A DNA stretch of 64,000 nt, taken from UHGV virus genome UHGV-1384413. One strand, given 5' to 3'. Under the pieces are notes generated by a model. The model was given only the letters and a program-made list of their open reading frames with translations. It had not been told where the DNA came from and ran no database searches. A program made the translations under genes and the position numbers. This document shows positions 1 to 64,000 of this stretch, in pieces. This DNA comes from a virus. Numbering within the stretch: the first letter of the stretch is position 1; every line of letters begins with the position of its first letter.

Positions 1-276
1 AACGCAAAAGGCACCTTAAAGCCCTTCCAGGTGGTGGTAAAGGCCATTAAAGATGTAACTAATACGGCAAACCAGGTACAGGGGAACACCAACGAGAGTA
101 CCAGTATTGATCCGGCTTACATCATGAAACGGATCCGGACCTGCAAGAACAAAGAGCAAGTGTATAACGTCATAGACTGGTTGGATTCCATGGGCGACGT
201 GGTGTACAATAGGTTTTCTGCAGCTATCGAGATCCAGCTTGACAGGTTGGACGGGAAAGTACTGAAAACTTACTAA
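1..276 (+). CDS. hypothetical protein, 5'-truncated at window edge
   Basis: Frame open from position 1 to stop at 274-276; followed by conserved hairpin element. Confidence 0.4.
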   Translation, partial: NAKGTLKPFQVVVKAIKDVTNTANQVQGNTNESTSIDPAYIMKRIRTCKNKEQVYNVIDWLDSMGDVVYNRFSAAIEIQLDRLDGKVLKTY

Positions 277-323
277 GTTTATTTTTAGATGGCCTTGACT
301 CCAGGGCCATCAATAAAGTAAAC
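277..323. repeat. conserved 45-bp hairpin element, copy 1 (GATGGCC...GGCCATC stem)
   Basis: Near-identical sequence recurs at 907-953 and 4643-4689; sits directly after a stop codon. Confidence 0.6.
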
Positions 324-356
324 TAATCTCAGTTAAGCGAAAAAGGGGGCTTTAAG

Positions 357-476
357 ATGAGCACTACACGCCAATACACAAAGGTAACTATTATCGTTTG
401 CGTTGTCGGTTACATCCTGGCGCAAATGTTAATGAGTAGCGCTAACAGTTTTGCAAAATTTTTCTTAAATTTTTAA
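357..476 (+). CDS. small hydrophobic peptide (39 aa)
   Basis: ATG preceded by AAAAAGGGGG RBS; below ORF-track size cutoff; hydrophobic core. Confidence 0.35.
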   Translation: MSTTRQYTKVTIIVCVVGYILAQMLMSSANSFAKFFLNF

Positions 477-504
477 TTGACAAGCTAACTTAGATTGATA
501 TACT
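477..504 (+). promoter_or_regulatory. sigma70-like promoter (TTGACA-16-TATACT)
   Basis: Consensus -35 and -10 hexamers followed by conserved TAAACAC and CGGGAAAACTTCCC hairpin leader. Confidence 0.5.
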
Positions 505-555
505 TAAACACGTAAACGGGAAAACTTCCCAGAACACACAAAAGGAGAAAACATT

Positions 556-906
556 ATGAATACTTCCATCACTATGACCGCCGAAGAAAAAGCCCTGCAG
601 ATCGCCGCTCTGAAAAAACAGATTGCAGAACTTGAAGACAAGATCGACAATTTTGAAATCGACGAAGACAAATACGACGATAAATATGATGAATGGCTAG
701 ACGAAATCTATGGCGAAATTATGATCGGTTGTATCTCTTTTCTTCCGTCGCATATCCTCAAAGAGCTAGATCCTATCGCTTACCGCTGTGGCTTTAGTGA
801 TTATATTGATAGCCTAGATATTGAAGATGACGAAGACTATCAGGAATTGCAAGCGGAGCTTGAAGAAGTGAAAGAAGAGCTTGCAGAACTGGAAGAAAAC
901 GAGTAA
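556..906 (+). CDS. hypothetical acidic protein (116 aa)
   Basis: ATG with AAAAGGAGAAAACATT RBS; ORF followed by hairpin element. Confidence 0.6.
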   Translation: MNTSITMTAEEKALQIAALKKQIAELEDKIDNFEIDEDKYDDKYDEWLDEIYGEIMIGCISFLPSHILKELDPIAYRCGFSDYIDSLDIEDDEDYQELQAELEEVKEELAELEENE

Positions 907-953
907 GCTTATTTTTAGATGGCCTTGATTCCAGGGCCATCAATAAAGTAAAC
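907..953. repeat. conserved 45-bp hairpin element, copy 2
   Basis: Near-identical to 277-323. Confidence 0.6.
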
Positions 954-995
954 TTTACACTGTTAACACTGAACTAATACAGAGGAGTTAAAACC

Positions 996-1241
996 ATGGC
1001 CGCACTAATTACCAAATATTATGCCCCTACCAACACCAAAAGCGCCCGTATCATGGTAAAAGGCTTCGGACGTAAAAAGGTTTACACCTGGGATTATTCC
1101 CTAGACATGGAAGACAACTACACCAACGCAATGACCGATTTTATTAATGATCTGAATAAACAGATCTTGACCGACTACAAAGTGACCGATATTGCCTACG
1201 TCGGGGAAGGCGGGATCTGTTTTGTAGGCATTGTGAAATAG
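996..1241 (+). CDS. hypothetical protein (81 aa)
   Basis: ATG with AGAGGAG RBS. Confidence 0.55.
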   Translation: MAALITKYYAPTNTKSARIMVKGFGRKKVYTWDYSLDMEDNYTNAMTDFINDLNKQILTDYKVTDIAYVGEGGICFVGIVK

Positions 1242-1290
1242 TTATTTTTTCGGTGGTCCTGGCTGCAGGGCCATCTATAAAGATAATTTA
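1241..1290. repeat. degenerate copy of hairpin element
   Basis: T-run, GGCCCTGCAGCC-type palindrome, CATCTATAAAG tail resembling the 45-bp element. Confidence 0.4.
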
Positions 1291-1316
1291 TTAACACCAT
1301 GAAAGGAGAAAGTAAC

Positions 1317-1670
1317 ATGATCAGCGGTGCAAGTTTTATCATTGGCGCTATTGCTACGGCTTTAATTGTAAACAAGATCCAATCCAAAAACGAAAAAGAG
1401 AGCAACGCCTTTACAGAATACCCATTTTGGGTATTCAACGACAACGAAGACTATATAATCAAGTACAAGGATGAGAAGGGCGACCAGGTAACACCACGAC
1501 CGATCCCGGCTTACAAGATGCAAGAAACACTATACCGCCTAAAGGCTGGAGGCGCAAAAATCGTAGACTTTTGGGGATATGATTGCAAGGATCAGGAGGT
1601 TATAAAACGGCGTATCCGTGCGATTCAGGCAAATATTGAAATCAGTAAAGGGGGAAGTTATGAAAATTAA
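1317..1670 (+). CDS. hypothetical protein with N-terminal hydrophobic segment
   Basis: ATG at 1317 preceded by AAAGGAG; upstream in-frame ATG at 1299 lies inside the RBS. Confidence 0.55.
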   Translation: MISGASFIIGAIATALIVNKIQSKNEKESNAFTEYPFWVFNDNEDYIIKYKDEKGDQVTPRPIPAYKMQETLYRLKAGGAKIVDFWGYDCKDQEVIKRRIRAIQANIEISKGGSYEN

Positions 1671-1857
1671 TTTCGAAAAAATTGTAAAGCGCCCTCATGA
1701 TTCCGAAGAGTTGCCGAAACGCCGCCAGCGTAACAATAAACTGAATAAGCCAAAAAGGTTTGGGAAGATCTGGCGGAATCACTATGATCGCAAATTACCG
1801 GGCCTGCTTTTGGAACGTGAACGACAGGCAGAACGATACCGCCATAAAGACAAATAA
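1660..1857 (+). CDS. small basic protein (65 aa)
   Basis: ATG at 1660 with AAAGGGGGAAG RBS, overlaps upstream stop; followed by strong terminator. Confidence 0.5.
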   Translation: MKINFEKIVKRPHDSEELPKRRQRNNKLNKPKRFGKIWRNHYDRKLPGLLLERERQAERYRHKDK

Positions 1858-1864
1858 CAACCAA

Positions 1865-1893
1865 CGCCCCGCCATTGTGCGGGGCTTTTTATT
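1865..1893 (+). terminator. rho-independent terminator
   Basis: CCCCGC-CATTGT-GCGGGG hairpin followed by T-run. Confidence 0.75.
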
Positions 1894-2038
1894 TCTATCC
1901 CGCCGATAGCGCCCCTGGTTGGCCCCACAAGCCCCCTAAAAGCCCCTACCTATGCAATCCCCTTTCTTAACCTGAAAACAGCGCCCAGGGCCGTTTTATG
2001 GCGTTAAAAATATTATTGACAGTGATTTTATTTAAAGC

Positions 2039-2066
2039 TTGACATCTTAAACAGGTTAGATATACT
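2039..2066 (+). promoter_or_regulatory. sigma70-like promoter (TTGACA-16-TATACT)
   Basis: Consensus hexamers upstream of gene at 2099; a second TTGACA lies at 2016. Confidence 0.5.
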
Positions 2067-2098
2067 AACCACATCAAAGAGAGAAAGGAGTAAACGCC

Positions 2099-2359
2099 AT
2101 GCGTAAATTAAAAAATTTTGATAAGGTTGATGTTGTCCTGAATAATTTTTACTACTGCAACAACAAGGCCATTTGGTGGCGTGATAGTTCCACCGATAAA
2201 GTCAAGGCGCGCTTTCTCCAGGGGCACTGGCAAGGCCGCCCAGTGATTAAAATCATGGGGCAATTGGCAGCGTTTAAAAATTGCCGCCGTGTTGATGACG
2301 TTGAAGAGATTTTAAACATTTTGCGCCACAATAATTTAAAAAATAGCGTTGACAAGTAA
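2099..2359 (+). CDS. hypothetical protein (86 aa)
   Basis: ATG with GAAAGGAG RBS. Confidence 0.55.
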   Translation: MRKLKNFDKVDVVLNNFYYCNNKAIWWRDSSTDKVKARFLQGHWQGRPVIKIMGQLAAFKNCRRVDDVEEILNILRHNNLKNSVDK

Positions 2360-2376
2360 ATCTAGATAAGTATACT
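2349..2376 (+). promoter_or_regulatory. sigma70-like promoter (TTGACA-16-TATACT) with conserved leader
   Basis: Same promoter and leader architecture as 477-530. Confidence 0.5.
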
Positions 2377-2433
2377 TAAACACACAGGCGGGAAAACTTC
2401 CCGCCACTAACAAAGAAAATAGGAGAAAATATC

Positions 2434-3057
2434 ATGACCACCGTTAACATTACCACAGGTTACAATTTATCTTTCGACGTGCTGACCGATGAACAAAAAG
2501 AAAAAGCTATTGAAATGGTCCGCGAAAGAGAAGAACACAGCGGGGATAACTTTTTTGCAGAAAGTGTAATTGAAGACTATAAAGAATATATCTTTCCAGA
2601 GTATGGCCTTGAAGATACCAAGGTACATTGGTCCGGCTTTTGGTGCCAGGGTGACGGCGCGTCAATCAGTGCGGAAAACGTGGATTTAGAAAAATTCTTG
2701 CGTAAAGTCAAGTCTCTGACTAAATTCCGCTCAATTCGTCACTTGTTCGGCACAATGCACGATGGCGAGCTATCCGCAAGTGTTGAGCGTGATCCATATA
2801 GCCGCTATAGTCACGAAAACACTGTAAGCGGGTACATCGATACTACATGGCTAGACCTGACAGCCAAGCAAGAAAGTAAGGTTGAAGAGCTGGAAGAGTT
2901 GATCACCGAGACGGTGCGGGAGCTATCCCGCAAGGTTTACGTAGACCTGGAGCAAGCTTATCTTGAACAATTTACTACCGAAAACCTGATCGGCCTTATC
3001 GAGGCCAATGATTGGCGGTTTGATGTGGATGAATATGGCGAGATGACTTTTTCATAA
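2434..3057 (+). CDS. hypothetical protein (207 aa)
   Basis: ATG with AATAGGAGAAAATATC RBS; long ORF. Confidence 0.65.
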   Translation: MTTVNITTGYNLSFDVLTDEQKEKAIEMVREREEHSGDNFFAESVIEDYKEYIFPEYGLEDTKVHWSGFWCQGDGASISAENVDLEKFLRKVKSLTKFRSIRHLFGTMHDGELSASVERDPYSRYSHENTVSGYIDTTWLDLTAKQESKVEELEELITETVRELSRKVYVDLEQAYLEQFTTENLIGLIEANDWRFDVDEYGEMTFS

Positions 3058-3145
3058 ATAAAGTGTTGCAATAACCTAAAAACCTGCTATATTAAAACTC
3101 AAGGGGCAAGACGTTTGCCCCACACAAAACAAAGAGGAAAACATT

Positions 3146-3526
3146 ATGAAAAGCACCACTAAAGCCATTGACACCGTTATGTTTAACCTGGTTACCTTTC
3201 GTGAGGATATGAAAGATCTTCCACGTGAAACAGTGTGCGATCACATCGAAAACTATCGCAAACTGATCAAACAACTGCCTTTAAAACGTGACCAATATGC
3301 GGCTAACGCTATGCTTAACGCCATGATCAAAAAGATGATCCAGTGTGATTTAACTCTGGCCTATGATTATGCAGGCGGTCGTTTTGCAGTATACAATCAG
3401 CCCGTGCCCGGTATGAGCACCACTGAAGAATTGCACGCGTTAAATCTAAAACAAGATGTATGGGATAGCATGCCCCGCGTGGTGGTGTGGGCAGAAAGCG
3501 GAAAGATTTACGGCGATAATTTTTAA
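3146..3526 (+). CDS. hypothetical protein (126 aa)
   Basis: ATG with AAAGAGGAAAACATT RBS preceded by promoter-hairpin leader. Confidence 0.6.
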   Translation: MKSTTKAIDTVMFNLVTFREDMKDLPRETVCDHIENYRKLIKQLPLKRDQYAANAMLNAMIKKMIQCDLTLAYDYAGGRFAVYNQPVPGMSTTEELHALNLKQDVWDSMPRVVVWAESGKIYGDNF

Positions 3527-3536
3527 TCAGGTAACA

Positions 3537-3566
3537 GGCGGCGGCATATTTGCCGCCTTATTGTTA
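3537..3566 (+). terminator. putative rho-independent terminator
   Basis: GGCGGC-ATATTT-GCCGCC hairpin followed by TTATTGTT. Confidence 0.5.
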
Positions 3567-3593
3567 AGCAGAATTGTAAGAGAGGTACACAGA

Positions 3594-3965
3594 ATGGAAT
3601 TTATTATTTTGGCTGTATTAGTTGCCTTGTTCAACGCCTGGATAGCTGGCAAAACAGGTAGATCCGCTTTTCTATGGTTTGTTATATCTATTTTCCTGGG
3701 AGTGGTTGCAACCATTGTATTAGTTATCCTTGCAATTGTTGACAAGGATAATAATAAGAAAGGTAAAGTATTTTCCGACCTGTATGACGCTCAAACTTTT
3801 GTTAACGCCTATTATAGTGATCTTCCGGTCTCCTTGCGCTGCAGCCTAGCGCAACAAGTTTTCGATGAAGCTAAAACCAGAGAACAGGCCCATGAAATAT
3901 GTCTAACCGAGGCAGATCGCCTATTCGAGAGGAATAGAAAATATGTGGACCAGCCGTTTAAATAA
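3594..3965 (+). CDS. membrane protein (two predicted TM segments)
   Basis: ATG at 3594 with AGAGAGG RBS; hydrophobic N-terminal half. Confidence 0.55.
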   Translation: MEFIILAVLVALFNAWIAGKTGRSAFLWFVISIFLGVVATIVLVILAIVDKDNNKKGKVFSDLYDAQTFVNAYYSDLPVSLRCSLAQQVFDEAKTREQAHEICLTEADRLFERNRKYVDQPFK

Positions 3966-4075
3966 TGCCACGTTAATTAATCCCTTTAGTGAAGATTTGA
4001 AGCCAGCGGCCTGGCGTGAGGGATTCAACACAGAAAGATTTATTTTCAGGCCTGACCTTGAGGAATTTTATAACA

Positions 4076-4201
4076 ATGGATCGAACAACGACAGAGATAA
4101 TTTTTCTTGTAATGTGCGTGGTGATAATACTCCTGGGGGCCATTACAAACCACGTCACTGCTAACAGGAGGAAAGGGGGAGACGATGACAACCAAGGATA
4201 A
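4076..4201 (+). CDS. small membrane peptide (41 aa)
   Basis: ATG with GAGGA RBS; single hydrophobic helix. Confidence 0.3.
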   Translation: MDRTTTEIIFLVMCVVIILLGAITNHVTANRRKGGDDDNQG

Positions 4202-4304
4202 GCCCCGCACCGATAAGGTGCGCCGTGTTATGGTATGGCTTGAGATCATCGCCCTTGAAATATTGTTAGGCGTAGGGATGTACTTTATCGCTGTAAGTAA
4301 CTGA
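4185..4304 (+). CDS. small membrane peptide (39 aa)
   Basis: ATG with AGGAGGAAAGGGGGAG RBS; hydrophobic C-terminus; followed by terminator. Confidence 0.35.
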   Translation: MTTKDKPRTDKVRRVMVWLEIIALEILLGVGMYFIAVSN

Positions 4305-4306
4305 TA

Positions 4307-4340
4307 ACGGCCCCCAATCCCTGGGGGCTTAACTTTTTCA
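4307..4340 (+). terminator. rho-independent terminator
   Basis: GCCCCCA-ATCC-CTGGGGGC hairpin followed by T-rich tract. Confidence 0.55.
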
Positions 4341-4440
4341 AAAATTTTTCTTCTAGGGTGTTGCAATCCGGTCCGGAATATGGATAATAACAATCAACGG
4401 GGAGCAATCCCCACCACAAAGACTAGAAAGGAGAAACAAA

Positions 4441-4641
4441 ATGAGTAACAATATCCGCGTTATTAACTTCAAAAAAGAAGAAAAAATTGCCGTGCTGATT
4501 GACGGTCAAGAAATCTTTAAAGGTGATTATGAAGATCATCAAACGGCGATTAGTATCACTCGCGTGATTGGTTACCATAATTTTTACCCTCAAGGCGCTG
4601 AGGCAGCAGTAAAACGAATTAAAGAGATTGTAGGCCTGTAA
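4441..4641 (+). CDS. hypothetical protein (66 aa)
   Basis: ATG with AAAGGAGAAACAAA RBS; followed by hairpin element copy 3. Confidence 0.55.
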   Translation: MSNNIRVINFKKEEKIAVLIDGQEIFKGDYEDHQTAISITRVIGYHNFYPQGAEAAVKRIKEIVGL

Positions 4642-4642
4642 A

Positions 4643-4689
4643 ATTTATTTTTAGATGGCCTTGATTCCAGGGCCATCAATAAAGTAAAT
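4643..4689. repeat. conserved 45-bp hairpin element, copy 3
   Basis: Near-identical to 277-323 and 907-953. Confidence 0.6.
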
Positions 4690-4732
4690 TTAAACCCTGT
4701 TAAAATAATCAGTGCAAAAAGGAGTAATGATC

Positions 4733-5044
4733 ATGTTTATCCAGGCTAATAATCTTTATTTCTTTGATGGTCAGATCGTAGACGGCGTGGAGGTGGAAAT
4801 CACTGGGTGCCCTGGCGGTCAGGTTATGACTTTTCGGAATAATGCCTTTGATGATTCTCATATCGTTATGAGAATGGAAGTTAGTAAGCTGGATGATAAG
4901 AAAACATTGATTGACTATTCCGTCAAAGATCATCCAGACTACCACATGATCTATGGTGATTTGTGCATTGTTGACCGTGACAAGGTGAACGGCATTGTTA
5001 TAGCCATTGTGAACGATGTTTTCTCTGAGTATTCCGGCAAATGA
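4733..5044 (+). CDS. hypothetical protein (103 aa)
   Basis: ATG at 4733 with AAAAGGAG RBS. Confidence 0.55.
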   Translation: MFIQANNLYFFDGQIVDGVEVEITGCPGGQVMTFRNNAFDDSHIVMRMEVSKLDDKKTLIDYSVKDHPDYHMIYGDLCIVDRDKVNGIVIAIVNDVFSEYSGK

Positions 5045-5079
5045 TGCAAAATAAGGCCCCTGGCAGGGCCTGCAGCGAT

Positions 5080-5113
5080 ATAATCACATAAAGGCTATGC
5101 GGTTGCATGGCCT
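5080..5113 (+). terminator. putative rho-independent terminator
   Basis: GGCTATGC-GGTT-GCATGGCC hairpin followed by TTTATTATTTT. Confidence 0.5.
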
Positions 5114-5255
5114 TTATTATTTTAGCGTTACAGCTGCCCCCAAGGCGCTTAAAAAATTTTTAAAGAAGTACTTGCATCAAGCCCCACAATATGGATAATA
5201 AGAGTTGTCGAGGGGGCTATGCCTCCAATCATTAACAGAAACAGGAGTTAAAACT

Positions 5256-5540
5256 ATGGCTATTGTTACCGCTGGCGATGTAGTAGAAATGGAAGCAAAA
5301 TACTTAAAAGCGGGTATGCATATCCTACGGAATGATCAAGAGTTATTATTAACGATGGTCGACTATAATCCCGGCCAGGATTATCCAAGCATCGACTACT
5401 TTTTTGAGTATGTTGATGAAGAGTTGAAAGAGGATGAGGCCTATTGCGGTGAGTTCTGCAACTTCTTTTGTCCTGATGAGGTTGTAAAGGTTATTTATCA
5501 ACCTGGCGTAGCTTTCCCGCTGCACGCTATCAATAAATAA
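5256..5540 (+). CDS. hypothetical protein (94 aa)
   Basis: ATG at 5256 with AACAGGAG RBS. Confidence 0.55.
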   Translation: MAIVTAGDVVEMEAKYLKAGMHILRNDQELLLTMVDYNPGQDYPSIDYFFEYVDEELKEDEAYCGEFCNFFCPDEVVKVIYQPGVAFPLHAINK

Positions 5541-5595
5541 ACCTGGCGGGGCCGAAAAGGCCCCCAATTATGAAAATAAAGATAGGTTAATCATC

Positions 5596-5829
5596 ATGAT
5601 GGAACAAATTAAACGCGCCGAGGCTATTAATGGCAATGTGATCTATTCTGTCAGCAAAAACGAAAAAGGCGTACCATATGCGGCGGTAATAGTACAGCCT
5701 GACGGCGATTATTGGCTTACTGTGTACGGCGCGTATTCTTTCGGTCGTCCAGTGCATGATAAAATTTTGAAAGTAGCTAACCCTACGGGGAAGAATATCA
5801 CGGCAGAAAAATTTTTTGAAAATAATTGA
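5596..5829 (+). CDS. hypothetical protein (77 aa)
   Basis: ORF-track ORF; ATG at 5596/5599. Confidence 0.5.
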   Translation: MMEQIKRAEAINGNVIYSVSKNEKGVPYAAVIVQPDGDYWLTVYGAYSFGRPVHDKILKVANPTGKNITAEKFFENN

Positions 5830-5901
5830 CATGACCGCCTGAAAGTGTAGTATATAAATCAAAGGGCAAGCCCCGCCAACCACAAAGAGGATAAAAAAAT
5901 C

Positions 5902-6081
5902 ATGGCTATTATTGCAAAGACCGAGATTGCAGGTTTAGATTCTATTCTCCTGGCATATGAGGAAGCTATAGAAATGTATGTGGTTTCCTATGGTGAGTAT
6001 ATCCGTGAATATACATCTATTGATCTGGCTTTTGAATGTTATATCCGCCAGGTAAATAAAGCATATGATGATTATCGTTAA
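5902..6081 (+). CDS. hypothetical protein (59 aa)
   Basis: ATG with AAAGAGGATAAAAAAATC RBS downstream of TTGACA promoter and hairpin leader. Confidence 0.45.
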   Translation: MAIIAKTEIAGLDSILLAYEEAIEMYVVSYGEYIREYTSIDLAFECYIRQVNKAYDDYR

Positions 6082-6172
6082 AATAGTTTGACAACAAACA
6101 ACTATCTAACAAAGCATAATACATAAGGTGGTAGAATGATCCGCCACCTGGAACAAAGAAGAGGTAAACACC

Positions 6173-6418
6173 ATGAAAAGCAATAAAGGTTATAACGGTC
6201 ACAAAAACAAAACTCATTGGAATGTAAGCCTTTGGATTAATAACGATGAATCATTATACTTATACGCTGTAGGCTTAATAAATGAGTGCGGCAATAAAGA
6301 TAAAGCGGCGGATCTAATGTGCTACAGATTAAAACAGGACGGAATCACTCATACACCTGATGGTTTCAAGTATAGTAAAACTGCAATCCGTGCCGCTATG
6401 GTAGGAATGAAACACTAA
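6173..6418 (+). CDS. hypothetical protein (81 aa)
   Basis: ATG with AAGAAGAGG RBS. Confidence 0.55.
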   Translation: MKSNKGYNGHKNKTHWNVSLWINNDESLYLYAVGLINECGNKDKAADLMCYRLKQDGITHTPDGFKYSKTAIRAAMVGMKH

Positions 6419-6492
6419 AAGCACATAGCCGCCTTACCCTGGGGCTGTGGTAGCGGCCCCATGAATAAGGTTACTAACAAAGAATAGAAAAC

Positions 6493-6597
6493 ATGAAACA
6501 GAAATTAATTGATGCGGTAATCCTGGTTATTGCCCTGGGTATTGGCCTGATTGCAACCATGGCTAATATGATCTTGTCTTCCAACGGTATCGGATAA
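6493..6597 (+). CDS. small membrane peptide (34 aa)
   Basis: Short ORF with hydrophobic core; weak RBS. Confidence 0.3.
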   Translation: MKQKLIDAVILVIALGIGLIATMANMILSSNGIG

Positions 6598-6606
6598 GGT
6601 GGGCAA

Positions 6607-6822
6607 ATGATCACCAACAAAACAGGCAAAACAGAATTTTTACGCAACTTGCAGATCGGCAAGCCCGAGATCTGGTATTGCACTAAAACACCACGTGACG
6701 AAATGAAAGACTTCACCGCCACGCTGCAACGGGTAAAGATATCTATCACGCAGAAAAAAGCCTTGATAGTGGTTGAAGGTGAGATCCCTCAAGCCGTTGT
6801 TATAATTGAGCGTACAGCATAG
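6607..6822 (+). CDS. hypothetical protein (71 aa)
   Basis: ORF-track ORF with GGATAAGGTGGG RBS. Confidence 0.45.
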   Translation: MITNKTGKTEFLRNLQIGKPEIWYCTKTPRDEMKDFTATLQRVKISITQKKALIVVEGEIPQAVVIIERTA

Positions 6823-6913
6823 TTTAATTTATACAGATACCCGAAAATTAACCAACAAAGCATAAACAGGCGGTTACCGCCGCCTTAAACGTAGCAGAAA
6901 GAGGATAGACAAC

Positions 6914-7198
6914 ATGAAAAAGATGATCGCAGTGGTTGCCCTGGTTGTTGGACTTAATGCGCCTGTAATGGCTAAAGAGCTGGCAAAAGAGGTTGATCTA
7001 ACGGATATCCATGCCGTCAATCAAATCGGGGTTACTTATCGCTTATGCCTTGCCGCTAAAACTTTTAATGACGGTACAACAGAGTACTACGGATTCGAGG
7101 GTATCCGGTGCGGTGAGCTTGCTCGCGACCTTAAGGAAGATCCAGACCTGGAGGATCTGCCCATCACCGTAAACGGTAAAGCTTACGTAAACCGTTAA
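6914..7198 (+). CDS. secreted protein with N-terminal signal peptide
   Basis: MKKMIAVVALVVGLNAPVMA signal-like N-terminus; AGAAAGAGGA RBS. Confidence 0.6.
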   Translation: MKKMIAVVALVVGLNAPVMAKELAKEVDLTDIHAVNQIGVTYRLCLAAKTFNDGTTEYYGFEGIRCGELARDLKEDPDLEDLPITVNGKAYVNR

Positions 7199-7200
7199 CC

Positions 7201-7335
7201 ATGAGAAAGATGATCATCACCTTGGGGATTGTGGCGGGATTGCTGGCGCTCTTTCCCCTTATGGTTAGGTATGTGCTGATCAGTGTTGTCCTGGTAGTCA
7301 GCGATCTAATGTTATATATTAACTCATTGTTTTAG
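7201..7335 (+). CDS. small membrane peptide (44 aa)
   Basis: Short hydrophobic ORF immediately after upstream stop. Confidence 0.3.
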   Translation: MRKMIITLGIVAGLLALFPLMVRYVLISVVLVVSDLMLYINSLF

Positions 7336-7343
7336 GTGGAATA

Positions 7344-7535
7344 ATGACAGCAGAAGAAGTTAAAAAAGTACTGGCAGTACTACGTTACCATAATCATTGT
7401 AAGGTGAAGAATGATCCTGATTATCTCGATTCATCCCTTGAAGAGGATACACTACAAGCCATAAGTAACATGCAAGAATTGCTAAAGCGCATGACAGAGA
7501 AAAACCGACCGGACTACATAGGCGAAAAAATATAA
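7344..7535 (+). CDS. hypothetical protein (63 aa)
   Basis: ORF-track ORF. Confidence 0.45.
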   Translation: MTAEEVKKVLAVLRYHNHCKVKNDPDYLDSSLEEDTLQAISNMQELLKRMTEKNRPDYIGEKI

Positions 7536-7746
7536 TCCTTATTGACTAGAAAACAGGGCTTGCAATGGTCCTGTTTTTTGTTATACTTATTCCACGGCAG
7601 GCACCTGGCGACGGGGGGAGACAATCACCGGGCCTGCCTGTCATATAAGAACTATAAAAACCGTTGACATCTGCCAGGGGGTGGGGTAACATTTATCTTG
7701 AAGGGGCAAAAGTGCCCACACAACAACCAGAAGAGAGGAAAACATT

Positions 7747-8019
7747 ATGTCAAGCTGGATTAATCAAGAAGTCGAATCACGTTTTAATGCTATCTGGGAT
7801 CTCGTAGAAAAAGAGGACGGAACATCAAGCCCCTACCTCAACAATTTGGAATTCCATTTTGTGGAAGCGATGAACGCAGAACATGATCACGAAGGTGGCG
7901 CGGATGAGTTCGCTAAAGGTTATGGCTTTAACAATGCCAACGAAATGATCGAGTCGGTTGTACTCCAAGCCGAGGAAGATTATCAATTAAAAACGCTTGA
8001 ATTCTGCCGCCGCAAGTAA
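7747..8019 (+). CDS. hypothetical acidic protein (90 aa)
   Basis: ATG with AGAGAGGAAAACATT RBS after TTGACA promoter and hairpin leader. Confidence 0.55.
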   Translation: MSSWINQEVESRFNAIWDLVEKEDGTSSPYLNNLEFHFVEAMNAEHDHEGGADEFAKGYGFNNANEMIESVVLQAEEDYQLKTLEFCRRK

Positions 8020-8079
8020 TAAGATAATGACAAGGGCCGAAAGGCCCACTAATCAGAACCGCACAAAGAGGAAAACATC

Positions 8080-8343
8080 ATGAAACGTCTTGATCAGCTC
8101 AAATTAGTTCAATATATGGCTTATCGTGTTCTTGAAGTACAGAAAGGCAGCAAAAAAGAAGTTTGCGAGAAAGCGTACAAGATCTTTACTCGCAAAAAAG
8201 ACGATTGGATGTTACGCCAGACTAAAAAGGCTGACATCTTGGGGTACCTGGAAGAAGAGATCCGGCTTGAAGAACAAGAAGAGATCCGCCGTAGTGAGGC
8301 AGATTATCAGGCAGCTTGGGAAAACTGGATGAGCAACAAATAA
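8080..8343 (+). CDS. hypothetical protein (87 aa)
   Basis: ATG with AAAGAGGAAAACATC RBS. Confidence 0.55.
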   Translation: MKRLDQLKLVQYMAYRVLEVQKGSKKEVCEKAYKIFTRKKDDWMLRQTKKADILGYLEEEIRLEEQEEIRRSEADYQAAWENWMSNK

Positions 8344-8485
8344 TACAACAAGTTACATGGTCAGGGGCAATAAAGCCCCTTGATCACACAAAAATTATGC
8401 TATCCTTGTTGACAGAGATCGGCAGTTTTGCTATATTCTTTTTGAAGGGCAGTTGTAAGAAAATTAACTAAGAGGTAAAAACACC

Positions 8486-8905
8486 ATGAACATTAAATCT
8501 GATAATCCGGCATATAGCTTTGATAACGCTTTTTGTCACGGTCCGGCGGCGAAAGGATTCGAAATCGATGGTAAACTAATTATTGTCAATGTTGACGGGG
8601 AAGAGGTTGCAGTATATCCGGTGGCAGACGTTAAAAGCCGTCTACAATGCCGCATCGATGTTACCGCCTACCAGCTTGATCCGGTCCGGGTAGTTGCCCT
8701 GGTCCTGGAAGAAGAAATTAAAGCAATGCACCACAGCAACAAGTTTATTGGTGACGCTCAAGATAATATGCAGGTATGCCGCTATAAAGTTAATGAAGTG
8801 CTTAAAGAGTACGGCTATAAGGATTTAATGATCAAGCGTGATGAAAAATTCCGCTACCGTAACGACCTGGCAAATCGGATTTTTGAAATATACGAATCAT
8901 TATAA
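8486..8905 (+). CDS. hypothetical protein (139 aa)
   Basis: ATG with AAGAGGTAAAAACACC RBS; followed by terminator. Confidence 0.6.
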   Translation: MNIKSDNPAYSFDNAFCHGPAAKGFEIDGKLIIVNVDGEEVAVYPVADVKSRLQCRIDVTAYQLDPVRVVALVLEEEIKAMHHSNKFIGDAQDNMQVCRYKVNEVLKEYGYKDLMIKRDEKFRYRNDLANRIFEIYESL

Positions 8906-8924
8906 TTTCTTAACTGAATTATCA

Positions 8925-8950
8925 AGGGGCTTAAAGGCCCCTTTCTTTTT
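8925..8950 (+). terminator. rho-independent terminator
   Basis: GGGGC-TTAAAG-GCCCC hairpin followed by TTTCTTTTT. Confidence 0.7.
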
Positions 8951-11411
8951 GTCTGCTCTTCTCCTACCATAAACGGCCCTACCTGGCAAGTGGAATAATT
9001 GACTAGCCATCAATCCCACACACTGTATAAATATACATGGAAAATAACTATTGCATAATTTTTCATTGTGTGGTAGCAAGGCCATTTTTACCCGTTTTCT
9101 CTCCCAAAATTGCACGTAATGCCGCTATTGCACAAAATTTAACCTGATGCACATCTTCAACATCTTGTCAATAACTAAAAATCTTTATAAGTCATACACT
9201 TACACAACCATAAAGCCGTGTTCTACGTGAAAAATCGAGTATAACTATAGCCGCCAGATCTCAGAATTTACGTACGTTCACCATTCTATAGCCTGCAAAG
9301 TATTTATTCCAACCACAGAATAACGGAATAGTCAATACCTGCATAAAATAATTATTCGTGTAAACTGCATAACATAAATCAGCTCAGGTGTCAACATTTT
9401 TCGTAAGCAGTTCGAAATTGTCACGATAAGTTATTATACACAAAGAAATCTTTAGTCGTCTAATGGTTACTATACATTACTAATCTGACTGGAATCATTA
9501 GATGACTAAGAGAAAGATAAGAAATAATTAATAATGTAATTGTTTTACCTGTAACAATAAGGCAACTATGCAAACGAATGGCATGGCGCGACGGAGTCGC
9601 GACATAATATAAAAGCAGTAACCATCACCCCCGTGATAGTTTTTCTGCAATCTATTACTCAGATCATAGTTGCCTTGTATTTAGTTAATCATGACATAAC
9701 AAGCAAGGCAACTATAGATCTTCTAATAGTTGCCCTGCTTTTATATTATGTCATAGAAACGCCCGAAGGGGTGACCTAGTCACCTGGCATAGCCAGCGAA
9801 AGATTATTATCTTGTTAATTGTTTTCATGCAAACGAATGTCATGGCTTATCATCTATGCGTGAACTATCCAGGCGTAAACAGTCTATGCGGGAACAATCT
9901 ATACGGGAACAGTGAGGCATGCAATAGTAACAACTGTTATTGTATCCGGTGTGTTGAGTATGCCCGGTGTGTCACTATTATGTCACATTATGTCAGACAA
10001 GTTTTTCTCCTCTTTGTCAAGTGCTGCATGAAAAATTTACAAACTGGTATGGTAGCATTTTTGCGGCCCTGTTTACATTCAGAAATGTATGTATAATCCT
10101 TGGTGTGTGGGCGTTTAGACGTCTGGACGGTCAGAAGTCCGCAGGTCAATATCTAATCTATTGGTTGCTAACTATATCCCACACAAATAGTAAGAAATAT
10201 AATTGTTATGTGCGTAAACAGTAACCCATGTTATCAATCCCTGTATGTATCGCCAGTGGTGCGCATAATGGGTATTATGTTAAATTGCCCGTAATGATAA
10301 CTATTCTCACAATGATAGGTATTCTCATTCATCCCCACAAGATAGATTGCAAATGTTGTGCCACTGTGTGAACGGCCTGGTCTATTAATTTGCCTCACTG
10401 CCTCGATATTTGAGAATTATTATAAAAATGAGAAGTATTCCCATTCCGTCCGCCTGGCAGCACTCCTGTAGGACAAGCACAAAATCGGGGCATAACTGAC
10501 CTGTTCAGATATTTCTGGCTGACTCTTCAGGTCTGTGTGGGAAAAGCCAACCTCTCCGGCGGCGGGGTAGGGGTCAATTAAAAAATTTATGCGGTGTATG
10601 AAACCCTCTTCAGGCAAGGTGTGTATTATGGTATGAAACCCTCTTCAGGCAATGATATTTGTGGGTGTGATATTTGCTGGAAAGCCAGATATGACGGGAC
10701 TCCCGGCGGGGCAGGGGTAGTACAGACAGGGAAAATGTGGGGATGTAGTTGGGGAAATTGATCAGACAGGTAGAGTATGGAATATGTTATGAATATGTTA
10801 AATATGGAGGGTGAATATCTGTAGGATTTGTGTGTAAAATCAAAGACTTAAGTGGTGTTGTGGTATTTTCTATAAATAATTCAAGTTTAATAGGTAATAT
10901 TTGTCTCTATCCACTTTGTGTGGTAAACAGATTTAGATGAAATTGGTTTACAAGTGTATACATAATATACAAATTAAAGATACAAGAAACCCCCCTCCCC
11001 CTTCGGCTACCATTCACCTTTTCCTCTGACTGGTACTTAAACACTTATTCAGACTCTTCAGGTTATCACCCATATACTATATGGCAGTGACTGGTGTCCT
11101 CCGGCCCCTCTTTCGTCACCCGTCCGCTTCGCCAAGCTAATGCCATAGCCAAATGTTCGGTTGTTCACCCTGTTCACTCAGGTGTATCTCCATACCCCTT
11201 CAAACCGAAGAGAACAGAAAACCCGAATTACTCGGTAAAAGAAAAGAGAAGAACTTAATTTTATCAAGATAGGCAAGAATGTCAAGGGATGACTGCTCAC
11301 TAAACAAGCAAACAGTCATGTGTGGTAGGTAAGTGATTGTAGTGGTGGAAAATTTAGTTGAAAGATGTGTTATAGTGCTCCCAGCACTTTAGCCGGGCAG
11401 CTAATTGTGTG
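8951..11411. other. 2.4 kb AT-rich non-coding region with dyad and direct repeats
   Basis: No ORF with a credible RBS; palindromes and repeated AGGCAACTAT, ATGTCA and GTATGAAACCCTCTTCAGGCAA motifs. Confidence 0.6.
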
Positions 11412-11627
11412 TCAGTCCAGAGGTTCATCCTCCACTTCACTGAAATCAATGTTCATGGTCTCTTCCCAACCATCGATCTCAGCACAAGAGTGAAGTTCTT
11501 TAGGGTTTACTCCCAAAGCCTCAGCAACAGAGTCTATATTTAACACCTCTGGCAGGTATGATTCATCAAATTCAAGGTAAATCAGGCCACGAGTGTTGTC
11601 AGCCCCACCAAATATTTCTATTTTCAT
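11412..11627 (-). CDS. hypothetical acidic protein (71 aa)
   Basis: ATG with AGAGGAG RBS. Confidence 0.5.
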   Translation of the reverse strand: MKIEIFGGADNTRGLIYLEFDESYLPEVLNIDSVAEALGVNPKELHSCAEIDGWEETMNIDFSEVEDEPLD

Positions 11628-11746
11628 GAAATCTCCTCTGGAAATGAGAGTGTGAACAGGGTTATACGTTCCAATATGATGGAATTATGCACGTTTGCCT
11701 CTTCAGGCCATGCTTTAGCATGATAAACTTATGTGGGCTCGGTGCT

Positions 11747-11959
11747 TCATAGTCTCCCACCTCTGAACTCTTCGTGCTCAGGCATAATAGAGAACCAGAT
11801 ATCTACGATGTCTTCCCACGTTAGGTCATCAGCCTCAGGATCTACCTGGAGCGAAGATGGAGAATCTTCAGAATCGAAGTTTTCCTCTTTCACTGGCTCA
11901 GCCAAGGGACATATGGTCACTCCTTTGGATGTCTCTTCAGATGCATGTGTGTTGATCAT
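11747..11959 (-). CDS. hypothetical acidic protein (70 aa)
   Basis: ORF-track ORF, ATG start. Confidence 0.4.
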   Translation of the reverse strand: MINTHASEETSKGVTICPLAEPVKEENFDSEDSPSSLQVDPEADDLTWEDIVDIWFSIMPEHEEFRGGRL

Positions 11960-12267
11960 GTTCCACCCGTGAGTATTCCGGCAACAGCTGCTATGGACGT
12001 GATGATCATCAGGATCACCACTAAAACCTCTGACAATGTTTTCATTGTGTATTCCATATTATCCAAACAATGTGTGGATATTATCACAGGAGCGGTAATG
12101 TGTCAACAGAAGCGCCGCGAGGGTTTGGTTAAAATCCGAGCGTATGGTGATTTGGGTCAAAACGGACGTGCGTTCTCGCTACGCTCGAAATAGAGAGTTG
12201 TTTACAGGCCGTCCTTAAACGCTCTGTAATAAGATTATCCATCTAAGGTATGCAATCGTGCACCAGA

Positions 12268-12296
12268 TAAAGAAAAGGACGCCACAGAGCGTCCTA
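12268..12296 (-). terminator. rho-independent terminator
   Basis: GGACGC-CACAGA-GCGTCC hairpin followed by T-run on the minus strand. Confidence 0.7.
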
Positions 12297-12319
12297 GGTG
12301 CCTTAAATTTGATATTTTG

Positions 12320-12631
12320 CTATACCCATGAGGGCTTGTCCAGGTTGGAGTAACTGAAAGGGGTCAAAAGGTGACTGTCAAAATCTTTCAAACTGTCCAG
12401 ATCTTTTTCCTCGTCCTGACACCATCTGTGTCTACATTTATTGTTGTAGTGCATGGAATGCATAGCGTTCTGCAACTTAATAGGCACAAGTGATTCAGGA
12501 GTAGATAGAATTGTTGGGTATGCCAGGACTATCTCAAACAATGGAAACACATCGAAACTGAAGTCTATTTCTGCTGAGGTTGCTGGCATATAGGAGTATT
12601 TAGCTGTCGTTGTAGACATAATCCACCTCAC
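12320..12631 (-). CDS. hypothetical protein (103 aa)
   Basis: ORF in same-strand array; stop overlaps upstream gene start. Confidence 0.5.
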   Translation of the reverse strand: MRWIMSTTTAKYSYMPATSAEIDFSFDVFPLFEIVLAYPTILSTPESLVPIKLQNAMHSMHYNNKCRHRWCQDEEKDLDSLKDFDSHLLTPFSYSNLDKPSWV

Positions 12632-12960
12632 ACAGGCTTGATAATACCTTCACCGAATAACTCTTTATATTTAATCTTATCAGGATCCCACTCCTGGATA
12701 ATTTCGAAGACAATATCCAGCCCGGGGATAATCACTTCTCCAGTATCAAGTCTGGCAAGAACAAAACCGGAAGGTTGAATGGTTTCCCAGTTACGGCGAT
12801 CAGAATAGAATACTTCGAAAATATCACCAACCTCAATCCGTTTCTGTTGCTCAAGATGATCCAGGTTCTCTTTCATGCGGATGCAGCGTATTTTACGTGC
12901 AGGCCACAGGCCACCTGCATCACGTTCATTTAGCTCTTTTACAGTAATCGGCATTAACAT
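12628..12960 (-). CDS. hypothetical protein (110 aa)
   Basis: ATG start; coupled to downstream gene. Confidence 0.5.
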   Translation of the reverse strand: MLMPITVKELNERDAGGLWPARKIRCIRMKENLDHLEQQKRIEVGDIFEVFYSDRRNWETIQPSGFVLARLDTGEVIIPGLDIVFEIIQEWDPDKIKYKELFGEGIIKPV

Positions 12961-12982
12961 CTCTGATCTCCTTCATAGGTAG

Positions 12983-13012
12983 TAAAAAGAGGGGCTTTGA
13001 GCCCCTCTTTGT
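12983..13012 (-). terminator. rho-independent terminator (hairpin is T-flanked on both sides)
   Basis: AGAGGGGC-TTTGA-GCCCCTCT hairpin with T-runs. Confidence 0.65.
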
Positions 13013-13014
13013 CA

Positions 13015-13320
13015 TTATTCTACAGAGCGTTTGAACAGAATGTCTGCTTCAGACATGTGCTCAACCTCCTCTTCGATTTTAGCTCGACGTTTTTCAGCTT
13101 CGTAGCGGATATCGAACTCGGTAGCCACCAATGACTTGATAAACTTAGGAGAATACAAGTGATCCTGTTTCTCGACAAGAATAATATCCTTGATAGCGTC
13201 TTTCAGATCTTTAATCTGAAGCTGAAGTTCCACCAGCTCTTCAATTGTTTTACGGAGGCGATCACGCTCTGCAATGTCAGAAGGAAGAGAGGTGAACAGT
13301 TCAACTTTAGATTTAGCCAT
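13015..13320 (-). CDS. hypothetical coiled-coil protein (101 aa)
   Basis: ORF-track ORF; heptad-like charged sequence. Confidence 0.5.
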   Translation of the reverse strand: MAKSKVELFTSLPSDIAERDRLRKTIEELVELQLQIKDLKDAIKDIILVEKQDHLYSPKFIKSLVATEFDIRYEAEKRRAKIEEEVEHMSEADILFKRSVE

Positions 13321-13348
13321 AGTAAGAGTCTCCTTATATTGTTTTAAA

Positions 13349-13600
13349 TTAGCGTTCTACAAAAATACCGTTCAGTTCGATAACCAGGAATTTCTGGTCT
13401 TCACTATCGTCACGTGCCAGCACCTCACAGACGTAACGGTCATCTCCGTCATCATCGCAGTCAAATACAAGGCTGAGGACTTTATCATGATAAACCTTCG
13501 CCACTACCGCCTCGTAAGTGTTGCCGATTGTGAATCCAAGATAGTCCCCGATGCATTTGACAACAACATGGTCGCCAGCATTTAAGTCAATCTTCGCCAT
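13349..13600 (-). CDS. hypothetical protein (83 aa)
   Basis: Internal ATG at 13600 preceded by AAGGAG; longer ORF-track start at 13666 lacks RBS. Confidence 0.5.
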   Translation of the reverse strand: MAKIDLNAGDHVVVKCIGDYLGFTIGNTYEAVVAKVYHDKVLSLVFDCDDDGDDRYVCEVLARDDSEDQKFLVIELNGIFVER

Positions 13601-13755
13601 TACTGTGCTCCTTGGGTGATAATATGGTATGTAAAACTTTAACCAGAGATGTGAATAACGCCCCAAAACACACAGATAGCGCTAAAACGGATAAGGCCAT
13701 CATTAAAGCTTCAGTAAAATCAGTCATTCCTCACCTCTTGTTAGTAACTATACTA

Positions 13756-14019
13756 TCATTTATCTTTGCCGTCAAGAACTTTTTTAAATCTCTCAGGAAT
13801 ATCTCCTGTTCTTAGATAGTTCATGACCTCACAAGGTTCCCACTTAAACTTCTTACACAGCAGGGCGGCTGAGATTGTCTCATTGCGAAAAGAAAGGATA
13901 TCAATATCCCACTCTGAGAACCCTAATTTCCGAAGAGTGGCTATAGAAATCCTCACAGCAACCCAACAAGAGAGGCACGCAACAAACGCTACTGCTACAA
14001 CCCACACCAAGATGTTCAT
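13756..14019 (-). CDS. membrane protein (N-terminal TM)
   Basis: Hydrophobic N-terminus MNILVWVVAVAFVACL. Confidence 0.5.
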   Translation of the reverse strand: MNILVWVVAVAFVACLSCWVAVRISIATLRKLGFSEWDIDILSFRNETISAALLCKKFKWEPCEVMNYLRTGDIPERFKKVLDGKDK

Positions 14020-14108
14020 ACAGCCCCCTTAATGAAATACAAGACATAGTGCCAAGGTCACTATCCCGCAAATAATTAACAGTGTCGTTGCAACCTTGGC
14101 AAGATTTA

Positions 14109-14396
14109 TCATAGCGTCTCTAAAATTTCATACCCTTCGGGTCGGAAAACAAGCCACTCAGGTGCTCCATTTGGTCGATACGCTTTATACAGAACAACCT
14201 GATCTCGGCACATACACATTGCTACATAGTTTTCATCCACACCTGCAGCCTGCATTGCATCTTCTTCTCCGGCAACCGCTTTGCTTACAACTTCCTTGGT
14301 AGGCAGGTGGGCGATCAGCTCGTCACCATCGTTAATTCCAAAATGGCTGAGTTCTCCATTGGTGTCTTTAATCTTGATCTTAACCAAATCTTTCAT
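14109..14396 (-). CDS. hypothetical protein (95 aa)
   Basis: ORF in coupled array. Confidence 0.5.
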   Translation of the reverse strand: MKDLVKIKIKDTNGELSHFGINDGDELIAHLPTKEVVSKAVAGEEDAMQAAGVDENYVAMCMCRDQVVLYKAYRPNGAPEWLVFRPEGYEILETL

Positions 14397-14725
14397 TAGT
14401 CTTCCCCCAAGTTCAAAGGTCCTAAGATCTCATATGCCAGATTAGAAGTTACCAGAGGATCTTCTGCATCTTTAGTATTATACCACCCGTGAATAACCAG
14501 AGTCCCACTTTGCTTCATGTCTAACTGGAACTGTTCTGCCGTTTCCTCATCCATCTCCAAGATCTCCATGAGGTATTTGATGTTAGGAAGGTATGCAGCT
14601 GTTACAGTCCCCTCTACTAGGCCTTCAGGCCAACCTACATCCGGATGACAAGTAGGGACCAGAGAGGTCAGCTTGATAGTGTATGCTTTTTCTGCACGAG
14701 CCTTCAGTAACGGATCAATTTTCAT
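14396..14725 (-). CDS. hypothetical protein (109 aa)
   Basis: ORF in coupled array. Confidence 0.5.
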   Translation of the reverse strand: MKIDPLLKARAEKAYTIKLTSLVPTCHPDVGWPEGLVEGTVTAAYLPNIKYLMEILEMDEETAEQFQLDMKQSGTLVIHGWYNTKDAEDPLVTSNLAYEILGPLNLGED

Positions 14726-15075
14726 TATTCTTCCTCCTCTTCGGTGCCTGCTTCCAGTAGTAAGTTAAGAACATCTTCAGCAGAAGGTTCGTAGAACTCT
14801 TGGCCTTCGTTGTCGATGATACGATAGTCATCACCACGAATAATCAGAGGATCGTTATCAAAACCTTCAAGACCTTTAACAACGACAACACGGTCGATTG
14901 CCATCATTGTAAGAACTTTATCAACATCTTCCTCTGCCACACCATACTGCAGCAGGATGTCTTTGGTAGGAGGAACAGCATCAACCACAACACCGTTACC
15001 AAAACCTTCCGGAAGTTTAGCTAAAATATCTTCCGGAACCGCATTCATATCAAAACCTGTGATCTCTACTTTCAT
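14725..15075 (-). CDS. hypothetical acidic protein (116 aa)
   Basis: ORF in coupled array; acidic C-terminal tail. Confidence 0.5.
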   Translation of the reverse strand: MKVEITGFDMNAVPEDILAKLPEGFGNGVVVDAVPPTKDILLQYGVAEEDVDKVLTMMAIDRVVVVKGLEGFDNDPLIIRGDDYRIIDNEGQEFYEPSAEDVLNLLLEAGTEEEEE

Positions 15076-15336
15076 TTACAGCACCTCTTCGTCAACTACT
15101 TCATAAAAATGGCTTGGGATTGCAATGGCGTTCTCGCCTTCACCTAAGAACACTGTCCCACTAACGATTAACATTAGAAGAACGTCTGCGATACCTTCCT
15201 CGGGTACGTTGCCAAAACCTTTAATCAGCTCGTAGGTTGGAAGATTTACCTCTAAGATGTCACCATCCTTAGAACGGAAATCAACACCGTCCTGAATCTC
15301 TGCCGTTTCAAGGTTTTTCAATTTAATCTTCATCAA
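15076..15336 (-). CDS. hypothetical acidic protein (86 aa)
   Basis: ORF in coupled array. Confidence 0.5.
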   Translation of the reverse strand: MMKIKLKNLETAEIQDGVDFRSKDGDILEVNLPTYELIKGFGNVPEEGIADVLLMLIVSGTVFLGEGENAIAIPSHFYEVVDEEVL

Positions 15337-15412
15337 TCAGTCTCCTGTCTTGTTAAGATGGAGGTATTATTGCACACAGGGTTGGTGTTGTCAACACCTG
15401 TGTGGCATAAAA

Positions 15413-15808
15413 TTACTGAAATAGTGCAGATAAATTACCTTCTGGTGGGAACTTATCTGCCAGGAATGGGGTTAGAACAGTGGCCTTCTGAATATCAGGG
15501 GTCCACTCATTGTTCAGAACATCCCAGTAGTACGCAATGTTACTGTGTGGGTGCCGCATTACGAACTTTTTCCCTTCGTAGTCAGTTGAAACCTCTACAG
15601 AAGAAATAACAACAGAGTCTTCAAGGGTTTCTTCATAGAAAGATCCACCCTCAAATTTCCAACGAGATGCAAGAGCTCCTGCCTTGAACGCTGCAGATAA
15701 CGGACTGTCTGCAAGAACATACATTTCTTGCACTCTGTCACTGCGATCTTTGCTTCTTACATTGTATACAGTATCCGAGCTATACTCAACACGGTATAGA
15801 CTTACCAT
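15413..15808 (-). CDS. hypothetical protein, paralog family A (HYW...WTP motif)
   Basis: Shares C-terminal block with ORF 17615-18013. Confidence 0.55.
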   Translation of the reverse strand: MVSLYRVEYSSDTVYNVRSKDRSDRVQEMYVLADSPLSAAFKAGALASRWKFEGGSFYEETLEDSVVISSVEVSTDYEGKKFVMRHPHSNIAYYWDVLNNEWTPDIQKATVLTPFLADKFPPEGNLSALFQ

Positions 15809-16155
15809 TACCTAACCTCCTCAATAACTTCCACATCTGAACCCACCACAAATGCAAAAGGGCAGGTTTCATGAAAGATATCCGGATCTCCACCAAGCTT
15901 GCTAACTATCTCTCCACCACTAATAAACACAAGCTCACCAATATTCATCAGATTGCTAAAATAGTAGCCATAATGATTGAAGAATGCAGCTGGGTCAGGT
16001 AGACTGGTGGCCTCAAGCTCTACATTGCTTGAGATCACTTTCTTATCATACCCTCTCGCCTTTTGAGATGCAAGATCTGCAGAGTCTTCAGGAGACCGGA
16101 GATGCACAGGAATTGTTTCACCAATAAAGCGTACTTTCATATTCTCACCCCACAA
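15808..16155 (-). CDS. hypothetical protein, paralog family B
   Basis: N- and C-terminal blocks shared with 18026-18280. Confidence 0.55.
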   Translation of the reverse strand: MWGENMKVRFIGETIPVHLRSPEDSADLASQKARGYDKKVISSNVELEATSLPDPAAFFNHYGYYFSNLMNIGELVFISGGEIVSKLGGDPDIFHETCPFAFVVGSDVEVIEEVR

Positions 16156-16408
16156 TCATAGCTTCAAAAGGTGTCATAAACGAATAAACAGCATCATCAT
16201 CTGCTTCAGGGAATGCCCCCAAAGACTTTATGTCTGATCCCTTGACAAATACAAGGTTTTGATCAAAAGCTTCTTGGGGATCAATCCGATACATATCTCG
16301 TAGGATATTGCTTACCTCCTCATCAAGAGGTGAGTATGCTGTGCACGTTTTTCCAATCAAGCTTTGAGAATCAGGGTATCCACCTGAAGTTTTAAAATAA
16401 ACAATCAT
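16145..16408 (-). CDS. hypothetical protein, probable paralog family B member
   Basis: FVKGSDIKSLGAFPE block resembles FILGSDLIAAGAPE of 18026-18280. Confidence 0.5.
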   Translation of the reverse strand: MIVYFKTSGGYPDSQSLIGKTCTAYSPLDEEVSNILRDMYRIDPQEAFDQNLVFVKGSDIKSLGAFPEADDDAVYSFMTPFEAMIVG

Positions 16409-16499
16409 ATAGTATCACCTCTGGCAAGAGATGGGGATTCCTTTCCCACAAATAATTACAAACCTTCCTTATCGAGGAAGCATGCTAATCCAAGCAGGA

Positions 16500-16769
16500 T
16501 TATTCCTCTACAATCTCATACACATCAGGAGTTACAATCAACTCTTCTCCGTTACCCGGTGCAACAAACACCACCAAGCCTTCAGGTGTGTGCTTTTTAG
16601 CCATCTCGATAACATCTTCTCGCAGAGCTGGCTCCATCAGATCAAAGCCTTCACCCAGGGCATCACGAACCACCTTCATATAGTCCACTGGTTGTGCTTC
16701 AACAATCATGCCTTCAACCAGTCCACAGTTTTTGTCTGCCAGCTCAGTTTTGAATAATTTAATTTTCAT
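16500..16769 (-). CDS. hypothetical acidic protein (89 aa)
   Basis: ORF-track ORF. Confidence 0.5.
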   Translation of the reverse strand: MKIKLFKTELADKNCGLVEGMIVEAQPVDYMKVVRDALGEGFDLMEPALREDVIEMAKKHTPEGLVVFVAPGNGEELIVTPDVYEIVEE

Positions 16770-16795
16770 TTAGAGGTCTCCTCAATTATTTGATA

Positions 16796-16897
16796 TTAAT
16801 AGCCGTAACCTAACACATTAACTACAACTACGATTGCAAACATAATTTCAAAGCATGCAATCTCTACATTTGGGACTAATTTCTTAATCATACCCAT
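16796..16897 (-). CDS. small membrane peptide (33 aa)
   Basis: ATG with GGAGAATGAGGTG RBS; hydrophobic; below ORF-track cutoff. Confidence 0.3.
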   Translation of the reverse strand: MGMIKKLVPNVEIACFEIMFAIVVVVNVLGYGY

Positions 16898-16906
16898 TGT
16901 AGCACC

Positions 16907-17224
16907 TCATTCTCCAAAGTCAATCTTTACTTTGCCTTTCCCCTTACCTTTCTTTCCACCACATTTAGCCAACTGACGTGCTGCAACATCTACCATACGG
17001 TCAGTTGCCTCGTAAGCATCACTGCCTTTAGCTTTGGCAATAACTTCTTTTCCGGAAGTGTCAAAAATGAACGCCATAACTTCCTGGTGATCATTTTCAA
17101 CTTTTACACTCACACGTGCATAGTTGGCAGAGGGGTGCAAACGCTCCAGCTTAGACATTTTGTGGGAAATGAAAGACACCATACCTTCAGTGATTTCTAC
17201 GTTGCCAGTGATTTCAATTTGCAT
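16907..17224 (-). CDS. hpf: ribosome hibernation promoting factor / RaiA-family protein
   Basis: MQIEITGNVEITEG N-terminus and DAYEATDRMVDVAARQLAK C-terminal block match the HPF/YfiA family pattern; ATG with AAGGA RBS. Confidence 0.75.
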   Translation of the reverse strand: MQIEITGNVEITEGMVSFISHKMSKLERLHPSANYARVSVKVENDHQEVMAFIFDTSGKEVIAKAKGSDAYEATDRMVDVAARQLAKCGGKKGKGKGKVKIDFGE

Positions 17225-17231
17225 AACGTGT

Positions 17232-17262
17232 TCCTTTTAAAGAAGAGGGAACCAAACCCTCT
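17232..17262 (-). terminator. rho-independent terminator
   Basis: AGAGGGA-ACCAAA-CCCTCT hairpin followed by T-rich tract on minus strand. Confidence 0.6.
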
Positions 17263-17306
17263 TTGAAAACAATGATACTAAATCTGAAGCGTTGTGTCAA
17301 CAGTTT

Positions 17307-17597
17307 TTACAGCTTGTCGTCGATAGTTTTTAAAATATCCACAGCAAGATCTGCCATTTTTCGAACATACTCTGCAAACTCAACAGGATCCTTGATCAAA
17401 GAATTCACAGGGTCGTACCCTAGAGCGTTCAAAATGGCTGCAGCATCTACAACCTTCTCATCATTTGCGAAGATCTCTCCATCAAACTTGTAGGTCCATT
17501 TTGAGTCAATCTTGGCAGAGAAGGATTGGTCAACGCTTGTTACACCATCCTTTTTAAACTCTCCAGTGTTATCAGTGTCCAGAACTAAATCCATCAT
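17307..17597 (-). CDS. hypothetical protein (96 aa)
   Basis: ORF-track ORF. Confidence 0.5.
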   Translation of the reverse strand: MMDLVLDTDNTGEFKKDGVTSVDQSFSAKIDSKWTYKFDGEIFANDEKVVDAAAILNALGYDPVNSLIKDPVEFAEYVRKMADLAVDILKTIDDKL

Positions 17598-17614
17598 GTT
17601 AGTACCTCACTGTT

Positions 17615-18013
17615 TCAGTCTAGCTTTTCTTCAACAACCCCATAACTTGGGGCAGAGTCAAGAGCTTTCTGGTTTAAAAGTGGCGTAGCAGAATCTGCAA
17701 ACGGTGTCCAAGTTTTTGTTCTGGCATTCCAGTAATGCTTCACTCTGGAATCTGGATGCACTATAACAAAAACTTTTTCACTTGTCAACACATTAATTTC
17801 TTCTACACCCTTGCTGATAATTTCTCCGTCATAGCCACCAGTCTGGTATCCTTCGTACCAGGTTCTTGCATATGCATAGCCAGCCTGCCAGCATGCAGCC
17901 TCCTCCGAGGTGGAGACTACGTAGAAGTCTTTCTCAAATTCTGGGATACGCCCTTGCTTTACGCTCCAAGACCCGCGAATTTTCATTGTAACTTTGAACA
18001 GTTTATTTTTCAC
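17615..18013 (-). CDS. hypothetical protein, paralog family A
   Basis: VIVHPDSRVKHYWNARTKTWTP block parallels 15413-15808. Confidence 0.55.
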   Translation of the reverse strand: MKNKLFKVTMKIRGSWSVKQGRIPEFEKDFYVVSTSEEAACWQAGYAYARTWYEGYQTGGYDGEIISKGVEEINVLTSEKVFVIVHPDSRVKHYWNARTKTWTPFADSATPLLNQKALDSAPSYGVVEEKLD

Positions 18014-18025
18014 AACGGTTACCCC

Positions 18026-18280
18026 TCACAGCTCTACAATCTCTGCATCTGACCCTGCCCCAAAGGCATAATAGGATTCTTCCCCGAAATAATATTCCGG
18101 TGCACCAGCAGCGATCAGGTCTGATCCCAAGATAAACACCACGTTGTGGCCTACATAACTGTGATGTTGCCGCACAGGATCATCCCACGGCAACCCTTCA
18201 AAGTATACCGCAGGAACGACCTTTCCATTCAGGAAGGATTGTCCCAAGTAGACGTTAGAATCAAGAATTTTAACCTTCAT
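18026..18280 (-). CDS. hypothetical protein, paralog family B (DLIAAGA motif)
   Basis: MKVK N-terminus and GSDLIAAGA block shared with 18270-18497 and 21805-22053. Confidence 0.55.
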   Translation of the reverse strand: MKVKILDSNVYLGQSFLNGKVVPAVYFEGLPWDDPVRQHHSYVGHNVVFILGSDLIAAGAPEYYFGEESYYAFGAGSDAEIVEL

Positions 18281-18497
18281 TCTCGTCCTCCACTATCTCT
18301 ACATCCTCACCAAGGGCAAAGTTGTAGGTCCACTGACTGTCAAAGCAGTCCTGAGATGCACCAGCGGCAATAAGATCTGCACCTTTTATTTTTAAAAGGT
18401 CAGGATAATCTTCGTTAGGGATAGCGGTAAACACTTTCCCCACTAAGGGCTCCTGACCAATATAGAAGCTTGAATCTAAAACTTTAACTTTCATCAA
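18270..18497 (-). CDS. hypothetical protein, paralog family B
   Basis: MMKVKVLD and GADLIAAGA blocks. Confidence 0.55.
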   Translation of the reverse strand: MMKVKVLDSSFYIGQEPLVGKVFTAIPNEDYPDLLKIKGADLIAAGASQDCFDSQWTYNFALGEDVEIVEDENEG

Positions 18498-18778
18498 CGG
18501 TCTCCCTCAGGCGGTTGTGGAACGTAAACACTGTTACGAATCTCGTCAGCAGTGTAGTAACAAGTTTTCCCCTCTCTGCCCCTGGCAGCAATGTATTCAG
18601 CTATACCAATAAGTGCCATAGCCTTGGTGGCGTATCTCTTAAGCTCGTTAGCTCCCCAGCAAAATCTCTGCCAAAACGGTATGAAACCGAATAGGTACAC
18701 CTTCTGTTTCACTATCCAATAAGTTCCTTTACAGATCACTTTAAACTCTGCAGCACTATTGCTAACACCATTGCTCAT
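18494..18778 (-). CDS. hypothetical protein (94 aa)
   Basis: ORF in coupled array. Confidence 0.5.
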   Translation of the reverse strand: MSNGVSNSAAEFKVICKGTYWIVKQKVYLFGFIPFWQRFCWGANELKRYATKAMALIGIAEYIAARGREGKTCYYTADEIRNSVYVPQPPEGDR

Positions 18779-18790
18779 TATCTTCTCCTT

Positions 18791-19111
18791 TTATTTTTCT
18801 GGGTTTGGCAGATATTGCACATTGGCAGGAGGAACACCGGATAGCTCCCAAACAACCATAGTGCTGTACCCTGGCACACTTCTAACATTTAAAAGAGTAG
18901 GAGCACCAACACATTTAAACTTCCTTTTCCCAAATCCGTTCTCCATCATAACCCAGTATCCGGTATCCTGATCACCGGGAATTTGTGTTCCATCATCGTC
19001 CACCCAGCGGACGGTCCATTTCGATACAGCAACGGCTCGGTATTTAAACTTTTTAAACCACTCAAACAGTTTCATCTTCAGCCTCGCTTGGCAGCCCTTC
19101 CATTTTGACAT
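18791..19111 (-). CDS. hypothetical protein (start may be internal ATG at 19075)
   Basis: ORF-track ORF overlapping upstream gene by 50 nt. Confidence 0.45.
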   Translation of the reverse strand: MSKWKGCQARLKMKLFEWFKKFKYRAVAVSKWTVRWVDDDGTQIPGDQDTGYWVMMENGFGKRKFKCVGAPTLLNVRSVPGYSTMVVWELSGVPPANVQYLPNPEK

Positions 19112-19259
19112 ACCGGAAAGTGTTGCCGTAATAGTTGATCCATGACATCAGCTCACTTTCTTGCTCTTCCTCTGGGATGGACTCTCTAACGCTGACAAGT
19201 TTTAAGAAAACCCAATCACAATCCACCCCCATCCTACCAGACAGACAATAGTGCTTCAT
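19062..19259 (-). CDS. hypothetical protein (65 aa)
   Basis: ORF-track ORF. Confidence 0.45.
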   Translation of the reverse strand: MKHYCLSGRMGVDCDWVFLKLVSVRESIPEEEQESELMSWINYYGNTFRYVKMEGLPSEAEDETV

Positions 19260-19277
19260 AAAACCCTCCCGCCTGGT

Positions 19278-19472
19278 TTAGAATATTGCTTCTTCCATTG
19301 CACCTGAGAGCAACAAAGAGGTAATCTGGCTAACATTCATCTCAGACTCCACTTCCTCTCCTTTGAAAGGTTCGCGGCAGAATAGGACTGTTTCAGGATT
19401 TTTACTTCGAACAATATAATACAAATCATTCAAAGTGTTGTAGTAATAAGTGTTAAAATGTAAGTTTTTCAT
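19278..19472 (-). CDS. hypothetical protein (64 aa)
   Basis: ORF-track ORF. Confidence 0.45.
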   Translation of the reverse strand: MKNLHFNTYYYNTLNDLYYIVRSKNPETVLFCREPFKGEEVESEMNVSQITSLLLSGAMEEAIF

Positions 19473-19756
19473 TTTCTAGTCCCCTTTTTAGATTTTTGTG
19501 CAGAAACGCTTTCTGCAATACGAGACAGGCGTTCTTCTGAAGCTTTACCTACCCCAGGTTTCTTGAGCGGGTTATCTTTATGACCGCAATCCAATTGGAT
19601 GCTAGATACATCCCCAACCTTGTAAGTCAATTCTAGCAAAAGGTTGTCGTCCTTGTCAAATGTTTTTACGATAAATTTTTTATCGTCCTCCTTAACTTCA
19701 TATCTAGTACCTGCAGTATACAGCATGGTGCCATCAGCGTAGGATATCCAGATCAT
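19469..19756 (-). CDS. hypothetical protein (95 aa)
   Basis: ORF in coupled array. Confidence 0.5.
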   Translation of the reverse strand: MIWISYADGTMLYTAGTRYEVKEDDKKFIVKTFDKDDNLLLELTYKVGDVSSIQLDCGHKDNPLKKPGVGKASEERLSRIAESVSAQKSKKGTRK

Positions 19757-20100
19757 TGCACCTCCTTCTGCTGCAACAGCATCAACTCTTTGTTGGAAAT
19801 CTTTACTGCTGTCTTTATTGTCCCATCTTCACGGAACCACGACCAGAATTCTACAGTATCACCACTATCAAGCAAGGCATGACCATGGTAAAAATCTTTG
19901 TCCTTAGACAGTTTCTCATCTATATCTGCATCGACACATTCGTGATCCATAGCATTCTGCCTGAATGCATCGGTTATGCCAATGCACGCCTTACTCTCAA
20001 GGCTGGTATACCCAATATCTTTTAATTCAGTTTCCCAAGTCCAGTATCCTACAAAAGCTACAACAGCCACCCACATTAATATAGATTTAATCTTTGACAT
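19753..20100 (-). CDS. membrane-anchored protein (N-terminal TM)
   Basis: Hydrophobic N-terminus SILMWVAVVAFVGYWTW. Confidence 0.5.
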   Translation of the reverse strand: MSKIKSILMWVAVVAFVGYWTWETELKDIGYTSLESKACIGITDAFRQNAMDHECVDADIDEKLSKDKDFYHGHALLDSGDTVEFWSWFREDGTIKTAVKISNKELMLLQQKEVQ

Positions 20101-20160
20101 TCTCTCTACCTCTTTCTTAGTTTATTTAGTTATGGCACATCCTTTGTGCCATAATGCACA

Positions 20161-20622
20161 TTACTTAAACAACAGTTCAAAATAGTGCAAAATTAACAGA
20201 AGTTGAATTACGCCTAGCACAACTGCAAGTATGTTGATCTTAGAATCAAAAAACTTCTTAACTTTTACCCTAAAAGGCTCCTTAATGTCCTTTACGATCC
20301 TATTTATAGATGATTTCATATCCCTGATTACCATCCTAAACATTAGAGACGGATCTTCCTTCTCTGTAACGGAATCGAAAACATACTCTCTTCGGTCATA
20401 AGGACCTCCAGATCTGCGTATTAACCTCTCCACAGATACCTCGTACGACACACCTGTAACGTAATCATCTATGACAAGTAGTGACGGGTCTTTATCGTCC
20501 AAAGGTATCAAAGTTATCTTTCCAGATTTTGTTAAAATTTCTCCTTTTTCAAGCAGTGTGTACCAATGCTCTCTACCAAGGTTGTTGAGGCACGTTTTTA
20601 CATATTTAACAAACATCGTCAC
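20161..20622 (-). CDS. hypothetical protein with C-terminal hydrophobic segment (153 aa)
   Basis: ORF-track ORF. Confidence 0.5.
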   Translation of the reverse strand: MTMFVKYVKTCLNNLGREHWYTLLEKGEILTKSGKITLIPLDDKDPSLLVIDDYVTGVSYEVSVERLIRRSGGPYDRREYVFDSVTEKEDPSLMFRMVIRDMKSSINRIVKDIKEPFRVKVKKFFDSKINILAVVLGVIQLLLILHYFELLFK

Positions 20623-20822
20623 CCCTCATCGCACGTCTGATATAGCCATTCTATGAAATCTTGATACCACTCTCCCTCTGAGCGCTCCGTAGGCCAATAA
20701 TCTTCCCCCTCTCTTGCATTAAAATCTGAGTATTCAACTTTCCACTCCTTTACCAGCTCGTGGAGAAGGTTTTCAGCCTGTTCTAAGGATTTATTTTTTG
20801 TCATTACTGTCCCCTTTTTCAA
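20619..20822 (-). CDS. hypothetical protein (67 aa)
   Basis: ORF in coupled array. Confidence 0.45.
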   Translation of the reverse strand: MKKGTVMTKNKSLEQAENLLHELVKEWKVEYSDFNAREGEDYWPTERSEGEWYQDFIEWLYQTCDEG

Positions 20823-21039
20823 GATAATTATACATCAGCGCCGCGCCACCTAAAATGGCTACCAGCAGTAATACCCCAGAGAGCATTTCAATAAACATGG
20901 CTTGAAACATTAGAAGGCCCCCTAATTTCACGCACCATTTTAAATACATATTCTTTTCCCATAAAGGTGCCCGGCTAAGATCTGCGTAGAATGCAATCTC
21001 TTTAAGAACAGTATAAACAGTTTTAGGTGCGGTATCCAT
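20791..21039 (-). CDS. membrane protein (82 aa)
   Basis: Internal ATG at 21039 preceded by AAGGAGAG; hydrophobic C-terminal half. Confidence 0.5.
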   Translation of the reverse strand: MDTAPKTVYTVLKEIAFYADLSRAPLWEKNMYLKWCVKLGGLLMFQAMFIEMLSGVLLLVAILGGAALMYNYLEKGDSNDKK

Positions 21040-21259
21040 CCCTACTCTCCTTTTTCCCCTTACGGATATTCTTGTGGTAATCAACTAGGCACATTATTAC
21101 GATGAAGATAACAACAGGCCAAAAGGGCGCAGCAGTGATGATGGTGATAAAATCATCAAACTTCACCCTTCGTGTAGACACGATGCATATACCTGCCAAG
21201 ATTACTGCTGTTAGAACAGCTACTACCAGGTAACCTATCAGCACAGCATCTATACTCAT
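21023..21259 (-). CDS. membrane protein (78 aa)
   Basis: Two hydrophobic segments. Confidence 0.5.
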   Translation of the reverse strand: MSIDAVLIGYLVVAVLTAVILAGICIVSTRRVKFDDFITIITAAPFWPVVIFIVIMCLVDYHKNIRKGKKESRDGYRT

Positions 21260-21277
21260 TGGCTCCTCCTTTGTAGG

Positions 21278-21823
21278 TTAAATTGTACACTGCAGGTGGT
21301 TGCCGAGGGTGTCAAGAAAATTATCCCGTTCTTTCTCAGAGTTTTCATGGGTGTAGCTGAAAAACATATCTAGAATAACCTTATTGATATATTCCAGCTC
21401 CTCTGTGTTCAGGTACTTAGCAGGATCTACAATGACATCCCAAATATCATACAAACCGCACTCATGATACCCCCAACGCCGCTCAATTGTCAAACTGAGC
21501 GGCAAATCTTTACCATCACAAACAACCTTCCATCTGCAGATGTTGGTATCTGGACGTACCTGTGTACGGTATACCTGTACAAAATCCAATTTGAATTGGA
21601 GGTACTCGTCATACAATTTAAGTACAAAACTCTCGATTTGTGGAGATACTTTTGCAGCAAACTGTGCGTATTTGTACTTGCACTGGATGATCTTTCTGCG
21701 TTTTGCAGTTAAATTTTTTGCAGCCAGTTGTTCTTCAGTGTACCTCCACCTACGATCAACAAACGCAACAGGGTCTTTGTCCCCATAGAGGTCTTCCCAG
21801 TTAATCAGAAGCATACCTGCCAC
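21278..21823 (-). CDS. hypothetical protein (181 aa)
   Basis: ORF-track ORF. Confidence 0.55.
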   Translation of the reverse strand: MAGMLLINWEDLYGDKDPVAFVDRRWRYTEEQLAAKNLTAKRRKIIQCKYKYAQFAAKVSPQIESFVLKLYDEYLQFKLDFVQVYRTQVRPDTNICRWKVVCDGKDLPLSLTIERRWGYHECGLYDIWDVIVDPAKYLNTEELEYINKVILDMFFSYTHENSEKERDNFLDTLGNHLQCTI

Positions 21824-22053
21824 TCCTCCACAACTTCAAGGCCTTTGCCGCCTCGTTCTGGTAGATTACTTAAAGACAGGTAATACGTATAGTCAGGAGA
21901 GATCCTGCCAGACTCTGCACCTGCAGCTAGTAAATCTTTTCCCTTAACCATGACAACATTATCGTTTGCAGATAGCCGTTTTGCTTCCACAATTTTACCA
22001 ACGCAGTCAACCAAGGAAGGGTACCCTAAATCTGTAAGAAATTTAACTTTCAT
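21805..22053 (-). CDS. hypothetical protein, paralog family B
   Basis: MKVK start and KDLLAAGA block. Confidence 0.55.
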   Translation of the reverse strand: MKVKFLTDLGYPSLVDCVGKIVEAKRLSANDNVVMVKGKDLLAAGAESGRISPDYTYYLSLSNLPERGGKGLEVVEEWQVCF

Positions 22054-22092
22054 GCTACCTCCTGCTTTTACCGTCCCTGGTAAGATAAATTA

Positions 22093-22491
22093 TTACTGAA
22101 CAGATCGCGGAGCTGGGAAGGATAACTCTTCTAAAGAGAAGATTTCATTTCCCACAATCCATGTTGCCGGATCATCCGGGTTGACTGGATAGATAATCAT
22201 CACCTCGTCCGTGTTACATACTCGCTTTTTACCTGTGGAGTTATCAGCAACTAGCATGCGAGGCTCTTCAGAGATACACAAGTATCCACCACGTCCAACT
22301 GTCCCTTCTACAGGATCCTGGCCTTTTATCACGATGAATATCTTCTCTCCTGAGGTGATATTACCTTGCACACTCACCGTTTGACCAACCTTGGATGTGC
22401 CAATCTTAGTGACTTCGAACATTACATCACGGATAACTGTTGCATAGTTACCAGAGACTTTCTTACCTTCTTCAGTAATCTCAATCTTCAT
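22093..22491 (-). CDS. hypothetical protein (132 aa)
   Basis: ORF-track ORF. Confidence 0.5.
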   Translation of the reverse strand: MKIEITEEGKKVSGNYATVIRDVMFEVTKIGTSKVGQTVSVQGNITSGEKIFIVIKGQDPVEGTVGRGGYLCISEEPRMLVADNSTGKKRVCNTDEVMIIYPVNPDDPATWIVGNEIFSLEELSFPAPRSVQ

Positions 22492-22760
22492 AATCTAGGC
22501 TCCTTAAATGAATCTATATAGTCAATTAAATCCCAAGCATCCCTATGACCTGTCAGAGGGTATACTTCTCCAAGAGGGATCATAGCAATAAGCCTATCAA
22601 AAACCCAGTCTGGACGCAACATTTTATGATGATATTCCCACTCACCTTCCACAGATTTTTTCTGAGTGATCAGAATCTCTGTGTAGTGTTTTGCCTGTCT
22701 TGAGTAAATTGAAAATGACTTATACATAGATGACCCCCTCTTGTTGAAAACAAAATACAC
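22488..22760 (-). CDS. hypothetical protein (90 aa)
   Basis: ORF in coupled array. Confidence 0.5.
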   Translation of the reverse strand: MYFVFNKRGSSMYKSFSIYSRQAKHYTEILITQKKSVEGEWEYHHKMLRPDWVFDRLIAMIPLGEVYPLTGHRDAWDLIDYIDSFKEPRL

Positions 22761-22762
22761 TA

Positions 22763-23047
22763 CTACCAGGTCACTGTCAAGTAGGCAACTGTGTTATTTT
22801 TCTCCGGGGAGATGCCAACAACATCCACCTGCAGACCTCCTGCCCTCAAATCCCCAACGATGTGTGGGAAGTAGTCTGAGAGGTGTGATGGAAGATTTAT
22901 CGAAAATCCGCATCCCAGAAAGCCTGCTAACGCCTTATTTTGTATCTCCCCTACAATCGCATCATAAATGGAGTTAAGCTCGTCAGGGAGAGTTACAGGA
23001 CGTTTTAGCGCTAACTGGTGCAACTTGTCCTTAGCACTCATTTTCAT
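22763..23047 (-). CDS. hypothetical protein (94 aa)
   Basis: ATG at 23047 overlaps upstream stop (ATGA) and follows GGAGG. Confidence 0.5.
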   Translation of the reverse strand: MKMSAKDKLHQLALKRPVTLPDELNSIYDAIVGEIQNKALAGFLGCGFSINLPSHLSDYFPHIVGDLRAGGLQVDVVGISPEKNNTVAYLTVTW

Positions 23048-23577
23048 TTCAAGTCTGCCTCCGGAGGTGCCAACCACATAAATGGTGGTAGGTCTAAACG
23101 GTTCTTCTTGTCCCACACAAAATATGCATATGCTTGCCCGTCAGTTCTGCCATTCGATTGGAATGATGGACGCTTAGATATTGTGATCACAGTGGTAGGG
23201 GCATTATCAAGCCACCATTCAAATCTGGCCTTGCTTTCCAGAAAATTAAGACGCAAAAGCATAATAACTACGTCGGCATCTTTCAACGCCTTGTCCACAA
23301 ACTCACGAGCCAGGCTGTACGGCGGGTTGGTGATAATACAGTCAACATGGTTGTATTCTGTATTCAGATAGTCAACACCTTCTTGGATTTCTCCCCATGC
23401 AGATCCTAACGGCATACGGGAGTAGAACACACCTGAGGCGCTATTCCTGCAAGGCTCCAAATAGGTCCAATCTTCTGGGAACGGAATGAGGTCATACAAC
23501 CCTTCTGCACACCACTCTGGTGTCACATATTCATCATAGGCGTTACGTTGTTCGTCAGGTTTTCTAGCACAAGTCAT
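23044..23577 (-). CDS. DNA N6-adenine methyltransferase-like (small Dam-like)
   Basis: DCIITNPPYSLA catalytic motif IV (NPPY). Confidence 0.55.
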   Translation of the reverse strand: MTCARKPDEQRNAYDEYVTPEWCAEGLYDLIPFPEDWTYLEPCRNSASGVFYSRMPLGSAWGEIQEGVDYLNTEYNHVDCIITNPPYSLAREFVDKALKDADVVIMLLRLNFLESKARFEWWLDNAPTTVITISKRPSFQSNGRTDGQAYAYFVWDKKNRLDLPPFMWLAPPEADLK

Positions 23578-23595
23578 GCAAATCTCCAGATCATA

Positions 23596-23622
23596 AAAGC
23601 CCTCCGAAGAGGGCTTTAAGAT
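23596..23622 (-). terminator. rho-independent terminator
   Basis: AAGCCCTC-TTCGGA-GAGGGCTT hairpin followed by TTTATGAT on minus strand. Confidence 0.65.
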
Positions 23623-23628
23623 TAATGT

Positions 23629-24678
23629 TTAAGCTTCTTCGATAATTCCTGCGCCCAGGATTTTTTCATTGAGCTCTTTTGCTGTTTTAATAATATTGTC
23701 CACCAGACGCTTGCGGGTCTTATCTTTAACCTGAACTTCTTCACCTCCGTTCAGGGTGGTTTTCAATTGGGACAAAATGTCCTGAAGCTCTACCACAGAG
23801 AATCGCTGCAGATCTTCCGAGGTAATCTCACTCAGTGCAATCTTAACGGTCTCACCACTCTCCATCTGCAGATTCAGGAACACAGTGTGAACATCACCTT
23901 TCATACCATTTGCTTTTGCAGACTCAACAGCGTGAACCAGCTCGTCCAGAGATGTGCATTGGTGAATCTCTGGCAGGCCTGCTTCGCCTAGCACACCTTC
24001 TTCATCACTTTTTGCCAAAAGCTTTTTCGGTTTCTGCCCATTCTGAATGCGCTGAATGTTTTCATCGTCCAGAATGATAGCACCAGTTCGAGCTGCCAGC
24101 TCTTCTCCATCCAACCACACTTCTCCACCAGCCGTGATGGATGCGATCTCATCTTCTGTCAGAACCCCACCGTAGTATTTTTCGATCAGGCGTTCAAAAC
24201 GTTTCTTCCAGTAGTTGACCTGAGTATTCATGTTCACACCGTTGCCATAGGTGCCACCTTGATAGTAGTGGAACATAAACTCTGTGTCCGGAGCCACAGT
24301 TCGTTCTTTGCAACCCAGCCATAAGATTGTTCCTGCTGAGCAGCACATCCCTTCAGCGTGTACAACAACGCTTGCCTGAGACTCGCGGAATGCCTGCAAA
24401 TACGCCATGGCAATGTGGACGCAACCACCAGGGCTGTTAACAATTACACGGATACTTTCTTCCGGCTGTGCCATACGAATTGTTTGCAAACGGGACATAT
24501 GATCCTGCAAATCATCAAGATCGTCAATATAAAGCACGTGGTCAACAACTGGCGTTGGGTAGCTGTATGTTTCCATAATACCACCAGGCATACCAAACAT
24601 TTTATTACTCATCGGTTCGAAGCCGTTCTGTTTTTCTTTCATGCCGTGTACCATGGTGCTGCGAGGTGTTAAATTCAT
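23629..24678 (-). CDS. ClpP-family (S14) serine protease-like protein with about 150-aa C-terminal extension
   Basis: VNSPGGCVHIAMAY, MCCSAGT (Ser) and MFHYY (His) blocks parallel ClpP catalytic motifs; ATG with AAGGA RBS. Confidence 0.65.
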   Translation of the reverse strand: MNLTPRSTMVHGMKEKQNGFEPMSNKMFGMPGGIMETYSYPTPVVDHVLYIDDLDDLQDHMSRLQTIRMAQPEESIRVIVNSPGGCVHIAMAYLQAFRESQASVVVHAEGMCCSAGTILWLGCKERTVAPDTEFMFHYYQGGTYGNGVNMNTQVNYWKKRFERLIEKYYGGVLTEDEIASITAGGEVWLDGEELAARTGAIILDDENIQRIQNGQKPKKLLAKSDEEGVLGEAGLPEIHQCTSLDELVHAVESAKANGMKGDVHTVFLNLQMESGETVKIALSEITSEDLQRFSVVELQDILSQLKTTLNGGEEVQVKDKTRKRLVDNIIKTAKELNEKILGAGIIEEA

Positions 24679-24738
24679 GTGAGGTCCTTAATGTTGGAAA
24701 GTTAAAAGCGATCTATTTAAACCTGATTCTCATTTACT

Positions 24739-25050
24739 TTATTTAGCAATTACCATGGAATACTTACAATTGTCAGAAGCATCACAGGTCAACGATTGCC
24801 AGTCTACCACATACCACGTGTCATTGTCAACAATTACTTTATCCCCTGTTCTGTAAAATGTGTTGCTTTCAATAACACGGGACTCAGTGAAGAATCGGTG
24901 TCTTCGCTCACGTAGTAGCGCCAAGTTGATTATGTTACCACCGCTGTCCTTAATCCACACATTCTTGTATCCTTTGTTTGCCAAAATTGTCTCACCGTTA
25001 TAGACAAATAGGCAGTATATCTTATTCAGTCTCTCTTGTATTGTAGCCAT
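24739..25050 (-). CDS. hypothetical protein (103 aa)
   Basis: ORF-track ORF. Confidence 0.5.
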   Translation of the reverse strand: MATIQERLNKIYCLFVYNGETILANKGYKNVWIKDSGGNIINLALLRERRHRFFTESRVIESNTFYRTGDKVIVDNDTWYVVDWQSLTCDASDNCKYSMVIAK

Positions 25051-25149
25051 ACTGTCATTCTCCTTGTTTTGTTCGATAATACCTAAAACTTATCTGTTTG
25101 TCAATAATTGTTTTAGATATTTAAGGGTGGAATAACCACCCTTTTTGTA

Positions 25150-25938
25150 TTACTCGGAAACAGGCGTCCAAATATGATTTGCACGATCCTTAATAAGATT
25201 GAGTGCAATCTGACGACCCAACCCGGAACGAACGACATCATCTGGGCTATCAAAGCTAATCATCCCAACCTCAGGATCTGGATGACGAGTAAAGAAATCC
25301 GTTACCCATGCAAGCCCAGACTTACCAGGGATGTCACGTTGGCTATTATCACCCATGATTACAAGTGTGGCCTGATCAGAGATCCTTGTGATAATTGACA
25401 ACATCTCTTCAGGGTTAGTTTGCTGTGCCTCGTCAATTAGGACAAAGCATCGCTCATCGAAACTACGACCACGAATGCTTTCAACTTCACAGATCTCGAT
25501 ACGACTGTTCTGACCATCTCCCAGCATTGCGGCAAAAGCACCTTTGCCAACACGACGACAAATCGTGTCCATCATGCTTCGGAGATAGGGCCACAGTTTC
25601 TGCATTGCGTTTCCAGGTTTAAACCCTGAAGTCTTTCCTGTCTGAACGTAAGGGCGTGCAACAATGATCTTATCAATCTCGTTCTTACGCAAAAGATCAC
25701 CTGCATATGCGGATGCCATGAATGTCTTACCGGATCCAAACACACCGTTTACAATAATAATCTTACGCGATCCTAGATAATCAAGATACTTTTGCTGCTT
25801 TTTGTTCATTGGTCTGAGAGCTGGAGCTGTGTGCTCTCGTTCGTCAGCAAATTTCTCAGCAGCCTTACGCAGACGATCAGATTTGCGAGCCTCTTTGGCT
25901 TCATCACGCATGCGTTTTGTTTCTTTAGCTCGACCCAT
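25150..25938 (-). CDS. phoH: PhoH-family ATPase
   Basis: Walker A GVFGSGKTF and PhoH-like length; ATG with AAGGAG RBS. Confidence 0.8.
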   Translation of the reverse strand: MGRAKETKRMRDEAKEARKSDRLRKAAEKFADEREHTAPALRPMNKKQQKYLDYLGSRKIIIVNGVFGSGKTFMASAYAGDLLRKNEIDKIIVARPYVQTGKTSGFKPGNAMQKLWPYLRSMMDTICRRVGKGAFAAMLGDGQNSRIEICEVESIRGRSFDERCFVLIDEAQQTNPEEMLSIITRISDQATLVIMGDNSQRDIPGKSGLAWVTDFFTRHPDPEVGMISFDSPDDVVRSGLGRQIALNLIKDRANHIWTPVSE

Positions 25939-25976
25939 GTTGGGACTCCTTTCAGATTGAGATGTGTCAAGAACTT

Positions 25977-26327
25977 CTACTGCAACAGTTTTTCAATAGC
26001 CGCTTCCATGCTGCTTGCAACAGCCTGAACTCGGATATTCATCTCTTCTTGGCGGATCAGCTCCTTAAGCTCTTTAACGGTGAATTCTTTGGAGAAACCT
26101 TCCACCATAATCTTGTGCAAGGCTTCTTGCGTGTCTACTTGCAAGAACTTTTCCAGTTTGTTGGCAGAGGCCTCTAAATCGGCCCGAATACGTGGGTCAT
26201 CTGTTCGGTTCAGCATTAGGCGTAAGCCATCAAGATTGGTAGAAATAGCGTCTGCATGTTGAGTAACCAACCGTGGCAAAATGAGATCTACAAACTTACT
26301 GGCTAAATCAATACGCTCTTGTGTCAC
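25977..26327 (-). CDS. hypothetical protein (GTG start)
   Basis: ORF-track ORF; start codon GTG overlapping upstream stop. Confidence 0.45.
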   Translation of the reverse strand: MTQERIDLASKFVDLILPRLVTQHADAISTNLDGLRLMLNRTDDPRIRADLEASANKLEKFLQVDTQEALHKIMVEGFSKEFTVKELKELIRQEEMNIRVQAVASSMEAAIEKLLQ

Positions 26328-26437
26328 TGTTGCACCCCCTCTTCATCTCCATGATATTTCTTTTCACGCTTGTGTTTTTTCTTAAGCTCAAGCGCAATCT
26401 CTTTCTTGTACGCCTTCTTCAAGGCTTTTTTAGCCAT
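26324..26437 (-). CDS. small lysine-rich protein (37 aa)
   Basis: ATG with GAGGAGG RBS; below ORF-track cutoff. Confidence 0.35.
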   Translation of the reverse strand: MAKKALKKAYKKEIALELKKKHKREKKYHGDEEGVQQ

Positions 26438-26499
26438 TTGGCACCTCCTCTGCTTTCATTACGATAATTATAACCAACTTACCAAAGCTTTGTCAACGA

Positions 26500-26973
26500 T
26501 TAGTCAACCTGAACCCAACCGCCTGCTACCTTTTTAAACATTCTTTGGTTATCGCTGCCTCGGAATGGTTTCTTTGTTGGTAAATCTTTTACATACTTGC
26601 CATCAATGATGATATCAGCCAGCTCAAGAACATCACTAGAGATATGCTCAAATGTGAACCCAGTATACACAAGAATAGTTTTCTTGTCACCAAACTTTTC
26701 CTTAATTCTCCTCATAAGTTTAATAATACCGGGCTCATTATACGTAGCCAAAGGCTCTCCACCAAGCAAAGAAATACCGCATATAGATTCATTGTCTAAA
26801 TCTGACAAAATTCTCTGCAAATCTTCTTCGGTGAATTCTCTTCCCTTATCTTTTGACCAAAATGCTTGATTAAAGCAACCAGGACAAGCGTGTGGGCACC
26901 CAGATACCCACAAGGCCGTCCTGAGACCTGGCCCTTCGGTGTAGGATATTTCTGTGTATCCGACAATATTCAT
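26500..26973 (-). CDS. nrdG: anaerobic ribonucleotide reductase activating protein (radical SAM)
   Basis: CPHACPGC cysteine cluster near N-terminus; adjacent to nrdD. Confidence 0.8.
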   Translation of the reverse strand: MNIVGYTEISYTEGPGLRTALWVSGCPHACPGCFNQAFWSKDKGREFTEEDLQRILSDLDNESICGISLLGGEPLATYNEPGIIKLMRRIKEKFGDKKTILVYTGFTFEHISSDVLELADIIIDGKYVKDLPTKKPFRGSDNQRMFKKVAGGWVQVD

Positions 26974-27086
26974 AAGTACTCCGCATCACATTTAGGACAA
27001 TGCCAAATAAAATCGTCCAGTGCCTTGCACCAACGAAGATTGCAATGACAACCACACTTGCAAATTTTATAAATACCTGACGACAT
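26970..27086 (-). CDS. small cysteine-rich (zinc-ribbon-like) protein, 38 aa
   Basis: MSSGIYKICKCGCHCNLRWCKALDDFIWHCPKCDAEYL; GGAGG RBS; stop overlaps nrdG start. Confidence 0.45.
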   Translation of the reverse strand: MSSGIYKICKCGCHCNLRWCKALDDFIWHCPKCDAEYL

Positions 27087-27149
27087 ACTGCACCTCCTAG
27101 TTTACTGTGTAACAACAATATGCCACATCCTTGTGGCTTTTGTCAAGTA

Positions 27150-29273
27150 TCAGCAACCACAGCTTCCGTAGTGCTTAACCCGTTCTATAACTTCCGCTTG
27201 CTTACCTTTGTTGTAAGGTCGGGAGTTTGGACTGGACAGATACCCAGATACACGTCTAATCACACTGATCGTTCCATCTTCATGGTTTCCGCACTCTGGG
27301 CATACAAAGCCTTTAGCTGTTGCACTGAACTCACCAGAGAATCCACACTTAAGACATTTATCCACAGGTTGGTTAATACCAAAATACATAATGTGTTTAT
27401 ACCCGAAATCGACAAGGGATTCCAAAGCATCCAGGTTGTTTTTCAGGTTAGGTGTTTCTATGTATCCAATGTTGCCGCCAGAAGAGATCATAGCAAAACC
27501 TTCCTCATACTTCCACTTGTCAAAAGGTGAGCTATTGATCCACACGGGTTGGTGGAAACTGTTGGTAAGGTATTCGTGCTCGTGCTTCAACACTTCAGGA
27601 TATTCACGATCTAGACATGTTGCAGCCTTATAGCACAAGCTCTCTGAAGGAGTGCCGTACAAGCTGAATGCCAGACCACTTTCTTTTTTGTACCGATCAC
27701 AAGCGTCTTTCATGTGTTGAAGGATCCCAAGAGCTAAGGACTTGTCTCCCTCTCTGCCTAAAATCTGGCAGGTTTCATACACACCAATATACCCAATACT
27801 TATGGAAGCATACCCGTCATAGAAGAGTTTATCAATACTCTCTTCAGGATCCAGGCGAGCAAGGGCCCCTTCACACCACATGATGGGGTTCTGCCCTGCC
27901 TTTGTTCCTTTTAGACGGTTAACCCTTACAAGGTGAGCCTCGTATGCCAGATCCAAGTACTCGTCAAGAACTGCAAAGAAATCAACACCTTCCGTTTTAG
28001 CTTTTGCCGCAATCATTGGTAGGTTAAGGCTAACAACACCTAAGTTGAATCTGCCAAGGTATTTCTCCTCTCCTGTTTCCAAGTCATTGTATTTGCTAAG
28101 AAAACTCCGGCAACCCATGCTTGTGACATTACCTTCTGTTGAACCTGTCACTTTTCTATTTAGTGGTACAGATACGAAGTCAGGATAAATCCGCTCTGCA
28201 GAGCATTCCAGAGCTAATCGTTTCAAATCATAGTTAGGATCCCCGGGGTTCATGTTGATACCCTCCTCCAGGAAGAACAGCACCTTAGGGAACACAGGTG
28301 TGATACGTTCTTCACCAAGACCCATTTTGTGGACTTTCAGGTAGTTTTTGGTAATCATTCTACCAAAGATTGAGGTATCCAGTCCTAAACTTAATGTGAT
28401 GAATGGGGTTTGCCCGTTGACAGAAGTTAACGTATTGATTTGGTATAGCAAAGTTTGCATACTATCAAACACGTCTTTATCCGTCATTTGCATTGCAACA
28501 GTCTCAGCATCAGGCAACCATTGTTCCTGACAAAATTTAAGATTCTTCTCATAGGTTGCTTCAGCATACTGCGCCAGATAATGATCAATATGGCTCATGG
28601 TCTGACCACCATATTGAGCACTAGCTACTGCACTAGAGATTTGGCTGAGGATTGTTGTTGCAACCCCTATTGACTTCGGCTTACTGACATGGGCGTTGCC
28701 AATGTTGAATCCGTTTTCCAGCATATCCGGATAATTCACCAAACAACAGTTTGTTAACGGACTGATCAGATAGTCAAGATCATGCACATGGATGAATCCC
28801 TTGTTGTGCTCTTCGGAGACACGATCTGGCAGTATCTGTGTTGATGCAAGGTGTTTGCTAAGGATACCTGCAAGCAGGTCACGATGAGTATGTACATGAT
28901 TAGTGGGCTTATTTGCGTTTTCTTTTGTAAATTCATCACAAGTTCGATCCAAGAAGCCACTAATATCTGCAAGCAGTTTTCCACCTGCCTCTCTGTTATT
29001 ATCTCTTGTCTGTCTATACTGGATATATTCTCTGGCTGCACATTTTAAACCCATATCCATAAGAGCATCTTCAACAAGGATATGGATATTTTTTACAGAG
29101 ATCGTGCACTGGTCGGTTGGTAGATTGTTGGCAACAACTTCATTAACCGCACAAGCGATCCGGTAAGCTTCTTCTTCAGTATGCCCAGATTCAAGTAAGG
29201 CGGACTCTGCCGCCTTGATTACCTTAACTCCGTTATAGACCTCTTCTCTACCGTCCCGTTTTACAACTTTCAC
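27150..29273 (-). CDS. nrdD: anaerobic ribonucleoside-triphosphate reductase (class III)
   Basis: C-terminal glycyl-radical-like RRVSGYL motif and CLKCG...CPECG zinc site; GTG start with GGAGAG RBS. Confidence 0.85.
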   Translation of the reverse strand: MKVVKRDGREEVYNGVKVIKAAESALLESGHTEEEAYRIACAVNEVVANNLPTDQCTISVKNIHILVEDALMDMGLKCAAREYIQYRQTRDNNREAGGKLLADISGFLDRTCDEFTKENANKPTNHVHTHRDLLAGILSKHLASTQILPDRVSEEHNKGFIHVHDLDYLISPLTNCCLVNYPDMLENGFNIGNAHVSKPKSIGVATTILSQISSAVASAQYGGQTMSHIDHYLAQYAEATYEKNLKFCQEQWLPDAETVAMQMTDKDVFDSMQTLLYQINTLTSVNGQTPFITLSLGLDTSIFGRMITKNYLKVHKMGLGEERITPVFPKVLFFLEEGINMNPGDPNYDLKRLALECSAERIYPDFVSVPLNRKVTGSTEGNVTSMGCRSFLSKYNDLETGEEKYLGRFNLGVVSLNLPMIAAKAKTEGVDFFAVLDEYLDLAYEAHLVRVNRLKGTKAGQNPIMWCEGALARLDPEESIDKLFYDGYASISIGYIGVYETCQILGREGDKSLALGILQHMKDACDRYKKESGLAFSLYGTPSESLCYKAATCLDREYPEVLKHEHEYLTNSFHQPVWINSSPFDKWKYEEGFAMISSGGNIGYIETPNLKNNLDALESLVDFGYKHIMYFGINQPVDKCLKCGFSGEFSATAKGFVCPECGNHEDGTISVIRRVSGYLSSPNSRPYNKGKQAEVIERVKHYGSCGC

Positions 29274-29548
29274 TTTTTCTCTCCAAAACCATTCTTAACA
29301 AAAGAGATGAAATCGTCAGCACCACCTATGTGGACACTATCAAGGTTGCTTTCCAAGAAGATCTGAGGCAACGTTCTGGGAACAAATGGACTACACTTCT
29401 CAATAAGCTCTTCTTTTGTGTATCCTTCACCGAGCGTCTTGTATACGAAAGGTATACCTTTGCTTGCTGCAAATTCTTTTGCTCTTACACAATGTGGGCA
29501 GTTATCCTTACCGTAGATGATAATGAAAAAAGATTTTTCACAGCTCAT
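29270..29548 (-). CDS. glutaredoxin-like protein
   Basis: CPHC active-site motif in about 90-aa protein; between nrdB and nrdD. Confidence 0.7.
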   Translation of the reverse strand: MSCEKSFFIIIYGKDNCPHCVRAKEFAASKGIPFVYKTLGEGYTKEELIEKCSPFVPRTLPQIFLESNLDSVHIGGADDFISFVKNGFGEKK

Positions 29549-29551
29549 GTA

Positions 29552-30640
29552 TTAAAACTCCCAAATTTCTTCTTCAGCGTCATTAACAGTTGTGTTGACG
29601 CGATAGTCGGTGTTAGACATTTCCTGGTTAGCCGTCTGTTGCAGTGAAGGTTTCATCCACACCTGCATAAACGGTAACGGGTCTTTTGTTGGCGGCACAA
29701 AGTCTTTGTCGATGTTATAGTAATCATAAATCGGTGAACAGTTATAGTCAACCCATTCTTTAAGTAATGGTGAGTTAAGCCCTATAATCGCCCTTCCTTC
29801 GCTGAAAATATAGTCACTCCAACCGTACTCCTTGATCCGTACTTCGTCAAGAATCTCTTTTAACTCTCCCTTAATCTCAAGAAAGCTTTGCTCCCATGTA
29901 GGATCATCAAGCAGGATATCGATGATAGCAAAATCACCTTTCGAATGCAGCATCTCATCAAGCATAATTTTTTGAACGAGTTGTGCAACTTGAACAAAAA
30001 TACCTTGCTCAGCTACTGCGAACGTACATGCAAAACTTGCAATAAACTCAATACTCTCTAGAGCTAAAAGTGCAAAAAGTGCTCTAAGGATACATTTCCG
30101 TACAACATCTTCTTCAACACTGGAAGGATCCAGTCGGTATTTTGCACCAATAACCTCAAGCTCTTGCATATATTTGACAATAACTCCAGACCTGCTTAGC
30201 ACGTTCTGGTTTTCCTGAATCTCTTCTATAATCTCACGAGCATTAGGAAGGCATTGTCTAACAATCTCTGAGTAAGTTAGTGCATGAAGAACCTCGATCT
30301 CAGACTGCTTCATCAACAAGGTGAAAAGTTCACTATTAGTGATAAATGGTGAAAACAGACAAATGATAGATCTTGCTGCAACACTGTCTGCCTCCCATTG
30401 CCACATCAGTGTCTGCACCATTACATCGTAAGTTGACTTTGAGCATGTTACGAAATCCGAAATAGACTGTGACAAATCTACTTCGTCCTCTGCCCAATCT
30501 TGTTCTTTTTGTTTTTTGTATAGTTCAAACAGCTGTGGGTACTTTTTGTTAATAGAGTCGTACATCCCCATCTGCTGTCCTAAAAACAGCGGATAATCAC
30601 CAGTTTTATGAGCAGTGTTCTCAGTATTAAATACAGCCAT
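29552..30640 (-). CDS. nrdB: ribonucleotide reductase class Ia beta subunit
   Basis: Family-typical sequence; start set at internal ATG 30640 with AGAGG RBS (ORF-track start 30730 overlaps nrdA). Confidence 0.8.
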   Translation of the reverse strand: MAVFNTENTAHKTGDYPLFLGQQMGMYDSINKKYPQLFELYKKQKEQDWAEDEVDLSQSISDFVTCSKSTYDVMVQTLMWQWEADSVAARSIICLFSPFITNSELFTLLMKQSEIEVLHALTYSEIVRQCLPNAREIIEEIQENQNVLSRSGVIVKYMQELEVIGAKYRLDPSSVEEDVVRKCILRALFALLALESIEFIASFACTFAVAEQGIFVQVAQLVQKIMLDEMLHSKGDFAIIDILLDDPTWEQSFLEIKGELKEILDEVRIKEYGWSDYIFSEGRAIIGLNSPLLKEWVDYNCSPIYDYYNIDKDFVPPTKDPLPFMQVWMKPSLQQTANQEMSNTDYRVNTTVNDAEEEIWEF

Positions 30641-30647
30641 TATTCTA

Positions 30648-30680
30648 CCTCTAAAATGGGGCCGAAGCCCCTTTTTTAAA
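30648..30680. terminator. bidirectional hairpin terminator/attenuator between nrdA and nrdB
   Basis: GGGGC-CGAA-GCCCC hairpin flanked by T6 on plus strand and T-rich on minus strand. Confidence 0.55.
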
Positions 30681-32996
30681 TTACAGTGCACAACTTTCGC
30701 AATACGGATCTTCAACTGAACTATCTGCAATCAAAGGATAGTTCTTTCTGGTTTCATCTTCAGCCTGTTTCTTCGCGTGAAGCTCCTCTGTCAAAGAGTC
30801 ACCAGCACCAACCCGAGAGTTTAAGTAATACCATGTCTTCATCCCGAATTTAGTAGCACGGATAAGATACCCCAGCTGCTCTTTCATTGAAATTTTACCA
30901 TCTTTCAACTTGGTGTAATCAATATATAGGTCAGCACTGATTGCCTGTCCTGTGAATTTTTGAATCACAGCATACATATCAATCATGTCGTTAGTATCAA
31001 CGTCCCAAGCCGAGGTATAATACTCTTTCAGTTCATCATATTCAGGAACGATAAACAGCACCTGTCCTTGTGGCGACTTTTTAAAGATAATGTGCTCACG
31101 GATAGGATAAACCCCGTTAGTGGTGTTTGTTGCCAGCGAAGAGCTTTCATTAGGCATATATGCTTCAAGAACGCTATTACGTAGCCCACCATTTTCAATG
31201 ATTTCTTTACGTAACCCTTCCCAATCCTGCTTAAGAGAAGGATCTTTCACCACACTATCGACCTCTTTGTTATAGGTGTCGATTGGTAACCAACCCTCCG
31301 GGTATTTTGTTTTATGCATCCACTCACAGACACCACGCTCTTTTGCCAATCGTAAACTTGCCTTATGCAAGCTGTAGCTGTGAAGTTCTGCAAGATCGTG
31401 AACAAGCTGTTTACTTTCAGGAGATCCGTAAGTAACCTTGTGGCTGGCAATAAAATGTGCAACATTAGTAAGGCCAACCCCAATGGATCTGCGTTTTTTA
31501 ACAGTGCTCTCCATATTTTCATACGGATATGTCATGATTTCCATAACATTGTCAATCATAAGCACCGTGTAGTATGCAACATCCTCATACTCCTCTGGGG
31601 TAACCCTTCCAGCTACAAGAGATGACAGGAAGCACAATGCAACTTCGCCATCATCAACATCGTACTTGAAGATATTACGCATATCTGAATAGCCTTTTGT
31701 CGGGAGGGCTATTTCTGCACACAGGTTACTTGAATAGATTACATCTTTAAAAGGTGTATGTCTATTCATCTCATCTGTCCAGTATACGTACAGCCTTCCA
31801 ACCTCGGTACGCTGCGTGATCAGCTCAACAGCAAGATCTCTAGCTCGGATCCATGTTTTAGGAATACTGTCATCTTTAGCGATACGATCAACCTCTGCAT
31901 CAAACTCCTCCATAGACATGGTGAAGATACCCTCATGCAGTTGAGGCGCATGCTTATAAGAAACAAGCATCCAATCTAAATTCTTAGCCACACGGTTGAT
32001 AAACGACCTATTAATACCTATAGAGTAGTCCATGGTGTTGATTCTTTTTGAAGCAACAGTCATAGGGTTTCTCAAACGGATTAGCTCATCAATCTGCGGG
32101 TCCAGTGCAAGGAATGATACTGTTGCAGAACCGCCACGTGATTGTTGTCTGTTCTCCTTAACCCCAGCATCAATACCTCGATAATATGGAATCTTGCCCA
32201 TATGTTTAATAGTGTTACCACGAACACCATCACCTGCAGATCTTGATGATAAATAGTAGCCAATACCTGCTTGGTTAACCGTCATTGTGTATGCAACTTC
32301 ACGTGCCACACCAATAGATTTTGCTGTATCGTCAGCTTTTATTACACAACAAGATGCATACCCTGTCTTGCCTGTGCGTAGACCGTTTAAGTACGGTGTC
32401 GGGGCATTGATCTTTAAGTCTGACAGATAAGTGTATAATTTTACAACATCTTCAATACGGCGTTCTTTCGGCATATTTTTCATGACAGCCATCGCTATCC
32501 CCATAAACATCATCTGTGGAGATTCGAACAGGGTGTCTTTAAGAGTATCCTTGATCCCGTATTTGTCTCGAAACTGTTTAAGGACTGCATAGCCATAACC
32601 AAGGTCTTTACTGTGATCAATAACAGTGTCTAAAGTGTTTAACTCGGTAAAGCTATATCCCATATCCTCCCAATACCCTTTATCAACCATGGTATTGTAA
32701 AATGATGGTAAGGAAGGGATCTTTGTGAATCCTCCAAAAGCCTCTTTATAAATCTGACCGATAAGAACACGACCAGCCATACGAGAATGTGCTTCGTCCT
32801 TACGGCTAACACAGGAGTCTATAATAGCTTGGTTAACTTCTTTGGTTGTGCATCCATCATACAGCCGTTTGTATGCATCAAGTGCAATATGTGACCAATT
32901 GCCGTTACCGTCGTCACCGAAAATAGCTGCCTTATTTAAACGTTCCGGATCGAATGCTACTTCACATCCGTTGCTTTTAATTACCTTGGTGATCAA
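30681..32996 (-). CDS. nrdA: ribonucleotide reductase class Ia alpha subunit
   Basis: 771 aa; N-terminal ITKVIKSNGCEVAFDPERLNK resembles NrdA ATP-cone; C-terminal CESC; apparent TTG start with GGAGGA RBS. Confidence 0.85.
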   Translation of the reverse strand: MITKVIKSNGCEVAFDPERLNKAAIFGDDGNGNWSHIALDAYKRLYDGCTTKEVNQAIIDSCVSRKDEAHSRMAGRVLIGQIYKEAFGGFTKIPSLPSFYNTMVDKGYWEDMGYSFTELNTLDTVIDHSKDLGYGYAVLKQFRDKYGIKDTLKDTLFESPQMMFMGIAMAVMKNMPKERRIEDVVKLYTYLSDLKINAPTPYLNGLRTGKTGYASCCVIKADDTAKSIGVAREVAYTMTVNQAGIGYYLSSRSAGDGVRGNTIKHMGKIPYYRGIDAGVKENRQQSRGGSATVSFLALDPQIDELIRLRNPMTVASKRINTMDYSIGINRSFINRVAKNLDWMLVSYKHAPQLHEGIFTMSMEEFDAEVDRIAKDDSIPKTWIRARDLAVELITQRTEVGRLYVYWTDEMNRHTPFKDVIYSSNLCAEIALPTKGYSDMRNIFKYDVDDGEVALCFLSSLVAGRVTPEEYEDVAYYTVLMIDNVMEIMTYPYENMESTVKKRRSIGVGLTNVAHFIASHKVTYGSPESKQLVHDLAELHSYSLHKASLRLAKERGVCEWMHKTKYPEGWLPIDTYNKEVDSVVKDPSLKQDWEGLRKEIIENGGLRNSVLEAYMPNESSSLATNTTNGVYPIREHIIFKKSPQGQVLFIVPEYDELKEYYTSAWDVDTNDMIDMYAVIQKFTGQAISADLYIDYTKLKDGKISMKEQLGYLIRATKFGMKTWYYLNSRVGAGDSLTEELHAKKQAEDETRKNYPLIADSSVEDPYCESCAL

Positions 32997-33223
32997 TTTG
33001 CTTCCTCCACTTCATCAACGTATTTATCAAGGCAGGTATCAGTATCTTGTTGGGTAAAGGTATCCTCTTCTACAGAGATATTTATAATTTTACCTGTATA
33101 CTCGTCATAATAAACATCATCATACATTTTAATATCGTTTGTCAGGCCATTGAACCAAAGCCAACCAACATATTCTGCCCGACTTGCAAAACCAAGATCC
33201 TTCCACTTGGAGTTATGACTCAT
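32993..33223 (-). CDS. hypothetical protein (76 aa)
   Basis: Internal ATG at 33223 preceded by AAGGTGG. Confidence 0.45.
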   Translation of the reverse strand: MSHNSKWKDLGFASRAEYVGWLWFNGLTNDIKMYDDVYYDEYTGKIINISVEEDTFTQQDTDTCLDKYVDEVEEAN

Positions 33224-33233
33224 CTTCACCACC

Positions 33234-33695
33234 TTAGCTTTCAATACCGAATAATTTTTCCAGGCGATGCAGATCTTCAAAATTGAAAGGTTCATCAACA
33301 ATATGAATATCTTCAGCCTTTTCAGATTGTTTTGTATACTTTCTTACATTGACACGATCCTCTACGGGGATATCATACGGAAGATCTTGAACAAGCATTG
33401 TCTCACCGGGTGCTTTATCTACATCTAGAATATCTACACCATTATACATTTGTGGGTATCTAAAGTCTGCACGCATGACACCAGCAAATACATCGGCCTT
33501 TCGATAATGAGTTGGTTTATTTTTGCATCTAACGTTTTTTCCACGAAGAACATCAATATTTTTTAAATCAAACCCTACGGCAAAGAGTGCAGCTCGAAGA
33601 CCGTTTCGTGTGCGAACGTTAAACCCAGGAACGGTAGATAGGAAATCTAAAGTAACTGAAATAAATGTCTTTTTAGGAATCATAACATCACTCAT
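33234..33695 (-). CDS. hypothetical protein (153 aa)
   Basis: ATG at 33695 preceded by AAGGGAGA. Confidence 0.5.
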   Translation of the reverse strand: MSDVMIPKKTFISVTLDFLSTVPGFNVRTRNGLRAALFAVGFDLKNIDVLRGKNVRCKNKPTHYRKADVFAGVMRADFRYPQMYNGVDILDVDKAPGETMLVQDLPYDIPVEDRVNVRKYTKQSEKAEDIHIVDEPFNFEDLHRLEKLFGIES

Positions 33696-33793
33696 ATCTG
33701 TCTCCCTTTCTGGCTCACCAACAAAGTGAGCCACTATTATAGATTATCTAATGCTATTAGTCAACACAAAAGTTACCTATCGCTGTGATAGGC

Positions 33794-34777
33794 TTACCCT
33801 TTCATGAAGTGGTTATTAAGCAACTGTCTGTGCTGAACCCACCCACAAAAGTTGGCAGACCAGAATTTACCATCACGGTCTTGATGGGTTACACCTTCCT
33901 GCCAAACACAACTATCTTGTGTGATTTCACATGAAGACAGGTAGTAGTTTAAACGTTCCATTGCATTATCGTGATCCATAGGTGTCGCCTGGTGCTCGTA
34001 AGGGCTTGCATGAATACGATCCCCACCAATCAATTTTTTAGCCACACTGTCTGCTTTTTCAAACGTGCTGTCAATATTGCGATAAGATACTTGTGCACAG
34101 CAGCTCGCACTAATAGATAGAGCTTCTCCAGTATCGAGAATGCATAGCTTCCCTTCTGTGTCACGCACGGCATAGTTAAACTCACCGTCCAAATAAACGT
34201 GCTCTACATATGGGGTGTGCCATTGGCCTGGTTTAAGGGTTTCAGGAGTGCTATTCATAAGAGCATCCCACATACAATTAGCCAGCATCTGAATCGTAGG
34301 ATCAGCATCGTGCCAGCAACGCAGATGGAAAAAATTATTCCACTCGGTGCTTGTTACAACTGTTTTCATGCGCTGAAACGGCTCCACTAAGCGATTACAT
34401 ACTTGCTTATGGTAACCAGCAAGGGCGAACTTCTCTGCATGCCACGCGGCGTTTTTTGCAGCTTCTTTCCAAAACTCTTCAGGAGTTAACTCCATATCGG
34501 TATACTCTACACGGATCTTTTGATCGTGTTCCCCACCATCTTCCATCCCTCGCTTATTTACACCGAAGCGAACTGGCATTGCCGGATTCTCCACGATCTG
34601 CTGCAGCATCTTACCGACAGGAACTGCACGAGAAGACATGGCGTTTCGGCTGAACACTCGATGTGTCATAAGCTCTGAGTGAATAATTCGAGGATACTCT
34701 AGCTCAAAAGTGGTGATACGCTTACCTTTCTCGGAAATACTGTCGGCAATAATCTTTGCAGTGCACAGTTTTAGCAT
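33794..34777 (-). CDS. thyX: flavin-dependent thymidylate synthase (ThyX)-like protein
   Basis: THRVFSRNAMSSRA resembles the ThyX RHRx7S signature with first Arg replaced by Thr; AAGGAGAG RBS. Confidence 0.55.
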   Translation of the reverse strand: MLKLCTAKIIADSISEKGKRITTFELEYPRIIHSELMTHRVFSRNAMSSRAVPVGKMLQQIVENPAMPVRFGVNKRGMEDGGEHDQKIRVEYTDMELTPEEFWKEAAKNAAWHAEKFALAGYHKQVCNRLVEPFQRMKTVVTSTEWNNFFHLRCWHDADPTIQMLANCMWDALMNSTPETLKPGQWHTPYVEHVYLDGEFNYAVRDTEGKLCILDTGEALSISASCCAQVSYRNIDSTFEKADSVAKKLIGGDRIHASPYEHQATPMDHDNAMERLNYYLSSCEITQDSCVWQEGVTHQDRDGKFWSANFCGWVQHRQLLNNHFMKG

Positions 34778-34977
34778 TATTTAGCTCTCCTTGTTTTAAT
34801 TTTGGAAATTTCGTCTGGGTTTATGTTGGCCTTAAATGCAAGGTATCTGTTAAACATATCAGAGCACATGTCTTGGGTGATCCTGGAGGCATACACTAGC
34901 TTACCTCCAAGATCATATACCTCTAGCCAGTCACCGTATCTGACTACAGGATCGCCACCTTTAGAACATCTGCCCAT
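34777..34977 (-). CDS. hypothetical protein (66 aa)
   Basis: ORF in coupled array. Confidence 0.45.
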   Translation of the reverse strand: MGRCSKGGDPVVRYGDWLEVYDLGGKLVYASRITQDMCSDMFNRYLAFKANINPDEISKIKTRRAK

Positions 34978-34978
34978 T

Positions 34979-35572
34979 TCAAATACCTTCTAAAAACTTT
35001 CCTATTTTATACCAACTATTGGTGGTATAGTCAACACTGACCTTCAACTCCTCGAATTGCTCATAAGGAGTGTCTTTTAAGATTTTAATAACTTCAGGGC
35101 GTGAAGCGAATTGGTTCAGGTATTCATGCCTGTCGTCAATTATAACATCTACAGCCACATTACCTTTGAAATGTGTGGCGTAGAAGCCGTGGCCCTGGGT
35201 GTGATCGTCCAGATCCATAAAATCACTGGTCCAACGCTTTAAGAACCTTGATTTAGATGCAAGGTGACCTTTCTTGCATACCGAGATAAATGCAAGCTTG
35301 TGACCACGAGCCACCAAATCTTTCATAACCTCAATAGCCCCCTCTTCAGGCTTAAGAAAGTCGTAGAGGAACGGATCACTCCAGAAATCAAAAGGCCCTA
35401 TGATGTTTTCTTTGGGGCGATCAGGCCAATACTTTGACAGATCGTAATACATCAGTCCGTTAGAAGGTTTAGCAACTGTCTTACTGGCTGGACCATACAA
35501 ACGCTCCAACCACTCCCACCATGCTGTTCCTGAATCTACCAGTGTCAAATCTACATCAATTCCGATTAACAT
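34979..35572 (-). CDS. HAD-superfamily phosphatase (5'-deoxynucleotidase-like)
   Basis: N-terminal IGIDVDLTLVD matches HAD motif I (DxDxT). Confidence 0.55.
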   Translation of the reverse strand: MLIGIDVDLTLVDSGTAWWEWLERLYGPASKTVAKPSNGLMYYDLSKYWPDRPKENIIGPFDFWSDPFLYDFLKPEEGAIEVMKDLVARGHKLAFISVCKKGHLASKSRFLKRWTSDFMDLDDHTQGHGFYATHFKGNVAVDVIIDDRHEYLNQFASRPEVIKILKDTPYEQFEELKVSVDYTTNSWYKIGKFLEGI

Positions 35573-36180
35573 TCTTCTTGGGCCTCTTTAGCATCAATAT
35601 ACTTGCACACAATCTCCGATGCACATTCCCAAGGTGCACCTTCAGGGTTTACAACATCGAACTCAATCCCTTTTATTCCGTTCTTTTCCAGACTTAGATA
35701 GGTTCTGGAATCATTTCCCCAGTCATATCCAGCCCGGTGAATACGGAACAACAACAGATCTCCACCTGTGCTGTATGCGTACTCGCTAAGGCATGCCAGC
35801 TCCTCTTTGAAGCCACCATCGGAGTAAACAACAACCCCTTTACCTTCTGGGAAATCTTTCTCCAGAGAAGCAACACTGGCCTTTCCGAAGGCATCACTGC
35901 CGAATACAGGTTTAATCAGGGCCTCGCTACAATGGATCATCCACTCACGAGGAGAAACGTGCTTGCCATCGATCATCAAGAACGGGCACGGCTCTTCTTT
36001 ATAGCGGCGATCATAGAATGCATTCCACAGCTGTGGTGAAATACCTGCTGCCTTAATTGCCACGCTGAATAGCATTTCCTTTACCTCGCGGTGATGCGAG
36101 TTTGGAATAGCTTCCAACAAAAGATCTGCGATATGGTCTTTTCCAGAACTTGGTGGGGCATTAAGAACAATAATATCCAT
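35566..36180 (-). CDS. deoxynucleoside monophosphate kinase-like P-loop protein
   Basis: N-terminal LNAPPSSGKDHIADL P-loop resembling phage dNMP kinases. Confidence 0.55.
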   Translation of the reverse strand: MDIIVLNAPPSSGKDHIADLLLEAIPNSHHREVKEMLFSVAIKAAGISPQLWNAFYDRRYKEEPCPFLMIDGKHVSPREWMIHCSEALIKPVFGSDAFGKASVASLEKDFPEGKGVVVYSDGGFKEELACLSEYAYSTGGDLLLFRIHRAGYDWGNDSRTYLSLEKNGIKGIEFDVVNPEGAPWECASEIVCKYIDAKEAQEEC

Positions 36181-36371
36181 TAAAAACCTCCGTGATATTC
36201 TTCGACTGCATCAATAATACTTTTACACTTATCTACCAGCTCGTTAGCCACTACAGCATCATCTTCCCAAACAGCCTCCTCAATCTGATCAAGAAGTGAT
36301 CGCATCTTCCCCATCATCTCTGGAACAAAGTCTTCTGAAAAGCTGTCGGGAATTGTTAACTCTGGTGTCAT
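36180..36371 (-). CDS. hypothetical acidic protein (63 aa)
   Basis: ATG at 36371 with GGAGA RBS (ORF-track start is TTG). Confidence 0.45.
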   Translation of the reverse strand: MTPELTIPDSFSEDFVPEMMGKMRSLLDQIEEAVWEDDAVVANELVDKCKSIIDAVEEYHGGF

Positions 36372-36398
36372 TGCGGTCTCCAATCATATTGTGCGTTA

Positions 36399-36857
36399 TT
36401 AGAAGTTTGTTTTTACACGTCCCTTTTCATCTACTTCGTTGTTAGCTAAAAGCGTTACAAAGTCTGTAAAACGAACATGAAGAACTCTTTTCTTATCTAG
36501 GTATCCTAAAGCCACACCTGAGAAATTTATCATCAAAGGGGCTAAAGAAGCTCTAGCACTGAAATGCTGCTGCTCCACTCTTCCAACACCCTTAGTATAA
36601 GAAGGGTTGAGATTGTAAGTTCTGAATCCAAGTTTTGTTGGAGCTTTAGAATTAAAAACAACTTTATAACGTTTCTTACTCAGCTTATGTTCCAGAATAA
36701 GCATACCCTTTTCACCCCGGATAAGCTGAAAATCTGTAAAATGCTCTTTTAAGACAAAAGGTAGTGCCAGCCCCATAGCCTGCCCCCTTTGCACGGCTGT
36801 CTCACCAAAAGCTTTTGCATCGGTAAGCTCTTTAGTCAAGTCTATGCTTTTGATCAT
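36399..36857 (-). CDS. hypothetical protein (152 aa)
   Basis: ORF-track ORF. Confidence 0.5.
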   Translation of the reverse strand: MIKSIDLTKELTDAKAFGETAVQRGQAMGLALPFVLKEHFTDFQLIRGEKGMLILEHKLSKKRYKVVFNSKAPTKLGFRTYNLNPSYTKGVGRVEQQHFSARASLAPLMINFSGVALGYLDKKRVLHVRFTDFVTLLANNEVDEKGRVKTNF

Positions 36858-37638
36858 ACCTGGTCTCCAAAATGTATTGTAGTTCTTTCTTGCCTATACT
36901 CTTCATTCCAGCAGTCTTACCTGCTTCTTCTTGAAAAGAAGAATAGCACTCAACAAACACTCTGTCAACACCATCAACTAAAGATTTTATAAAGTATGTT
37001 GATTCTTCAGATTTTGGGTCATCATCTCCCAATACTTTCCCAGCATTATACCCAACACGTCTTATACAGAAGTCGTAATCGTCCGGTGTGCTAAAAGAAA
37101 ATAACTTATTCTCCCCGATCTCTACAGGGTCCCTATTGCACACCTTTTTCTCCCAAATTTGGAAAACACATGGCACGTCATAAGGTTTGCCGTTAAGTAA
37201 AAACGAGTTCTTGGGGCACCTTTCGCTGTAAATAAGGTGCATCGACATGTCCAGTTTGTTTGCAAAAAATATTTTTTCAAAAGTCCGTGGCAAGATGAAG
37301 GCTATAGCTCCACCAGGCTCTAGCAATGATGCACAGTGGTTAAAGAACTTGCAAGCTAAAGACGAATTTTTGCCGAATGGAGGATTACCTATGAATACAT
37401 CGGCCTTGGGATACACCTCTAAGAAGTTTGCCTTAATACACGGGGTTGGGCCTTCAAATTCAGGATCTGGTACCAAATCATACGACAGTATCTCTGAAAA
37501 TAGTTTTGAAAAAGAACCCTTTCCAGCAGAAGGCTCAACGTATGCACAATTCCCATACTTACCTTTTACTTTACCAACAAGATATTCTGCATACTCGGGG
37601 TCTGTGTAATATTTGTCGTTGGACTCTTTCTTGCTCAA
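36832..37638 (-). CDS. DNA N6-adenine (or N4-cytosine) methyltransferase
   Basis: EPSAGKGSF (AdoMet motif I) and GNPPFGK (motif IV); probable TTG start at 37638 after GGAGG. Confidence 0.65.
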   Translation of the reverse strand: MSKKESNDKYYTDPEYAEYLVGKVKGKYGNCAYVEPSAGKGSFSKLFSEILSYDLVPDPEFEGPTPCIKANFLEVYPKADVFIGNPPFGKNSSLACKFFNHCASLLEPGGAIAFILPRTFEKIFFANKLDMSMHLIYSERCPKNSFLLNGKPYDVPCVFQIWEKKVCNRDPVEIGENKLFSFSTPDDYDFCIRRVGYNAGKVLGDDDPKSEESTYFIKSLVDGVDRVFVECYSSFQEEAGKTAGMKSIGKKELQYILETRYDQKHRLD

Positions 37639-37649
37639 AGTGCCTCCAA

Positions 37650-37678
37650 AAGGAAAAGGGAGGCGCAAGCCTCCCTCT
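37650..37678 (-). terminator. rho-independent terminator
   Basis: GGGAGGC-GCAA-GCCTCCC hairpin followed by T-rich tract on minus strand. Confidence 0.65.
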
Positions 37679-37683
37679 ATTTG

Positions 37684-38670
37684 TTAGATTATCTGAATAA
37701 GGGTGTTTTTCATCTCTTCCCTAGTACGGATGTTGTTACGATCACGAACAACAGATCCACAACCTTCGCAGCGGTATGTTTTAAATGCACTCAGCTGAGT
37801 ATACGCCAAAGCTTCTTCCTCGTGAAGGTGTTCTCCACCACAACGTGGGCAACGAACTTTTGACTCCTCATCTTGGTAGTACAATGACATGTTAGGGTGC
37901 TGCTTAGCAAACGGACGCGCCAGCAAATACAGGCCTTCCAGAGACAAGATGTCCCCAACATTATACTCCCGCATCTGTTTAAACGCCTCAAGATCACCAT
38001 GAACACACTTGATCCACATTTCAAATGTGTGGTCAATCAGCTTCTGTCGGGCCAGTTGGAAGTATTTACATGCATACTCTAACGTGTTTGCATTCAAACG
38101 GAATGCCTTTTTAATCATCTTGAGGGTGTCAACCTCTTTGTATTGACTTGTTGGCGGCAAACCGTGAAATGCAAATCGTTGGTTGGCCCACCCACAGTCA
38201 AAACCGGAGTTGTGCGCTACTGCTACATCACATTTATCCAGATAATACCACAAATCTTGAATCAGTTCAAGATCGTTGTGGATATCCTCGTCCCACATTT
38301 TGTAATCAGGAAGACCACAGTCAACCACGCTAGGGCTATCTAACCACTTACCTGCGAAAGTCAACATATAGGGCATAATTTCAATACCGCAGGTTTGAAT
38401 GTTGGTCTTATAATGCCCAAAGAACCAGCCGTTTGTTGGAGATGTCTCTGTGTCATACACCCAAACTTTAGCACCTTTATGCTCTTCAAGGAAGCGCTCC
38501 GTTGCCTCTCCTACAATCTCTGACATATTCTCTTGTGCACGTTTAAGCTGTAGTCGGATCCAGCTTTCACGCGACTCACGCCCTAAAAATTCACGAGCAA
38601 TTTGTCTATTAGTGTATCCCTGTTGCTTTAGTGTTAAAATTTGCTCAAGAGTTAACTTTGTCATCATCAT
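37684..38670 (-). CDS. DnaQ-like (DEDD) 3'-5' exonuclease with N-terminal HTH and C-terminal zinc-finger-like CxxC pairs
   Basis: VYDTETS (Exo I) and AHNSGFD (Exo II) motifs; CPRCGG...CEGCG. Confidence 0.5.
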   Translation of the reverse strand: MMMTKLTLEQILTLKQQGYTNRQIAREFLGRESRESWIRLQLKRAQENMSEIVGEATERFLEEHKGAKVWVYDTETSPTNGWFFGHYKTNIQTCGIEIMPYMLTFAGKWLDSPSVVDCGLPDYKMWDEDIHNDLELIQDLWYYLDKCDVAVAHNSGFDCGWANQRFAFHGLPPTSQYKEVDTLKMIKKAFRLNANTLEYACKYFQLARQKLIDHTFEMWIKCVHGDLEAFKQMREYNVGDILSLEGLYLLARPFAKQHPNMSLYYQDEESKVRCPRCGGEHLHEEEALAYTQLSAFKTYRCEGCGSVVRDRNNIRTREEMKNTLIQII

Positions 38671-38679
38671 TAAGATTCC

Positions 38680-38901
38680 TTAGTAAAACTGAAGAATGTC
38701 TTTTAAAGCGAAGTCACGGTATTCGCCCTTATCTACGTCAAATGCATGCATCAACCACTGCTCTTCTTTATGATACTCTGTAGAGCCAAACCATAAATTA
38801 GGCTCAGTAACGCAGCGATCTGCAACAACACCTTTCCAGTTACGGTATTTCATCCTGATCAGAACTGAATCGCAAGGATTGAATACCTTTTTCGTCCCCA
38901 T
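38680..38901 (-). CDS. hypothetical protein (73 aa)
   Basis: ATG with GAGGAGAG RBS. Confidence 0.5.
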   Translation of the reverse strand: MGTKKVFNPCDSVLIRMKYRNWKGVVADRCVTEPNLWFGSTEYHKEEQWLMHAFDVDKGEYRDFALKDILQFY

Positions 38902-39319
38902 AGAAATCTCTCTCCTCAGTTTTCTTTATAAACTCCTGCATGTAGGCCTCAATAGCCTCATGCTTGGTATACTCTGAATTAATGACAAGACCGAGATCTG
39001 ATTCTGCACGTGCAATAATCGTAGCTTTAGAGCATCTCCTCAAGAACTTTGTCATATCATCTCTGTAGTTTTTGTGGAGCGGGAAGTCGCTGTAGTCTTT
39101 CTCCAGATAGTCAGCCATCCGGCGTAACGCCTCTGATAAACTGCAATCTGTATACTCGTTACAGTATTTCATCCAGTATTTAAGCACATACCCTTCAAAG
39201 GTATTAGTGCATTGGGACAAAACACCCCTGCAACGACCAGTCAGATGATCATGATCTAAACAAGGCTTACGAAGTGGTTCGCACAAGATTGGATCAAGAC
39301 CATCCTGCTCTTCTGACAA
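38840..39319 (-). CDS. hypothetical cysteine-containing protein (159 aa)
   Basis: ORF-track ORF. Confidence 0.45.
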   Translation of the reverse strand: MSEEQDGLDPILCEPLRKPCLDHDHLTGRCRGVLSQCTNTFEGYVLKYWMKYCNEYTDCSLSEALRRMADYLEKDYSDFPLHKNYRDDMTKFLRRCSKATIIARAESDLGLVINSEYTKHEAIEAYMQEFIKKTEERDFYGDEKGIQSLRFSSDQDEIP

Positions 39320-39396
39320 TTCTTTCCGAAAGTCGGCTATGTCCTTAGAATCTTTTAGCCACCCGCTATGGACGGGGGCTTTGACAGCTTTCTTTC

Positions 39397-40026
39397 TTAT
39401 TTTACGCTTTGCGATAATCCCTCCAGATGCGCCCTACCTATCCAATAAGCATCTGCGAGATCGGCCTTACCTTGTACTAAGTTGATCCCATCCAGGAACC
39501 CGGGTTCAGATACTTCGCAGGCCTTAACCATCAACTTTTTATCCATCGTAACAGGTTTCTTCACAGTATGCTCTTTACCTGTCCTTTTGTCAAGCTTTTT
39601 CTTCTCCTCAAAAGCAAGTTCTTCAGGAAGATGACTACGAGCAAACTTTTTGGCAGTTGTTGGTGTCACTGTGTGAACCTTAAACAGGCCGTCATTTTCA
39701 CAATCTGCTAAAGCATCCCAAAGCATAACTTCAAGACCGTAAAACAACCCAGCCAGTTCACGTGTGGCATCTCCTCGCGATCCGAAGGAGAGCCCTTCCA
39801 TAACCACGGTGTCAACGCCGTGCGTGTGGATATAATATCTAACCTGTTTGCAGATCCAGTCAATACGCTCAGCAGCTGTTGCAAAAGAAACCGTCCCTGG
39901 TTTCTTCTCTTTTGCAGATGAGCTTTGTGTGCGTAACACAACCTTATGAACAGGCTTACCATCGTCCCATACAACACAGGCTGTGTGGGTAAGAGACTGG
40001 TCTATAGACAGCAGTCTTTCTCTCAT
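39397..40026 (-). CDS. RuvC-like Holliday junction resolvase (RNase H fold) candidate
   Basis: N-terminal LLSIDQSLTHTACVV resembles the RuvC first acidic motif; VVMEGLSFG second block. Confidence 0.4.
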   Translation of the reverse strand: MRERLLSIDQSLTHTACVVWDDGKPVHKVVLRTQSSSAKEKKPGTVSFATAAERIDWICKQVRYYIHTHGVDTVVMEGLSFGSRGDATRELAGLFYGLEVMLWDALADCENDGLFKVHTVTPTTAKKFARSHLPEELAFEEKKKLDKRTGKEHTVKKPVTMDKKLMVKACEVSEPGFLDGINLVQGKADLADAYWIGRAHLEGLSQSVK

Positions 40027-40349
40027 GCTGTTTCCTCTTCATCTGGAGAATAAGCTTTGTCTTTGAATAGCACAAGAGAGCAAAGCTTAACGTCTGTTTC
40101 CACGCTGGTAAACATGCATAACCGCTCGCCCTCAATCAGCTCGCAATCTTCTTTTAAAACAGCAGACCATACACGATCATCTGCGTAATCATCAGTATAC
40201 AGGATGTATGCAATAGTGTCATCTTCATACAACCGCCACATACCTGTGGCAACAATAAATGTATTTTTTGTTTTAAGGGTCCCTGTTGTATGATCATCCT
40301 CAAAAACAGCTTCCATAATTGCATTATCTACAGAATTTTTAGTCATCAA
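40023..40349 (-). CDS. hypothetical protein (108 aa)
   Basis: ORF in coupled array. Confidence 0.45.
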   Translation of the reverse strand: MMTKNSVDNAIMEAVFEDDHTTGTLKTKNTFIVATGMWRLYEDDTIAYILYTDDYADDRVWSAVLKEDCELIEGERLCMFTSVETDVKLCSLVLFKDKAYSPDEEETA

Positions 40350-41485
40350 ATTGCTCCAACATTTCTAAGAACGTTAACAAGTTTTGTTTGATCATTGAAT
40401 GTTCGCTTCATATACAAACAGTCAAAAATTATACTCATCCACTGGCCTACGGAAATCCTACGGTCGATACCATTGAAATCGGTATACTTAACAGCACCTT
40501 TCGGAAACCATTTTTTATACTGATCAATGATTGTTAACCACATCTCTTTCGGTGTGCTGCACTGGGACAGCAAGGAGAATGCAGATGCATCTCCAAACTT
40601 CCCTTTACCAATAAGACCTTGGTAAGGCTTAATATTGTCAGCTGAGTCACCACACAGCATTTGATAACCGAAGAACAACATTCCATACCCACCAACATCG
40701 CCGTTTGGTTTCATGAATATGTTACCCATACCGTTATCAATGAGCATAGGTGTCTCTCTTACAAAATCACCTTTATCGTTCCTCATCGGATCGAATACAA
40801 GCCCAGGAAGTGTTCGCTGGTCCTTATCTATAGAGATAATAAACTTGTTGAACTTTCCTGTTTTCTGGTAGTGGTTCCAACCTTCAAATTGCTGGATAGC
40901 TAACCAGTCGTCAGCTTCAATACCGTTGATCACTTGAGCGTTATATTGCTTTTGGAGATACTGTCTTGCATCTTCAAGCAACAGTGGTCGAAGAGTATTG
41001 TTACGGTTGGCTTTATATCGTTCCGGCATGGGAAGATCTAGTCTGAAATTACCAGTACCCCCAAGCACTCCTACGCACCGATCTTCAGGAATACCGAGAT
41101 AGTTAAGGACTGCATTAGCTTTACACTTAATTGTGTGCAAGCAGTTCTCTACAGGATCAGGGGTTTGGATATCCAAGACATCGAAATCTTCTCGTGTCCA
41201 CGGAATAAACTCCTTACCAGCTTTTTTACATGCAGCTTCACGGTTGGTGTTCTCAGCCTTTAACCAACCACCAACTGCGTTCTTCTGTCTCCCCCAAAAC
41301 TCTGTTCGTGTTTTAAACACCTTCTTACGTCCTGAGGCTTTATGTGTTACCTCAATTGTCCTTTTTTCACAACTTGCTGCAGCTTGATATGCAACCTGAT
41401 CGAAGTCATAATAAACTATAGCGTCAGGTTCAAGAAGATCAGCTAGACAATCTATGGACTCAATAAGCGGATATTCTCTACTCAA
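40346..41485 (-). CDS. 5'-3' exonuclease / flap endonuclease (T4 RNase H-like)
   Basis: ERYKANR, GIEADDWLA, ISIDKDQRTL and CGDSADNIK blocks parallel FEN-family motifs; TTG start after AGGAGGG. Confidence 0.6.
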   Translation of the reverse strand: MSREYPLIESIDCLADLLEPDAIVYYDFDQVAYQAAASCEKRTIEVTHKASGRKKVFKTRTEFWGRQKNAVGGWLKAENTNREAACKKAGKEFIPWTREDFDVLDIQTPDPVENCLHTIKCKANAVLNYLGIPEDRCVGVLGGTGNFRLDLPMPERYKANRNNTLRPLLLEDARQYLQKQYNAQVINGIEADDWLAIQQFEGWNHYQKTGKFNKFIISIDKDQRTLPGLVFDPMRNDKGDFVRETPMLIDNGMGNIFMKPNGDVGGYGMLFFGYQMLCGDSADNIKPYQGLIGKGKFGDASAFSLLSQCSTPKEMWLTIIDQYKKWFPKGAVKYTDFNGIDRRISVGQWMSIIFDCLYMKRTFNDQTKLVNVLRNVGAI

Positions 41486-41786
41486 AGACCCTCCTGTTAG
41501 TTATTCTGCAAGATGGTTGGATGCTGTAATGGAATGCATCATCACTCTCTGCAATAAGCGACTCAACATCCCAATATTTTTCAAAAAGGAACGGATTAGA
41601 CCCCCAGTGGTGGGTTATTTTCATCAAGGAGTCTGGTATCAGATAGCCACAGATCTTAATTACATCGCCAGGTTGAATGGTGTTTTCATGAAGGTTGCTT
41701 GCCTTCTTCAGGATCATACCTTTATGATTCTCGTTTGCATACAACTGGACAATATCTTTATCTTCAACAATAAAAATTTTAAGCAT
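41478..41786 (-). CDS. hypothetical protein (102 aa)
   Basis: ORF-track ORF. Confidence 0.45.
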   Translation of the reverse strand: MLKIFIVEDKDIVQLYANENHKGMILKKASNLHENTIQPGDVIKICGYLIPDSLMKITHHWGSNPFLFEKYWDVESLIAESDDAFHYSIQPSCRITNRRVFE

Positions 41787-41845
41787 GTCTAGTTCTCCTA
41801 GTTTATAAATATCTGACTGATAATATCAGATTAATAGCACTTTTG

Positions 41846-42139
41846 TCAAGACTTTTTAGTCTTTCTTGGAGAGCCTTTTGTTGATCTTTTCCTTTTGTGG
41901 TAGATTCCAAGTGCGGCGTTTTCTTGGGCGCACGTTTTAACAGTTCTCAGACAAGAACTTTCAGCTTTAGGTAGGTTTAACTCCCACCAACCAAGCCAGT
42001 AAAGTTCTGATTCAGACAACTGCTCAGATTCAGCCTTTCGATACAGTGCTTGCATACCTCTGATAATGTCGTCCAGAGGCGTATCAAATACAAAAGCTGT
42101 CTTATCGAATTTCTCTTTTACAGGTTTCTTAGCCATCAA
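41846..42139 (-). CDS. hypothetical basic protein (97 aa)
   Basis: ORF-track ORF. Confidence 0.45.
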   Translation of the reverse strand: MMAKKPVKEKFDKTAFVFDTPLDDIIRGMQALYRKAESEQLSESELYWLGWWELNLPKAESSCLRTVKTCAQENAALGIYHKRKRSTKGSPRKTKKS

Positions 42140-42593
42140 GGTAACCCTCTATCCACGAAAAGTCAGTCTTCCATTCTGGAACTTTACTAAGCTCACGCCA
42201 CTCTGCAAAGCAGTCTCGGTAATACGCCTCTGCCATACCCTTGGTGATCTTATTCACCTTAGCCAACTGATTAACTGCCTGAGCATACTTTCCACGGATA
42301 TTTGCTAACCCAGGATGCACCGATGTGTGACAATCTGGGCACAACGCTATCAGTCCGACAAGCCGGATCACTCCCTCTTCGAAAGTGTAAAGTTCATGAC
42401 ACTCCACCGGATGTTTGCTGCCTTTACCACCACACACCTCACAAGTGTAGTTGGCTTCTCTGTAACACTTCTTACGGATCTTATCCCACTCACTCTTCTT
42501 CACAGCGTTTCTGAGGTTATTATACCAAGCTGTCTCCGGGATCAGTTGCACAATAAGCCTGCGTTCAGACTTCATTAAACGTCCGTCTTCCAT
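42129..42593 (-). CDS. zinc-binding HNH-like nuclease candidate
   Basis: CEVCGG...HPVECHE...CPDCH pattern; internal ATG at 42593 with GGAGGG RBS. Confidence 0.35.
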   Translation of the reverse strand: MEDGRLMKSERRLIVQLIPETAWYNNLRNAVKKSEWDKIRKKCYREANYTCEVCGGKGSKHPVECHELYTFEEGVIRLVGLIALCPDCHTSVHPGLANIRGKYAQAVNQLAKVNKITKGMAEAYYRDCFAEWRELSKVPEWKTDFSWIEGYLDG

Positions 42594-42811
42594 CAGCCCT
42601 CCAATTTGACCATACAATGACCATCTTTCCACTTAGAAATCGATCTTTCGCCATTAGAGTAATAAACTTCAAGCTTAGCACGGTCATTCTTGATCTGTAT
42701 GACCTTCGCTGTTTCTAGGGAACCATAACCGTAGTATACTGCAACAGTATCTCCCACATACACTACACTCCCGCGATAATCGTGAATATAATCAGTGCCT
42801 TCTAAAGCCAT
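42593..42811 (-). CDS. hypothetical protein (72 aa)
   Basis: ORF-track ORF. Confidence 0.45.
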   Translation of the reverse strand: MALEGTDYIHDYRGSVVYVGDTVAVYYGYGSLETAKVIQIKNDRAKLEVYYSNGERSISKWKDGHCMVKLEG

Positions 42812-42821
42812 ATTACCACCC

Positions 42822-43028
42822 TTATTCGAAGAAGTGAGTCCGAGGACAAGATCCAGCCTCGCCTTGTTTCACAAGCTCGTAGAGCTCACCTTGGCTTGTT
42901 TCATAAAGGCAAATACGTTTACCATTGTCCCGATATACATCTACAAGATACGCTGTTTCACCTGCAAACACGACACCACAGGCAAGGCATGCTGCCATGA
43001 ACAAAATTGCCAACAGAAAATCTTTCAT
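42822..43028 (-). CDS. small lipoprotein/secreted protein
   Basis: N-terminal hydrophobic segment with lipobox-like LAC|G. Confidence 0.45.
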   Translation of the reverse strand: MKDFLLAILFMAACLACGVVFAGETAYLVDVYRDNGKRICLYETSQGELYELVKQGEAGSCPRTHFFE

Positions 43029-43091
43029 GGTTAAACTCTCCTTAACATTTTACTGGGTAACAATACCACATCCATGTGGTCATGTCAATGA

Positions 43092-43562
43092 TTAATCTAG
43101 AACAACACCGCCTGACTTTTTAAACACCTCGATCAACTTTTCGATCTTCTGTTCGTGCTGACCATACCCTGCACCGGGGAGGCTTGCCCATCGGGATCTG
43201 CAAAGATGGATGGCCTGATGAATACGACCTTCATCAATATCATCGAGCGCCTTGCACTCACGGATCAATTGTAGTGCGATCTTATCCTGACTGGCAGGGC
43301 CAAAATCTGGTAATCCTAACTGTTTCATATAGTGTTTAGCAAACTTCTCCAAAACTTGGTAGCGCCCCGCAGCAGAGGAGGTAAGTTTAGCATTTAGCTT
43401 AACGTACACACCTGGATGCTTACTGTAATCGCTAAACAGCTTGCCACCGACTATGACATCATAGCCCCGATCCTTGGTAGGTTGTCTACCATTATCTGTA
43501 CCTTCTGAATATGCGATCATGTCCAAGAAAGCTTTTCGTTGAACATTTTTATCAAGTCTCAT
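43092..43562 (-). CDS. endolysin, lambda R-like lytic transglycosylase (GH24-like)
   Basis: QRKAFLDMIAYSEGTDNGRQ, GYDVIVGG, WASLPGAGYGQ blocks closely parallel lambda R as recalled. Confidence 0.85.
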   Translation of the reverse strand: MRLDKNVQRKAFLDMIAYSEGTDNGRQPTKDRGYDVIVGGKLFSDYSKHPGVYVKLNAKLTSSAAGRYQVLEKFAKHYMKQLGLPDFGPASQDKIALQLIRECKALDDIDEGRIHQAIHLCRSRWASLPGAGYGQHEQKIEKLIEVFKKSGGVVLD

Positions 43563-43686
43563 TTTTCATACTCTCCAATTTACTCATAACTAACCCGATC
43601 AACAACACTGCATAATGTGGTTATGTAGGTGCCAATTGAAAAACCATCATTCAATTGGCTACCGTTACCTACTAAACCTTCCTACA

Positions 43687-44970
43687 TCATTCCAGAACCT
43701 CCCAAGTGTCAGGGTTAACATTTCGGACGCAGATGCCGACAGGGAATTGGTAGTTGTTGTCTTCTGTCCTTGCTTGATATTTGAAGGTGACAAACTTGCC
43801 GATCATTTCCTGCATCCTGTCATAGCTACGCTCCTCGTGCGTGCCTTTCATCTTCATTTTAACAACGATACCTTCCTTGTCAACGCAGATAAGAACACCT
43901 TCATCATTCTTATCTTTCTCAACGTCAATAACTTTCACCTCAGCATCGTTGAACTTTTTCCATTTCAATGCTTCAGATGTTCGCTGACCATATTCATATT
44001 TACCGCAGAAGTTACGCATGATAGTACCTTCATATCCTTCGGACATGAATACACCAACAGATTCTTCGCAATGATCAACTGTGTACGCAAGCTCTGCGTC
44101 AACAACCTTGATATGGTCAAGCATCAGGGTGGTAATGGTATCTTCTGCATCCATAAGATCCTTGCATCGTCCAGATTCTGTTTCTGGATCCCACCATACC
44201 TTGTCACTAGGGATGTCGAAAATATGATACTCTAAGTCATAGCTACAGTACCCTCCGTAACGCAAATCATCACGAATAGGCTCAACATCAACAGGAATAT
44301 CTACCTTATTGAAGTTTTTGTATGTTGATAAGCCTGCCTTAATTGCGGCATGACGGCGTTTTTTATCTGCCTCGTAGTCTTTATCGATCTCGGCCTGAAT
44401 CTCTTCCTGTGTGCGCCACCGTTTAGCAAGAGACACTATTTTCTGCAGAGGCAGACCATGAATATAGATCTCTCCGTCGAGCTGTTTAATCCCGGTGGTG
44501 AAGTGGAAAGAACGAAGTTGCTCCAGAAGCTTTCCTTGAATAGGGTAGGACTTATTACCACGGGAAATAAATTTAGGCTCACCGTTTTGGAAAACAACCA
44601 GTAGACGAAGGCCATCTAATTTACGCAAAATCCAGCAAGGTAATTTAAGTGCCTTTCCACGCTTCAGGTAGTCATGCACCAACATGGGTAAAAGGTCAAC
44701 ACCCTGCTCGCAATCTTCCATATTTTCAACATATCCCAGACGGACTTGTTTTTCCCACTTACTGATCGCTTCCAGCTCAGCCTGTTGCTCAGCTGTAGTT
44801 TCATTGGCACGACCCACGTTCTTAGGTGTGCAGATCGTCTCTTTGTATTGCAGTTTACCATCAAGCTTGCCAAACTCTACAATAACCTTATCACCATCCG
44901 TGAATACTTTCCACTGCTGGTAGCTGCCATCTTTGTTCAGTGCGTACAGTGTTGTTTTGATCTGATGCAT
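43687..44970 (-). CDS. ATP-dependent DNA ligase
   Basis: Motif I KLDGLR (KxDGxR), motif IV-like EGYEGTIMR, motif V-like LKWKKF. Confidence 0.7.
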   Translation of the reverse strand: MHQIKTTLYALNKDGSYQQWKVFTDGDKVIVEFGKLDGKLQYKETICTPKNVGRANETTAEQQAELEAISKWEKQVRLGYVENMEDCEQGVDLLPMLVHDYLKRGKALKLPCWILRKLDGLRLLVVFQNGEPKFISRGNKSYPIQGKLLEQLRSFHFTTGIKQLDGEIYIHGLPLQKIVSLAKRWRTQEEIQAEIDKDYEADKKRRHAAIKAGLSTYKNFNKVDIPVDVEPIRDDLRYGGYCSYDLEYHIFDIPSDKVWWDPETESGRCKDLMDAEDTITTLMLDHIKVVDAELAYTVDHCEESVGVFMSEGYEGTIMRNFCGKYEYGQRTSEALKWKKFNDAEVKVIDVEKDKNDEGVLICVDKEGIVVKMKMKGTHEERSYDRMQEMIGKFVTFKYQARTEDNNYQFPVGICVRNVNPDTWEVLE

Positions 44971-45239
44971 TACTCAGCCTCTTCCTTAAAAATTTTAAAC
45001 ATCTCTTCTTTGCTCATTACCAACCAGTCTCCCATAAAGTCAACTAACCAATCCCCTTGGTACAAGACCAGGTTACCAAACGGCTCGACAAGCTCACACA
45101 TGCGAAGAATATCTCTGGTCCGAACAGGTGACGGTGTAAACACACCTGTATCAATCCACCGTTGTAGATCAGATACTGATGAAGAGCTTCCGTCAAACTG
45201 GTGTGCTTCTACAGGTTTAGCAAGATTAAATAACGGCAT
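44970..45239 (-). CDS. hypothetical protein (89 aa)
   Basis: ORF in coupled array. Confidence 0.45.
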   Translation of the reverse strand: MPLFNLAKPVEAHQFDGSSSSVSDLQRWIDTGVFTPSPVRTRDILRMCELVEPFGNLVLYQGDWLVDFMGDWLVMSKEEMFKIFKEEAE

Positions 45240-45534
45240 TGCAGTCCTCCTTCTCTAATAAGTCTTTTATCGGGTAAACAAGCAGGTGCGGATCGTAATA
45301 ATTTATAGTTTTATTCTGCCACACTATGAACTTAATTACAACTAAATTTACCACATCTTTATCTCCATGCAGTCCAACACACAGATTTGTCCATATTTTG
45401 TGGTTGAATACTTTGCTGTCGATGTAGATCTTAGTGTCAAACTTATCCTCTATCCTACCTATAAGTTTAACCAATTCTTTCATCTGATCCCCAAACACAG
45501 CATCGTTTTCAAGATCTCTGGAGTGCTTGTACAT
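45226..45534 (-). CDS. hypothetical protein (102 aa)
   Basis: ORF-track ORF. Confidence 0.45.
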   Translation of the reverse strand: MYKHSRDLENDAVFGDQMKELVKLIGRIEDKFDTKIYIDSKVFNHKIWTNLCVGLHGDKDVVNLVVIKFIVWQNKTINYYDPHLLVYPIKDLLEKEDCNAVI

Positions 45535-45574
45535 AACTTTCTACCTCACTTGCATACTTTCCTAAACAAGTAAA

Positions 45575-45598
45575 GCCGGGATCGCCCCGGCTATGTTA
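45575..45598 (-). terminator. putative rho-independent terminator
   Basis: GCCGGG-GCGATC-CCGGC hairpin followed by T-rich tract on minus strand. Confidence 0.5.
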
Positions 45599-46312
45599 TT
45601 AAATATATTCTGTTACATCCTTGAAGCTTGAAGGCTTCATAATCTTACCTTTACTGTCGAGGAATATGATAACTTTATTTCCGTTGTAGAATTCTTCTTT
45701 AGCAACAAAACCTTCATAGCGACCATCAAAGCGTCGCTCAAGATCTTTAATCTCCAACTCGATAAGTTGTTCAGCAGGCATATCTGCACTGGCACCGTGT
45801 GAATACCGCAGATGGTTGACGCGTGCAAACTTGCTGTCATTAGATTTTAGAACCTTCCGCATCATCCCGCACACATCACCGCGAAGCTGGAACAGCAAAG
45901 CTGTTGACAACTCTGCTAAGCGGTAAGCAGACGCTCTTTGCTTAGAGGTATTTTTCGCAGCGATCAGTGTATCATAAAATTCACCGATCTTAAACTTAAG
46001 ACCTCGCGGATTATCAAACAGGTTTGACCACTTTTCATGGTTATCGTTAACAAGATAAGCGGCATAACTTGTGACAACGTGAAGATCGCAGGCCTCTTTT
46101 AGGAGATGATCCCCACCATCACCTTTCTCCAACTCTTCCAAAACTTCATTGAACTCTTCCTCAATGAAACTCAGCTGAAGTTCGAATGGTGTGTATGATT
46201 TTTTCACTTTAGCTGCTACACGGTTCCAATTTTCCACCCAGTTGGCAGACCAAAGGTAGTTTTCAGGCTGAGACAGTTTTTCCAAGTTGTCAATCAGTTT
46301 AGTATTCAGCAT
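45599..46312 (-). CDS. MazG-like nucleotide pyrophosphohydrolase candidate
   Basis: EEEFNEVLEELE...EACD fits the EExxE...ExxD MazG pattern. Confidence 0.35.
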   Translation of the reverse strand: MLNTKLIDNLEKLSQPENYLWSANWVENWNRVAAKVKKSYTPFELQLSFIEEEFNEVLEELEKGDGGDHLLKEACDLHVVTSYAAYLVNDNHEKWSNLFDNPRGLKFKIGEFYDTLIAAKNTSKQRASAYRLAELSTALLFQLRGDVCGMMRKVLKSNDSKFARVNHLRYSHGASADMPAEQLIELEIKDLERRFDGRYEGFVAKEEFYNGNKVIIFLDSKGKIMKPSSFKDVTEYI

Positions 46313-46326
46313 TAAAAGGCCTCCGC

Positions 46327-47088
46327 TTACAGTTCCATAAAGTTTTCTACGATGTCAATGAATGTTTTATCAGAGAAAGCGTCAACAGCCCCGTTAAACC
46401 AAACTGGGATGCCGCGATCCTCATACTGGTAAATGTCACTACGTGAAATGCCATTCTCCCCTAAATGCTGTGAGTCGTATTTGTTAACGATCAGCAGTTT
46501 GGTCCCCTTATTACAGGCAGGGAATAGCTCCCAGTTAAAATTGATAACTGTGTTGGAGCACCCTATAAGGATAACCATATCATTGCTCGTCAGAGAAGTC
46601 AACAGGTCATACATGTCTGTATACTTTGGAGCTACTTCTCCGAAGAACACGACATTAGGCTTAACCCAAGTATACTTGCTTGCATCTACCTCAGAGTATC
46701 CAATGTCTTTAATGACGTTACTCCCTTCATCATCCTCGTAGACTATTTCTGGCAAATATCCGTGGACATGTAAAATATCTTCATGTTTTACACCAGCACG
46801 CTCCAGCAAATCATCTACATTGGTTGTCAGGTTGATCACGCGACCAGACCAGCGGGAATACCATTCAGCGATCCGGAGATGTGCAAGGTTAGGATCAACA
46901 CTGCCCAGAGCTACACGCCGTGCATTGTAAAAGTCATGAACCTTATAGTAGTTCTTGGCAAAGGTGTGGATGTTACACACCTCATCGATGCTGAAATTCT
47001 CCCACATTGCAGTGCCACCAGATCGGAAAGTTGGGATACCAGATTCAGCGCTCAAACCAGCACCGGAGATAATGATCAGTCGTCGCAT
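46327..47088 (-). CDS. Sir2-family (sirtuin-like) NAD-dependent protein lacking zinc-ribbon cysteines
   Basis: GAGLSAESGIPTFRS, FYNARR, TTNVDDLLERAG, HVHG, VVFFGE blocks match sirtuin catalytic core. Confidence 0.7.
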   Translation of the reverse strand: MRRLIIISGAGLSAESGIPTFRSGGTAMWENFSIDEVCNIHTFAKNYYKVHDFYNARRVALGSVDPNLAHLRIAEWYSRWSGRVINLTTNVDDLLERAGVKHEDILHVHGYLPEIVYEDDEGSNVIKDIGYSEVDASKYTWVKPNVVFFGEVAPKYTDMYDLLTSLTSNDMVILIGCSNTVINFNWELFPACNKGTKLLIVNKYDSQHLGENGISRSDIYQYEDRGIPVWFNGAVDAFSDKTFIDIVENFMEL

Positions 47089-47096
47089 AAGTGTCC

Positions 47097-47447
47097 TCAG
47101 TAGATGTTTTGTTTAATCTCTATTCCAAACTTTTTAAACGAGTCAGCAGCAAGCATGAATTTACGAGCAGCTGATGGGTTAGAAGTATGCACGAAAATCT
47201 TCACGTTGTCAACTACAGGAGGCTTACCAAATATAAATTTTTCCTCCAGCATAGATAGGCAATCGTACCCTTCAAATACCTCTCCAAGGTCGTTGTCCAT
47301 GTGCCACTCAGAAACGCGCCTGTAGAGCTTTCCCTTATCGTTAATAAAATCCATAAACTCAGAGGAATTCTTTAGCCAAAGAGCATCTGGGAGCCCATAA
47401 TTTGACGGATCTCTCAAGTCATCCAGCCACACAATCAACTTCTTCAT
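47097..47447 (-). CDS. hypothetical protein (116 aa)
   Basis: ORF between Sir2-like and Rnl-like genes. Confidence 0.5.
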   Translation of the reverse strand: MKKLIVWLDDLRDPSNYGLPDALWLKNSSEFMDFINDKGKLYRRVSEWHMDNDLGEVFEGYDCLSMLEEKFIFGKPPVVDNVKIFVHTSNPSAARKFMLAADSFKKFGIEIKQNIY

Positions 47448-48358
47448 TGCATATAGTCCTCGTTGTGGAAATAGTAGTCAAGTATCTCACGACGTTCTTG
47501 CTCCAGGAGGCAGTTCCACACATCTTCTGTGTAATTGCTACGAATGAAGTTTACCATGCCATAAAACTCTTCGTCAACACGTTTAAAGATATCATCATCC
47601 CAAATCTTCCAAGCTTTACCCCTCATTACGGCCTTCCGTGCCAAATAGTATGGAGACTTGATCTTCAGCTGCAAATCATAAGGGTAGTAAGGCTTACGAA
47701 TCATATACCCTTCACCTCTTGTTTCTGCAGCTAATTCTTTTGCATAGCTGAACGGAATTTCACGCACAGTGTGAGGACGTTTTGCACCAAGGTATTTGGC
47801 AATCCCATCTAAAGCTGCTTCTGGTAGCATTATTCCAGAATCATTATATCTGCAACCTATCAAATATGCGCCATGATCTTCCTGAACAATATGCGGATCT
47901 GAAGGGTGGCAAATTTCAAACATGAATGTCATGTTTTCATGGCCCATAACCCTCTTGATAAGATCTAAATTACCACATTGCTCCTGGATTGTTTCTTTTG
48001 CGAGGTTACAATATGGAGAATCAAGAGACCCGGTTGTTGAGAACAATAGTTCACCTTTATGAGATGATACCACACCAAGGAATCCGTTCTTTTTCTCTAC
48101 CGCCGTCACAAGTTTATTGTCAGGCAGGTTGGTGGAATTTTCTCCCAAGTTAAACACTTTTGTGAAGGGCCATGCCACAACATTTCCTTCATTACCGACA
48201 ACAATGCCTCGGCACTCCAGCAAACGAGGAGACAAATGCCATAAATTGTTGTAGAATACTTTTCTGGCATATTTATAGATCTTTAACCCAAGATCCGGGT
48301 AATATCTGCTGGTTACAAGACCTTTGTCAACTAGGTCGTCTGCATTAAAATACTTCAT
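47444..48358 (-). CDS. RNA ligase-like nucleotidyltransferase (Rnl family candidate)
   Basis: KKNGF (KxNG motif I variant as in tRNA ligases); divergent from polynucleotide kinase gene. Confidence 0.5.
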   Translation of the reverse strand: MKYFNADDLVDKGLVTSRYYPDLGLKIYKYARKVFYNNLWHLSPRLLECRGIVVGNEGNVVAWPFTKVFNLGENSTNLPDNKLVTAVEKKNGFLGVVSSHKGELLFSTTGSLDSPYCNLAKETIQEQCGNLDLIKRVMGHENMTFMFEICHPSDPHIVQEDHGAYLIGCRYNDSGIMLPEAALDGIAKYLGAKRPHTVREIPFSYAKELAAETRGEGYMIRKPYYPYDLQLKIKSPYYLARKAVMRGKAWKIWDDDIFKRVDEEFYGMVNFIRSNYTEDVWNCLLEQERREILDYYFHNEDYMQ

Positions 48359-48424
48359 TATACATTCCTCATTTGTTATTTTGTCCCTTTATCCTGCCAC
48401 ACAAATAACTTGGTGTCAACACTT

Positions 48425-48455
48425 GAAATTAACAAAACAGTTAGGTATACTATCA
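48425..48455 (+). promoter_or_regulatory. sigma70-like promoter (TTGAAA-17-TATACT) in divergent intergenic region
   Basis: Hexamers upstream of kinase gene. Confidence 0.4.
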
Positions 48456-48479
48456 TTAAAATTAAAACGGAGAGTTACT

Positions 48480-48890
48480 ATGTCTAAAATGCTATATATC
48501 GTGCGTGGTCTACCAGGGTCTGGCAAATCAACACTGGCAAATGCGCTATCTTTAGAAGGTCTGTATCCACATTTTGAGAACGATATGTTCTGGTACGACG
48601 ATGACGGCAATTACAATTGGGATGCAAGTAAAGTAACACTTGCAGCAAAATGGTGCAAAGATAACGTAGAAGATATGATGCGTATGGGCTACGACCGTAT
48701 CGTGGTAAGTAATACGTTTACAAAAGAAAAATATGTGCAAGAATATATTGACATGGCGATCAGTCATGGATATAGTTATACCGTGATCGTGGTTGAAAAC
48801 CGCCATGGTAATAAAAGCATTCATGATGTTCCAGACAGGGTTGTGGATCGTATGGAACGCCAGCTTAAAAACTGCATTAAACTTAAATGA
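48480..48890 (+). CDS. polynucleotide 5'-kinase-like P-loop protein
   Basis: N-terminal YIVRGLPGSGKSTLA Walker A typical of Pnk kinase domains; ACGGAGAG RBS. Confidence 0.6.
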   Translation: MSKMLYIVRGLPGSGKSTLANALSLEGLYPHFENDMFWYDDDGNYNWDASKVTLAAKWCKDNVEDMMRMGYDRIVVSNTFTKEKYVQEYIDMAISHGYSYTVIVVENRHGNKSIHDVPDRVVDRMERQLKNCIKLK

Positions 48891-48897
48891 GGAATGT

Positions 48898-49452
48898 ATG
48901 AAATACTTTGTAACAAGCGACACACACTTTCTCCACCAGCGGGTAATGGAGTTCGACTCATGTCAAAAACACAGATCTCAGTATGATCACAATCTTGACA
49001 GTATGAATGCGGGAATCATCACCAAGTGGAACTCTGTTGTGTCACCTGCAGACACTGTGTTTCACTTGGGGGATATTGCGTGCACTAATGATAAGAATAT
49101 CAACAAATTGCTTCCAGATGTTCTAAATATGTTGAACGGACATATTATTCTTGTTCGTGGTAACCATGACACAAGGACGACTGTCAGAATTATGAAAGAG
49201 TTCGGTCATGAGGTTGTAGATTATTACGAGCTTCGCCACAACAAGAATTTGATCTGTATGAGCCATTACCAGTTTGCAAAGTGGAACAGAAAGCCTCACG
49301 GATCAGTCCAACTGTTCGGTCATGCTCACGGAACCACACAGCAGTTGTTTGGCAGGCAGTTTGATGTCGGTTGGGATGTGTGGGGGAGACTCTTACCATT
49401 AGAAGAGGCATACCGTATTGCAATGAGTCTTGCTATTGACAGCGGGGAGTAA
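48898..49452 (+). CDS. calcineurin-like metallophosphoesterase
   Basis: SDTHF, GDIA and GNHD motifs; GAGGA RBS. Confidence 0.7.
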   Translation: MKYFVTSDTHFLHQRVMEFDSCQKHRSQYDHNLDSMNAGIITKWNSVVSPADTVFHLGDIACTNDKNINKLLPDVLNMLNGHIILVRGNHDTRTTVRIMKEFGHEVVDYYELRHNKNLICMSHYQFAKWNRKPHGSVQLFGHAHGTTQQLFGRQFDVGWDVWGRLLPLEEAYRIAMSLAIDSGE

Positions 49453-49499
49453 TCCCTGCTATTTTAAAGAAAATTGCCACACAAGGAGAATCAGGAGAT

Positions 49500-49850
49500 A
49501 TGAAAGATGGGGATAAGCTGCTATATCTTAAAGTCCCCCTTGAAATACTGTCTATGTCAAAAGTTTTGAATGACACAACTGGGGAGGTTGTTGTTCTTGA
49601 CTTATATGACAAGATCGTATACTGCTACCTGCACAACTGGTATAAGCTTGGAGAAAATTCACGCTTCACACCCAGCACAAGGAAAATTGCAGCAGATGTT
49701 GGGATAAAGAAAACAAAAGCAGCAGCGTGCGTTAAAACTTTAGAATGTGCAGGAGTGGTTGAAATATCCACACAAGGGAGAGGTAAAAGATGCACATTTT
49801 CCAAAGTTTTGCCACCAGAAGAAGTTATTCGAATGTCAACAACTGGTTAG
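49500..49850 (+). CDS. small DNA-binding protein (winged-helix/HTH-like), candidate iteron-binding protein
   Basis: TPSTRKIAADVGIKKTKAAACVKTLECAGVV resembles an HTH; immediately upstream of iteron array. Confidence 0.45.
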   Translation: MKDGDKLLYLKVPLEILSMSKVLNDTTGEVVVLDLYDKIVYCYLHNWYKLGENSRFTPSTRKIAADVGIKKTKAAACVKTLECAGVVEISTQGRGKRCTFSKVLPPEEVIRMSTTG

Positions 49851-49923
49851 ACCAGTAAAAACTTAAACATCTGTACTATAAGGATTTGTATGTTTTATGT
49901 TCACTCTGGAACAGAGGTTAGTA

Positions 49924-50007
49924 ACTGTCCGTGATACGGACACTACTGTCCGTCACGCGGACACATCTGCCCGTAGTACGGACACTAACTGTCCGTGATA
50001 CGGACAC
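49924..50007. repeat. four tandem palindromic iterons (ACTGTCCGT-N3-ACGGACAC) at 21-22 bp spacing
   Basis: Copies start at 49924, 49945, 49966, 49988; each has dyad GTCCGT/ACGGAC. Confidence 0.8.
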
Positions 50008-50150
50008 ATAAAGAATATAACTAAAATAACTAAATAATAAAAATAAAAGATCTAGCACTTATGGTACTAAAGTACATATACTTAACTTATGTAGAATATA
50101 CTAGATCCTAAGTACCATGTTTTAAATTTATTACTTATTACTTATTATGG
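50008..50150. other. AT-rich tract with short direct repeats (candidate DNA unwinding element)
   Basis: ATAACTAAA and TTACTTATT repeats and a GGTACT...AGTACC inverted repeat directly after iterons. Confidence 0.5.
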
Positions 50151-50154
50151 GTAG

Positions 50155-50400
50155 TGTCGGCCCTTCATTGGCACTCGCCTACGAGGGGCGAGATGCCGGG
50201 CCTCCGTAGTGCACACAATAACAGAAGTGCATACATGCAGGACTGTTAACATGTGTGGGAGCGAAGCGATAGCGCAGGCCAAAGGCCGAGCACTAATGTG
50301 GATCACCGACGAAAGCTTGCCAGCGCCGGAAGGAGTCGGTTGAGAGCCTCCCGCGCGAGTTCTGATAAAGTTTATGTGTGGAAACTGACAAGAAGGCTCC
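50155..50400. other. GC-rich ORF-free island (candidate structured RNA or DNA element)
   Basis: Composition contrast with AT-rich flanks; no ORF with RBS. Confidence 0.3.
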
Positions 50401-50517
50401 TAAATCGCTCCACAGCTATATAAACTATACCAAGTAAGGCAATCGCACCAGTTTGATAGAAAAGCTCGTTACAAAGCGATACAGTGAGTTTTTCTATAAC
50501 TTGAAGAGGAGGCTGCT

Positions 50518-51096
50518 ATGAGTTCACGCAAAGATGCCCGTGAAAAGATTGCAAAACGTTATCAGGATGAAGAACAGATGGAGAAAACTTTCAAGTGGAA
50601 GCCAGGTTTCCAGCGTAATCATTCTAACGCCCGTGATCGTAAGCATCCTGATAAGTGGCTAACACCGCCAAATGATGGCATGCAGGTTGGTGATGAGAAG
50701 GAGCTATCACCTGGAAAAGATGGCAACTACATTCGCACTAAGGACGCCAGTCCAAAGGATGACAGCTATCTTGTAGATAAGGTTCTTGATGGTATTGATG
50801 TAGATGTTGACACTGCACGAAACCTTTTTCTTGGTTGGTATCGTACAGGGTTTTTCGACATCAAGGCTATTCGTCGTGTTTGTGATATTAAAAAGTCTGC
50901 ATATGATGACGACTCGTTACATCGCACCCTGAGACAATATTCAGAAAGATATGGTCATCCGGTTATCACTCTTGACGATGTTAACGAAGTGATGTATCAT
51001 GCAGAGGTTGTTGCAGGCAGATTTGGTGATGCATATCTTGATATCCTTTCTGCAAACGATGAGGTAATGTTGAATAAGATTTACTATGAACGTTGA
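50518..51096 (+). CDS. hypothetical protein (192 aa)
   Basis: ATG with GAAGAGGAGG RBS. Confidence 0.6.
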   Translation: MSSRKDAREKIAKRYQDEEQMEKTFKWKPGFQRNHSNARDRKHPDKWLTPPNDGMQVGDEKELSPGKDGNYIRTKDASPKDDSYLVDKVLDGIDVDVDTARNLFLGWYRTGFFDIKAIRRVCDIKKSAYDDDSLHRTLRQYSERYGHPVITLDDVNEVMYHAEVVAGRFGDAYLDILSANDEVMLNKIYYER

Positions 51097-51106
51097 GGAG
51101 AGCTTA

Positions 51107-51295
51107 ATGAACAATCCGGTAGCAAAGAACTGTAATAAGTTCAACAAGTCTGCAATTCACACCGACAGGAAAAAGAGCTGGTCACCGGACATTGACGAGG
51201 AGCTTGAGAATTACTTTGAAGATCTAGTCACCAATGCAGGTGAGGTTGCGATTAAAGAATACGCAGACAGGAAGGATAAGGCCGGAATCTGTTGA
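51107..51295 (+). CDS. hypothetical protein (62 aa)
   Basis: ATG at 51107 with GAGGAG RBS. Confidence 0.45.
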   Translation: MNNPVAKNCNKFNKSAIHTDRKKSWSPDIDEELENYFEDLVTNAGEVAIKEYADRKDKAGIC

Positions 51296-51371
51296 CAAAA
51301 ATAATGTTACCTGATAAGATCTGCAATATGATGTGATACAATTTTAACTTACGAGGTCTACAGGTAATGCT

Positions 51372-51614
51372 ATGTTTAAGGTTAAGCTCGTTTTCCGTTC
51401 CATGAATGAGGATTATTTAGAAGATGAAGGTGAATTTCGTGCACTAGATGATGCAATAGATTTTGCCAACGACTTAGCTTGTATGAATACTGGTTATGGT
51501 TTATGTTGTTGGGATGGTGGTGTTCAGATTGGTGATAGCAAGATCTTCTACTTCTACCCTGAGCCCGATAACAAACAAATTAAGTATGTTTTATTTATTT
51601 GTGCTTTACAATAA
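51372..51614 (+). CDS. hypothetical protein (80 aa)
   Basis: ORF-track ORF. Confidence 0.5.
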   Translation: MFKVKLVFRSMNEDYLEDEGEFRALDDAIDFANDLACMNTGYGLCCWDGGVQIGDSKIFYFYPEPDNKQIKYVLFICALQ

Positions 51615-51639
51615 GGTTGTTTTCGTGTATCATGATGAA

Positions 51640-51900
51640 TATCCAATTTAAAGATGAGTTTGATGGCTTTATCTCCGGATGCTTTGAAACAGGGTTCGGA
51701 GAAGACTGAGTTCCCCTTAGAGGGCTTGATAGTGCACCACACTTAAAATGGTAGGGGCAGCCAGCACATGACGATGTGACCCCAGCCAACCTGTAATAAG
51801 GTCGAGCCAGAGCGCGGTAATGGGTATCTGGTAACCCACTTGTTGGGTCTTGCTGGTCCAGGACGCTGGGCAAGTCGCAGGGAATACCACCCTGCGGCGA
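51640..51900. other. GC-rich ORF-poor island (candidate structured ncRNA)
   Basis: Overlapping Pro/Gly-rich minus-strand ORFs in all frames typical of non-coding GC-rich sequence. Confidence 0.3.
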
Positions 51901-51903
51901 ACT

Positions 51904-51933
51904 TGACAATCAGTATTTGCCGTGATAAAATCC
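51904..51933 (+). promoter_or_regulatory. sigma70-like promoter (TTGACA ... GATAAAAT)
   Basis: Consensus -35 and extended -10 upstream of gene at 51960. Confidence 0.5.
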
Positions 51934-51959
51934 ACCTATCACGTGATAATGGAGGAAAC

Positions 51960-52298
51960 ATGGCGGATACAACTAAAAAGCGTCGCCGTAGAGGCAGACC
52001 TCTGAAAGAGGAGTCCAACGCCATTCAGCTAGAGAAGAACATTCTTGATATGAAGGAATCTTTTATAGCGATGGTTCCAGAAGCTCACAAAGTTTTAAGA
52101 GAGCTGATGTTGGACCCGAAAACCAAACAAAATATTCGTCAAAGCATTGCAGAGTATGTTCTTGATAAGGCAGACCGAATGCAGGAAGAATATGATGAGA
52201 TGTTTGGTGAAGAGGAAGAGGTGGTAGTAGAAGAGGCTGAAAAACCAGCACCTTTTATGCCATTTACCACAGAAATACAGCCTGTTGGCAATAGTTAA
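51960..52298 (+). CDS. basic/acidic DNA-binding-like protein; possible terminase small subunit
   Basis: N-terminal KKRRRRGRPLK basic stretch; GGAGGAAACATG RBS; upstream of terL region. Confidence 0.3.
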   Translation: MADTTKKRRRRGRPLKEESNAIQLEKNILDMKESFIAMVPEAHKVLRELMLDPKTKQNIRQSIAEYVLDKADRMQEEYDEMFGEEEEVVVEEAEKPAPFMPFTTEIQPVGNS

Positions 52299-52394
52299 AA
52301 TATTTTCTTGACAAACTTTGCTTAACAGTGTAATATTGTAAACATGGTCTCCCACCTTTTCTGGCGGCTCAGGTGTAAAAGAAAGCCACCCAGT

Positions 52395-52469
52395 GCCCTG
52401 TTAGCTTAGTGGATAAAGCAGCGGCCTTCTAAGCCGTTGACACTGGTTCGAGTCCAGTACGGGGTGCCA
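52395..52469 (+). tRNA. tRNA-Arg (anticodon TCT)
   Basis: Manual cloverleaf: acceptor, D, anticodon loop CTTCTAA, T-loop TTCGAGT, CCA encoded. Confidence 0.8.
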
Positions 52470-52473
52470 AATT

Positions 52474-52560
52474 GGGGAGTTATCCCGTAGAGGTAGCGGT
52501 GTAGACTGTAAATCTATTGTCATTGCGACTCGGGTGGTTCGACTCCACCACTCCCCACCA
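52474..52560 (+). tRNA. tRNA-Tyr (anticodon GTA), long variable arm
   Basis: Acceptor GGGGAGT/ACTCCCC, anticodon loop CTGTAAA, T-loop TTCGACT, CCA encoded. Confidence 0.75.
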
Positions 52561-52674
52561 AATTTACATTTTTAAATGCATAAATTATACAGATAATGAC
52601 ATTGATATTTATCGTCGTTTATACTAGTCACTAACTGCTCGAAAATCAGTGTCATTATCAGTGTAATTTATAAA

Positions 52675-52765
52675 GGAGAGTAGGGAGCAATGGTGCTCAA
52701 GCGGTCTTGAAAACCGTCCCATTGAGGACGACTTGATGATGGTTCGATTCCATTACTCTCCGCCA
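52675..52765 (+). tRNA. tRNA-Ser (anticodon TGA), long variable arm
   Basis: Acceptor GGAGAGT/ACTCTCC, anticodon loop CTTGAAA, 20-nt variable arm, CCA encoded. Confidence 0.8.
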
Positions 52766-52863
52766 TATTGTTAACCTTGTAATTAAGCGAAAGCCGGAAG
52801 CAGAACCGGATTATCAAATGTTACAGTCGTCATCGCCGACTAGCAACATGGTTAACATTATTC

Positions 52864-52960
52864 GCTAGGTAAGCCCTTTGGCAAGGGCGAGGATTTTTAA
52901 TCCTGAAAATAGACGAGGTAGTCGTTGAATACATAGGTGGTTCGATTCCATCACCTAGCA
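52864..52960 (+). tRNA. atypical tRNA-like gene (possible anticodon TTT) with about 30-nt variable region
   Basis: Perfect 7-bp acceptor stem, D-arm and T-arm; anticodon stem only 4 bp; no CCA encoded. Confidence 0.45.
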
Positions 52961-52966
52961 CCTTTT

Positions 52967-53042
52967 GCTGATGTAGCACAATTGGCAGTGCAATTGATTT
53001 GTAATCAATAGGTTGCAGGTTCAAGTCCTGCCATCAGCACCA
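52967..53042 (+). tRNA. tRNA-Thr (anticodon TGT)
   Basis: Canonical cloverleaf, anticodon loop TTTGTAA, CCA encoded. Confidence 0.85.
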
Positions 53043-53043
53043 T

Positions 53044-53118
53044 GGCCCTGTAGCTGGAAGGTTCAAGCAAGCGACTCATAATCGCCAGACGGTGGTTCAA
53101 TTCCACCCAGGGCCACCA
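53044..53118 (+). tRNA. tRNA-Met/Ile2 (anticodon CAT)
   Basis: Acceptor GGCCCTG/CAGGGCC, anticodon loop CTCATAA, T-loop TTCAATT, CCA encoded. Confidence 0.75.
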
Positions 53119-53129
53119 AATAATAAATA

Positions 53130-53206
53130 CTCCGCGTAGCTCAGCTTGGTAGAGCGCCTGATTTGGGATCAGGAGGTCGAGTGTTCGAATCACTCCGTGG
53201 AGACCA
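53130..53206 (+). tRNA. tRNA-Pro (anticodon TGG)
   Basis: D-arm TAGCTCAGCTTGGTAGAGC, anticodon loop TTTGGGA, T-loop TTCGAAT, CCA encoded. Confidence 0.8.
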
Positions 53207-53252
53207 CCTTTAGTTATACTTTAAATATATACACACAAAAGGAACCTTTAAA

Positions 53253-53522
53253 ATGTATACACTTAAAATTGTAGAACGTGTAAATCCAACCCATACTTTA
53301 GATCTTCGTGACGATTTCAACCCTCTTGCTGTAAATCTTCGAGAGTCGTATCATGAACTAAGCTGCGATGCAGTTGTGGTCTTCTTTGAAGACAACTCTG
53401 AAGGGGCAGTAGCTTGTGTTGTTGATAGCGAGCAGAAGTTTTATATTTACAGAGATGTGGATGCTTACTTGATGAATGAGAATGCGGTTACTGTCAGAAT
53501 CATCCACCGAGTGCCTCGATAA
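53253..53522 (+). CDS. hypothetical protein (89 aa)
   Basis: ATG with AAAAGGAACC RBS. Confidence 0.5.
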   Translation: MYTLKIVERVNPTHTLDLRDDFNPLAVNLRESYHELSCDAVVVFFEDNSEGAVACVVDSEQKFYIYRDVDAYLMNENAVTVRIIHRVPR

Positions 53523-53576
53523 GTATTAGTCTCCTTTTAGTTAGTTTCGATCTATTTAGGTTACTCAATTTTAACC

Positions 53577-53613
53577 CGCCCCGTTAGCTGTATAGCTGCG
53601 GGGTTTTTTCGTT
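53577..53613 (+). terminator. rho-independent terminator
   Basis: CCCCG...CGGGG extended hairpin followed by TTTTTTCG. Confidence 0.6.
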
Positions 53614-53628
53614 TCTGGAGCCTTAAAA

Positions 53629-54027
53629 ATGATTTCAGTTTTAACATTGATGAGTAAACACAGAGGGATCATAAAAGGTTTAGTTTTTGCAGCGGCTATA
53701 GGCATGGCTTATCTTGGGGCCGTGTATTGGTTTAACTCTAAGCTCAATGATGCTTATCAAGAAGGTGTGTTAGCAACAGAGTTAAAGTGGGAACGGATCC
53801 TTGACCAACAACAAAAGCAGGCCGACAAAATTAAAATGGGCCACGCAGAGGAGGTTAAAAACCTTGAAAAATCTCTTTCTGATCTACAGGATAAATTAAA
53901 TATGGCTGAGAAGGCAGGTAAAGAAAAGCAGATTATCTACCTCCAATCTCCTGAAGGTAAGAAGTCAACACTTCCTGATCAGCTAATAGATATTTATAAT
54001 GAGAGTATCAATCAGGAGGTTCGATGA
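53629..54027 (+). CDS. i-spanin-like protein (Rz-like: N-terminal TM plus coiled coil)
   Basis: Hydrophobic GLVFAAAIGMAYLGAVYWF followed by charged coiled-coil-like sequence; overlaps next gene start. Confidence 0.5.
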   Translation: MISVLTLMSKHRGIIKGLVFAAAIGMAYLGAVYWFNSKLNDAYQEGVLATELKWERILDQQQKQADKIKMGHAEEVKNLEKSLSDLQDKLNMAEKAGKEKQIIYLQSPEGKKSTLPDQLIDIYNESINQEVR

Positions 54028-54311
54028 GAGTTACTGCACTGGTTGTTTTGTGCTTGTTATTGTGTGGGTGTGCAACCAGCGTTGAGAGAGAATACAAGAT
54101 TGACCCTCCGGATGTAGGAAGGTTGATTGTTAAACCTCCCGAGGGTGCTATGAAACCACCTGCTAAAGCTATCCCTTTGAAGAAAGGTGCGCCAGATGCG
54201 GTGAATTCTGGCATTATGAGGGATAATAACCTGTCTTGTAGTAATGATAGGGCTAAATTGATCATTTTGCAAGACTATATAAGAACACTGTTTCCAAAGG
54301 AGAGAGGTTAA
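54024..54311 (+). CDS. o-spanin-like lipoprotein (Rz1-like, proline-rich)
   Basis: Signal/lipobox LLLCGC followed by Pro-rich sequence; CAGGAGG RBS; ATGA overlap with upstream gene. Confidence 0.5.
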   Translation: MRVTALVVLCLLLCGCATSVEREYKIDPPDVGRLIVKPPEGAMKPPAKAIPLKKGAPDAVNSGIMRDNNLSCSNDRAKLIILQDYIRTLFPKERG

Positions 54312-54736
54312 TGTCTAAGATTTACGGACCGTGTTCTGAAAAGCAGAAGATGATCCTAGAGAACGATGCAGATATTTTGGTGATCGGAGGTGCAGCTGGG
54401 TCTGGCAAGTCGTTCCTCTTGCAGCTAATGCCGCTTAAAATTATTGATGACCCGCACAGCTCTGTGGTTATGTTCCGAAGAACAACTCCCCAGTTGGAAG
54501 GTGAGGGTGGGCTATGGCCTAAAGCAGTAGCTATTTACAGTGATCTGCCTGAAAACATTAAACCAAAGTTCAGAGAGAAGGATCATAAGTTTATTTTTCC
54601 ACGGTTTGATCCGAGCACTGGCAAGTGGGATAGGAGCAAAAAGGGGGCCGTTGTAAAATACTGCCACATGGAGTATGTCCAAGATAAGCTTAACCATCAA
54701 GGCCTTGAGTACACCATGGTTTGCTTCGATGAGGGT
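54311..54736 (+). CDS. terL: terminase large subunit, exon 1 (ATPase N-terminal part)
   Basis: Walker A GGAAGSGKS; ORF ends right after Walker B-like MVCFDEG; AAGGAGAG RBS. Confidence 0.65.
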
Positions 54737-55620
54737 TAATTTGTAGCTCTCGTAAAACCTCCCTAATTGCGGGGAAATCTTTATTATTGACACCACCAAC
54801 CTGTCATGGTAACATGATAGAGGCTTCGAAGAGAGATCGAAGGTATGGTAACAGTGTGTTAATTTAGATAATCCGCAGCGAAGCATCCGAGAGGATGAAC
54901 GTTCAACGACTAGTCGAAAGACGTAGAATCAAGCGATTCGAAACGGGAGGGTGAATGTGTAATACTAAAAAAATGTATGGATTGCCAAAGAGTTCTGCCT
55001 CTTGATGATTTCTTTTTATCATCTAAGAGCAAGGATGGATACTCAGGTACATGCAAGGAATGCTATATGTACTACAGGAAGAATGGATCTCGTAGAAACA
55101 AAAATATGGTTAAGAGAGATGATGCAGCATCTTTTGTTCAAGACTTGCTGAAGAAAGGTGAGCTTTTTGAATGTAAATCTTGTCATGAAAGTATGCTTGC
55201 TGATAGTTTTTACACAAAGCGTGACTATGGTAAAGTGTATCTGGTTACGAACAGGTGTAAGATGTGTGAAAAGTTTTATCAGATTGAGAAGAAATTTCAC
55301 ATAACAAAAGATGAATACTATCGTTTACTCTCAGATCAAGATCATAAGTGTGCCATTTGTAGAATATCTCTTGATGAGTATAGGACGCAAGGGTACAGAG
55401 ATTTCTTTTGTGTTGATCATGACCATAAAACTGGTGCTGTAAGAGGGTTGCTTTGTGATAAATGCAACAGAGCTTTAGGGTTCTTCCAAGAGGATGAGGA
55501 AACCATTCTTAGAGCAGCAGAGTATTTGCACATTCATAAGATATAGTCTGGTCTGCATGGAGACATGCAGCTGCCTGAAAATGGCGGGGCAAGACTAGCG
55601 ACCTTGCCCGAACATAAACG
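54737..55620 (+). mobile_element. putative group I intron carrying an HNH homing endonuclease gene
   Basis: Interrupts terL after Walker B; last exon base is T and last intron base is G; boundaries inferred. Confidence 0.5.
54977..55546 (+). CDS. HNH homing endonuclease
   Basis: CxxC zinc sites and DHDHKTGAVRGLLCDKCN HNH core. Confidence 0.7.
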   Translation: MDCQRVLPLDDFFLSSKSKDGYSGTCKECYMYYRKNGSRRNKNMVKRDDAASFVQDLLKKGELFECKSCHESMLADSFYTKRDYGKVYLVTNRCKMCEKFYQIEKKFHITKDEYYRLLSDQDHKCAICRISLDEYRTQGYRDFFCVDHDHKTGAVRGLLCDKCNRALGFFQEDEETILRAAEYLHIHKI

Positions 55621-56742
55621 ACGCAATTCGAATGGGAGCAGATAGACTACCTGATGTCTCGTTTGCGATCTCAGTCAAAGTATCCATCAAGAATGGTTAT
55701 CAGCTGTAACCCCGACTCAGAACACATGCTTGCCAAACTGGTTAGGTGGTGGTTGGACGATGAAGGGTATCCAGATCCGGAGAAATGTGGTAAGAAAAGA
55801 TATTTTATCCGACGCGACGGTGAATTTATTTGGGGAGACTCTAAAGAAGAGTTAATAGAGAAATACACCACGGTTAACGGACTGGGTGTGGAGATCAAGC
55901 CAAGACCGTTGTCATTCTCGTTTATAGGCGCAACAATTTTCGATAATCCTGTCTGCTTGAGAGACAACCCAGAATACCTTGCTTTCCTTGAAGGTCTGCC
56001 AGAGCTTGAAAAAGCCCAGCTTCTTCATGGAAACTGGTTTGCCAAACCTGAGGGTGCAAACTATTTCCAAAGATCTTTCCTTCGGGATGCCGATAGAGTA
56101 CCTCTTGGATCAGTATCTTGCAGGGCATGGGATAAGGCAGGAACCGAGAGAACTTCCGGTAATAAATTTCCTGACTTTACTGCCAGTGTTAAGGTAAGTA
56201 AAGATAGCGACGGCTTTTATTACCTGTCCGGGGATTATTGTCCTGAGAACGTGGATGACGGTAGGTATTCCACAGGTCTGGAAGGAAAGTTCTGTAAAAA
56301 GGCTGGGGAACGAGATGTGATCATCAGGAAACAGGCGCAGTTTGATGGAGATGATTGCATAATCGTATTTTCTGTGGACCCCGGTCAGGCAGGTAAGAGT
56401 GAGTTCTTAACCTCGTCCAGATCCTTGCTCGCCGAAGGGTTCAGGGTTGAAGAAGATCCAATGCCTTCCAACAAATCTAAGCTGACAAGGTTCTCACCTT
56501 TTGCCAATCTTGCCCAACAAGGAATGGTGAGGATTGTAAAATCCAGTTTCCATCCTGACACTCTGGAAGCATTTCTGACTGAACTTGAAAAGTTCAACGG
56601 GGAAAGATCAACATTTAACAGAAAAGACGACTGGGCCGACTGTGTAGCTTCTGCGATTAATTTCCTGGAGAAAGAGGAGGTAGCGCTGCCTTGTGTGATT
56701 CCATCAATCTCATCACCTTCTATGTTCAAGCGTTTTATCTAA
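55621..56742 (+). CDS. terL: terminase large subunit, exon 2 (nuclease C-terminal part)
   Basis: In-frame continuation; acidic RNase H-like nuclease blocks RAWDKAG, VFSVDPGQ, DWADC; exon start inferred. Confidence 0.6.
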   Translation, partial: TQFEWEQIDYLMSRLRSQSKYPSRMVISCNPDSEHMLAKLVRWWLDDEGYPDPEKCGKKRYFIRRDGEFIWGDSKEELIEKYTTVNGLGVEIKPRPLSFSFIGATIFDNPVCLRDNPEYLAFLEGLPELEKAQLLHGNWFAKPEGANYFQRSFLRDADRVPLGSVSCRAWDKAGTERTSGNKFPDFTASVKVSKDSDGFYYLSGDYCPENVDDGRYSTGLEGKFCKKAGERDVIIRKQAQFDGDDCIIVFSVDPGQAGKSEFLTSSRSLLAEGFRVEEDPMPSNKSKLTRFSPFANLAQQGMVRIVKSSFHPDTLEAFLTELEKFNGERSTFNRKDDWADCVASAINFLEKEEVALPCVIPSISSPSMFKRFI

Positions 56743-56844
56743 GTGTTGCCAATCTTAATTAGATGTGGTAGAATAGAGTAATCGGAGATACTGGCCCTCT
56801 GACACGAGGGCTATTTTGTTATACTGTTTTGAGGGGTAAAGCTT

Positions 56845-58401
56845 GTGTCCAAAAAGAACCGCAGGAAACACAACGCCACAGCCAAAACTGTGAATAAATC
56901 TGGGAACGCAGGCGCACCAACTCATAATGTTCGTATGAGTGAGATCGGTTCTGGCGCACTTTCCCAAATTATGGCAGAATCACAATCTATGATGGTTGAG
57001 GAATTGCGTTGGCCTCAACTGATTGCCACAGTGGAGACTATGAAATGTGATTCCACAGTTGCTACTGCCTTAGATACAAAATATGTTTTCATCACGAAAG
57101 CATTCAATGATTTTAAGATCCTTTATAATGTTAAAAGTGAAGACTCTAAGAAAGCCGCCGAGCTTATAGAGTATTCTTTGCGTAATTTGGCAAACCAACA
57201 AACTCTTCGAGATATTGCAAGAAGCGCAGCTACCTTTAACGAGTATGGTTTTTCACTGTTTGAGAAAGTATACCGCAGAGAGAAAGAAGGTAAATACGCC
57301 GGGATGCTTCTTATTGATAAGATTGCGTTCCGACCACAGGCCAGTTTGTCCAGATCAGAGCCGTTTGTCTTTGACAAGAATAGTAGAACACTGACAGGTA
57401 TTTATCAATCACCTAATGCATTTCTAAACACGCAGAATGCACGCTGGGCTGGTCCTCTCGCTGCAATGCCTTCAAAAGGCTTTAATGAGCCTGAAATTTT
57501 CATCCCTGCTAAAAAGCTTATGCTCATGACTCTGTCAGGAACAGAATCTAACCCTGCAGGTGTGTCACCGATGATAGGTTGCTACAGATCTTTCCGTGAG
57601 AAAGTTTTGATTGAAAACCTTGAGGTTGTTGGCTGTTCCAAAGACCTTGGTGGTGTTCTTGAGCTGAAAATTCCTTCCAATATTTTGAACAAGGCCAGTA
57701 TTGACCCGAATTCAATGGAAGGGAGAATGGTTGCAGATCTTATGCTTGACGCAGCAAACGCCCATAGTGGGGAGCAAAGTTTCTTTATACTTCCGTCTGA
57801 TAGAGATAAGTCTGGTAAAGAGCTTTACTCCATGACCCTGAAGGGGGTTGATGGTATGGGTAAGCAGTATTCCACTAAAGATTTGATTGATGCCCGTAAG
57901 AAGGCGATTCTTGACCGTTTCGGTGCTGGCTTTATTAACCTTGGTAACGATAACGTTGGATCCTTCTCTCTGTCTGAGTCAAAACAATCTATTCATGGTC
58001 ATTTTGTTCAGCGTGATATAGATATTATCACTGAGGCCTTCAATAAAGATCTTATTCCACAGCTTCTGGCATTGAATGGTATCATCCTTGAAGATGATGA
58101 TATGCCTAAACTGAAACCTGGTCTGATTGAAGAAGTGGACATGGAGAGCTTCTCCAAGTTTGTCCAGAGGATCGGTGCTGTAGGTTACTTGCCAAAAACT
58201 CCTGCAGTAATTAATAAGATTCTTGAAGTAGGTGGGTTTGATGAAAGATTTGACGAGGACATGGATCAGGAAGAGCTAATGAAGCTCTTGGGCCAGGACA
58301 TCAGCAGGGCTGGCGATGGAATGGCTGCAGGATCCACTGGCAACGGCACTTCTAAGATGTCATCAACCAGAGATAATTCCATATCCAACATGGAAAATTA
58401 A
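56845..58401 (+). CDS. portal protein (by position and size)
   Basis: 518-aa ORF directly after terL; GTG start with GAGGGG RBS. Confidence 0.55.
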   Translation: MSKKNRRKHNATAKTVNKSGNAGAPTHNVRMSEIGSGALSQIMAESQSMMVEELRWPQLIATVETMKCDSTVATALDTKYVFITKAFNDFKILYNVKSEDSKKAAELIEYSLRNLANQQTLRDIARSAATFNEYGFSLFEKVYRREKEGKYAGMLLIDKIAFRPQASLSRSEPFVFDKNSRTLTGIYQSPNAFLNTQNARWAGPLAAMPSKGFNEPEIFIPAKKLMLMTLSGTESNPAGVSPMIGCYRSFREKVLIENLEVVGCSKDLGGVLELKIPSNILNKASIDPNSMEGRMVADLMLDAANAHSGEQSFFILPSDRDKSGKELYSMTLKGVDGMGKQYSTKDLIDARKKAILDRFGAGFINLGNDNVGSFSLSESKQSIHGHFVQRDIDIITEAFNKDLIPQLLALNGIILEDDDMPKLKPGLIEEVDMESFSKFVQRIGAVGYLPKTPAVINKILEVGGFDERFDEDMDQEELMKLLGQDISRAGDGMAAGSTGNGTSKMSSTRDNSISNMEN

Positions 58402-58468
58402 AAATTATCAACACAGGGGGTTGCAAAACCTCCTTTGGCGTGATAAAATAATCCACATGGGGAATAAG

Positions 58469-58888
58469 ATGCCACAGGAAGAAATGATTTCCTACGAAAT
58501 CATCTACGAACCGGACACTAAAGACGCTCACGGTGAGTGGATGAGTAAAGACACCATCAAAAAGGCTAAAGATAATTGGGACGCAGCATACGCCGCAGGC
58601 CTAGTTTCTGAAAACCTTTTCCACTTGACCTCTACAGATGCTTTCACTATTGAAAAGACGTGGATTCAAGAAGAGTTTGATGTTGTAGTAATTGGCACTG
58701 AGCAGGTCATCAAGGCTGGCTCTTGGGTTGCTAAAGTTAAATACAATAATCCTGAATTATGGGAAGCTAAGAAGGCTGGCATTGTTGGTGGCCTAAGCAT
58801 TCAGGCAACAGGTAATGTTGATGAAGAAACTGGTGAAATTACCAACGTAAACTTCGGGATCAGTGTTGTAGAAGAGGGCAATGAATAA
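58469..58888 (+). CDS. hypothetical head-module protein (139 aa)
   Basis: ATG at 58469 with GGGGAATAAG RBS; between portal and scaffold. Confidence 0.45.
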   Translation: MPQEEMISYEIIYEPDTKDAHGEWMSKDTIKKAKDNWDAAYAAGLVSENLFHLTSTDAFTIEKTWIQEEFDVVVIGTEQVIKAGSWVAKVKYNNPELWEAKKAGIVGGLSIQATGNVDEETGEITNVNFGISVVEEGNE

Positions 58889-59865
58889 TGTCTGAAAAAA
58901 CGATTACTATTAAAGAGAAGGGGATTGCCCTGTGCCATAAGGCGCAAGGCTATAGCGCTAACAACAGACCTGTATCTCTTTTGATGAAGAGTGATCTTCA
59001 GCCTGAGCAGTTGACAGACGATATTGTTAAGGCACTTCGCCAAGTTACTGTGGAGCTGAGTTTTGAAGAATACCTGCGTCGTTTCTTCGATATGTGGTAT
59101 GATGATGCCAAAGCACTTGCACACATGCTTGGTTTTGAGATTGAAGAGGAAGCTTGGGCTAAAGAGCATCCTGATTGGGAATGGGCACAAGCTGACGCAG
59201 AGTCTTGCATTGCATGGCTGGAAGAGCGTTGTGATAACGTGACCATTCATAAAGCTGCAAAAGAAGGCAAGCAGCTTAGTGTGGTAGATCAGTACAGTCT
59301 GTTAAAAACACAACAGATTTTTGAACAAGTAACCGCTGATCTCTTCGATAAAGAAGGGAACCTGATCAAGGCGGTACAGGAACCTACTGAGGTGGATAAA
59401 ACTACCGAGGTGGATGATGTTGCAAAATCCGCAAATACCGAGGAGAATCCGGTGGACGTAACCAAAACTAAAGAGTATCTGGATCTGCTGAAGCAAGTAG
59501 AAGAGCTGAAAGCAACCCAGAGTAAAGCTGAAGAAATCATCAAGGCCCAGGTTGAAGTTGAAAAAGCTAAAATGCTGGCTAAAGCTCAAGCTTTAAGCTT
59601 TGTTGGTGAAGAAGATCATGCAACCCTGGTTGACTTCATGCTGGAAAAAGCTAACGAACCTATCGTAGCTATGCTGGAGAAAGCTCAAGCCAAAATTAAA
59701 GAGCTGGAAGCAGAGGTGCATAAAACCAAAGAAGAGTTTGCCACCACTGAACATGGTAATGATGGCGAACCTGTTGTGGATGATATTGCAAAATCCGCAG
59801 AAGAAATTCTTGCTGAAAACGTTGCAAAAGCACTTGCTCGTGCACGTGCAGAATCTACCAAATAA
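58888..59865 (+). CDS. scaffolding protein candidate
   Basis: Acidic, Ala/Glu/Lys-rich coiled-coil C-terminal half; position between portal and capsid. Confidence 0.5.
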   Translation: MSEKTITIKEKGIALCHKAQGYSANNRPVSLLMKSDLQPEQLTDDIVKALRQVTVELSFEEYLRRFFDMWYDDAKALAHMLGFEIEEEAWAKEHPDWEWAQADAESCIAWLEERCDNVTIHKAAKEGKQLSVVDQYSLLKTQQIFEQVTADLFDKEGNLIKAVQEPTEVDKTTEVDDVAKSANTEENPVDVTKTKEYLDLLKQVEELKATQSKAEEIIKAQVEVEKAKMLAKAQALSFVGEEDHATLVDFMLEKANEPIVAMLEKAQAKIKELEAEVHKTKEEFATTEHGNDGEPVVDDIAKSAEEILAENVAKALARARAESTK

Positions 59866-59885
59866 GACATTAACGGGGGAAATAA

Positions 59886-60272
59886 ATGATTACCGCTCAA
59901 TATTCTGATATCGTGCTCGGCAAAGTTGATTCTAGCGATGCTGGCTACAATTTTAAAGAAATCAAGGTAACACTGACAGAGCATCACCACGCTGGTACTG
60001 TTGTAACAAAAACTGGGACCATCGCTAACGCAGACGGTTCTGATGTGTACGGCGTTCTTGTTGACCGTGCTCTTGTCAAAGATGCTGGTACGGTTCATCT
60101 TGCAAAACCGTTAGAAGTTGGTCAATCCTATAACCTGGTTGTTGCCGTTCACGGTGTTACCTTTGCAAAAGACATGCTGTTAGGTGCAGATGGAGCTAAA
60201 GCAGACCAAAGAATTCTGGATAAGTTGGAAGCTTTAGGTAACAAAGTTCACGTCCAAACTGTTGGTGAATAA
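59886..60272 (+). CDS. head decoration protein (gpD-like) candidate
   Basis: About 128 aa, immediately upstream of major capsid gene. Confidence 0.45.
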   Translation: MITAQYSDIVLGKVDSSDAGYNFKEIKVTLTEHHHAGTVVTKTGTIANADGSDVYGVLVDRALVKDAGTVHLAKPLEVGQSYNLVVAVHGVTFAKDMLLGADGAKADQRILDKLEALGNKVHVQTVGE

Positions 60273-60322
60273 TAAGCCCTAAATTGTTCGGGAAATATTT
60301 AAGTTTTACTTTGGAGAAATAA

Positions 60323-61333
60323 ATGATTACTCGTAAAGATGAATTTGGCATTGTCGATTTAGGTGCTACTCTGGACCTTGTTCCGCGCCAATTCCGACTG
60401 ATTACCGGTATGGATCTGTTCGAAACCCGTCTCGGCACCTCAACAATTGCTCAGATCGAGCGTGTTGATGAAGTTGTAACCGACATTCCGGCACGCCGTC
60501 GTGGTGGTGAGCGTAACTATGTTGGTAGTGAACGTGCTCAGGTTAAAAACCTGAACATCCCGTTCTTCCCTCTGGACAAAGGCATCACTGCTGCAGATGT
60601 TCAGAACTTCCGTCGTTACTTCACCCCTGATGCTCCGAAAACTGTTCAGGATGTAGTAACCCGCGTTGTTCGCCGTATCCGTGTTTCTCATGAAGCACTG
60701 CGTGAGAAAGCGCTGTTCCAGGCTATTCTGGGTAAATCCTATGCGCCTGGTGACGCTACCTGCCAGTATGATTACTACACTCTGTGGGGTGTGTCTCAGA
60801 AGTCTGTTGAGATCGACCCTGCAAAAGCAGATCAGGATCCTATGGAGGTTCTGGAAGAAGCTCGTCTGCACATCGCACTGCAAGCTGGTGATAACGCAGC
60901 TGGCTATCGTATTGTAGCTCTGTGCTCACCAGAGTTCTTCAGTGCTATTACCCATCACCCGCTGGTAGAACTGGCATACACCTATTACGGCTCTGCTCAG
61001 GAACCTCTGCGTCGCCGTCTGGGTGCTGGCGGTCAAGACAGCGTATACCGTGTGTTTGAGCATAAAGGTATCACCTTTATCGAAGATATCTCTGGCAATA
61101 TTCCTAAGAAAGAAGCTCGCATTCTGCCGATGGGTATTGATCAGATGTTCCAGCTGCACTTTGCTCCGGCAGACGATGTTAACGAAGCAAACACTCCAGC
61201 ACAGGAACTGTACATGTGGTATAAACACTCTGCATACCTGCGTGAAGAGAAGATTGAATCTGAAACTTCTATGCTGGCAGTTAACACCCGCCCAGAGCTG
61301 GTTGTTAAAGCAACTCTGAAAAACGGTGACTAA
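60323..61333 (+). CDS. major capsid protein (lambda gpE-like family)
   Basis: 336 aa; blocks such as VVRRIRVSHEALREKALFQAILGKSY resemble lambda E as recalled; biased codon usage; strong terminator. Confidence 0.65.
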   Translation: MITRKDEFGIVDLGATLDLVPRQFRLITGMDLFETRLGTSTIAQIERVDEVVTDIPARRRGGERNYVGSERAQVKNLNIPFFPLDKGITAADVQNFRRYFTPDAPKTVQDVVTRVVRRIRVSHEALREKALFQAILGKSYAPGDATCQYDYYTLWGVSQKSVEIDPAKADQDPMEVLEEARLHIALQAGDNAAGYRIVALCSPEFFSAITHHPLVELAYTYYGSAQEPLRRRLGAGGQDSVYRVFEHKGITFIEDISGNIPKKEARILPMGIDQMFQLHFAPADDVNEANTPAQELYMWYKHSAYLREEKIESETSMLAVNTRPELVVKATLKNGD

Positions 61334-61357
61334 TCACTAAGGTGATTCATCCCATAT

Positions 61358-61390
61358 GGGGAGGGGGTTCTCCCCCTCCCCTTTTTTATT
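61358..61390 (+). terminator. strong rho-independent terminator
   Basis: GGGGAGGGGG-TTCT-CCCCCTCCCC hairpin followed by TTTTTTATTT. Confidence 0.85.
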
Positions 61391-61415
61391 TATTAGGGTT
61401 TAACAGGAGTGTCCC

Positions 61416-62270
61416 GTGAAGAGAGCCGTATATCCAGTTGAGTATGATCCTCTATTAAGAGTTTTCAACAATCAGTTAAGTTTCTATCAATTTTTAGCAC
61501 AATATAACCCAGAAATCAATGTTGGTTTATCAGCCTTGCTGCCACCAACAGAATTCGTTATTGGCAGTGTTCACTATCCATGTAGAACTATTGTAGACTT
61601 CTTCGAGAAGATTGCAAAACATACAGGCCTGCCAATTGATACTGGTATTTCAACCATCCGTATGGGTGTTATTCTTCTGTTCTTCACAGAGAACCTTGAT
61701 GAAAGCACTTTAACACTGCAAAGCGGTGATGTCAATATCACACTCACCCCGTCAGTGTTTAAAGAGGTAGATGCCGCTTTCAAAGTTTCAGTGGCAGAAG
61801 GTCATCTGTGGGACCCTGAAGGGATGCCCAAAAAAGTGACCATAAACGATGAGCAATGCGATGTTGCTTATGCAGAAGATACCCAAACTTTCACCATTGA
61901 GTGGCCTAAGAAACGTTCTCAGGTTGTAAATCTTGGGCTGACTTCTACAGTAGCCCCAGAACCTGAACCAGAGCCGGAGCCACCTGTAGGCCCTACTGAA
62001 CCTGGTGGTGGCAGTGAGGAATCACCAGGTCCGACCGCACCGGATGGTACGGAAGGTACTGAGCAGGATCCTGAACAGGCACAAGAATCAAGATCTTCTC
62101 ACGGCGATGTTGATGCCATACTGCACCAAGCCGCAGCTCTTAACAACGAAGAGGACAAGAGTGGTTCAAAAGATGCACTCCAAACCTTCGCTAAAGAGTA
62201 CGGTGTTACCTTAAGTAAGGCAAAAACTTTCCAAAATATGATGAAAGATTTTGAGGCTGCACTGGCATAA
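61416..62270 (+). CDS. hypothetical structural protein with PEPEPEPEPP linker (284 aa)
   Basis: GTG start with AGGAG RBS. Confidence 0.5.
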   Translation: MKRAVYPVEYDPLLRVFNNQLSFYQFLAQYNPEINVGLSALLPPTEFVIGSVHYPCRTIVDFFEKIAKHTGLPIDTGISTIRMGVILLFFTENLDESTLTLQSGDVNITLTPSVFKEVDAAFKVSVAEGHLWDPEGMPKKVTINDEQCDVAYAEDTQTFTIEWPKKRSQVVNLGLTSTVAPEPEPEPEPPVGPTEPGGGSEESPGPTAPDGTEGTEQDPEQAQESRSSHGDVDAILHQAAALNNEEDKSGSKDALQTFAKEYGVTLSKAKTFQNMMKDFEAALA

Positions 62271-62279
62271 TTTTGTTAA

Positions 62280-62316
62280 GGCCCCTTCCAAATCAGGAAT
62301 GGGGCTTTATTTTTAC
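62280..62316 (+). terminator. rho-independent terminator
   Basis: GCCCC...GGGGC hairpin followed by TTTATTTTT. Confidence 0.6.
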
Positions 62317-62329
62317 GAGGTATTTTCAA

Positions 62330-62950
62330 ATGGCATGGTATGAAGATGAAGAGATTATCCCGTCACCGCCTAACCATGATGGTGTAGTCGATACCCCAGA
62401 AGAACCACCAAAAGAAGATCCTGTGCCTCCGGAACCTGATCCAGACCAACCTCTTATTGATATTATGAGGTTATTGCTTGGCAATGTTGACGAGGAAACA
62501 CTCCCTGATGAGGTAATTAAAACATTCCTTGACATGGAGAAGCTGAAACTAAATTATCCGGCAGACCCTGATAAGCTACCCCTGCTTAAGTACAATGTGC
62601 TTGTGCAGCTTGTGCGGTGGCTGATGATGCAGGAAGTTTCCAGCGGTAATGCAAGTATAACTTCTCGTCTGGAAAAAATAGGTGATGAGACCATAGAGAT
62701 TCGTGGTGGATCTTCCTACGCTCAGTGGAAAGATTTTCTTGATTGGCTGCTGGCACACCCAGATTATGTAGACTCTGAGCTAGATGCTTATAGCAGAATG
62801 ATTATCATTGGTGGTGTTCGTGTAGACGAAGGAATTCGGGTTAAATTTAATGAAAACAGTAACGGCCCGTTCGATGTTCAGGGGATTACACCTATTAGTG
62901 GTCTAAATAATCAACCTCCTCGCCACCCAAGACGCAAACGCAGTTTTTAA
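62330..62950 (+). CDS. hypothetical structural protein (206 aa)
   Basis: ATG at 62330 in ORF-track frame. Confidence 0.45.
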   Translation: MAWYEDEEIIPSPPNHDGVVDTPEEPPKEDPVPPEPDPDQPLIDIMRLLLGNVDEETLPDEVIKTFLDMEKLKLNYPADPDKLPLLKYNVLVQLVRWLMMQEVSSGNASITSRLEKIGDETIEIRGGSSYAQWKDFLDWLLAHPDYVDSELDAYSRMIIIGGVRVDEGIRVKFNENSNGPFDVQGITPISGLNNQPPRHPRRKRSF

Positions 62951-63003
62951 AAATTGTTGCTTTTGATGTATCTTTGTGGTAAAATACATTAGTGAGGAAT
63001 ATA

Positions 63004-63462
63004 ATGCTAAAGGTTAAATGTCAAACAAGGTTCAACCTAAAGCGTTTAGATCGCTTTTATAAAGACCTTGTGAAACTTGAAAGCAAAACAATAACCTACG
63101 GCTTTTATGATGAACCTCACCCGTCAGGCTTAAATATGGCAACATTGGCAGCTATTCACAACTTCGGTTGGAACGGGCTGCCTGTTCGCAATTTCATGGA
63201 GACGGCCTTTGCATTTCACAGCACGCAACTACAGACCTTGACAGAAAAATTGTTGAGAGCTATGGCTAGAGGATCAAGTGCAGAGGCTGTTCTTAGGCAG
63301 ATGGGGGACACAGGGGCCAAAGCTATCCAGTTTGTTATTGAGGCTGGTCAGTTTAGTAACCCTACTGTTAGTGAGCAGTGGGCACAAGAGAAGGGCTTCA
63401 ACGAGGCTATGCGGCATTACGATGTGCTGCTTGAATCTGCAACCTTTAAAATTGGACAGTAA
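63004..63462 (+). CDS. hypothetical head/neck protein (152 aa)
   Basis: ATG with GTGAGGAATATA RBS. Confidence 0.5.
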   Translation: MLKVKCQTRFNLKRLDRFYKDLVKLESKTITYGFYDEPHPSGLNMATLAAIHNFGWNGLPVRNFMETAFAFHSTQLQTLTEKLLRAMARGSSAEAVLRQMGDTGAKAIQFVIEAGQFSNPTVSEQWAQEKGFNEAMRHYDVLLESATFKIGQ

Positions 63463-63477
63463 AAATAAGGGGGTTGA

Positions 63478-63903
63478 GTGGCAGCAGGTTATAAGCTGAT
63501 AGGAAAGAACAGGCTAATACCTCGTAAAACATTCAAAGGTCGCCACAGAGTGTATAACAAAACAGTTGGTGGTCCTTTTGCTAACGAGGGGTTAGAACTT
63601 GAGTATGAAGAGTTTGATGTCTTAGAGTGTGTTGTGCAGCCGTTGACAGGAAGGGCAGCTAAAGATTACTCCTCTCAAATAAATCCTGAGGGTGACAGAC
63701 AGTACGAGGCTTTTACAGTTTACTCCTCAACCAAGTTGTATAGTCCAGACGAAGGAACATATGCAATGGCTGATCAAATTCAACTGCCTGACATCCGTGG
63801 TGACCTGAAGTGGTTTACCGTTTTAAAATGTGATGCTTATGTCACGTCTGGTGGTGGAAGATATAGATTTTTTGTGGTAGAAGAGCCTGAAGGAGAAAAC
63901 TGA
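63478..63903 (+). CDS. hypothetical head/neck protein (141 aa)
   Basis: GTG start with AAGGGGG RBS. Confidence 0.5.
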   Translation: MAAGYKLIGKNRLIPRKTFKGRHRVYNKTVGGPFANEGLELEYEEFDVLECVVQPLTGRAAKDYSSQINPEGDRQYEAFTVYSSTKLYSPDEGTYAMADQIQLPDIRGDLKWFTVLKCDAYVTSGGGRYRFFVVEEPEGEN

Positions 63904-64000
63904 TGGAAGCTTTCGAAAAAGTTTTTTCTGATCTTGAAACAACCATCGCTAAGCTTGTCAAGGTTGCCACAGGAAGAACTGTAGTTCTGGCAGAAAGCTC
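63903..64000 (+). CDS. hypothetical protein, 3'-truncated at window edge
   Basis: ATG overlapping upstream stop (ATGA); frame open to window end. Confidence 0.4.
   Translation, partial: MEAFEKVFSDLETTIAKLVKVATGRTVVLAES

Follow-up and report, generated by a model that had tools for sequence, protein, structure and literature searches.

The repeated element that follows four stop codons in the early gene array of this virus is probably a composite cassette of the PeSL type, an early promoter joined to a stem-loop, whose copies also recombine as homology patches. The window analysed, a 64-kb stretch of UHGV-1384413, contains three near-identical copies (277-323, 907-953 and 4643-4689) and one diverged copy (1241-1290), as an earlier note on this DNA had described; all are on the + strand. 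The core GATGGCCTTGAYTCCAGGGCCATC was located on the + strand at 288-311, 918-941 and 4654-4677, with 0.00 matches in 100 shuffles, and the repeat finder returned a single family of four 63-nt copies (274-336, 904-966, 1238-1300 and 4640-4702) that were 100, 89, 63 and 81% identical, in that order, to the reference copy. A covariance model of the element, built from 30 distinct copies, scored these sites at 72-84 bits (84, 80.4, 71.9 and 81.8 bits; E 1e-15 to 1e-18). Every copy begins 0-1 nt past a stop codon (TAA 274-276, TAA 904-906, TAG 1239-1241 and TAA 4639-4641), again as previously described, and in 4/4 copies TAA or TAG is followed by GTTTATTTTTA, an AT-rich tract upstream of the -35. 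The length of 45 bp first given for the element was too short, since the conserved unit spans about 63 nt and takes in a conserved YNGTTAA located approximately 7-13 nt beyond the 3' arm (CAGTTAA at 330-336 in copy 1). The next genes begin at 357, 996, 1317 and 4733, with the ATG 30-43 nt beyond the -10 hexamer and a Shine-Dalgarno sequence ahead of it.

Searching with the covariance model revealed no further copies in the 64-kb window and nothing beyond the four in the whole 138-kb rV5 genome, where all lie within 4.4 kb; copies are also present in relatives. A REP/MITE-like dispersed repeat was ruled out, as there are four copies, all directly after stop codons, in one 4.4-kb stretch. Permissive and gathering searches of Rfam yielded no family for the element, the best overlapping matches being SurC at 30.7 (threshold 80) and rhtB at 24.2 (threshold 55). 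A 17-mer scan of IMG/VR gave 15 loci with true copies only in rV5-like contigs, and the covariance model gave no credible match in those single-match contigs to which it was applied. A metagenome scan with a degenerate core gave 52 loci, with full copies in five rV5-like contigs only; the remainder were set aside as unrelated GC-rich hairpins of about 30 bits. With tblastn, the protein encoded after copy 3 had homologs only in close rV5-like relatives, and that encoded after copy 2 had only remote homologs, in unrelated phages. The element does not appear among the promoters and terminators given in the rV5 genome paper.

As sense-strand RNA, the element forms a two-tier hairpin in which a 2x3 internal loop separates a 10-bp AU stem from a 10-bp GC stem that is capped by a tetraloop. 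In copy 1 the lower stem pairs 276-285 with 315-324 and the upper stem pairs 288-297 with 302-311, leaving internal loop strands at 286-287 and 312-314 and the tetraloop ACTC at 298-301 (-25.0 kcal/mol, z -6.05). The same two-tier form is adopted by copy 2 (906-954, tetraloop ATTC at 928-931; -22.3 kcal/mol, z -5.09), the diverged copy (1240-1288; -22.4 kcal/mol, z -4.63) and copy 3 (4642-4690, tetraloop ATTC at 4664-4667; -23.6 kcal/mol, z -5.57). Fold energies therefore range from -22 to -25 kcal/mol on the + strand (z -4.6 to -6.1), as compared to -16 to -18 on the - strand, and the - strand of the diverged copy gave no significant fold when treated as DNA. Helix pairing was kept in 98.2% of cells versus 35-56% with the partner columns slid. 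This comparison comprises few independent covariation events, and most cell counts reflect how the diverged copy differs from the main ones. Variation among copies is concentrated in the loops, and the stems hardly vary between genomes. Both sides change in four pairs of the lower stem, and one-side changes occur in four pairs of the upper stem, where nearly all cells are kept as + strand G.U; G.U pairs are found at columns 12-48 and 25-34. These stem changes, compensatory or wobble, are functional as pairs on the + strand only. Despite its 63% identity, the diverged copy keeps all 20 pairs via G.U wobbles and a compensatory swap, preserving the sense-strand RNA helix and not the sequence. A DNA cruciform was rejected because the pairing is strand-asymmetric.

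The T-run before the hairpin and the A-rich tract after it are both as the earlier note described them, and its view that the element is not a canonical intrinsic terminator in either orientation was borne out. The upper stem is followed by AAUAAAGUAAAC and the extended stem by UAAUCUCA, UUUACACU or UUAAACCC; a GC-rich hairpin is present but without a U-tract on either strand, so a canonical terminator was rejected, and the terminator scan reported 0/4 sites. Canonical U-tract terminators do occur close by, at 1866-1885, 3536-3558 and 4309-4329, indicating that the phage uses ordinary ones where needed.

Built into the hairpin, and overlooked in the earlier note, are sigma-70 boxes with the consensus TTGAYT-18-TAAAYT, so placed that the upper stem and loop hold the -35 and the 3' arm of the lower stem holds the -10. 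The promoter scan reported TTGACT-18-TAAACT at 295-324 in copy 1 (-35 at 295-300, -10 at 319-324), a match of only 9/12 with a suboptimal 18-bp spacer, and box matches of this kind arise by chance about once per 800 strand-positions in the region (42 found versus 29.9 expected). The corresponding boxes are TTGATT (925-930) and TAAACT (949-954) in copy 2, and TTGATT (4661-4666) and TAAATT (4685-4690) in copy 3; in the ACAC-loop variants of some genomes the -35 becomes TTGACA. The diverged copy has weak boxes (8/12), a -35-like CTGGCT at 1259-1264 and a -10-like GATAAT at 1282-1287 separated by 17 bp, and since it retains the hairpin but has a poor -35, it is the helix and not the promoter that is common to all four copies. 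PhagePromoter called the same boxes in phage Gotham. TAAACT and TAAATT also serve as -10 hexamers in ordinary TTGACA units of phi92 and phAPEC8, and the promoter before gp235 in these two phages (TTGCAA-16-TAAACT) contains AATAAAGTAAACT, a 13-nt -10 region identical to the 3' arm of the element. This phi92 promoter lacks the hairpin of the element and has no significant fold (-4.5 kcal/mol, z 0), which suggests that the hairpin is an added layer. In the phi92-like phage KKE7M, the boxes of the element are positioned 10-11 nt ahead of the 5'-UTR hairpin, the spacing seen in every canonical unit. Units of other sequence that also combine a promoter with a hairpin are common. No transcriptome for Vequintavirus or for the phage group of this virus was found in the literature searched, and the one candidate paper was set aside as the phage sequenced was T5-like. 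Two pipelines disagree over the same 45 bp, annotated as a promoter in one genome and as a terminator in another, and the annotators of Murica labelled two copies as terminators; a composite of promoter and hairpin would reconcile these annotations.

The recombination hotspot proposed in the earlier note as one possible function is directly supported by chimeric junctions. The cassette between copies 1 and 2 (325-905, + strand) carries a 39-aa ORF (357-476), a promoter, TTGACA-16-TATACT (477-504), with a 5'-UTR hairpin, and a 116-aa ORF (556-906). This cassette is deleted in phage magaca and in the metagenomic contig IMGVR_UViG_2051223002_000007, leaving one chimeric copy-1/copy-2 element in each, with a 581-nt gap and a 49-nt overlap at the junction. 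In addition, the segment 476-952 has been transferred into KKE7M, which belongs to a different subfamily and has gained a promoter-gene-element cassette in place of phi92 gp234; both crossovers fall within promoter sequences, and on its 3' side the transferred cassette is bordered by the element. Four cassette indels were counted among 15 genomes within 7 kb, and 8/10 flanking proteins had no Pfam match, making this an indel-rich ORFan region. Exchange between copies is also evident from a rare loop variant that was present in two copies of the same genome in 6/18 genomes, versus 1.26 expected (0/20,000 permutations reached 6). Much of the identity between copies stems from gene conversion, a source overlooked in the earlier note, rather than from a demanding sequence-specific function. 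The element is more conserved than its flanks, with a mean pairwise identity of 0.93-0.97 compared with 0.81-0.91 in the spacer downstream and 0.89-0.94 in the coding sequence upstream.

The closest known kind of element is the PeSL cassette, the promoter-early stem-loop of the T4-like phages RB49/phi1, PST/T4 and nt-1/KVP40 (Arbiol et al. 2010, PMC2839356; Comeau et al. 2014, PMC4122927). The two are laid out alike: a stop codon in an AT-rich tract, sigma-70 boxes, a stable G.T-bearing stem-loop over the boxes, and a Shine-Dalgarno sequence and ATG of a small ORFan (PMC2839356). Both also occupy an indel-rich early region of ORFans, both lose cassettes by recombination between copies that leaves a single chimeric element, and both show crossovers in the zone of the -10 and Shine-Dalgarno sequence. 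However, the genome here is rV5-like (Vequintavirinae) rather than T4-like, and its strict family numbers four copies, whereas PeSLs are described as numerous over hyperplastic regions. The two-tier hairpin, of 20 bp, far exceeds the PeSL stem-loop in length, and the T-tract upstream is paired with the -10 region in a lower stem that has undergone compensatory evolution. The boxes are weaker, with an 18-bp spacer versus approximately 17 bp. PeSLs are further characterised by promoter and terminator or attenuator activity in reporter assays and by mini-circle formation. As no U-tract follows the hairpin, it is doubtful whether the terminator part of the PeSL concept applies to this element. Similarity also extends to lambdoid morons and to boundary or linker sequences (Hendrix and colleagues; Botstein's modular theory; discussed in PMC2839356), in that a promoter-gene-hairpin module moves between phages, here into KKE7M. 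The insertion of morons is regarded as illegitimate and as requiring no conserved flanks (PMC2839356), whereas both crossovers here lie in short shared regulatory sequence.

It is unlikely that the element is purely an RNase III processing signal like T7 early R0.3 to R1.3, with its hexamers being relics or chance matches; early polycistronic mRNA would then be cut in or near the internal loop, setting the cistrons apart and leaving the upper hairpin as a protective 3' end. In T7 the early RNase III sites often adjoin promoters; the hairpin is downstream of or between phage promoters, and transcripts initiated at these promoters include it. In the present element it is upstream of the putative start site, so that only read-through RNA would carry it. 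The two are otherwise alike as families of repeated, conserved hairpins after stop codons in an early array read by the host polymerase. In each, an internal loop separates a lower stem from an upper stem of 9-10 bp, with larger internal loops and shorter lower stems in T7 (folds of R0.3, R0.5, R1, R1.1 and R1.3, at the positions of Dunn & Studier 1983). A T7-type signal is typified by an irregular intercistronic hairpin of about 20-22 bp that is interrupted by an internal loop. Such a hairpin was found here (10 + 10 bp, 2x3 loop), and with its small asymmetric loop it fits, in size and shape only, the approximately 22 bp that RNase III accommodates (PMC6212723). The diverged copy has the same geometry (10 bp, 2x3 loop, 10 bp, tetraloop), the constraint is specific to the sense strand, and selection for an additional weak AU stem, which extends the helix to about 20 bp, points to a factor that gauges the length of the helix. 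Against this, similarity to the T7 sites in sequence or model is absent, the covariance model having found nothing in T7, and a processing signal leaves unexplained both the identity of the 3' arm to the -10 region of a real promoter and the canonical -10-to-hairpin spacing in the KKE7M hybrid. A role only as an attenuator or 3'-end stabiliser of the upstream gene, that is, a weak non-canonical terminator or an exonuclease barrier with neither promoter nor RNase III cleavage, is quite improbable. Such a role would suit a stable hairpin starting directly past the stop codon, the terminator labels in Murica, the position at the 3' border of the KKE7M cassette, and the finding that PeSL stem-loops lowered downstream reporter expression in T4-like phages (PMC2839356). 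It is at odds with the lack of a U-tract after the upper stem (AAUAAAG) or the extended stem and with the silent terminator scan, and a barrier hairpin needs neither a conserved internal-loop geometry nor an AU lower stem.

Two further explanations are each very unlikely. The palindrome GATGGCC-N10-GGCCATC over the -35 and spacer could be a DNA operator at which a dimeric phage or host regulator switches the promoters, since it overlaps a promoter-like site and its stems are near-invariant between genomes. However, all of its imperfections are of G.T type on the + strand and A.C on the other, which fits RNA and not a symmetric DNA site; one half-site of the diverged copy has 2/7 changes with the RNA pairs kept, and the compensatory changes reach into the AU lower stem, far beyond a plausible operator. 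A match to a DNA-binding family was found in 0/10 nearby proteins scanned, and protein binding, another function suggested in the earlier note, found no support. The element could also be a remnant without function, an intergenic segment that was duplicated and whose copies stay alike through gene conversion alone. Concerted evolution is evident, and several viable phages have a damaged copy 1 (5-bp deletion in Gotham, A to T in ECML-10) or have lost it (deletion in magaca). Yet the diverged copy is too different for homogenisation and keeps all of its pairs, and orthologous copies are more conserved than the adjoining coding sequence.

In the composite cassette that we favour, the 3' half of the element would act in double-stranded DNA as a host sigma-70 promoter, with a -35 (TTGAYT or TTGACA) atop the inverted repeat, an 18-bp spacer, a -10 of TAAAYT and a T-rich tract upstream. 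We infer that this promoter fires; transcription would restart approximately 7 nt beyond the -10 and serve the small downstream gene. In RNA coming from an upstream promoter, the 47 nt just past the stop codon would fold into the 20-bp two-tier hairpin, presumably affecting that RNA as the 3' border of the upstream cistron, where it may attenuate read-through, block 3' exonucleases or be processed by RNase III, an RNA processing site having been among the functions suggested in the earlier note. The near-identity of the copies would also let the recombination machinery of phage or host use them as homology patches, resulting in gene conversion, loss of the cassette between copies, and exchange of promoter-gene-hairpin units with other phages. 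More tentatively, the same 47 bp may be dual-coded, as a sigma-70 promoter in DNA and as a length-measured 20-bp read-through hairpin for RNase III or a phage RNA-binding factor, with the T-tract and -10 co-evolving, and may also be a portable homology patch for the exchange of early-gene cassettes between Vequintavirinae and Stephanstirmvirinae.

In the literature searched, PeSL-type cassettes have so far been confined to T4-like phages. The same logic in rV5-like and phi92-like phages, with a promoter and hairpin flanking ORFans, chimeric deletion junctions and crossovers inside promoters, points to conserved regulatory motifs as a general means of shuffling. What is shuffled among these large virulent coliphages is small early genes, many of which are candidates for host takeover or anti-defence. 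The element itself is also a small case, open to testing, in which a single sequence is under constraint as a promoter in DNA and, at the same time, as a helix in RNA.

A hairpin element of 45 bp, repeated after stop codons in the early gene array, had been proposed in the earlier note. Its 24-nt core occurred three times in the window and never in shuffled sequence, and a repeat finder returned one group of four 63-nt copies on the + strand: copy 1 (274-336), copy 2 (904-966), a diverged copy (1238-1300) and copy 3 (4640-4702). With a covariance model trained on 30 distinct element copies, exactly these four were recovered from the 64-kb window, at 72-84 bits, and each copy starts 0-1 nt past a stop codon. 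The element is real and non-random; the repeat and its position after stop codons were borne out, but the unit extends a little beyond the 45 bp first given. A search for the motif in relatives was productive, as BLAST with the element matched 121 phage records, nearly all in about three places each, and among the matches listed every record looks rV5-like except one, KKE7M. Elsewhere the search added nothing, since the covariance model found no fifth copy in the window and no further copies in the complete 137,947-bp rV5 genome.

The first 6 kb of the window showed 92-94% identity to Vequintavirus coliphages, including Phage 203, rV5, Murica and Gotham. The element region corresponds to rV5 ORF195 to ORF172, an array of small genes without known function that is part of the transcription unit named "genes 10-1-238-164" by the rV5 authors, and every gene of this region of the window is on the + strand. 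One 65-aa product (1660-1857, +) matched the Pfam family Phage_1_1 (T7 gp1.1 family) with an E-value of 4e-10, over the curated cut-off. About 17-22 GenBank records of the MG0656xx series are named 'Campylobacter phage' with C. jejuni as host, yet are ~92% identical to rV5-like coliphages across the element region; these host labels look doubtful.

Element copies were compared across 14 Vequintavirus genomes, a number of metagenomic contigs and a single phi92-like phage. In each of the four window copies the sense-strand RNA folds in two tiers, a lower A/U-rich stem and an upper G/C-rich stem of 10 bp each, separated by a 2x3 internal loop and capped by a tetraloop. Folding energies were -22.3 to -25.0 kcal/mol (z -4.6 to -6.1), whereas the antisense RNA folds much more weakly (-16 to -18 kcal/mol) because several of the pairs are G.U. 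Neither the upper stem, whose tail reads AAUAAAG, nor the extended stem runs into a U-tract, and a terminator scan that found ordinary terminators nearby (1866-1885, 3536-3558 and 4309-4329) reported 0/4 copies. A canonical terminator was ruled out for either orientation on these two grounds, in agreement with the earlier note; the Murica annotators had labelled two element copies as terminators.

Among the main copies (1, 2 and 3) the stems are nearly invariant, while the tetraloop varies (ACTC, ATTC, ACTT, ACAC, ACCC, ACGC or ACAT), as does the internal loop on its 3' side (AAU to GAU, AAAU or AGU). Across the 30 distinct copies, once aligned, pairing was kept in 98.2% of cells, compared with 35-56% when the 3' partners were slid by 1-3 columns, most cell counts coming from the split between main and diverged copies. 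Two-sided changes were seen in four lower-stem pairs (7-53, AU/GC/GU; 8-52, UA/CG; 10-50, UA/AU/GU; 11-49, AU/UA). Four upper-stem pairs had one-sided changes only, kept as G.U wobbles except in a single cell at 27-32, and these wobbles exist on the + strand only. The diverged copy has 63% identity to copy 1, yet retained 20/20 pairs and the loop sizes; its minus strand, folded as single-stranded DNA, gave no significant structure (z -1.0). Helix breaks are present and cluster in copy 1, and include a 5-bp deletion in the Gotham element, an A to T change in copy 1 of ECML-10, within the 3' arm, and the loss of the loop-closing pair in the diverged copy of Pr121LW. We concluded from these comparisons that selection acts on the sense-strand RNA helix, with the reservation that independent events are few, perhaps four two-sided and six wobble changes. 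It is very likely that the hairpin has a selected role at the RNA level.

The same element may also contain a promoter. A promoter scan placed TTGACT-18-TAAACT at 295-324, with 9/12 consensus positions, which taken alone is a weak match because the scan gave 42 such matches in 12 kb against 29.9 expected. It is made credible by a survey of early units, by identity to promoters of phi92 and phAPEC8, and by the spacing in KKE7M. In the survey, the standard early unit of the window, phi92, phAPEC8 and KKE7M comprised a -35, a -10, about 10 nt and a GC-rich 5'-UTR hairpin, and ordinary promoters of this set with a TTGACA or TTGCAA -35 used TAAACT and TAAATT as their -10 hexamers. The promoter before phi92 gp235 and its phAPEC8 homolog is TTGCAA-16-TAAACT and contains AATAAAGTAAACT, which matches the element's 3' arm exactly; the phi92 gp235 promoter and the element align over their whole length. 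In KKE7M the element boxes have the canonical spacing, 10-11 nt upstream of the downstream gene's 5'-UTR hairpin. The same boxes were called in Gotham by PhagePromoter, and a conserved YNGTTAA 7-13 nt past the -10 looks like the start region found in neighbouring consensus promoters. Against a promoter are the 18-bp spacer and the poor -35 of the diverged copy; on balance, measurable activity in the three main copies is fairly likely. No significant fold was obtained for the phi92 promoter (-4.5 kcal/mol, z 0), whereas the KKE7M copy folds at -25.3 kcal/mol (z -6.8), and therefore the hairpin is superimposed on a promoter layout that is otherwise ordinary.

At full length, the early units run from an AT-rich tract through TTGACA or TTGCAA, 16-17 bp, the -10, about 10 nt, the GC-rich 5'-UTR hairpin and an ACAAAGA-type linker to the SD and ATG. 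Such units occur at 477-542, 2349-2414, 3066-3121, 4361-4416 and 7664-7720; the two at 477-542 and 2349-2414 are 76% identical over 66 nt. Near-identical 5'-UTR hairpins (GGCGGGAAATGGTTTCCCGCC) and the same layout were also found in phi92, phAPEC8 and KKE7M.

Recombination products of three kinds were found. Gene conversion is seen in 6/18 genomes, in which two paralogous copies agree in a rare loop variant: copies 2 and 3 share ATTC in the window, ACTT in rV5 and ACAC in one metagenomic genome, while copies 1 and 2 share ACAC in JLBYU08 and JEP1 and ACTT in a gut metagenome. In permutations the mean was 1.26 and 0/20,000 permutations reached six, although some genomes are related and the independent events are therefore fewer. 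Deletion is seen in phage magaca and contig IMGVR_UViG_2051223002_000007, both of which lack window 325-905, the cassette between copies 1 and 2, and carry a single element with a copy-1 left flank, a copy-2 right flank and a 49-nt junction overlap. The two deletions may be independent, since neither the loop variant nor the type of diverged copy is the same in these genomes. Exchange is seen in KKE7M, a Justusliebigvirus of the Stephanstirmvirinae, which carries window 476-952 at 86% identity, including the promoter, 5'-UTR hairpin, 116-aa gene and element. Three-way alignments placed the left crossover in the promoter spacer, with TTGACAAGATAACTAAAAT common to the phi92 gp234 promoter, and the right crossover at the -10, in shared ATAAAGTAAA; the net outcome is an rV5-type gene in place of phi92 gp234. 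Other indels within the same 7 kb are likewise bounded by regulatory repeats. Window 2344-3055 (promoter and 207-aa gene) was lost in YP-6 with a junction between two -35 regions, and 6188-6479 (81-aa gene) is absent from rV5 and Gotham with a 33-nt repeat or overlap at the junction. A further cassette indel is a 364-nt extra gene at 5025/5044 in Murica, Phage 203, JLBYU08 and YP-6.

Further along the window, 49922-50007 holds four units of 21-22 nt in tandem, every one a small TGTCCGT-NNNN-ACGGACA hairpin, with unit 1 identical to unit 4; they are directly followed by about 150 nt of very AT-rich DNA (50008-50160) and look like an iteron/origin-like or protein-binding array. Seven tRNA genes lie at 52395-53206 (+): Arg-TCT, Tyr, Ser, Thr, Met, Pro and one odd call (52864-52962) of 99 nt with a 4-nt anticodon. 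An Rfam group I intron match at 54727-55570 (+) scored 50.9 bits against a gathering score of 50. It may be the same feature that interrupts the rV5 large terminase gene, which lies downstream of the tRNA cluster and is annotated as three joined pieces with an HNH homing endonuclease inside.

The closest described kind of element is the promoter-early stem-loop (PeSL) cassette of T4-like phages. A PeSL starts with the upstream gene's stop codon within an AT-rich tract. Sigma-70 boxes are present, with a stem-loop containing G.T pairs either between them or overlapping them, and a small ORFan's SD and ATG close the unit (PMC2839356). PeSLs cluster in hyperplastic regions, where recombination deletes, inserts or swaps ORFans and leaves chimeric PeSLs, with crossovers near the -10 and SD (PMC2839356; PMC4122927). 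At the sequence level, all these features except copy number are present in our element. It differs in having only four copies, in its rV5-like host phage family, and in its helix, which is much longer, has two tiers and joins the upstream T-tract to the -10 region in its lower stem. Further marks of PeSLs are experimental, namely promoter and terminator activity and mini-circles. The main rival is an RNase III site of the T7 type: T7 early intergenic regions have comparable hairpin folds in a repeated family after stop codons, and the element's helix length fits the roughly 22 bp that RNase III accommodates (PMC6212723), but element and T7 share no homology. These readings are not exclusive, because a PeSL-like hairpin could itself be an RNase III substrate.

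We lean modestly towards a composite PeSL-type promoter and hairpin, which draws on the sense-strand helix, on a -10 region identical to that of a real promoter, and on the products of recombination. Host RNA polymerase would initiate at the element and transcribe the downstream gene, while read-through RNA from an upstream consensus promoter (e.g. TTGACA-16-TATACT, 477-504) would fold the hairpin right after the stop codon. The folded hairpin could limit read-through, or protect or process the 3' end of the upstream message, and the 47-63 bp of near-identity would suffice for recombination machinery to convert, delete or exchange flanked cassettes. Small rV5 early ORFs 167, 205, 206, 209/Tk.4, 210 and 231 (rV5 107.8-132.4 kb) are annotated as similar to proteins of RB49, the phage in which PeSLs were discovered, which hints at possible ORFan exchange between rV5-like and T4-like groups. 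In the literature covered here, no PeSLs were reported outside T4-like phages and cyanophages. The element is not a canonical terminator and does not represent a new class; it is a putative PeSL-like promoter-hairpin cassette in a phage group for which none had been described, and one with unusually clear natural recombination products.

Follow-up and report, generated by a model that had tools for sequence, protein, structure and literature searches.

Between a plus-strand gene block whose last gene ends at 8905 and a minus-strand block whose nearest gene ends at 11412, the window (the whole 64-kb stretch of viral DNA that was analyzed) contains a gene-free stretch of about 2.5 kb (8906–11411). 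Its sequence identifies the phage as rV5-like (Vequintavirus): 122 phage records match the region at 87–95% identity, all of them Vequintavirus wherever the taxonomy was checked, and about 100 records, each with a single copy, are collinear across the region. A blastn search found no homologues outside Vequintavirus, and A73, phAPEC8, and KPP-1 have just short motifs in common with the region. In the rV5 genome paper, the corresponding segment is drawn as a box labelled “non-coding,” located between rV5 genes 163 and 164.

The gene-free stretch and its flanks

The initial annotation described the stretch as non-coding, and this description held up. No conserved open reading frame (ORF) is found across 8906–11411, the flanking genes stop outside it, and most annotators of close relatives in GenBank place no gene there. 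ORFs of at least 30 amino acids within variable sequence are intact in just 0–12 of 17 relatives. A few others are intact in 16–17 of the 17, all of them inside invariant sequence, where the intactness test is uninformative because the surrounding sequence does not vary. Small protein genes were therefore rejected, as ORFs are not kept wherever the sequence varies, and so was an ORF at 11094–11258, for which the alignment of relatives contained few substitutions, without third-position bias. A scan for tRNA and tmRNA found none in the region, and no host homology was detected among 5,426 E. coli genomes.

The stretch had also been called AT-rich, which applies clearly only to 8951–9550 (34.5% GC); overall, its GC content is 39.7% vs. 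42.5% for the whole window. This AT-rich spacer, which belongs to the unique sequence of the right genome end, is moderately conserved, with a nucleotide diversity of 0.05–0.13, like that of the flanking genes. Just upstream of it, an intrinsic terminator on the plus strand (8924–8943), consisting of an 8-bp G+C-rich hairpin followed by a T-run, closes the plus-strand genes, the block at the right end of the linear genome. The same terminator is annotated in Murica, EdH4, and phAPEC8. Every repeat and palindrome listed in the initial annotation was recovered, at its coordinates or within 1–2 nt of them. Conservation along the region is very uneven, a feature that had gone unremarked.

The terminal repeat and its boundaries

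The GenBank records of two close relatives, the vequintaviruses EdH4 and HdK5, were linearized at abrupt read ends and carry an exact 459-bp repeat at both ends; the ends were set from these abrupt read ends, and a 458-bp terminal redundancy was reported (Korf et al., 2019). The 459-bp repeat maps to positions 9996–10454 of the window without gaps and at 95.6% identity, which places a direct terminal repeat (DTR) of 459 bp there by homology. Within the 64-kb window, the opening 35 nt of the repeat are found at one place only; this circularized sequence carries one copy of the DTR, and virion DNA, judged from the homologous records, would carry two. The presence of the same sequence at both virion ends holds for close relatives and is inferred for the window’s phage, to which the termini were transferred from relatives that are 92–96% identical here.

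Several other records open at the same places. The first nucleotide of Pr121LW corresponds exactly to 9996, the ECP2303 record is opened at 9995|9996, and the records of bov10K2 and bov22_2 begin at 10454, by the right boundary. Among relatives, the left boundary always reads TGTCA|GACAAG; the right boundary in the window is GTCCGCC|TGGCA (10454|10455), and conservation turns from hypervariable to near-invariant exactly at 9996. Since the left and right boundary sequences bear no resemblance to each other, there is no single obvious terminase cut motif. In close relatives, the position and length of the repeat and its two boundary nucleotides are established.

Further evidence came from KPP-1, a Klebsiella phage of the genus Mydovirus (Vequintavirinae) with a 514-bp repeat that was identified by twofold coverage and PhageTerm and reported to be T7-type. 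The KPP-1 repeat sits in a 1.8-kb gene-poor zone between convergent blocks. When KPP-1 is reverse-complemented, both of its DTR boundaries coincide with those of the window; the left boundaries have the motif CTCC(T)TTGTCAAG-N11-AAATTTACA in common and the right boundaries GTCCG(C/T)C|T(G/A)GCA. A tblastn search of KPP-1 with the flanking proteins found nothing, and its orientation is settled by the boundary motifs. At the sequence level, both boundaries and their local motifs are conserved across genera. In IMG/VR, the two boundary motifs occur together in only six contigs, at a fixed offset of 436 or 491 nt; five of these contigs are Vequintavirinae-sized or truncated, and one is 14.8 kb. 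An exact 328-bp terminal repeat is also present in Mt1B1_P17 (Phapecoctavirus), inside a 1.5-kb gap that follows a homologue of a 139-amino-acid gene, and the Phapecoctavirus repeat boundaries have no motif in common with those of the window and KPP-1.

Taken together, these observations very probably place the genome ends here: the phage would package DNA of unit length bearing short exact direct terminal repeats, and the stretch would be its terminal region, or concatemer junction. Among the readings offered in the initial annotation, a signal related to injection or packaging is thereby supported, as the region holds the genome termini and the 459-bp DTR. Its “convergent gene blocks” are so only as drawn in the circularized map, a drawing that the annotation had not recognized. 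Because the termini fall inside the region, the blocks are the two terminal blocks of the linear chromosome, and only the circular drawing makes them look convergent.

An opposing view would be that packaging is by headful from a pac start, giving a circularly permuted genome, and that the repeats in the EdH4 and HdK5 records are assembly artefacts. The rV5 paper does call the genome circularly permuted. PhageTerm runs on the bov phages and BpE1AUH returned ‘circular permutated’ or ‘headful’. PhageTerm can miss termini when libraries are transposase-based. Headful packaging is nevertheless very improbable here: a headful series would not yield two sharp boundaries 459 bp apart, the conservation profile shifts exactly at 9996, and the ends of Korf et al. 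rest on abrupt read ends. Moreover, work from two laboratories, using different methods on different genera, led to boundaries that coincide to the nucleotide, with conserved motifs at a fixed spacing.

Within the DTR, a predicted promoter-like element on the plus strand (TCGCCA-17-TATTAT, 10250–10278) sits in an island, GTGCGYATAAYGKGTWTTATGTTAAAT, that is conserved between the window and KPP-1 and from which A73 has an exact 14-mer. Three 17-mers of the form AATGA(T/G)A-N4-TATTC(T/C)CA, also written AATGAnAAnnTATTCYCA, follow on the plus strand at 10293, 10311, and 10427 (span 10293–10443); they were overlooked in the initial annotation. Their half-sites are conserved while the centre varies, and for this reason they are probably protein-binding sites. 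phAPEC8, Mt1B1_P17, and KPP-1 have related TGATAA-N3-TTATCA palindromes within their DTRs or adjacent to them. The 17-mers weakly resemble Fur boxes (11–12 of 14 positions of the 7-1-7 motif TGATAATnATTATCA, 14 of 19 of the 19-bp Fur box), a resemblance that is suggestive without being specific, as comparable matches also occur elsewhere in the window; better Fur-like matches (13 of 14) lie near the repeats of phAPEC8 and KPP-1. The earlier suggestion of a binding platform for host or phage proteins is compatible with a packaging role, because the repeat arrays and the 17-mers with their conserved half-sites resemble protein sites.

Arrays, palindromes, and the left-end block

To the left of the DTR lie two plus-strand repeat arrays. 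The tandem array noted initially consists of 15-nt repeats (9852–9913; consensus about nnnnGCGTGAACAGT) and is hypervariable in copy number and sequence, with a nucleotide diversity of 0.16–0.27; in a set of 18 phages, the repeat boundary lies between 113 and 226 nt beyond 9846. The second array (9970–9995) is built of 10–11-nt repeats, YATTRTGTCA, numbers 2–5 copies in relatives, and ends exactly at the left boundary of the DTR. Its ATTATGTC motif is also the tip of the outer stem of a large palindrome located further upstream.

This palindrome is part of a cassette (9568–9846) bounded by 20-nt direct repeats, ATGCAAACGAATG(G/T)CATGGC, at 9568–9587 and 9827–9846; the window has both copies, as do 16 of 17 relatives. 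The exception, FV3, has one copy and lacks everything between, as in a precise deletion; since FV3 is viable, the cassette is not essential, unless the FV3 assembly collapsed there. The cassette contains a multibranched palindrome of 152 nt (9601–9752), whose perfect 18-bp outer stem (GACATAATATAAAAGCAG / CTGCTTTTATATTATGTC) encloses a short hairpin (9620–9641) and a long hairpin made of ATAGTTGCC / GGCAACTAT repeats. The fold z-scores of the palindrome are −10.1 as DNA and −9.1 and −7.4 as RNA of the two strands, and nucleotide diversity at 9600–9700 is 0.012. The 20-nt repeats and the 18-bp inverted repeat (9601–9618 / 9735–9752) had both escaped the initial annotation. Two small palindromes that it did list are present as described. 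The first, CGCGACGGAGTCGCG (CGCGAC-GGA-GTCGCG, 9587–9601), is invariant in relatives apart from the FV3 deletion. The second, GGTGACCTAGTCACC (GGTGAC-CTA-GTCACC, 9770–9784), lies in a presence/absence segment: positions 9755–9800 are missing from several relatives, and L004 has the same 44 nt inverted at another position. The motif AAGGCAACTAT, as reported, has four copies whose orientation alternates, at 9559(+), 9666(−), 9705(+), and 9726(−), and gives 7 matches in the window vs. 1.4 expected, a number reached by no shuffle. The recurrent motif ATTATGTCA was likewise found at 9745, 9977, and 9987 and, inverted, at 9601 and 9692. An enrichment of TGTGTGG was dropped from consideration, as it partly reflects terminator and RBS context in intergenic regions, and TCACCC showed no enrichment.

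The cassette has counterparts in four related phage lineages. In the window, phAPEC8, and KPP-1, a multibranched palindrome with a long, perfect or near-perfect outer stem lies 200–310 nt away from the repeat, and similar palindromes occur in A73 and L003; the z-scores of these elements range from −4.5 to −11.3. GACA... / ...TGTC ends are common to the outer stems in the window, L003, and A73, whose interiors differ with full Watson–Crick compensation.

The short hairpin at 9620–9641 is terminator-like on the minus strand according to a scan and has a T-run after the stem on the plus strand too, and the homologous inner hairpin of phAPEC8 also scores as a terminator. With the other terminator-like hairpins of the region, at 8924–8943 (+) and 11213–11235 (−), it might suggest that the stretch is only a transcription stop zone, in which palindromes act as bidirectional terminators, as the rV5 authors expected here, and the remainder is unconstrained spacer. 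As an account of the whole region, this is most improbable. Spacer would not match or exceed genes in conservation, as do 10975–11345 (diversity 0.006–0.03) and 9600–9700, nor would it hold cross-genus motifs at fixed spacing, and the terminal repeats in the GenBank records would be left unexplained.

To the right of the DTR, the unique sequence of the left genome end (10455–10974) is G-rich on the plus strand, with a GC skew of +0.33. An indel-variable GCAGCACTCCWGTAG zone directly follows the 10454|10455 boundary, and a degenerate duplication of ~145 nt holds CTCTTCAGG, a 22-nt direct repeat, and CGGCGGGGYAGGGGT. The 22-nt repeat, which is perfect (10596–10617 and 10631–10652), and its flanking CGGCGGGG(T/C)AGGGGT elements at 10560 and 10704 agree with the initial description. 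CTCTTCAGG has three copies in 10455–10974 and a fourth at 11054. As a genome-wide motif it was rejected, with four copies outside the region lying in genes, where they encode Pro-Glu-Glu on the minus strand; only its five non-coding copies, between 10523 and 11699, are noteworthy. A T4-late-promoter-like TATAAATA is located at 10871.

The adjoining 370 nt (10975–11345), C-rich on the plus strand, form a near-invariant block with a nucleotide diversity of 0.006–0.03, compared with 0.03–0.10 in the flanking genes. It is 96–98.6% identical to the window in 119 records, with no match outside Vequintavirus, and is a candidate left-end recognition or processing signal. The block contains a predicted and conserved orphan promoter of the sigma-70 type on the minus strand (TTGACA-16-TGnTAAAAT, 11258–11285; 11/12 matches), which faces the left genome end and has no ORF downstream. 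A terminator-like hairpin, CCGAGTAATTCGG, with a T-run (11213–11235, minus strand) is invariant in relatives and probably ends the minus-strand gene block, the left-terminal block of the linear genome.

A near-invariant block without a conserved ORF signal, along with a strong, conserved predicted promoter lacking a gene downstream, could also mark a non-coding RNA locus, as the initial annotation had proposed. RNAs would start at ~11251 (−), at ~10285 (+), or from TATAAATA (+), and 10975–11345 would be a functional RNA; a hairpin at 11289–11319 that uses G-U pairs on the minus strand only fits this idea. Nevertheless, a structured RNA found no support, and the proposal is quite improbable. 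Rfam 15 covariance models applied to 8500–11900 gave no match at E ≤ 1 on either strand, and both 10455–10975 (z about +1.3 on both strands) and 10975–11345 (z of +1.2 and −1.15) fold no better than shuffles, with too little sequence variation for covariation. The sole strongly structured element is a perfect palindrome that is as stable on one strand as on the other, a property typical of selection at the DNA level, and the terminator-like hairpin lies within ~20 nt after the minus-strand promoter. A hammerhead-like reading of CUGAAGAG on the minus strand was rejected as well, as it has neither stem II/GAAA context nor an Rfam match.

A replication origin, instead of or besides a terminus, was considered from the same inventory: iteron-like tandem arrays such as the 15-nt array, the AT-rich spacer with its 34.5% GC, a strong palindrome, and orphan promoters, both the conserved one at 11285→11258 and the promoter-like island in the DTR. 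Transcription or an initiator protein would open the DNA. The skew analysis of the rV5 authors, which was run to find the origin, showed a change at this place. Yet transcription switches direction at the same point, as these authors note, and the change has the sign expected of a terminus rather than an origin. In addition, sites for an initiator rarely vary as much in sequence and copy number as the hypervariable iteron array does, no initiator gene adjoins the region, and all of the features are equally well placed relative to the DTR boundaries. An origin is unlikely.

A proposed packaging scheme and its relation to known systems

Under the terminal reading, the virion chromosome would start at 9996, run through 10454 into the minus-strand block, continue around the map to the plus-strand block, and reach 8906–9995, with a second copy of 9996–10454 as its right end; the two terminal gene blocks would each be transcribed outward toward their own end. 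Replication would give rise to concatemers with one repeat copy per junction, from which the terminase would cut sequence-specifically at TGTCA|GACAAG (9995|9996) and GTCCGCC|TGGCA (10454|10455), and, as happens in T7 and T3, a second copy of the repeat would be made while the DNA is packaged. The TerL protein of rV5 is a Terminase_6 protein similar to TerL of Pseudomonas phage KPP10 (supplement, PMC3606486). The repeats and hairpins that flank the DTR probably serve as T7-type signals for packaging and end processing. Cis-acting sites for the terminase or end-binding proteins could be supplied by the two arrays (15-nt and 10-nt), by the 17-mers in the repeat, and by the block at 10975–11345. 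The palindrome at 9601–9752, 244 nt upstream of the right-end copy of the repeat, may form a DNA hairpin or cruciform for end processing and repeat duplication; alternatively, it may insulate the end by stopping transcription from both directions.

Most of the region is accounted for by known phage biology, and its cis elements are uncharacterized. A broader proposal, which is possible but doubtful, is that the conserved architecture represents an undescribed cis-acting end-processing module of large DTR myoviruses (Vequintavirinae, Stephanstirmvirinae). Its parts would be a multibranched palindrome 200–310 nt upstream of the right-end repeat, boundary arrays built of ATTATGTC, operator-like 17-mers within the repeat, and a near-invariant 370-nt block at the left end. 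In one version, the palindrome would extrude as a hairpin that primes repeat duplication; in another, the repeat would carry a promoter controlled by a host factor (Fur-like), firing only from the left end after injection.

If the region is the terminus, the unexplained “non-coding” box of the rV5 type genome would thereby be settled, and these phages, which are in wide therapeutic and biocontrol use, would have fixed ends with a 459-bp terminal repeat rather than permuted genomes. This bears on the assessment of transduction risk, because that risk depends on whether packaging is by headful or site-specific. About 120 GenBank records could be opened and oriented alike at window position 9996, and the junction would need to be preserved when these genomes are rebooted or edited. 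The cross-genus boundary motifs and the palindrome cassette offer targets for studying the duplication of short repeats in large myoviruses, a problem only partly solved even for T7.

Among the closest known counterparts are the DTR of KPP-1 and the terminal redundancy of EdH4 and HdK5, which are homologous to the repeat of the window and likewise lie in a gene-poor zone between outward-transcribed small-gene blocks. The reports on these phages give repeat length and position only; the arrays, palindrome cassette, and invariant block of the region go undescribed there, and they make no connection between the repeat and the rV5 “non-coding” box.

T7 and T3 have no sequence similarity to the window and resemble it in organization: a non-coding exact direct repeat (160–230 bp) at both virion ends with one copy at the junction, sequence-specific cuts at both boundaries, the need to duplicate the repeat while DNA is packaged, and length-variable arrays of short repeats beside it. 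In T7-like phages, variability peaks beside the terminal repeat, where arrays of 10–22-bp repeats also occur, and the literature describes a hairpin intermediate. Orphan promoters near the genome ends and a hairpin intermediate beside the junction are both familiar from T7. Unlike T7 and T3, the window’s phage is a 136-kb myovirus without a phage RNA polymerase; its repeat is longer (459 bp), its non-coding flanks, at ~1 kb per side, are far more extensive, and its terminal genes point outward, not inward from the left end. The injection-stop region of T5, non-coding and repeat-rich and located within the terminal repeat of that phage, also lacks sequence similarity to the window. It resembles the window’s region in being gene-free on a kilobase scale close to a genome end, in its density of palindromes and of direct and inverted repeats, and in adjoining outward-transcribed early genes. 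Unlike the window’s, the T5 repeat is ~10 kb long and contains genes, and two-step DNA transfer and nicks are hallmarks of T5.

Identity and coding content of the region

The gene-free region (8906-11411) is bordered by a 139-aa gene ending at 8905 (+ strand) and a 71-aa gene ending at 11412 (- strand). A total of 122 phage records in GenBank match it at 87-95% identity, some 100 of them over the whole region, and wherever taxonomy was checked the records belong to Vequintavirus (rV5-like myoviruses, ~136 kb). About 19 MG0656xx records (e.g., L014, L015), titled 'Campylobacter phage', UNVERIFIED and unannotated, are also vequintaviruses, 88-94% identical to the region, which suggests mislabelled or contaminating phages among these records. 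The rV5 equivalent lies at ~104,014-106,617, between genes 163 and 164, an interval drawn in the rV5 genome paper as a grey box labelled "non-coding ... contained no ORFs"; its authors expected bidirectional terminators there, found none, and reported a skew change at 104,425-105,475 (PMC3606486).

The initial annotation had described an AT-rich, non-coding stretch dense in repeats and palindromes. Every element that it listed was recovered, displaced by at most 1-2 nt, and the non-coding character is borne out: most annotators of relatives place no gene here, and where the sequence varies, ORFs remain intact in just 0-12 of the 17 relatives. The compositional claim holds mildly (39.7% GC vs. 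42.5% for the window), GC content being clearly low only at 8951-9550 (34.5%). A tRNA scan of the region, an Rfam search of it (E<=1) and its comparison with E. coli genomes gave no matches. Elsewhere, a tRNA cluster (52395-53206; Arg, Tyr, Ser, Thr, Met, Pro) includes one odd ARAGORN call (52864-52962), 99 nt long, labelled 'tRNA-???' and given a four-base anticodon (atcc); candidate explanations are a pseudo-tRNA, a tRNA with an intron and one resembling a frameshift suppressor.

Genome ends and the terminal repeat

Several GenBank records have an end within the region, always at one of two recurring positions. Korf et al. opened the genomes of two close relatives, EdH4 and HdK5, at abrupt read ends and reported a terminal redundancy of 458 bp. 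Both records carry an exact 459-bp direct repeat at both ends, which aligns without gaps to 9996-10454 at 95.6% identity. The first nucleotide of Pr121LW is exactly 9996, the ECP2303 record is cut at 9995|9996, and 10454 is the first position of those of bov10K2 and bov22_2. As expected of a circularised assembly, the repeat occurs once in the window. Judged from these record ends, the genome ends of this phage are probably located in the region. In that layout, 8906-9995 is unique sequence of the right end, 9996-10454 the terminal repeat and 10455-11411 unique sequence of the left end. With the termini here, the flanking gene blocks, initially read as convergent, are the terminal gene blocks at the two ends of a linear chromosome, and transcription in each runs outward. 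Contrary to this assignment, vequintaviruses have been called permuted or headful by the rV5 paper (PMC3606486) and two PhageTerm reports.

Alignment with 17 relatives revealed conservation that is overall similar to that of the flanking genes yet very uneven; the region is not junk. Near-invariant segments occur at 9551-9755 (nucleotide diversity 0.012; missing from one phage) and 10975-11345 (0.006-0.03 vs. 0.03-0.10 in neighbouring genes), and 9756-9995 is hypervariable and rich in indels (0.16-0.27). The switch from hypervariable to near-invariant sequence falls exactly at 9996, ...TGTCA|GACAAGTTTTTCTCC..., in 18 of 18 phages, and past the right boundary, ...CGTCCGCC|TGGCAGCAC..., the sequence again varies by indels.

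Two records, KP869102.1 (O157 typing phage 4, ~4 kb longer than its relatives) and ON286975.1 (I29), contain the 71-aa gene and/or block 10975-11345 in two copies, probably as assembly duplications across the terminus.

Comparable repeats exist in other genera. Klebsiella phage KPP-1 (Mydovirus), a member of the same subfamily, carries a direct terminal repeat of 514 bp (116,316-116,829) that was delimited by PhageTerm and two-fold coverage; T7-type packaging was described for this phage (PMC9862379). This repeat sits within a 1.8-kb gene-poor zone with convergent blocks of small genes on either side, and after reverse complementation both published boundaries coincide with those of the window to the nucleotide. 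The two phages share a left motif, CTCC(T)TTGTCAAG-N11-AAATTTACAAA, ~10-20 nt inside the left boundary, a central island, GTGCGYATAAYGKGTWTTATGTTAAAT, and a right motif spanning the right boundary, GTCCG(C/T)C|T(G/A)GCA. Among 24 IMG/VR matches to the left motif, only six contigs also contain the right one (five Vequintavirinae-sized or truncated, one of 14.8 kb), at a fixed offset of 436 nt (Vequintavirus type) or 491 nt (Mydovirus type). In Phapecoctavirus, of a different subfamily, a 1.5-kb gene-free gap follows the homologue of the 139-aa gene, and the exact 328-bp terminal repeat of the Mt1B1_P17 record maps within it. A more distant IMG/VR relative (L003, 140.6-kb contig) has a 3.5-kb gene-free gap (6418-9965) in the same syntenic place, with only short patches of similarity to the window (70-76% identity at 9145-9254, 10397-10455 and 10633-10731).

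Elements flanking and within the repeat

To the left, an array of 15-nt units (roughly nnnnGCGTGAACAGT) precedes 2-5 copies of YATTRTGTCA, a unit of 10-11 nt, which run up to the left boundary; the length of the whole interval differs among phages (113 to 226 nt). Farther left is a cassette delimited by direct repeats of 20 nt (9568-9587 and 9827-9846). It contains, 244 nt upstream of the boundary, a multibranched 152-nt palindrome (9601-9752), whose 18-bp perfect outer stem carries at its tip the ATTATGTC motif, also found in the array at the boundary. The palindrome folds with z-scores of -10.1 for DNA and of -9.1 and -7.4 for the RNA of the two strands, and its inner hairpin scored as a - strand terminator in a scan. 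Similar multibranched palindromes occur in phAPEC8 (202 nt left of its repeat, z -7.3), A73 (z -4.5) and L003 (its own 17-bp perfect inverted repeat, beginning GACATAAT), and KPP-1 has a palindrome with a 21-bp perfect stem (z -11.3) 309 nt from its repeat, on the same side once oriented. The outer stems of the window, L003 and A73 share GACA.../...TGTC tips and differ in their interiors, where both arms change jointly with zero wobble pairs. This pattern suggests that selection acts on a hairpin or cruciform at the DNA level, or to the same degree on both strands. FV3 has a precise 259-nt deletion between the direct repeats that removes the cassette (L011 3618-3640, compared with window 9568-9846); both copies of these repeats are kept in the window and in 16 of 16 other relatives examined; either the cassette is dispensable, or the FV3 assembly collapsed there. 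In one IMG/VR vequintavirus (L004 9319-9362), the 44 nt containing the GGTGACCTAGTCACC palindrome (window 9760-9803) are 100% identical, inverted and displaced by ~2 kb, suggesting that this segment moves or inverts.

Inside the repeat are three 17-mers, AATGA(T/G)A-N4-TATTC(T/C)CA (10293-10443), with conserved half-sites and variable centres. The repeats of phAPEC8, Mt1B1_P17 and KPP-1 have related TGATAA-N3-TTATCA palindromes within or next to them. Palindromes resembling Fur boxes are thus concentrated at the terminal repeats, inside or adjacent, in Vequintavirus, Phapecoctavirus and Mydovirus (10293-10443; L006 5727, 6483 and 6662; L030 4216-4960). The best score against the 7-1-7 Fur motif, 13/14, is reached in both phAPEC8 and KPP-1. 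Copies in the window score lower and do not clearly exceed background, with similar matches elsewhere in the window.

Right of the repeat, a G-rich, degenerately duplicated zone containing CTCTTCAGG, a 22-nt repeat and CGGCGGGGYAGGGGT gives way to the near-invariant block at 10975-11345, which is C-rich; the folding of both is no better than that of shuffled sequence. Five + strand copies of CTCTTCAGG fall within 1.2 kb of non-coding sequence (10523, 10606, 10641, 11054, 11699), 0.45 being expected in the whole window; four others lie within genes and encode Pro-Glu-Glu. A conserved sigma-70-type promoter (11285->11258, - strand; 11/12 matches) faces the left end with no gene downstream and is followed by a terminator-like hairpin; non-coding transcripts from the region are possible, though unlikely. 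Just downstream of the 71-aa gene, a 13-bp hairpin (11289-11319) has three G-U pairs on the - strand that are A-C mismatches on the + strand, which suggests that it forms in RNA, at the 3' end of the - strand operon.

A probable packaging region

The comparisons demonstrate, in relatives of this phage, the location, length and boundaries of the repeat and their conservation; further mechanistic steps follow what is well established for phages with short repeats (PMC5000459, PMC5923468, PMC4281155). Concatemers would carry one repeat copy at each junction, and terminase would cut the two boundaries, the repeat being duplicated in the course of packaging. The flanking arrays, 17-mers and invariant block are likely recognition sites, and the palindrome may be an end-processing hairpin or a bidirectional transcription stop that shields the end. 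The region, for which the initial annotation had listed a packaging-related role, is largely explained as a terminal-repeat and packaging region, a known kind of feature; a replication origin function is a much less likely possibility. The terminal repeat had been noted in one sentence for two relatives; its connection to the rV5 "non-coding" box and the dissection of the region are new. In T7-like phages, as here, peak variability and arrays of 10-22-bp repeats adjoin the terminal repeat.

Follow-up and report, generated by a model that had tools for sequence, protein, structure and literature searches.

A phage-encoded member of the HPF/YfiA family

The window, a stretch of 64,000 nucleotides of viral DNA (UHGV-1384413), encodes at positions 16907..17224 of its minus strand a genuine member of the HPF/YfiA (Ribosomal_S30AE) superfamily. 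The coding sequence is complete, with an ATG start, 105 codons and a TGA stop, and was assigned from the list of open reading frames together with matches to Pfam PF02482 and NCBIfam TIGR00741. A sequence-only reading of the window had placed a phage HPF/RaiA homologue with a Lys/Gly-rich tail at exactly this interval and had left the strand unstated; the open reading frame is real and lies on the minus strand, and plus-strand translation of the interval gives an unrelated sequence with no meaningful reading. The translation carries MQIEITGNVEITEG... near its start and ...DAYEATDRMVDVAARQLAK, followed by CGGKKGKGKGKVKIDFGE as its ending, and the HPF-like N-terminus and C-terminal block quoted in that reading are present as described.

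The Ribosomal_S30AE profile matches residues 3-88 on profile positions 1-83 of 88 with an E-value of 1.9e-12 and a score of 48.2 bits against a gathering score of 23.7, the positive outcome of the profile search by which the sequence-only reading proposed to check its assignment, and the HPF/YfiA family model TIGR00741 scores 46.7 bits, above its cutoff of 40.9. Scores on the narrower equivalog models fall below their cutoffs: 55 bits against 125 for NF007780, which describes E. coli-type/gamma-proteobacterial short HPF, and 18.7 bits against 158 for the RaiA/YfiA model NF007654. A phmmer search against the PDB returned E. coli HPF (2RQL, 4V8H and 6H4N) as the best matches with E-values of about 1e-11, whereas YfiA entries scored just 0.17-0.2, and in a multiple alignment the window protein shares 41% identity with E. 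coli HPF and 23% with YfiA. Judged by these identities and by the two equivalog scores, the protein is nearer to HPF than to RaiA. Its likeness to HPF is, on the PF02482, TIGR00741 and phmmer results, far above chance. The low NF007654 score and the 23% identity to YfiA indicate that the RefSeq product name 'RaiA' is a family-level label only. All family-invariant residues (G7, K23, A63, D69, Y71, A73, D75 and R83 in E. coli HPF numbering, K23 being K22 in the window protein) are present, as they are in a second phage lineage whose protein is 64% identical. The protein belongs to PHROG 12469, which is labelled 'unknown function', and is weakly related (E=1.9e-6) to PHROG 8990 (S30EA).

The gene is a rediscovery of a known one, and both its family and the main hypotheses about it are already in databases and the literature. 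Over the 4 kb around it the window matches more than 100 rV5-like coliphages (genus Vequintavirus) at 91-96% identity, and 118 phage records encode a protein of at least 95% identity under the names 'sigma 54 modulation factor', 'ribosome hibernation promoting factor', 'RaiA' or 'hypothetical protein'; some records call the true HPF gene 'ATP-dependent protease La type I'. In rV5 (DQ832317) the gene is ORF144, annotated in the GenBank record since 2006 and noted there as similar to a Klebsiella sigma-54 modulation protein. Its product, ABI79209, is an orthologue 99% identical to the window protein, from which it differs at a single residue (N56 in rV5, T56 in the window copy), and with the same neighbours and the same promoter nothing functional sets the window copy apart. 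Mizuno et al. 2019 (Nat Commun 10:752, PMC6375957) listed ABI79209 among virus-encoded ribosomal proteins, and Mathieu et al. 2020 described hpf as an auxiliary gene in five further rV5 phages. No functional follow-up on the phage HPF after 2019 was found in the searchable literature.

Predicted fold and C-terminal tail

An AlphaFold2 model built from 122 sequences has a mean pLDDT of 82 and consists of a folded S30AE core (residues 1-88; 16961..17224, minus strand; pLDDT 80-94 by block) and a Lys/Gly-rich C-terminal tail (residues 89-105, GGKKGKGKGKVKIDFGE; 16910..16960, minus strand). The core is modelled with strands at residues 2-7, 33-43, 46-55 and 60-67 and helices at 13-29 and 70-89, giving the topology beta-alpha-beta-beta-beta-alpha in the order expected for the HPF/YfiA superfamily. 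In a Foldseek comparison with the PDB the top 36 matches were all HPF, YfiA or pY, with target-normalised TM scores of up to 0.94; the model superposes on V. cholerae HPF with an rmsd of 0.9 Å and on the E. coli HPF of the hibernating 100S ribosome (6H4N) with one of 1.1 Å. The structure prediction thus agrees with the profile search, and between them the two support the proposed phage-encoded HPF/RaiA homologue with its Lys/Gly tail.

The tail was delimited by pLDDT and charge count. Residues 91-105 have a pLDDT of about 40 and are predicted to be disordered, and the last 17 residues carry a net charge of +4, compared with +2 for the end of short HPF and -4 for the tail of YfiA. The tail is near-invariant within Vequintavirus, and the 64%-identical lineage has SKSKGIDKRTAKWDY in its place, which is different but basic too; the aligned gamma-proteobacterial HPFs end in KHKEKL-type tails without Lys/Gly runs. 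Tandem Repeats Finder (TRF) found no slippage-prone tandem repeats in the DNA under the tail.

The ribosome-contact surface

Published HPF structures describe a basic track on helix alpha2 (K80, R83, K87, K89, K91 and K93), a pair formed by H/R55 and E60 against the C-terminus of uS9, K26/Q29/Y30 near 1496-1498 and A790, T53/H62 on m2G966, a further contact at D75, R33 and K93 on the E-site tRNA, and H95 stacked on G693. The phage protein retains K26, E60, D75, R83, K87 and K91 of these, has R for Q at position 29, and has I at position 62, akin to V62 of P. aeruginosa. K80, which is a lysine in 119 of 119 aligned gamma-proteobacterial HPFs, is replaced by V in the window protein and by T in the second lineage. 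Other contacts are altered as well (K89 to G, H55 to D/F, R33 to S, Y30 to L and T53 to F), and K93 and H95 are each replaced by G flanked by lysines, in a tail whose alignment register is uncertain by one residue. The strictly conserved gamma-proteobacterial contact set, comprising the alpha2 basic track, the H/R55-E60 pair and K93/H95, is therefore present only in part in the phage protein. Changes affect about half of the contact positions described in the structures, a pattern that points to a partly remodelled ribosome-contact surface.

Compared with E. coli short HPF (YhbH), with which it shares the family invariants together with K26, D75, R83, K87 and K91, the phage protein is one residue shorter in the beta1-alpha1 loop and one residue longer in the beta3-beta4 turn, and where the C-terminus of E. 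coli HPF touches the E-site tRNA and G693 it has the 17-residue Lys/Gly tail instead. YfiA/RaiA (protein Y) has the same fold and presumably occupies the same site. Both YfiA and the phage protein possess a C-terminal extension beyond the length of HPF and lack K89 and H55, but the tail of YfiA is acidic and that of the phage protein basic and Gly-rich, and YfiA keeps K80 whereas the phage protein does not. Given that YfiA, with its longer tail heading towards the RMF site, binds the same site without K89 and H55, the loss of these two residues weakens the case for binding rather than excluding it.

Evolution and selection

A full HMMER pass over 1.84 billion representative proteins gave one match below 1e-10, P0004, which is about 64-65% identical to the window protein; a word-indexed protein search had given five close relatives, and the distances to cellular HPFs reported here come from the full HMMER pass. 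P0004 is encoded on contigs of which the longest are ~125-137 kb, with the same gene order around HPF. This lineage (L003-L006, e.g. GCA_012894635.1 AATLQU010000010.1) shares with known Vequintavirus only patches of 81-88% DNA identity, has 40-64% protein identity in the HPF region, and has no counterpart at that level in the searched phage collection; an assembly labelled E. coli contains one copy. Cellular HPFs among the 1.84 billion representatives are at most 44% identical to the window protein, and the nearest are Enterobacterales-type short HPFs, which fits a gamma-proteobacterial origin. The 'relatively recent' transfer from the host suggested previously (PMC6375957) is unsupported by these distances, the best cellular identity being 44% and that to E. 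coli HPF 41%. The more divergent HPF homologue of Cronobacter phage GAP32 has been described as a separate acquisition (PMC6375957).

An IMG/VR scan for the locus returned two loci, and orthologue DNA was taken from individual records. Among 11 Vequintavirus alleles the mean dN is 0.019 and the mean dS 0.365, giving a dN/dS of 0.053, and HPF is under strong purifying selection in Vequintavirus, as constrained as its best conserved neighbours. Across the deep split to the P0004 lineage the gene is still syntenic and is the best conserved among the neighbours compared, with 64% identity against 40-60% for the others. A decaying remnant is ruled out by the dN/dS of ~0.05 and by conservation across the two lineages.

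The alleles of V18, nomo and Murica read ITGNNVEITE, identical to E. coli HPF, where the window allele is one Asn shorter. Two records carry disrupted copies: in YP-6 (L010 1501-1512) codon 4 of HPF is changed from GAA to TAA and the record annotates a shortened coding sequence of 91 amino acids, and in Murica (L014 1501-1800) a frameshift within the Lys/Gly tail gives a product of 99 amino acids. These may be sequencing errors, or they may be natural knock-outs of a gene that is dispensable in culture.

Promoter and leader

A sigma-70-type promoter, TTGACA-17 nt-TATCAT, lies upstream of the gene at 17300..17272 (minus strand) and begins 7 nt past the stop codon of the upstream gene. In a consensus scan it matches at 11 of 12 positions, and the rV5 record DQ832317 annotates it as 'Sigma70-type promoter P144' for ORF144. 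Across 11 Vequintavirus alleles the -35 hexamer does not vary, the -10 hexamer is TATCAT or TATTAT, and TTGACA is retained in the divergent lineage too. The sequence-only reading had given the gene a promoter of its own and a promoter-proximal place in an array of small early genes without known function. The former holds at the level of consensus, and the latter agrees with the surroundings of HPF, which are small open reading frames without Pfam matches; early expression is probable in so far as sigma-70 promoters are of the host type.

A Shine-Dalgarno-like sequence, AAAAGGAA, was read at 17231..17238 (minus strand), 6-7 nt before the ATG, and is conserved in the alignment. Folding of the region places a 7-bp stem-loop, AAGAGGG-7 nt-CCCTCTT, at the start of the predicted 5' leader (17243..17263, minus strand), with an MFE of -9.9 kcal/mol and a z-score of -0.94 against shuffled sequences. 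A stem forms at this position in 11 of 11 Vequintavirus alleles, with paired changes in YP-6, and is absent from the divergent lineage. Given the z-score and this absence, the stem-loop carries little weight as a regulatory element and is treated as a weak, optional feature.

Possible function

The published test of this gene frames any account of its function. When rV5 HPF was expressed from pBAD24 in E. coli, its peptides were found in the crude extract, whereas none were found in 70S and 100S ribosomes purified under high-stringency salt, and there was no discernible change in 100S, in cells not reported as stationary-phase; the authors named the stringency of the salt wash and the growth phase as possible causes of the negative result (PMC6375957). 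Other members of the same catalogue of phage-borne translation genes, which includes pelagiphage bS21, Salmonella phage bL12 and the HPF of GAP32, behave differently: bS21 and bL12 incorporate into ribosomes, whereas incorporation of rV5 HPF was not detected (PMC6375957). The sequence-only reading had suggested that a phage HPF could dimerise or silence host ribosomes or protect ribosomes during takeover. Its family assignment stands, its functional proposals are supported in part at most, dimerisation is disfavoured by these results, and silencing and protection are left as candidate roles. E. coli HPF together with RMF promotes 100S formation, which was not seen on expression of the phage protein, and YfiA gives inactive 70S rather than 100S, so the published result would fit a YfiA-like outcome over an HPF-like one.

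The best explanation, to which we give somewhat less than an even chance, is that the phage protein is a salt-labile occupant of the decoding channel that parks idle ribosomes as 70S in the manner of YfiA. A short-HPF gene derived from the host would have been resident in rV5-like coliphages for a long time and host RNA polymerase would transcribe it early from a sigma-70 promoter of its own. The product, with its S30AE fold and about half of the E. coli-type HPF contacts retained for the decoding channel of the 30S subunit (the path of the mRNA and of the A- and P-site tRNAs), would bind vacant host 30S and 70S, more weakly and with greater sensitivity to salt than host HPF, and its flexible polybasic tail may follow the mRNA path in the direction of the E and RMF sites. 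The effect would be to park and shield idle ribosomes as monomeric 70S rather than to push them into 100S dimers. YfiA-like parking would account for the retention of the invariants under selection, for the altered periphery and for the lack of additional 100S, and salt-labile binding possibly accounts for the negative mass spectrometry after salt washing. That same negative result also counts against it, given that the peptides were present in the lysate. In addition, several contact residues, K80 among them, are altered, the score falls far under the cutoff of the equivalog model for E. coli-type HPF, laboratory growth may not require the gene if the YP-6 and Murica changes are not sequencing errors, and an early block of the decoding site would hamper phage translation as well.

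Mizuno et al. 2019 (PMC6375957) proposed that a viral HPF might act as a competitor of the host factor and so keep ribosomes from dimerising, and a version of this proposal is possible but doubtful on the present evidence: the phage protein would act against hibernation as a weak, reversible competitor of host HPF, YfiA and RMF for the same site, with the tail over the RMF site averting shutdown into 100S or locked 70S and leaving ribosomes free for phage mRNAs in starved or stationary hosts. A competitor with a fast off-rate would fit the loss of K80, K89 and H55 and an association with ribosomes that is salt-labile or absent. The long basic tail is similar in geometry to the tail of YfiA, which is thought to exclude RMF in this way, and a promoter read by host RNA polymerase would make action possible from the start of infection. 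Expression in E. coli, however, brought no visible drop in the small 100S fraction, albeit in cells not reported as stationary-phase (PMC6375957), and any occupant of the A and P sites would itself be inhibitory. It is also conceivable, though unlikely, that the protein is no hibernation factor in the sense of the host but a re-engineered HPF, turned by its weakened core contacts and polybasic tail into a transient competitor that displaces or excludes either host HPF, YfiA and RMF or ribosome-directed defence nucleases, and so keeps ribosomes usable in starved gut hosts; if true, this would constitute a viral counter-measure against ribosome shutdown. A still smaller probability attaches to a protective plug that fills the A and P sites of idle ribosomes during infection and shields 16S rRNA, mRNA or tRNA positions from abortive-infection nucleases of the host or from starvation RNases. 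Hibernation factors are reported to block the entry of ribonucleases into the ribosome (PMC7913689), which speaks for the preferred reading as well, and HPF is reported to antagonise RNase R-mediated degradation (PMC8406268), but the idea is purely inferential, has no known defence system that it would counter, and is likewise at odds with the negative result in ribosome fractions (PMC6375957).

The negative mass spectrometry would also be accommodated if the protein did not bind ribosomes at all and the S30AE fold and polybasic tail had been exapted for another RNA or protein target, such as a phage or host RNA or a component of a defence or toxin system. We consider this improbable, although several observations agree with it: about half of the contact positions are altered, including the otherwise invariant K80; no protein among the cellular representatives exceeds 44% identity, which suggests long divergence within phages; and the PHROG is one without an assigned function. 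What weighs against exaptation is continued purifying selection, in the two phage lineages alike, on the family-invariant residues, among them R83, K87, K91 and D75 of the RNA-facing helix; had the ribosomal site been abandoned, such constraint would be hard to explain. The gene context, in which all neighbours lack a known function, suggests no alternative partner. YfiA-like parking is retained as the preferred reading.

Phage genes copied from the translation machinery of the host are rare, and this one sits in a common and easily grown group of E. coli phages with uses in biocontrol and therapy cocktails. Selection maintains it strongly, yet the sole published test did not detect its product on ribosomes. 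Knowing whether the protein parks ribosomes, protects them or un-parks them would reveal how a virulent phage copes with hosts that are dormant or starved.

Neighbouring genes and other observations

The 89-amino-acid open reading frame at 16500..16769 (minus strand; rV5 ORF146) is labelled 'sigma 54 modulation factor' in the ECP26, nomo, isim and ime records. It was considered as a paralogue of HPF and rejected, having no Pfam match and an hhalign probability of 0.1% against the HPF alignment, and the label is accordingly a propagated annotation error. A second candidate relative, the 1160-amino-acid repeat protein P0006, matches residues 35-81 with an E-value of 1.3e-8 by way of nine repeat copies and is an artefact.

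Two pairs of paralogues lie in the vicinity of HPF, all on the minus strand: 15413..15808 and 17615..18013 encode products of 131 and 132 amino acids that are about 28% identical, and 18026..18280 and 18270..18497 encode products of 84 and 75 amino acids that are about 42% identical. Several neighbours of HPF have a common MK(I/V)K... start and an acidic ...E(I/V)VE end. Beginning 9 nt past the HPF stop codon, a strongly hydrophobic open reading frame of 33 amino acids (MGMIKKLVPNVEIACFEIMFAIVVVVNVLGYGY; 16796..16897, minus strand) has its own GAGGTG Shine-Dalgarno sequence within the 3' end of HPF and is 85-97% identical across Vequintavirus. The 64%-identical lineage lacks it and has only 83 nt between HPF and the gene that follows.

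Eighteen records named 'UNVERIFIED Campylobacter phage' (MG0656xx, e.g. L011) encode this HPF with 96-99% identity, and their sequences are those of Vequintavirus genomes; the Campylobacter host label looks doubtful. Elsewhere in the window, a cluster of seven tRNAs at 52395..53206 (plus strand) comprises Arg-TCT, Tyr-GTA, Ser-TGA, Thr-TGT, Met-CAT, Pro-TGG and one tRNA-like call, the last of which (52864..52962) is 99 nt long and has an unassignable 4-base anticodon (atcc).
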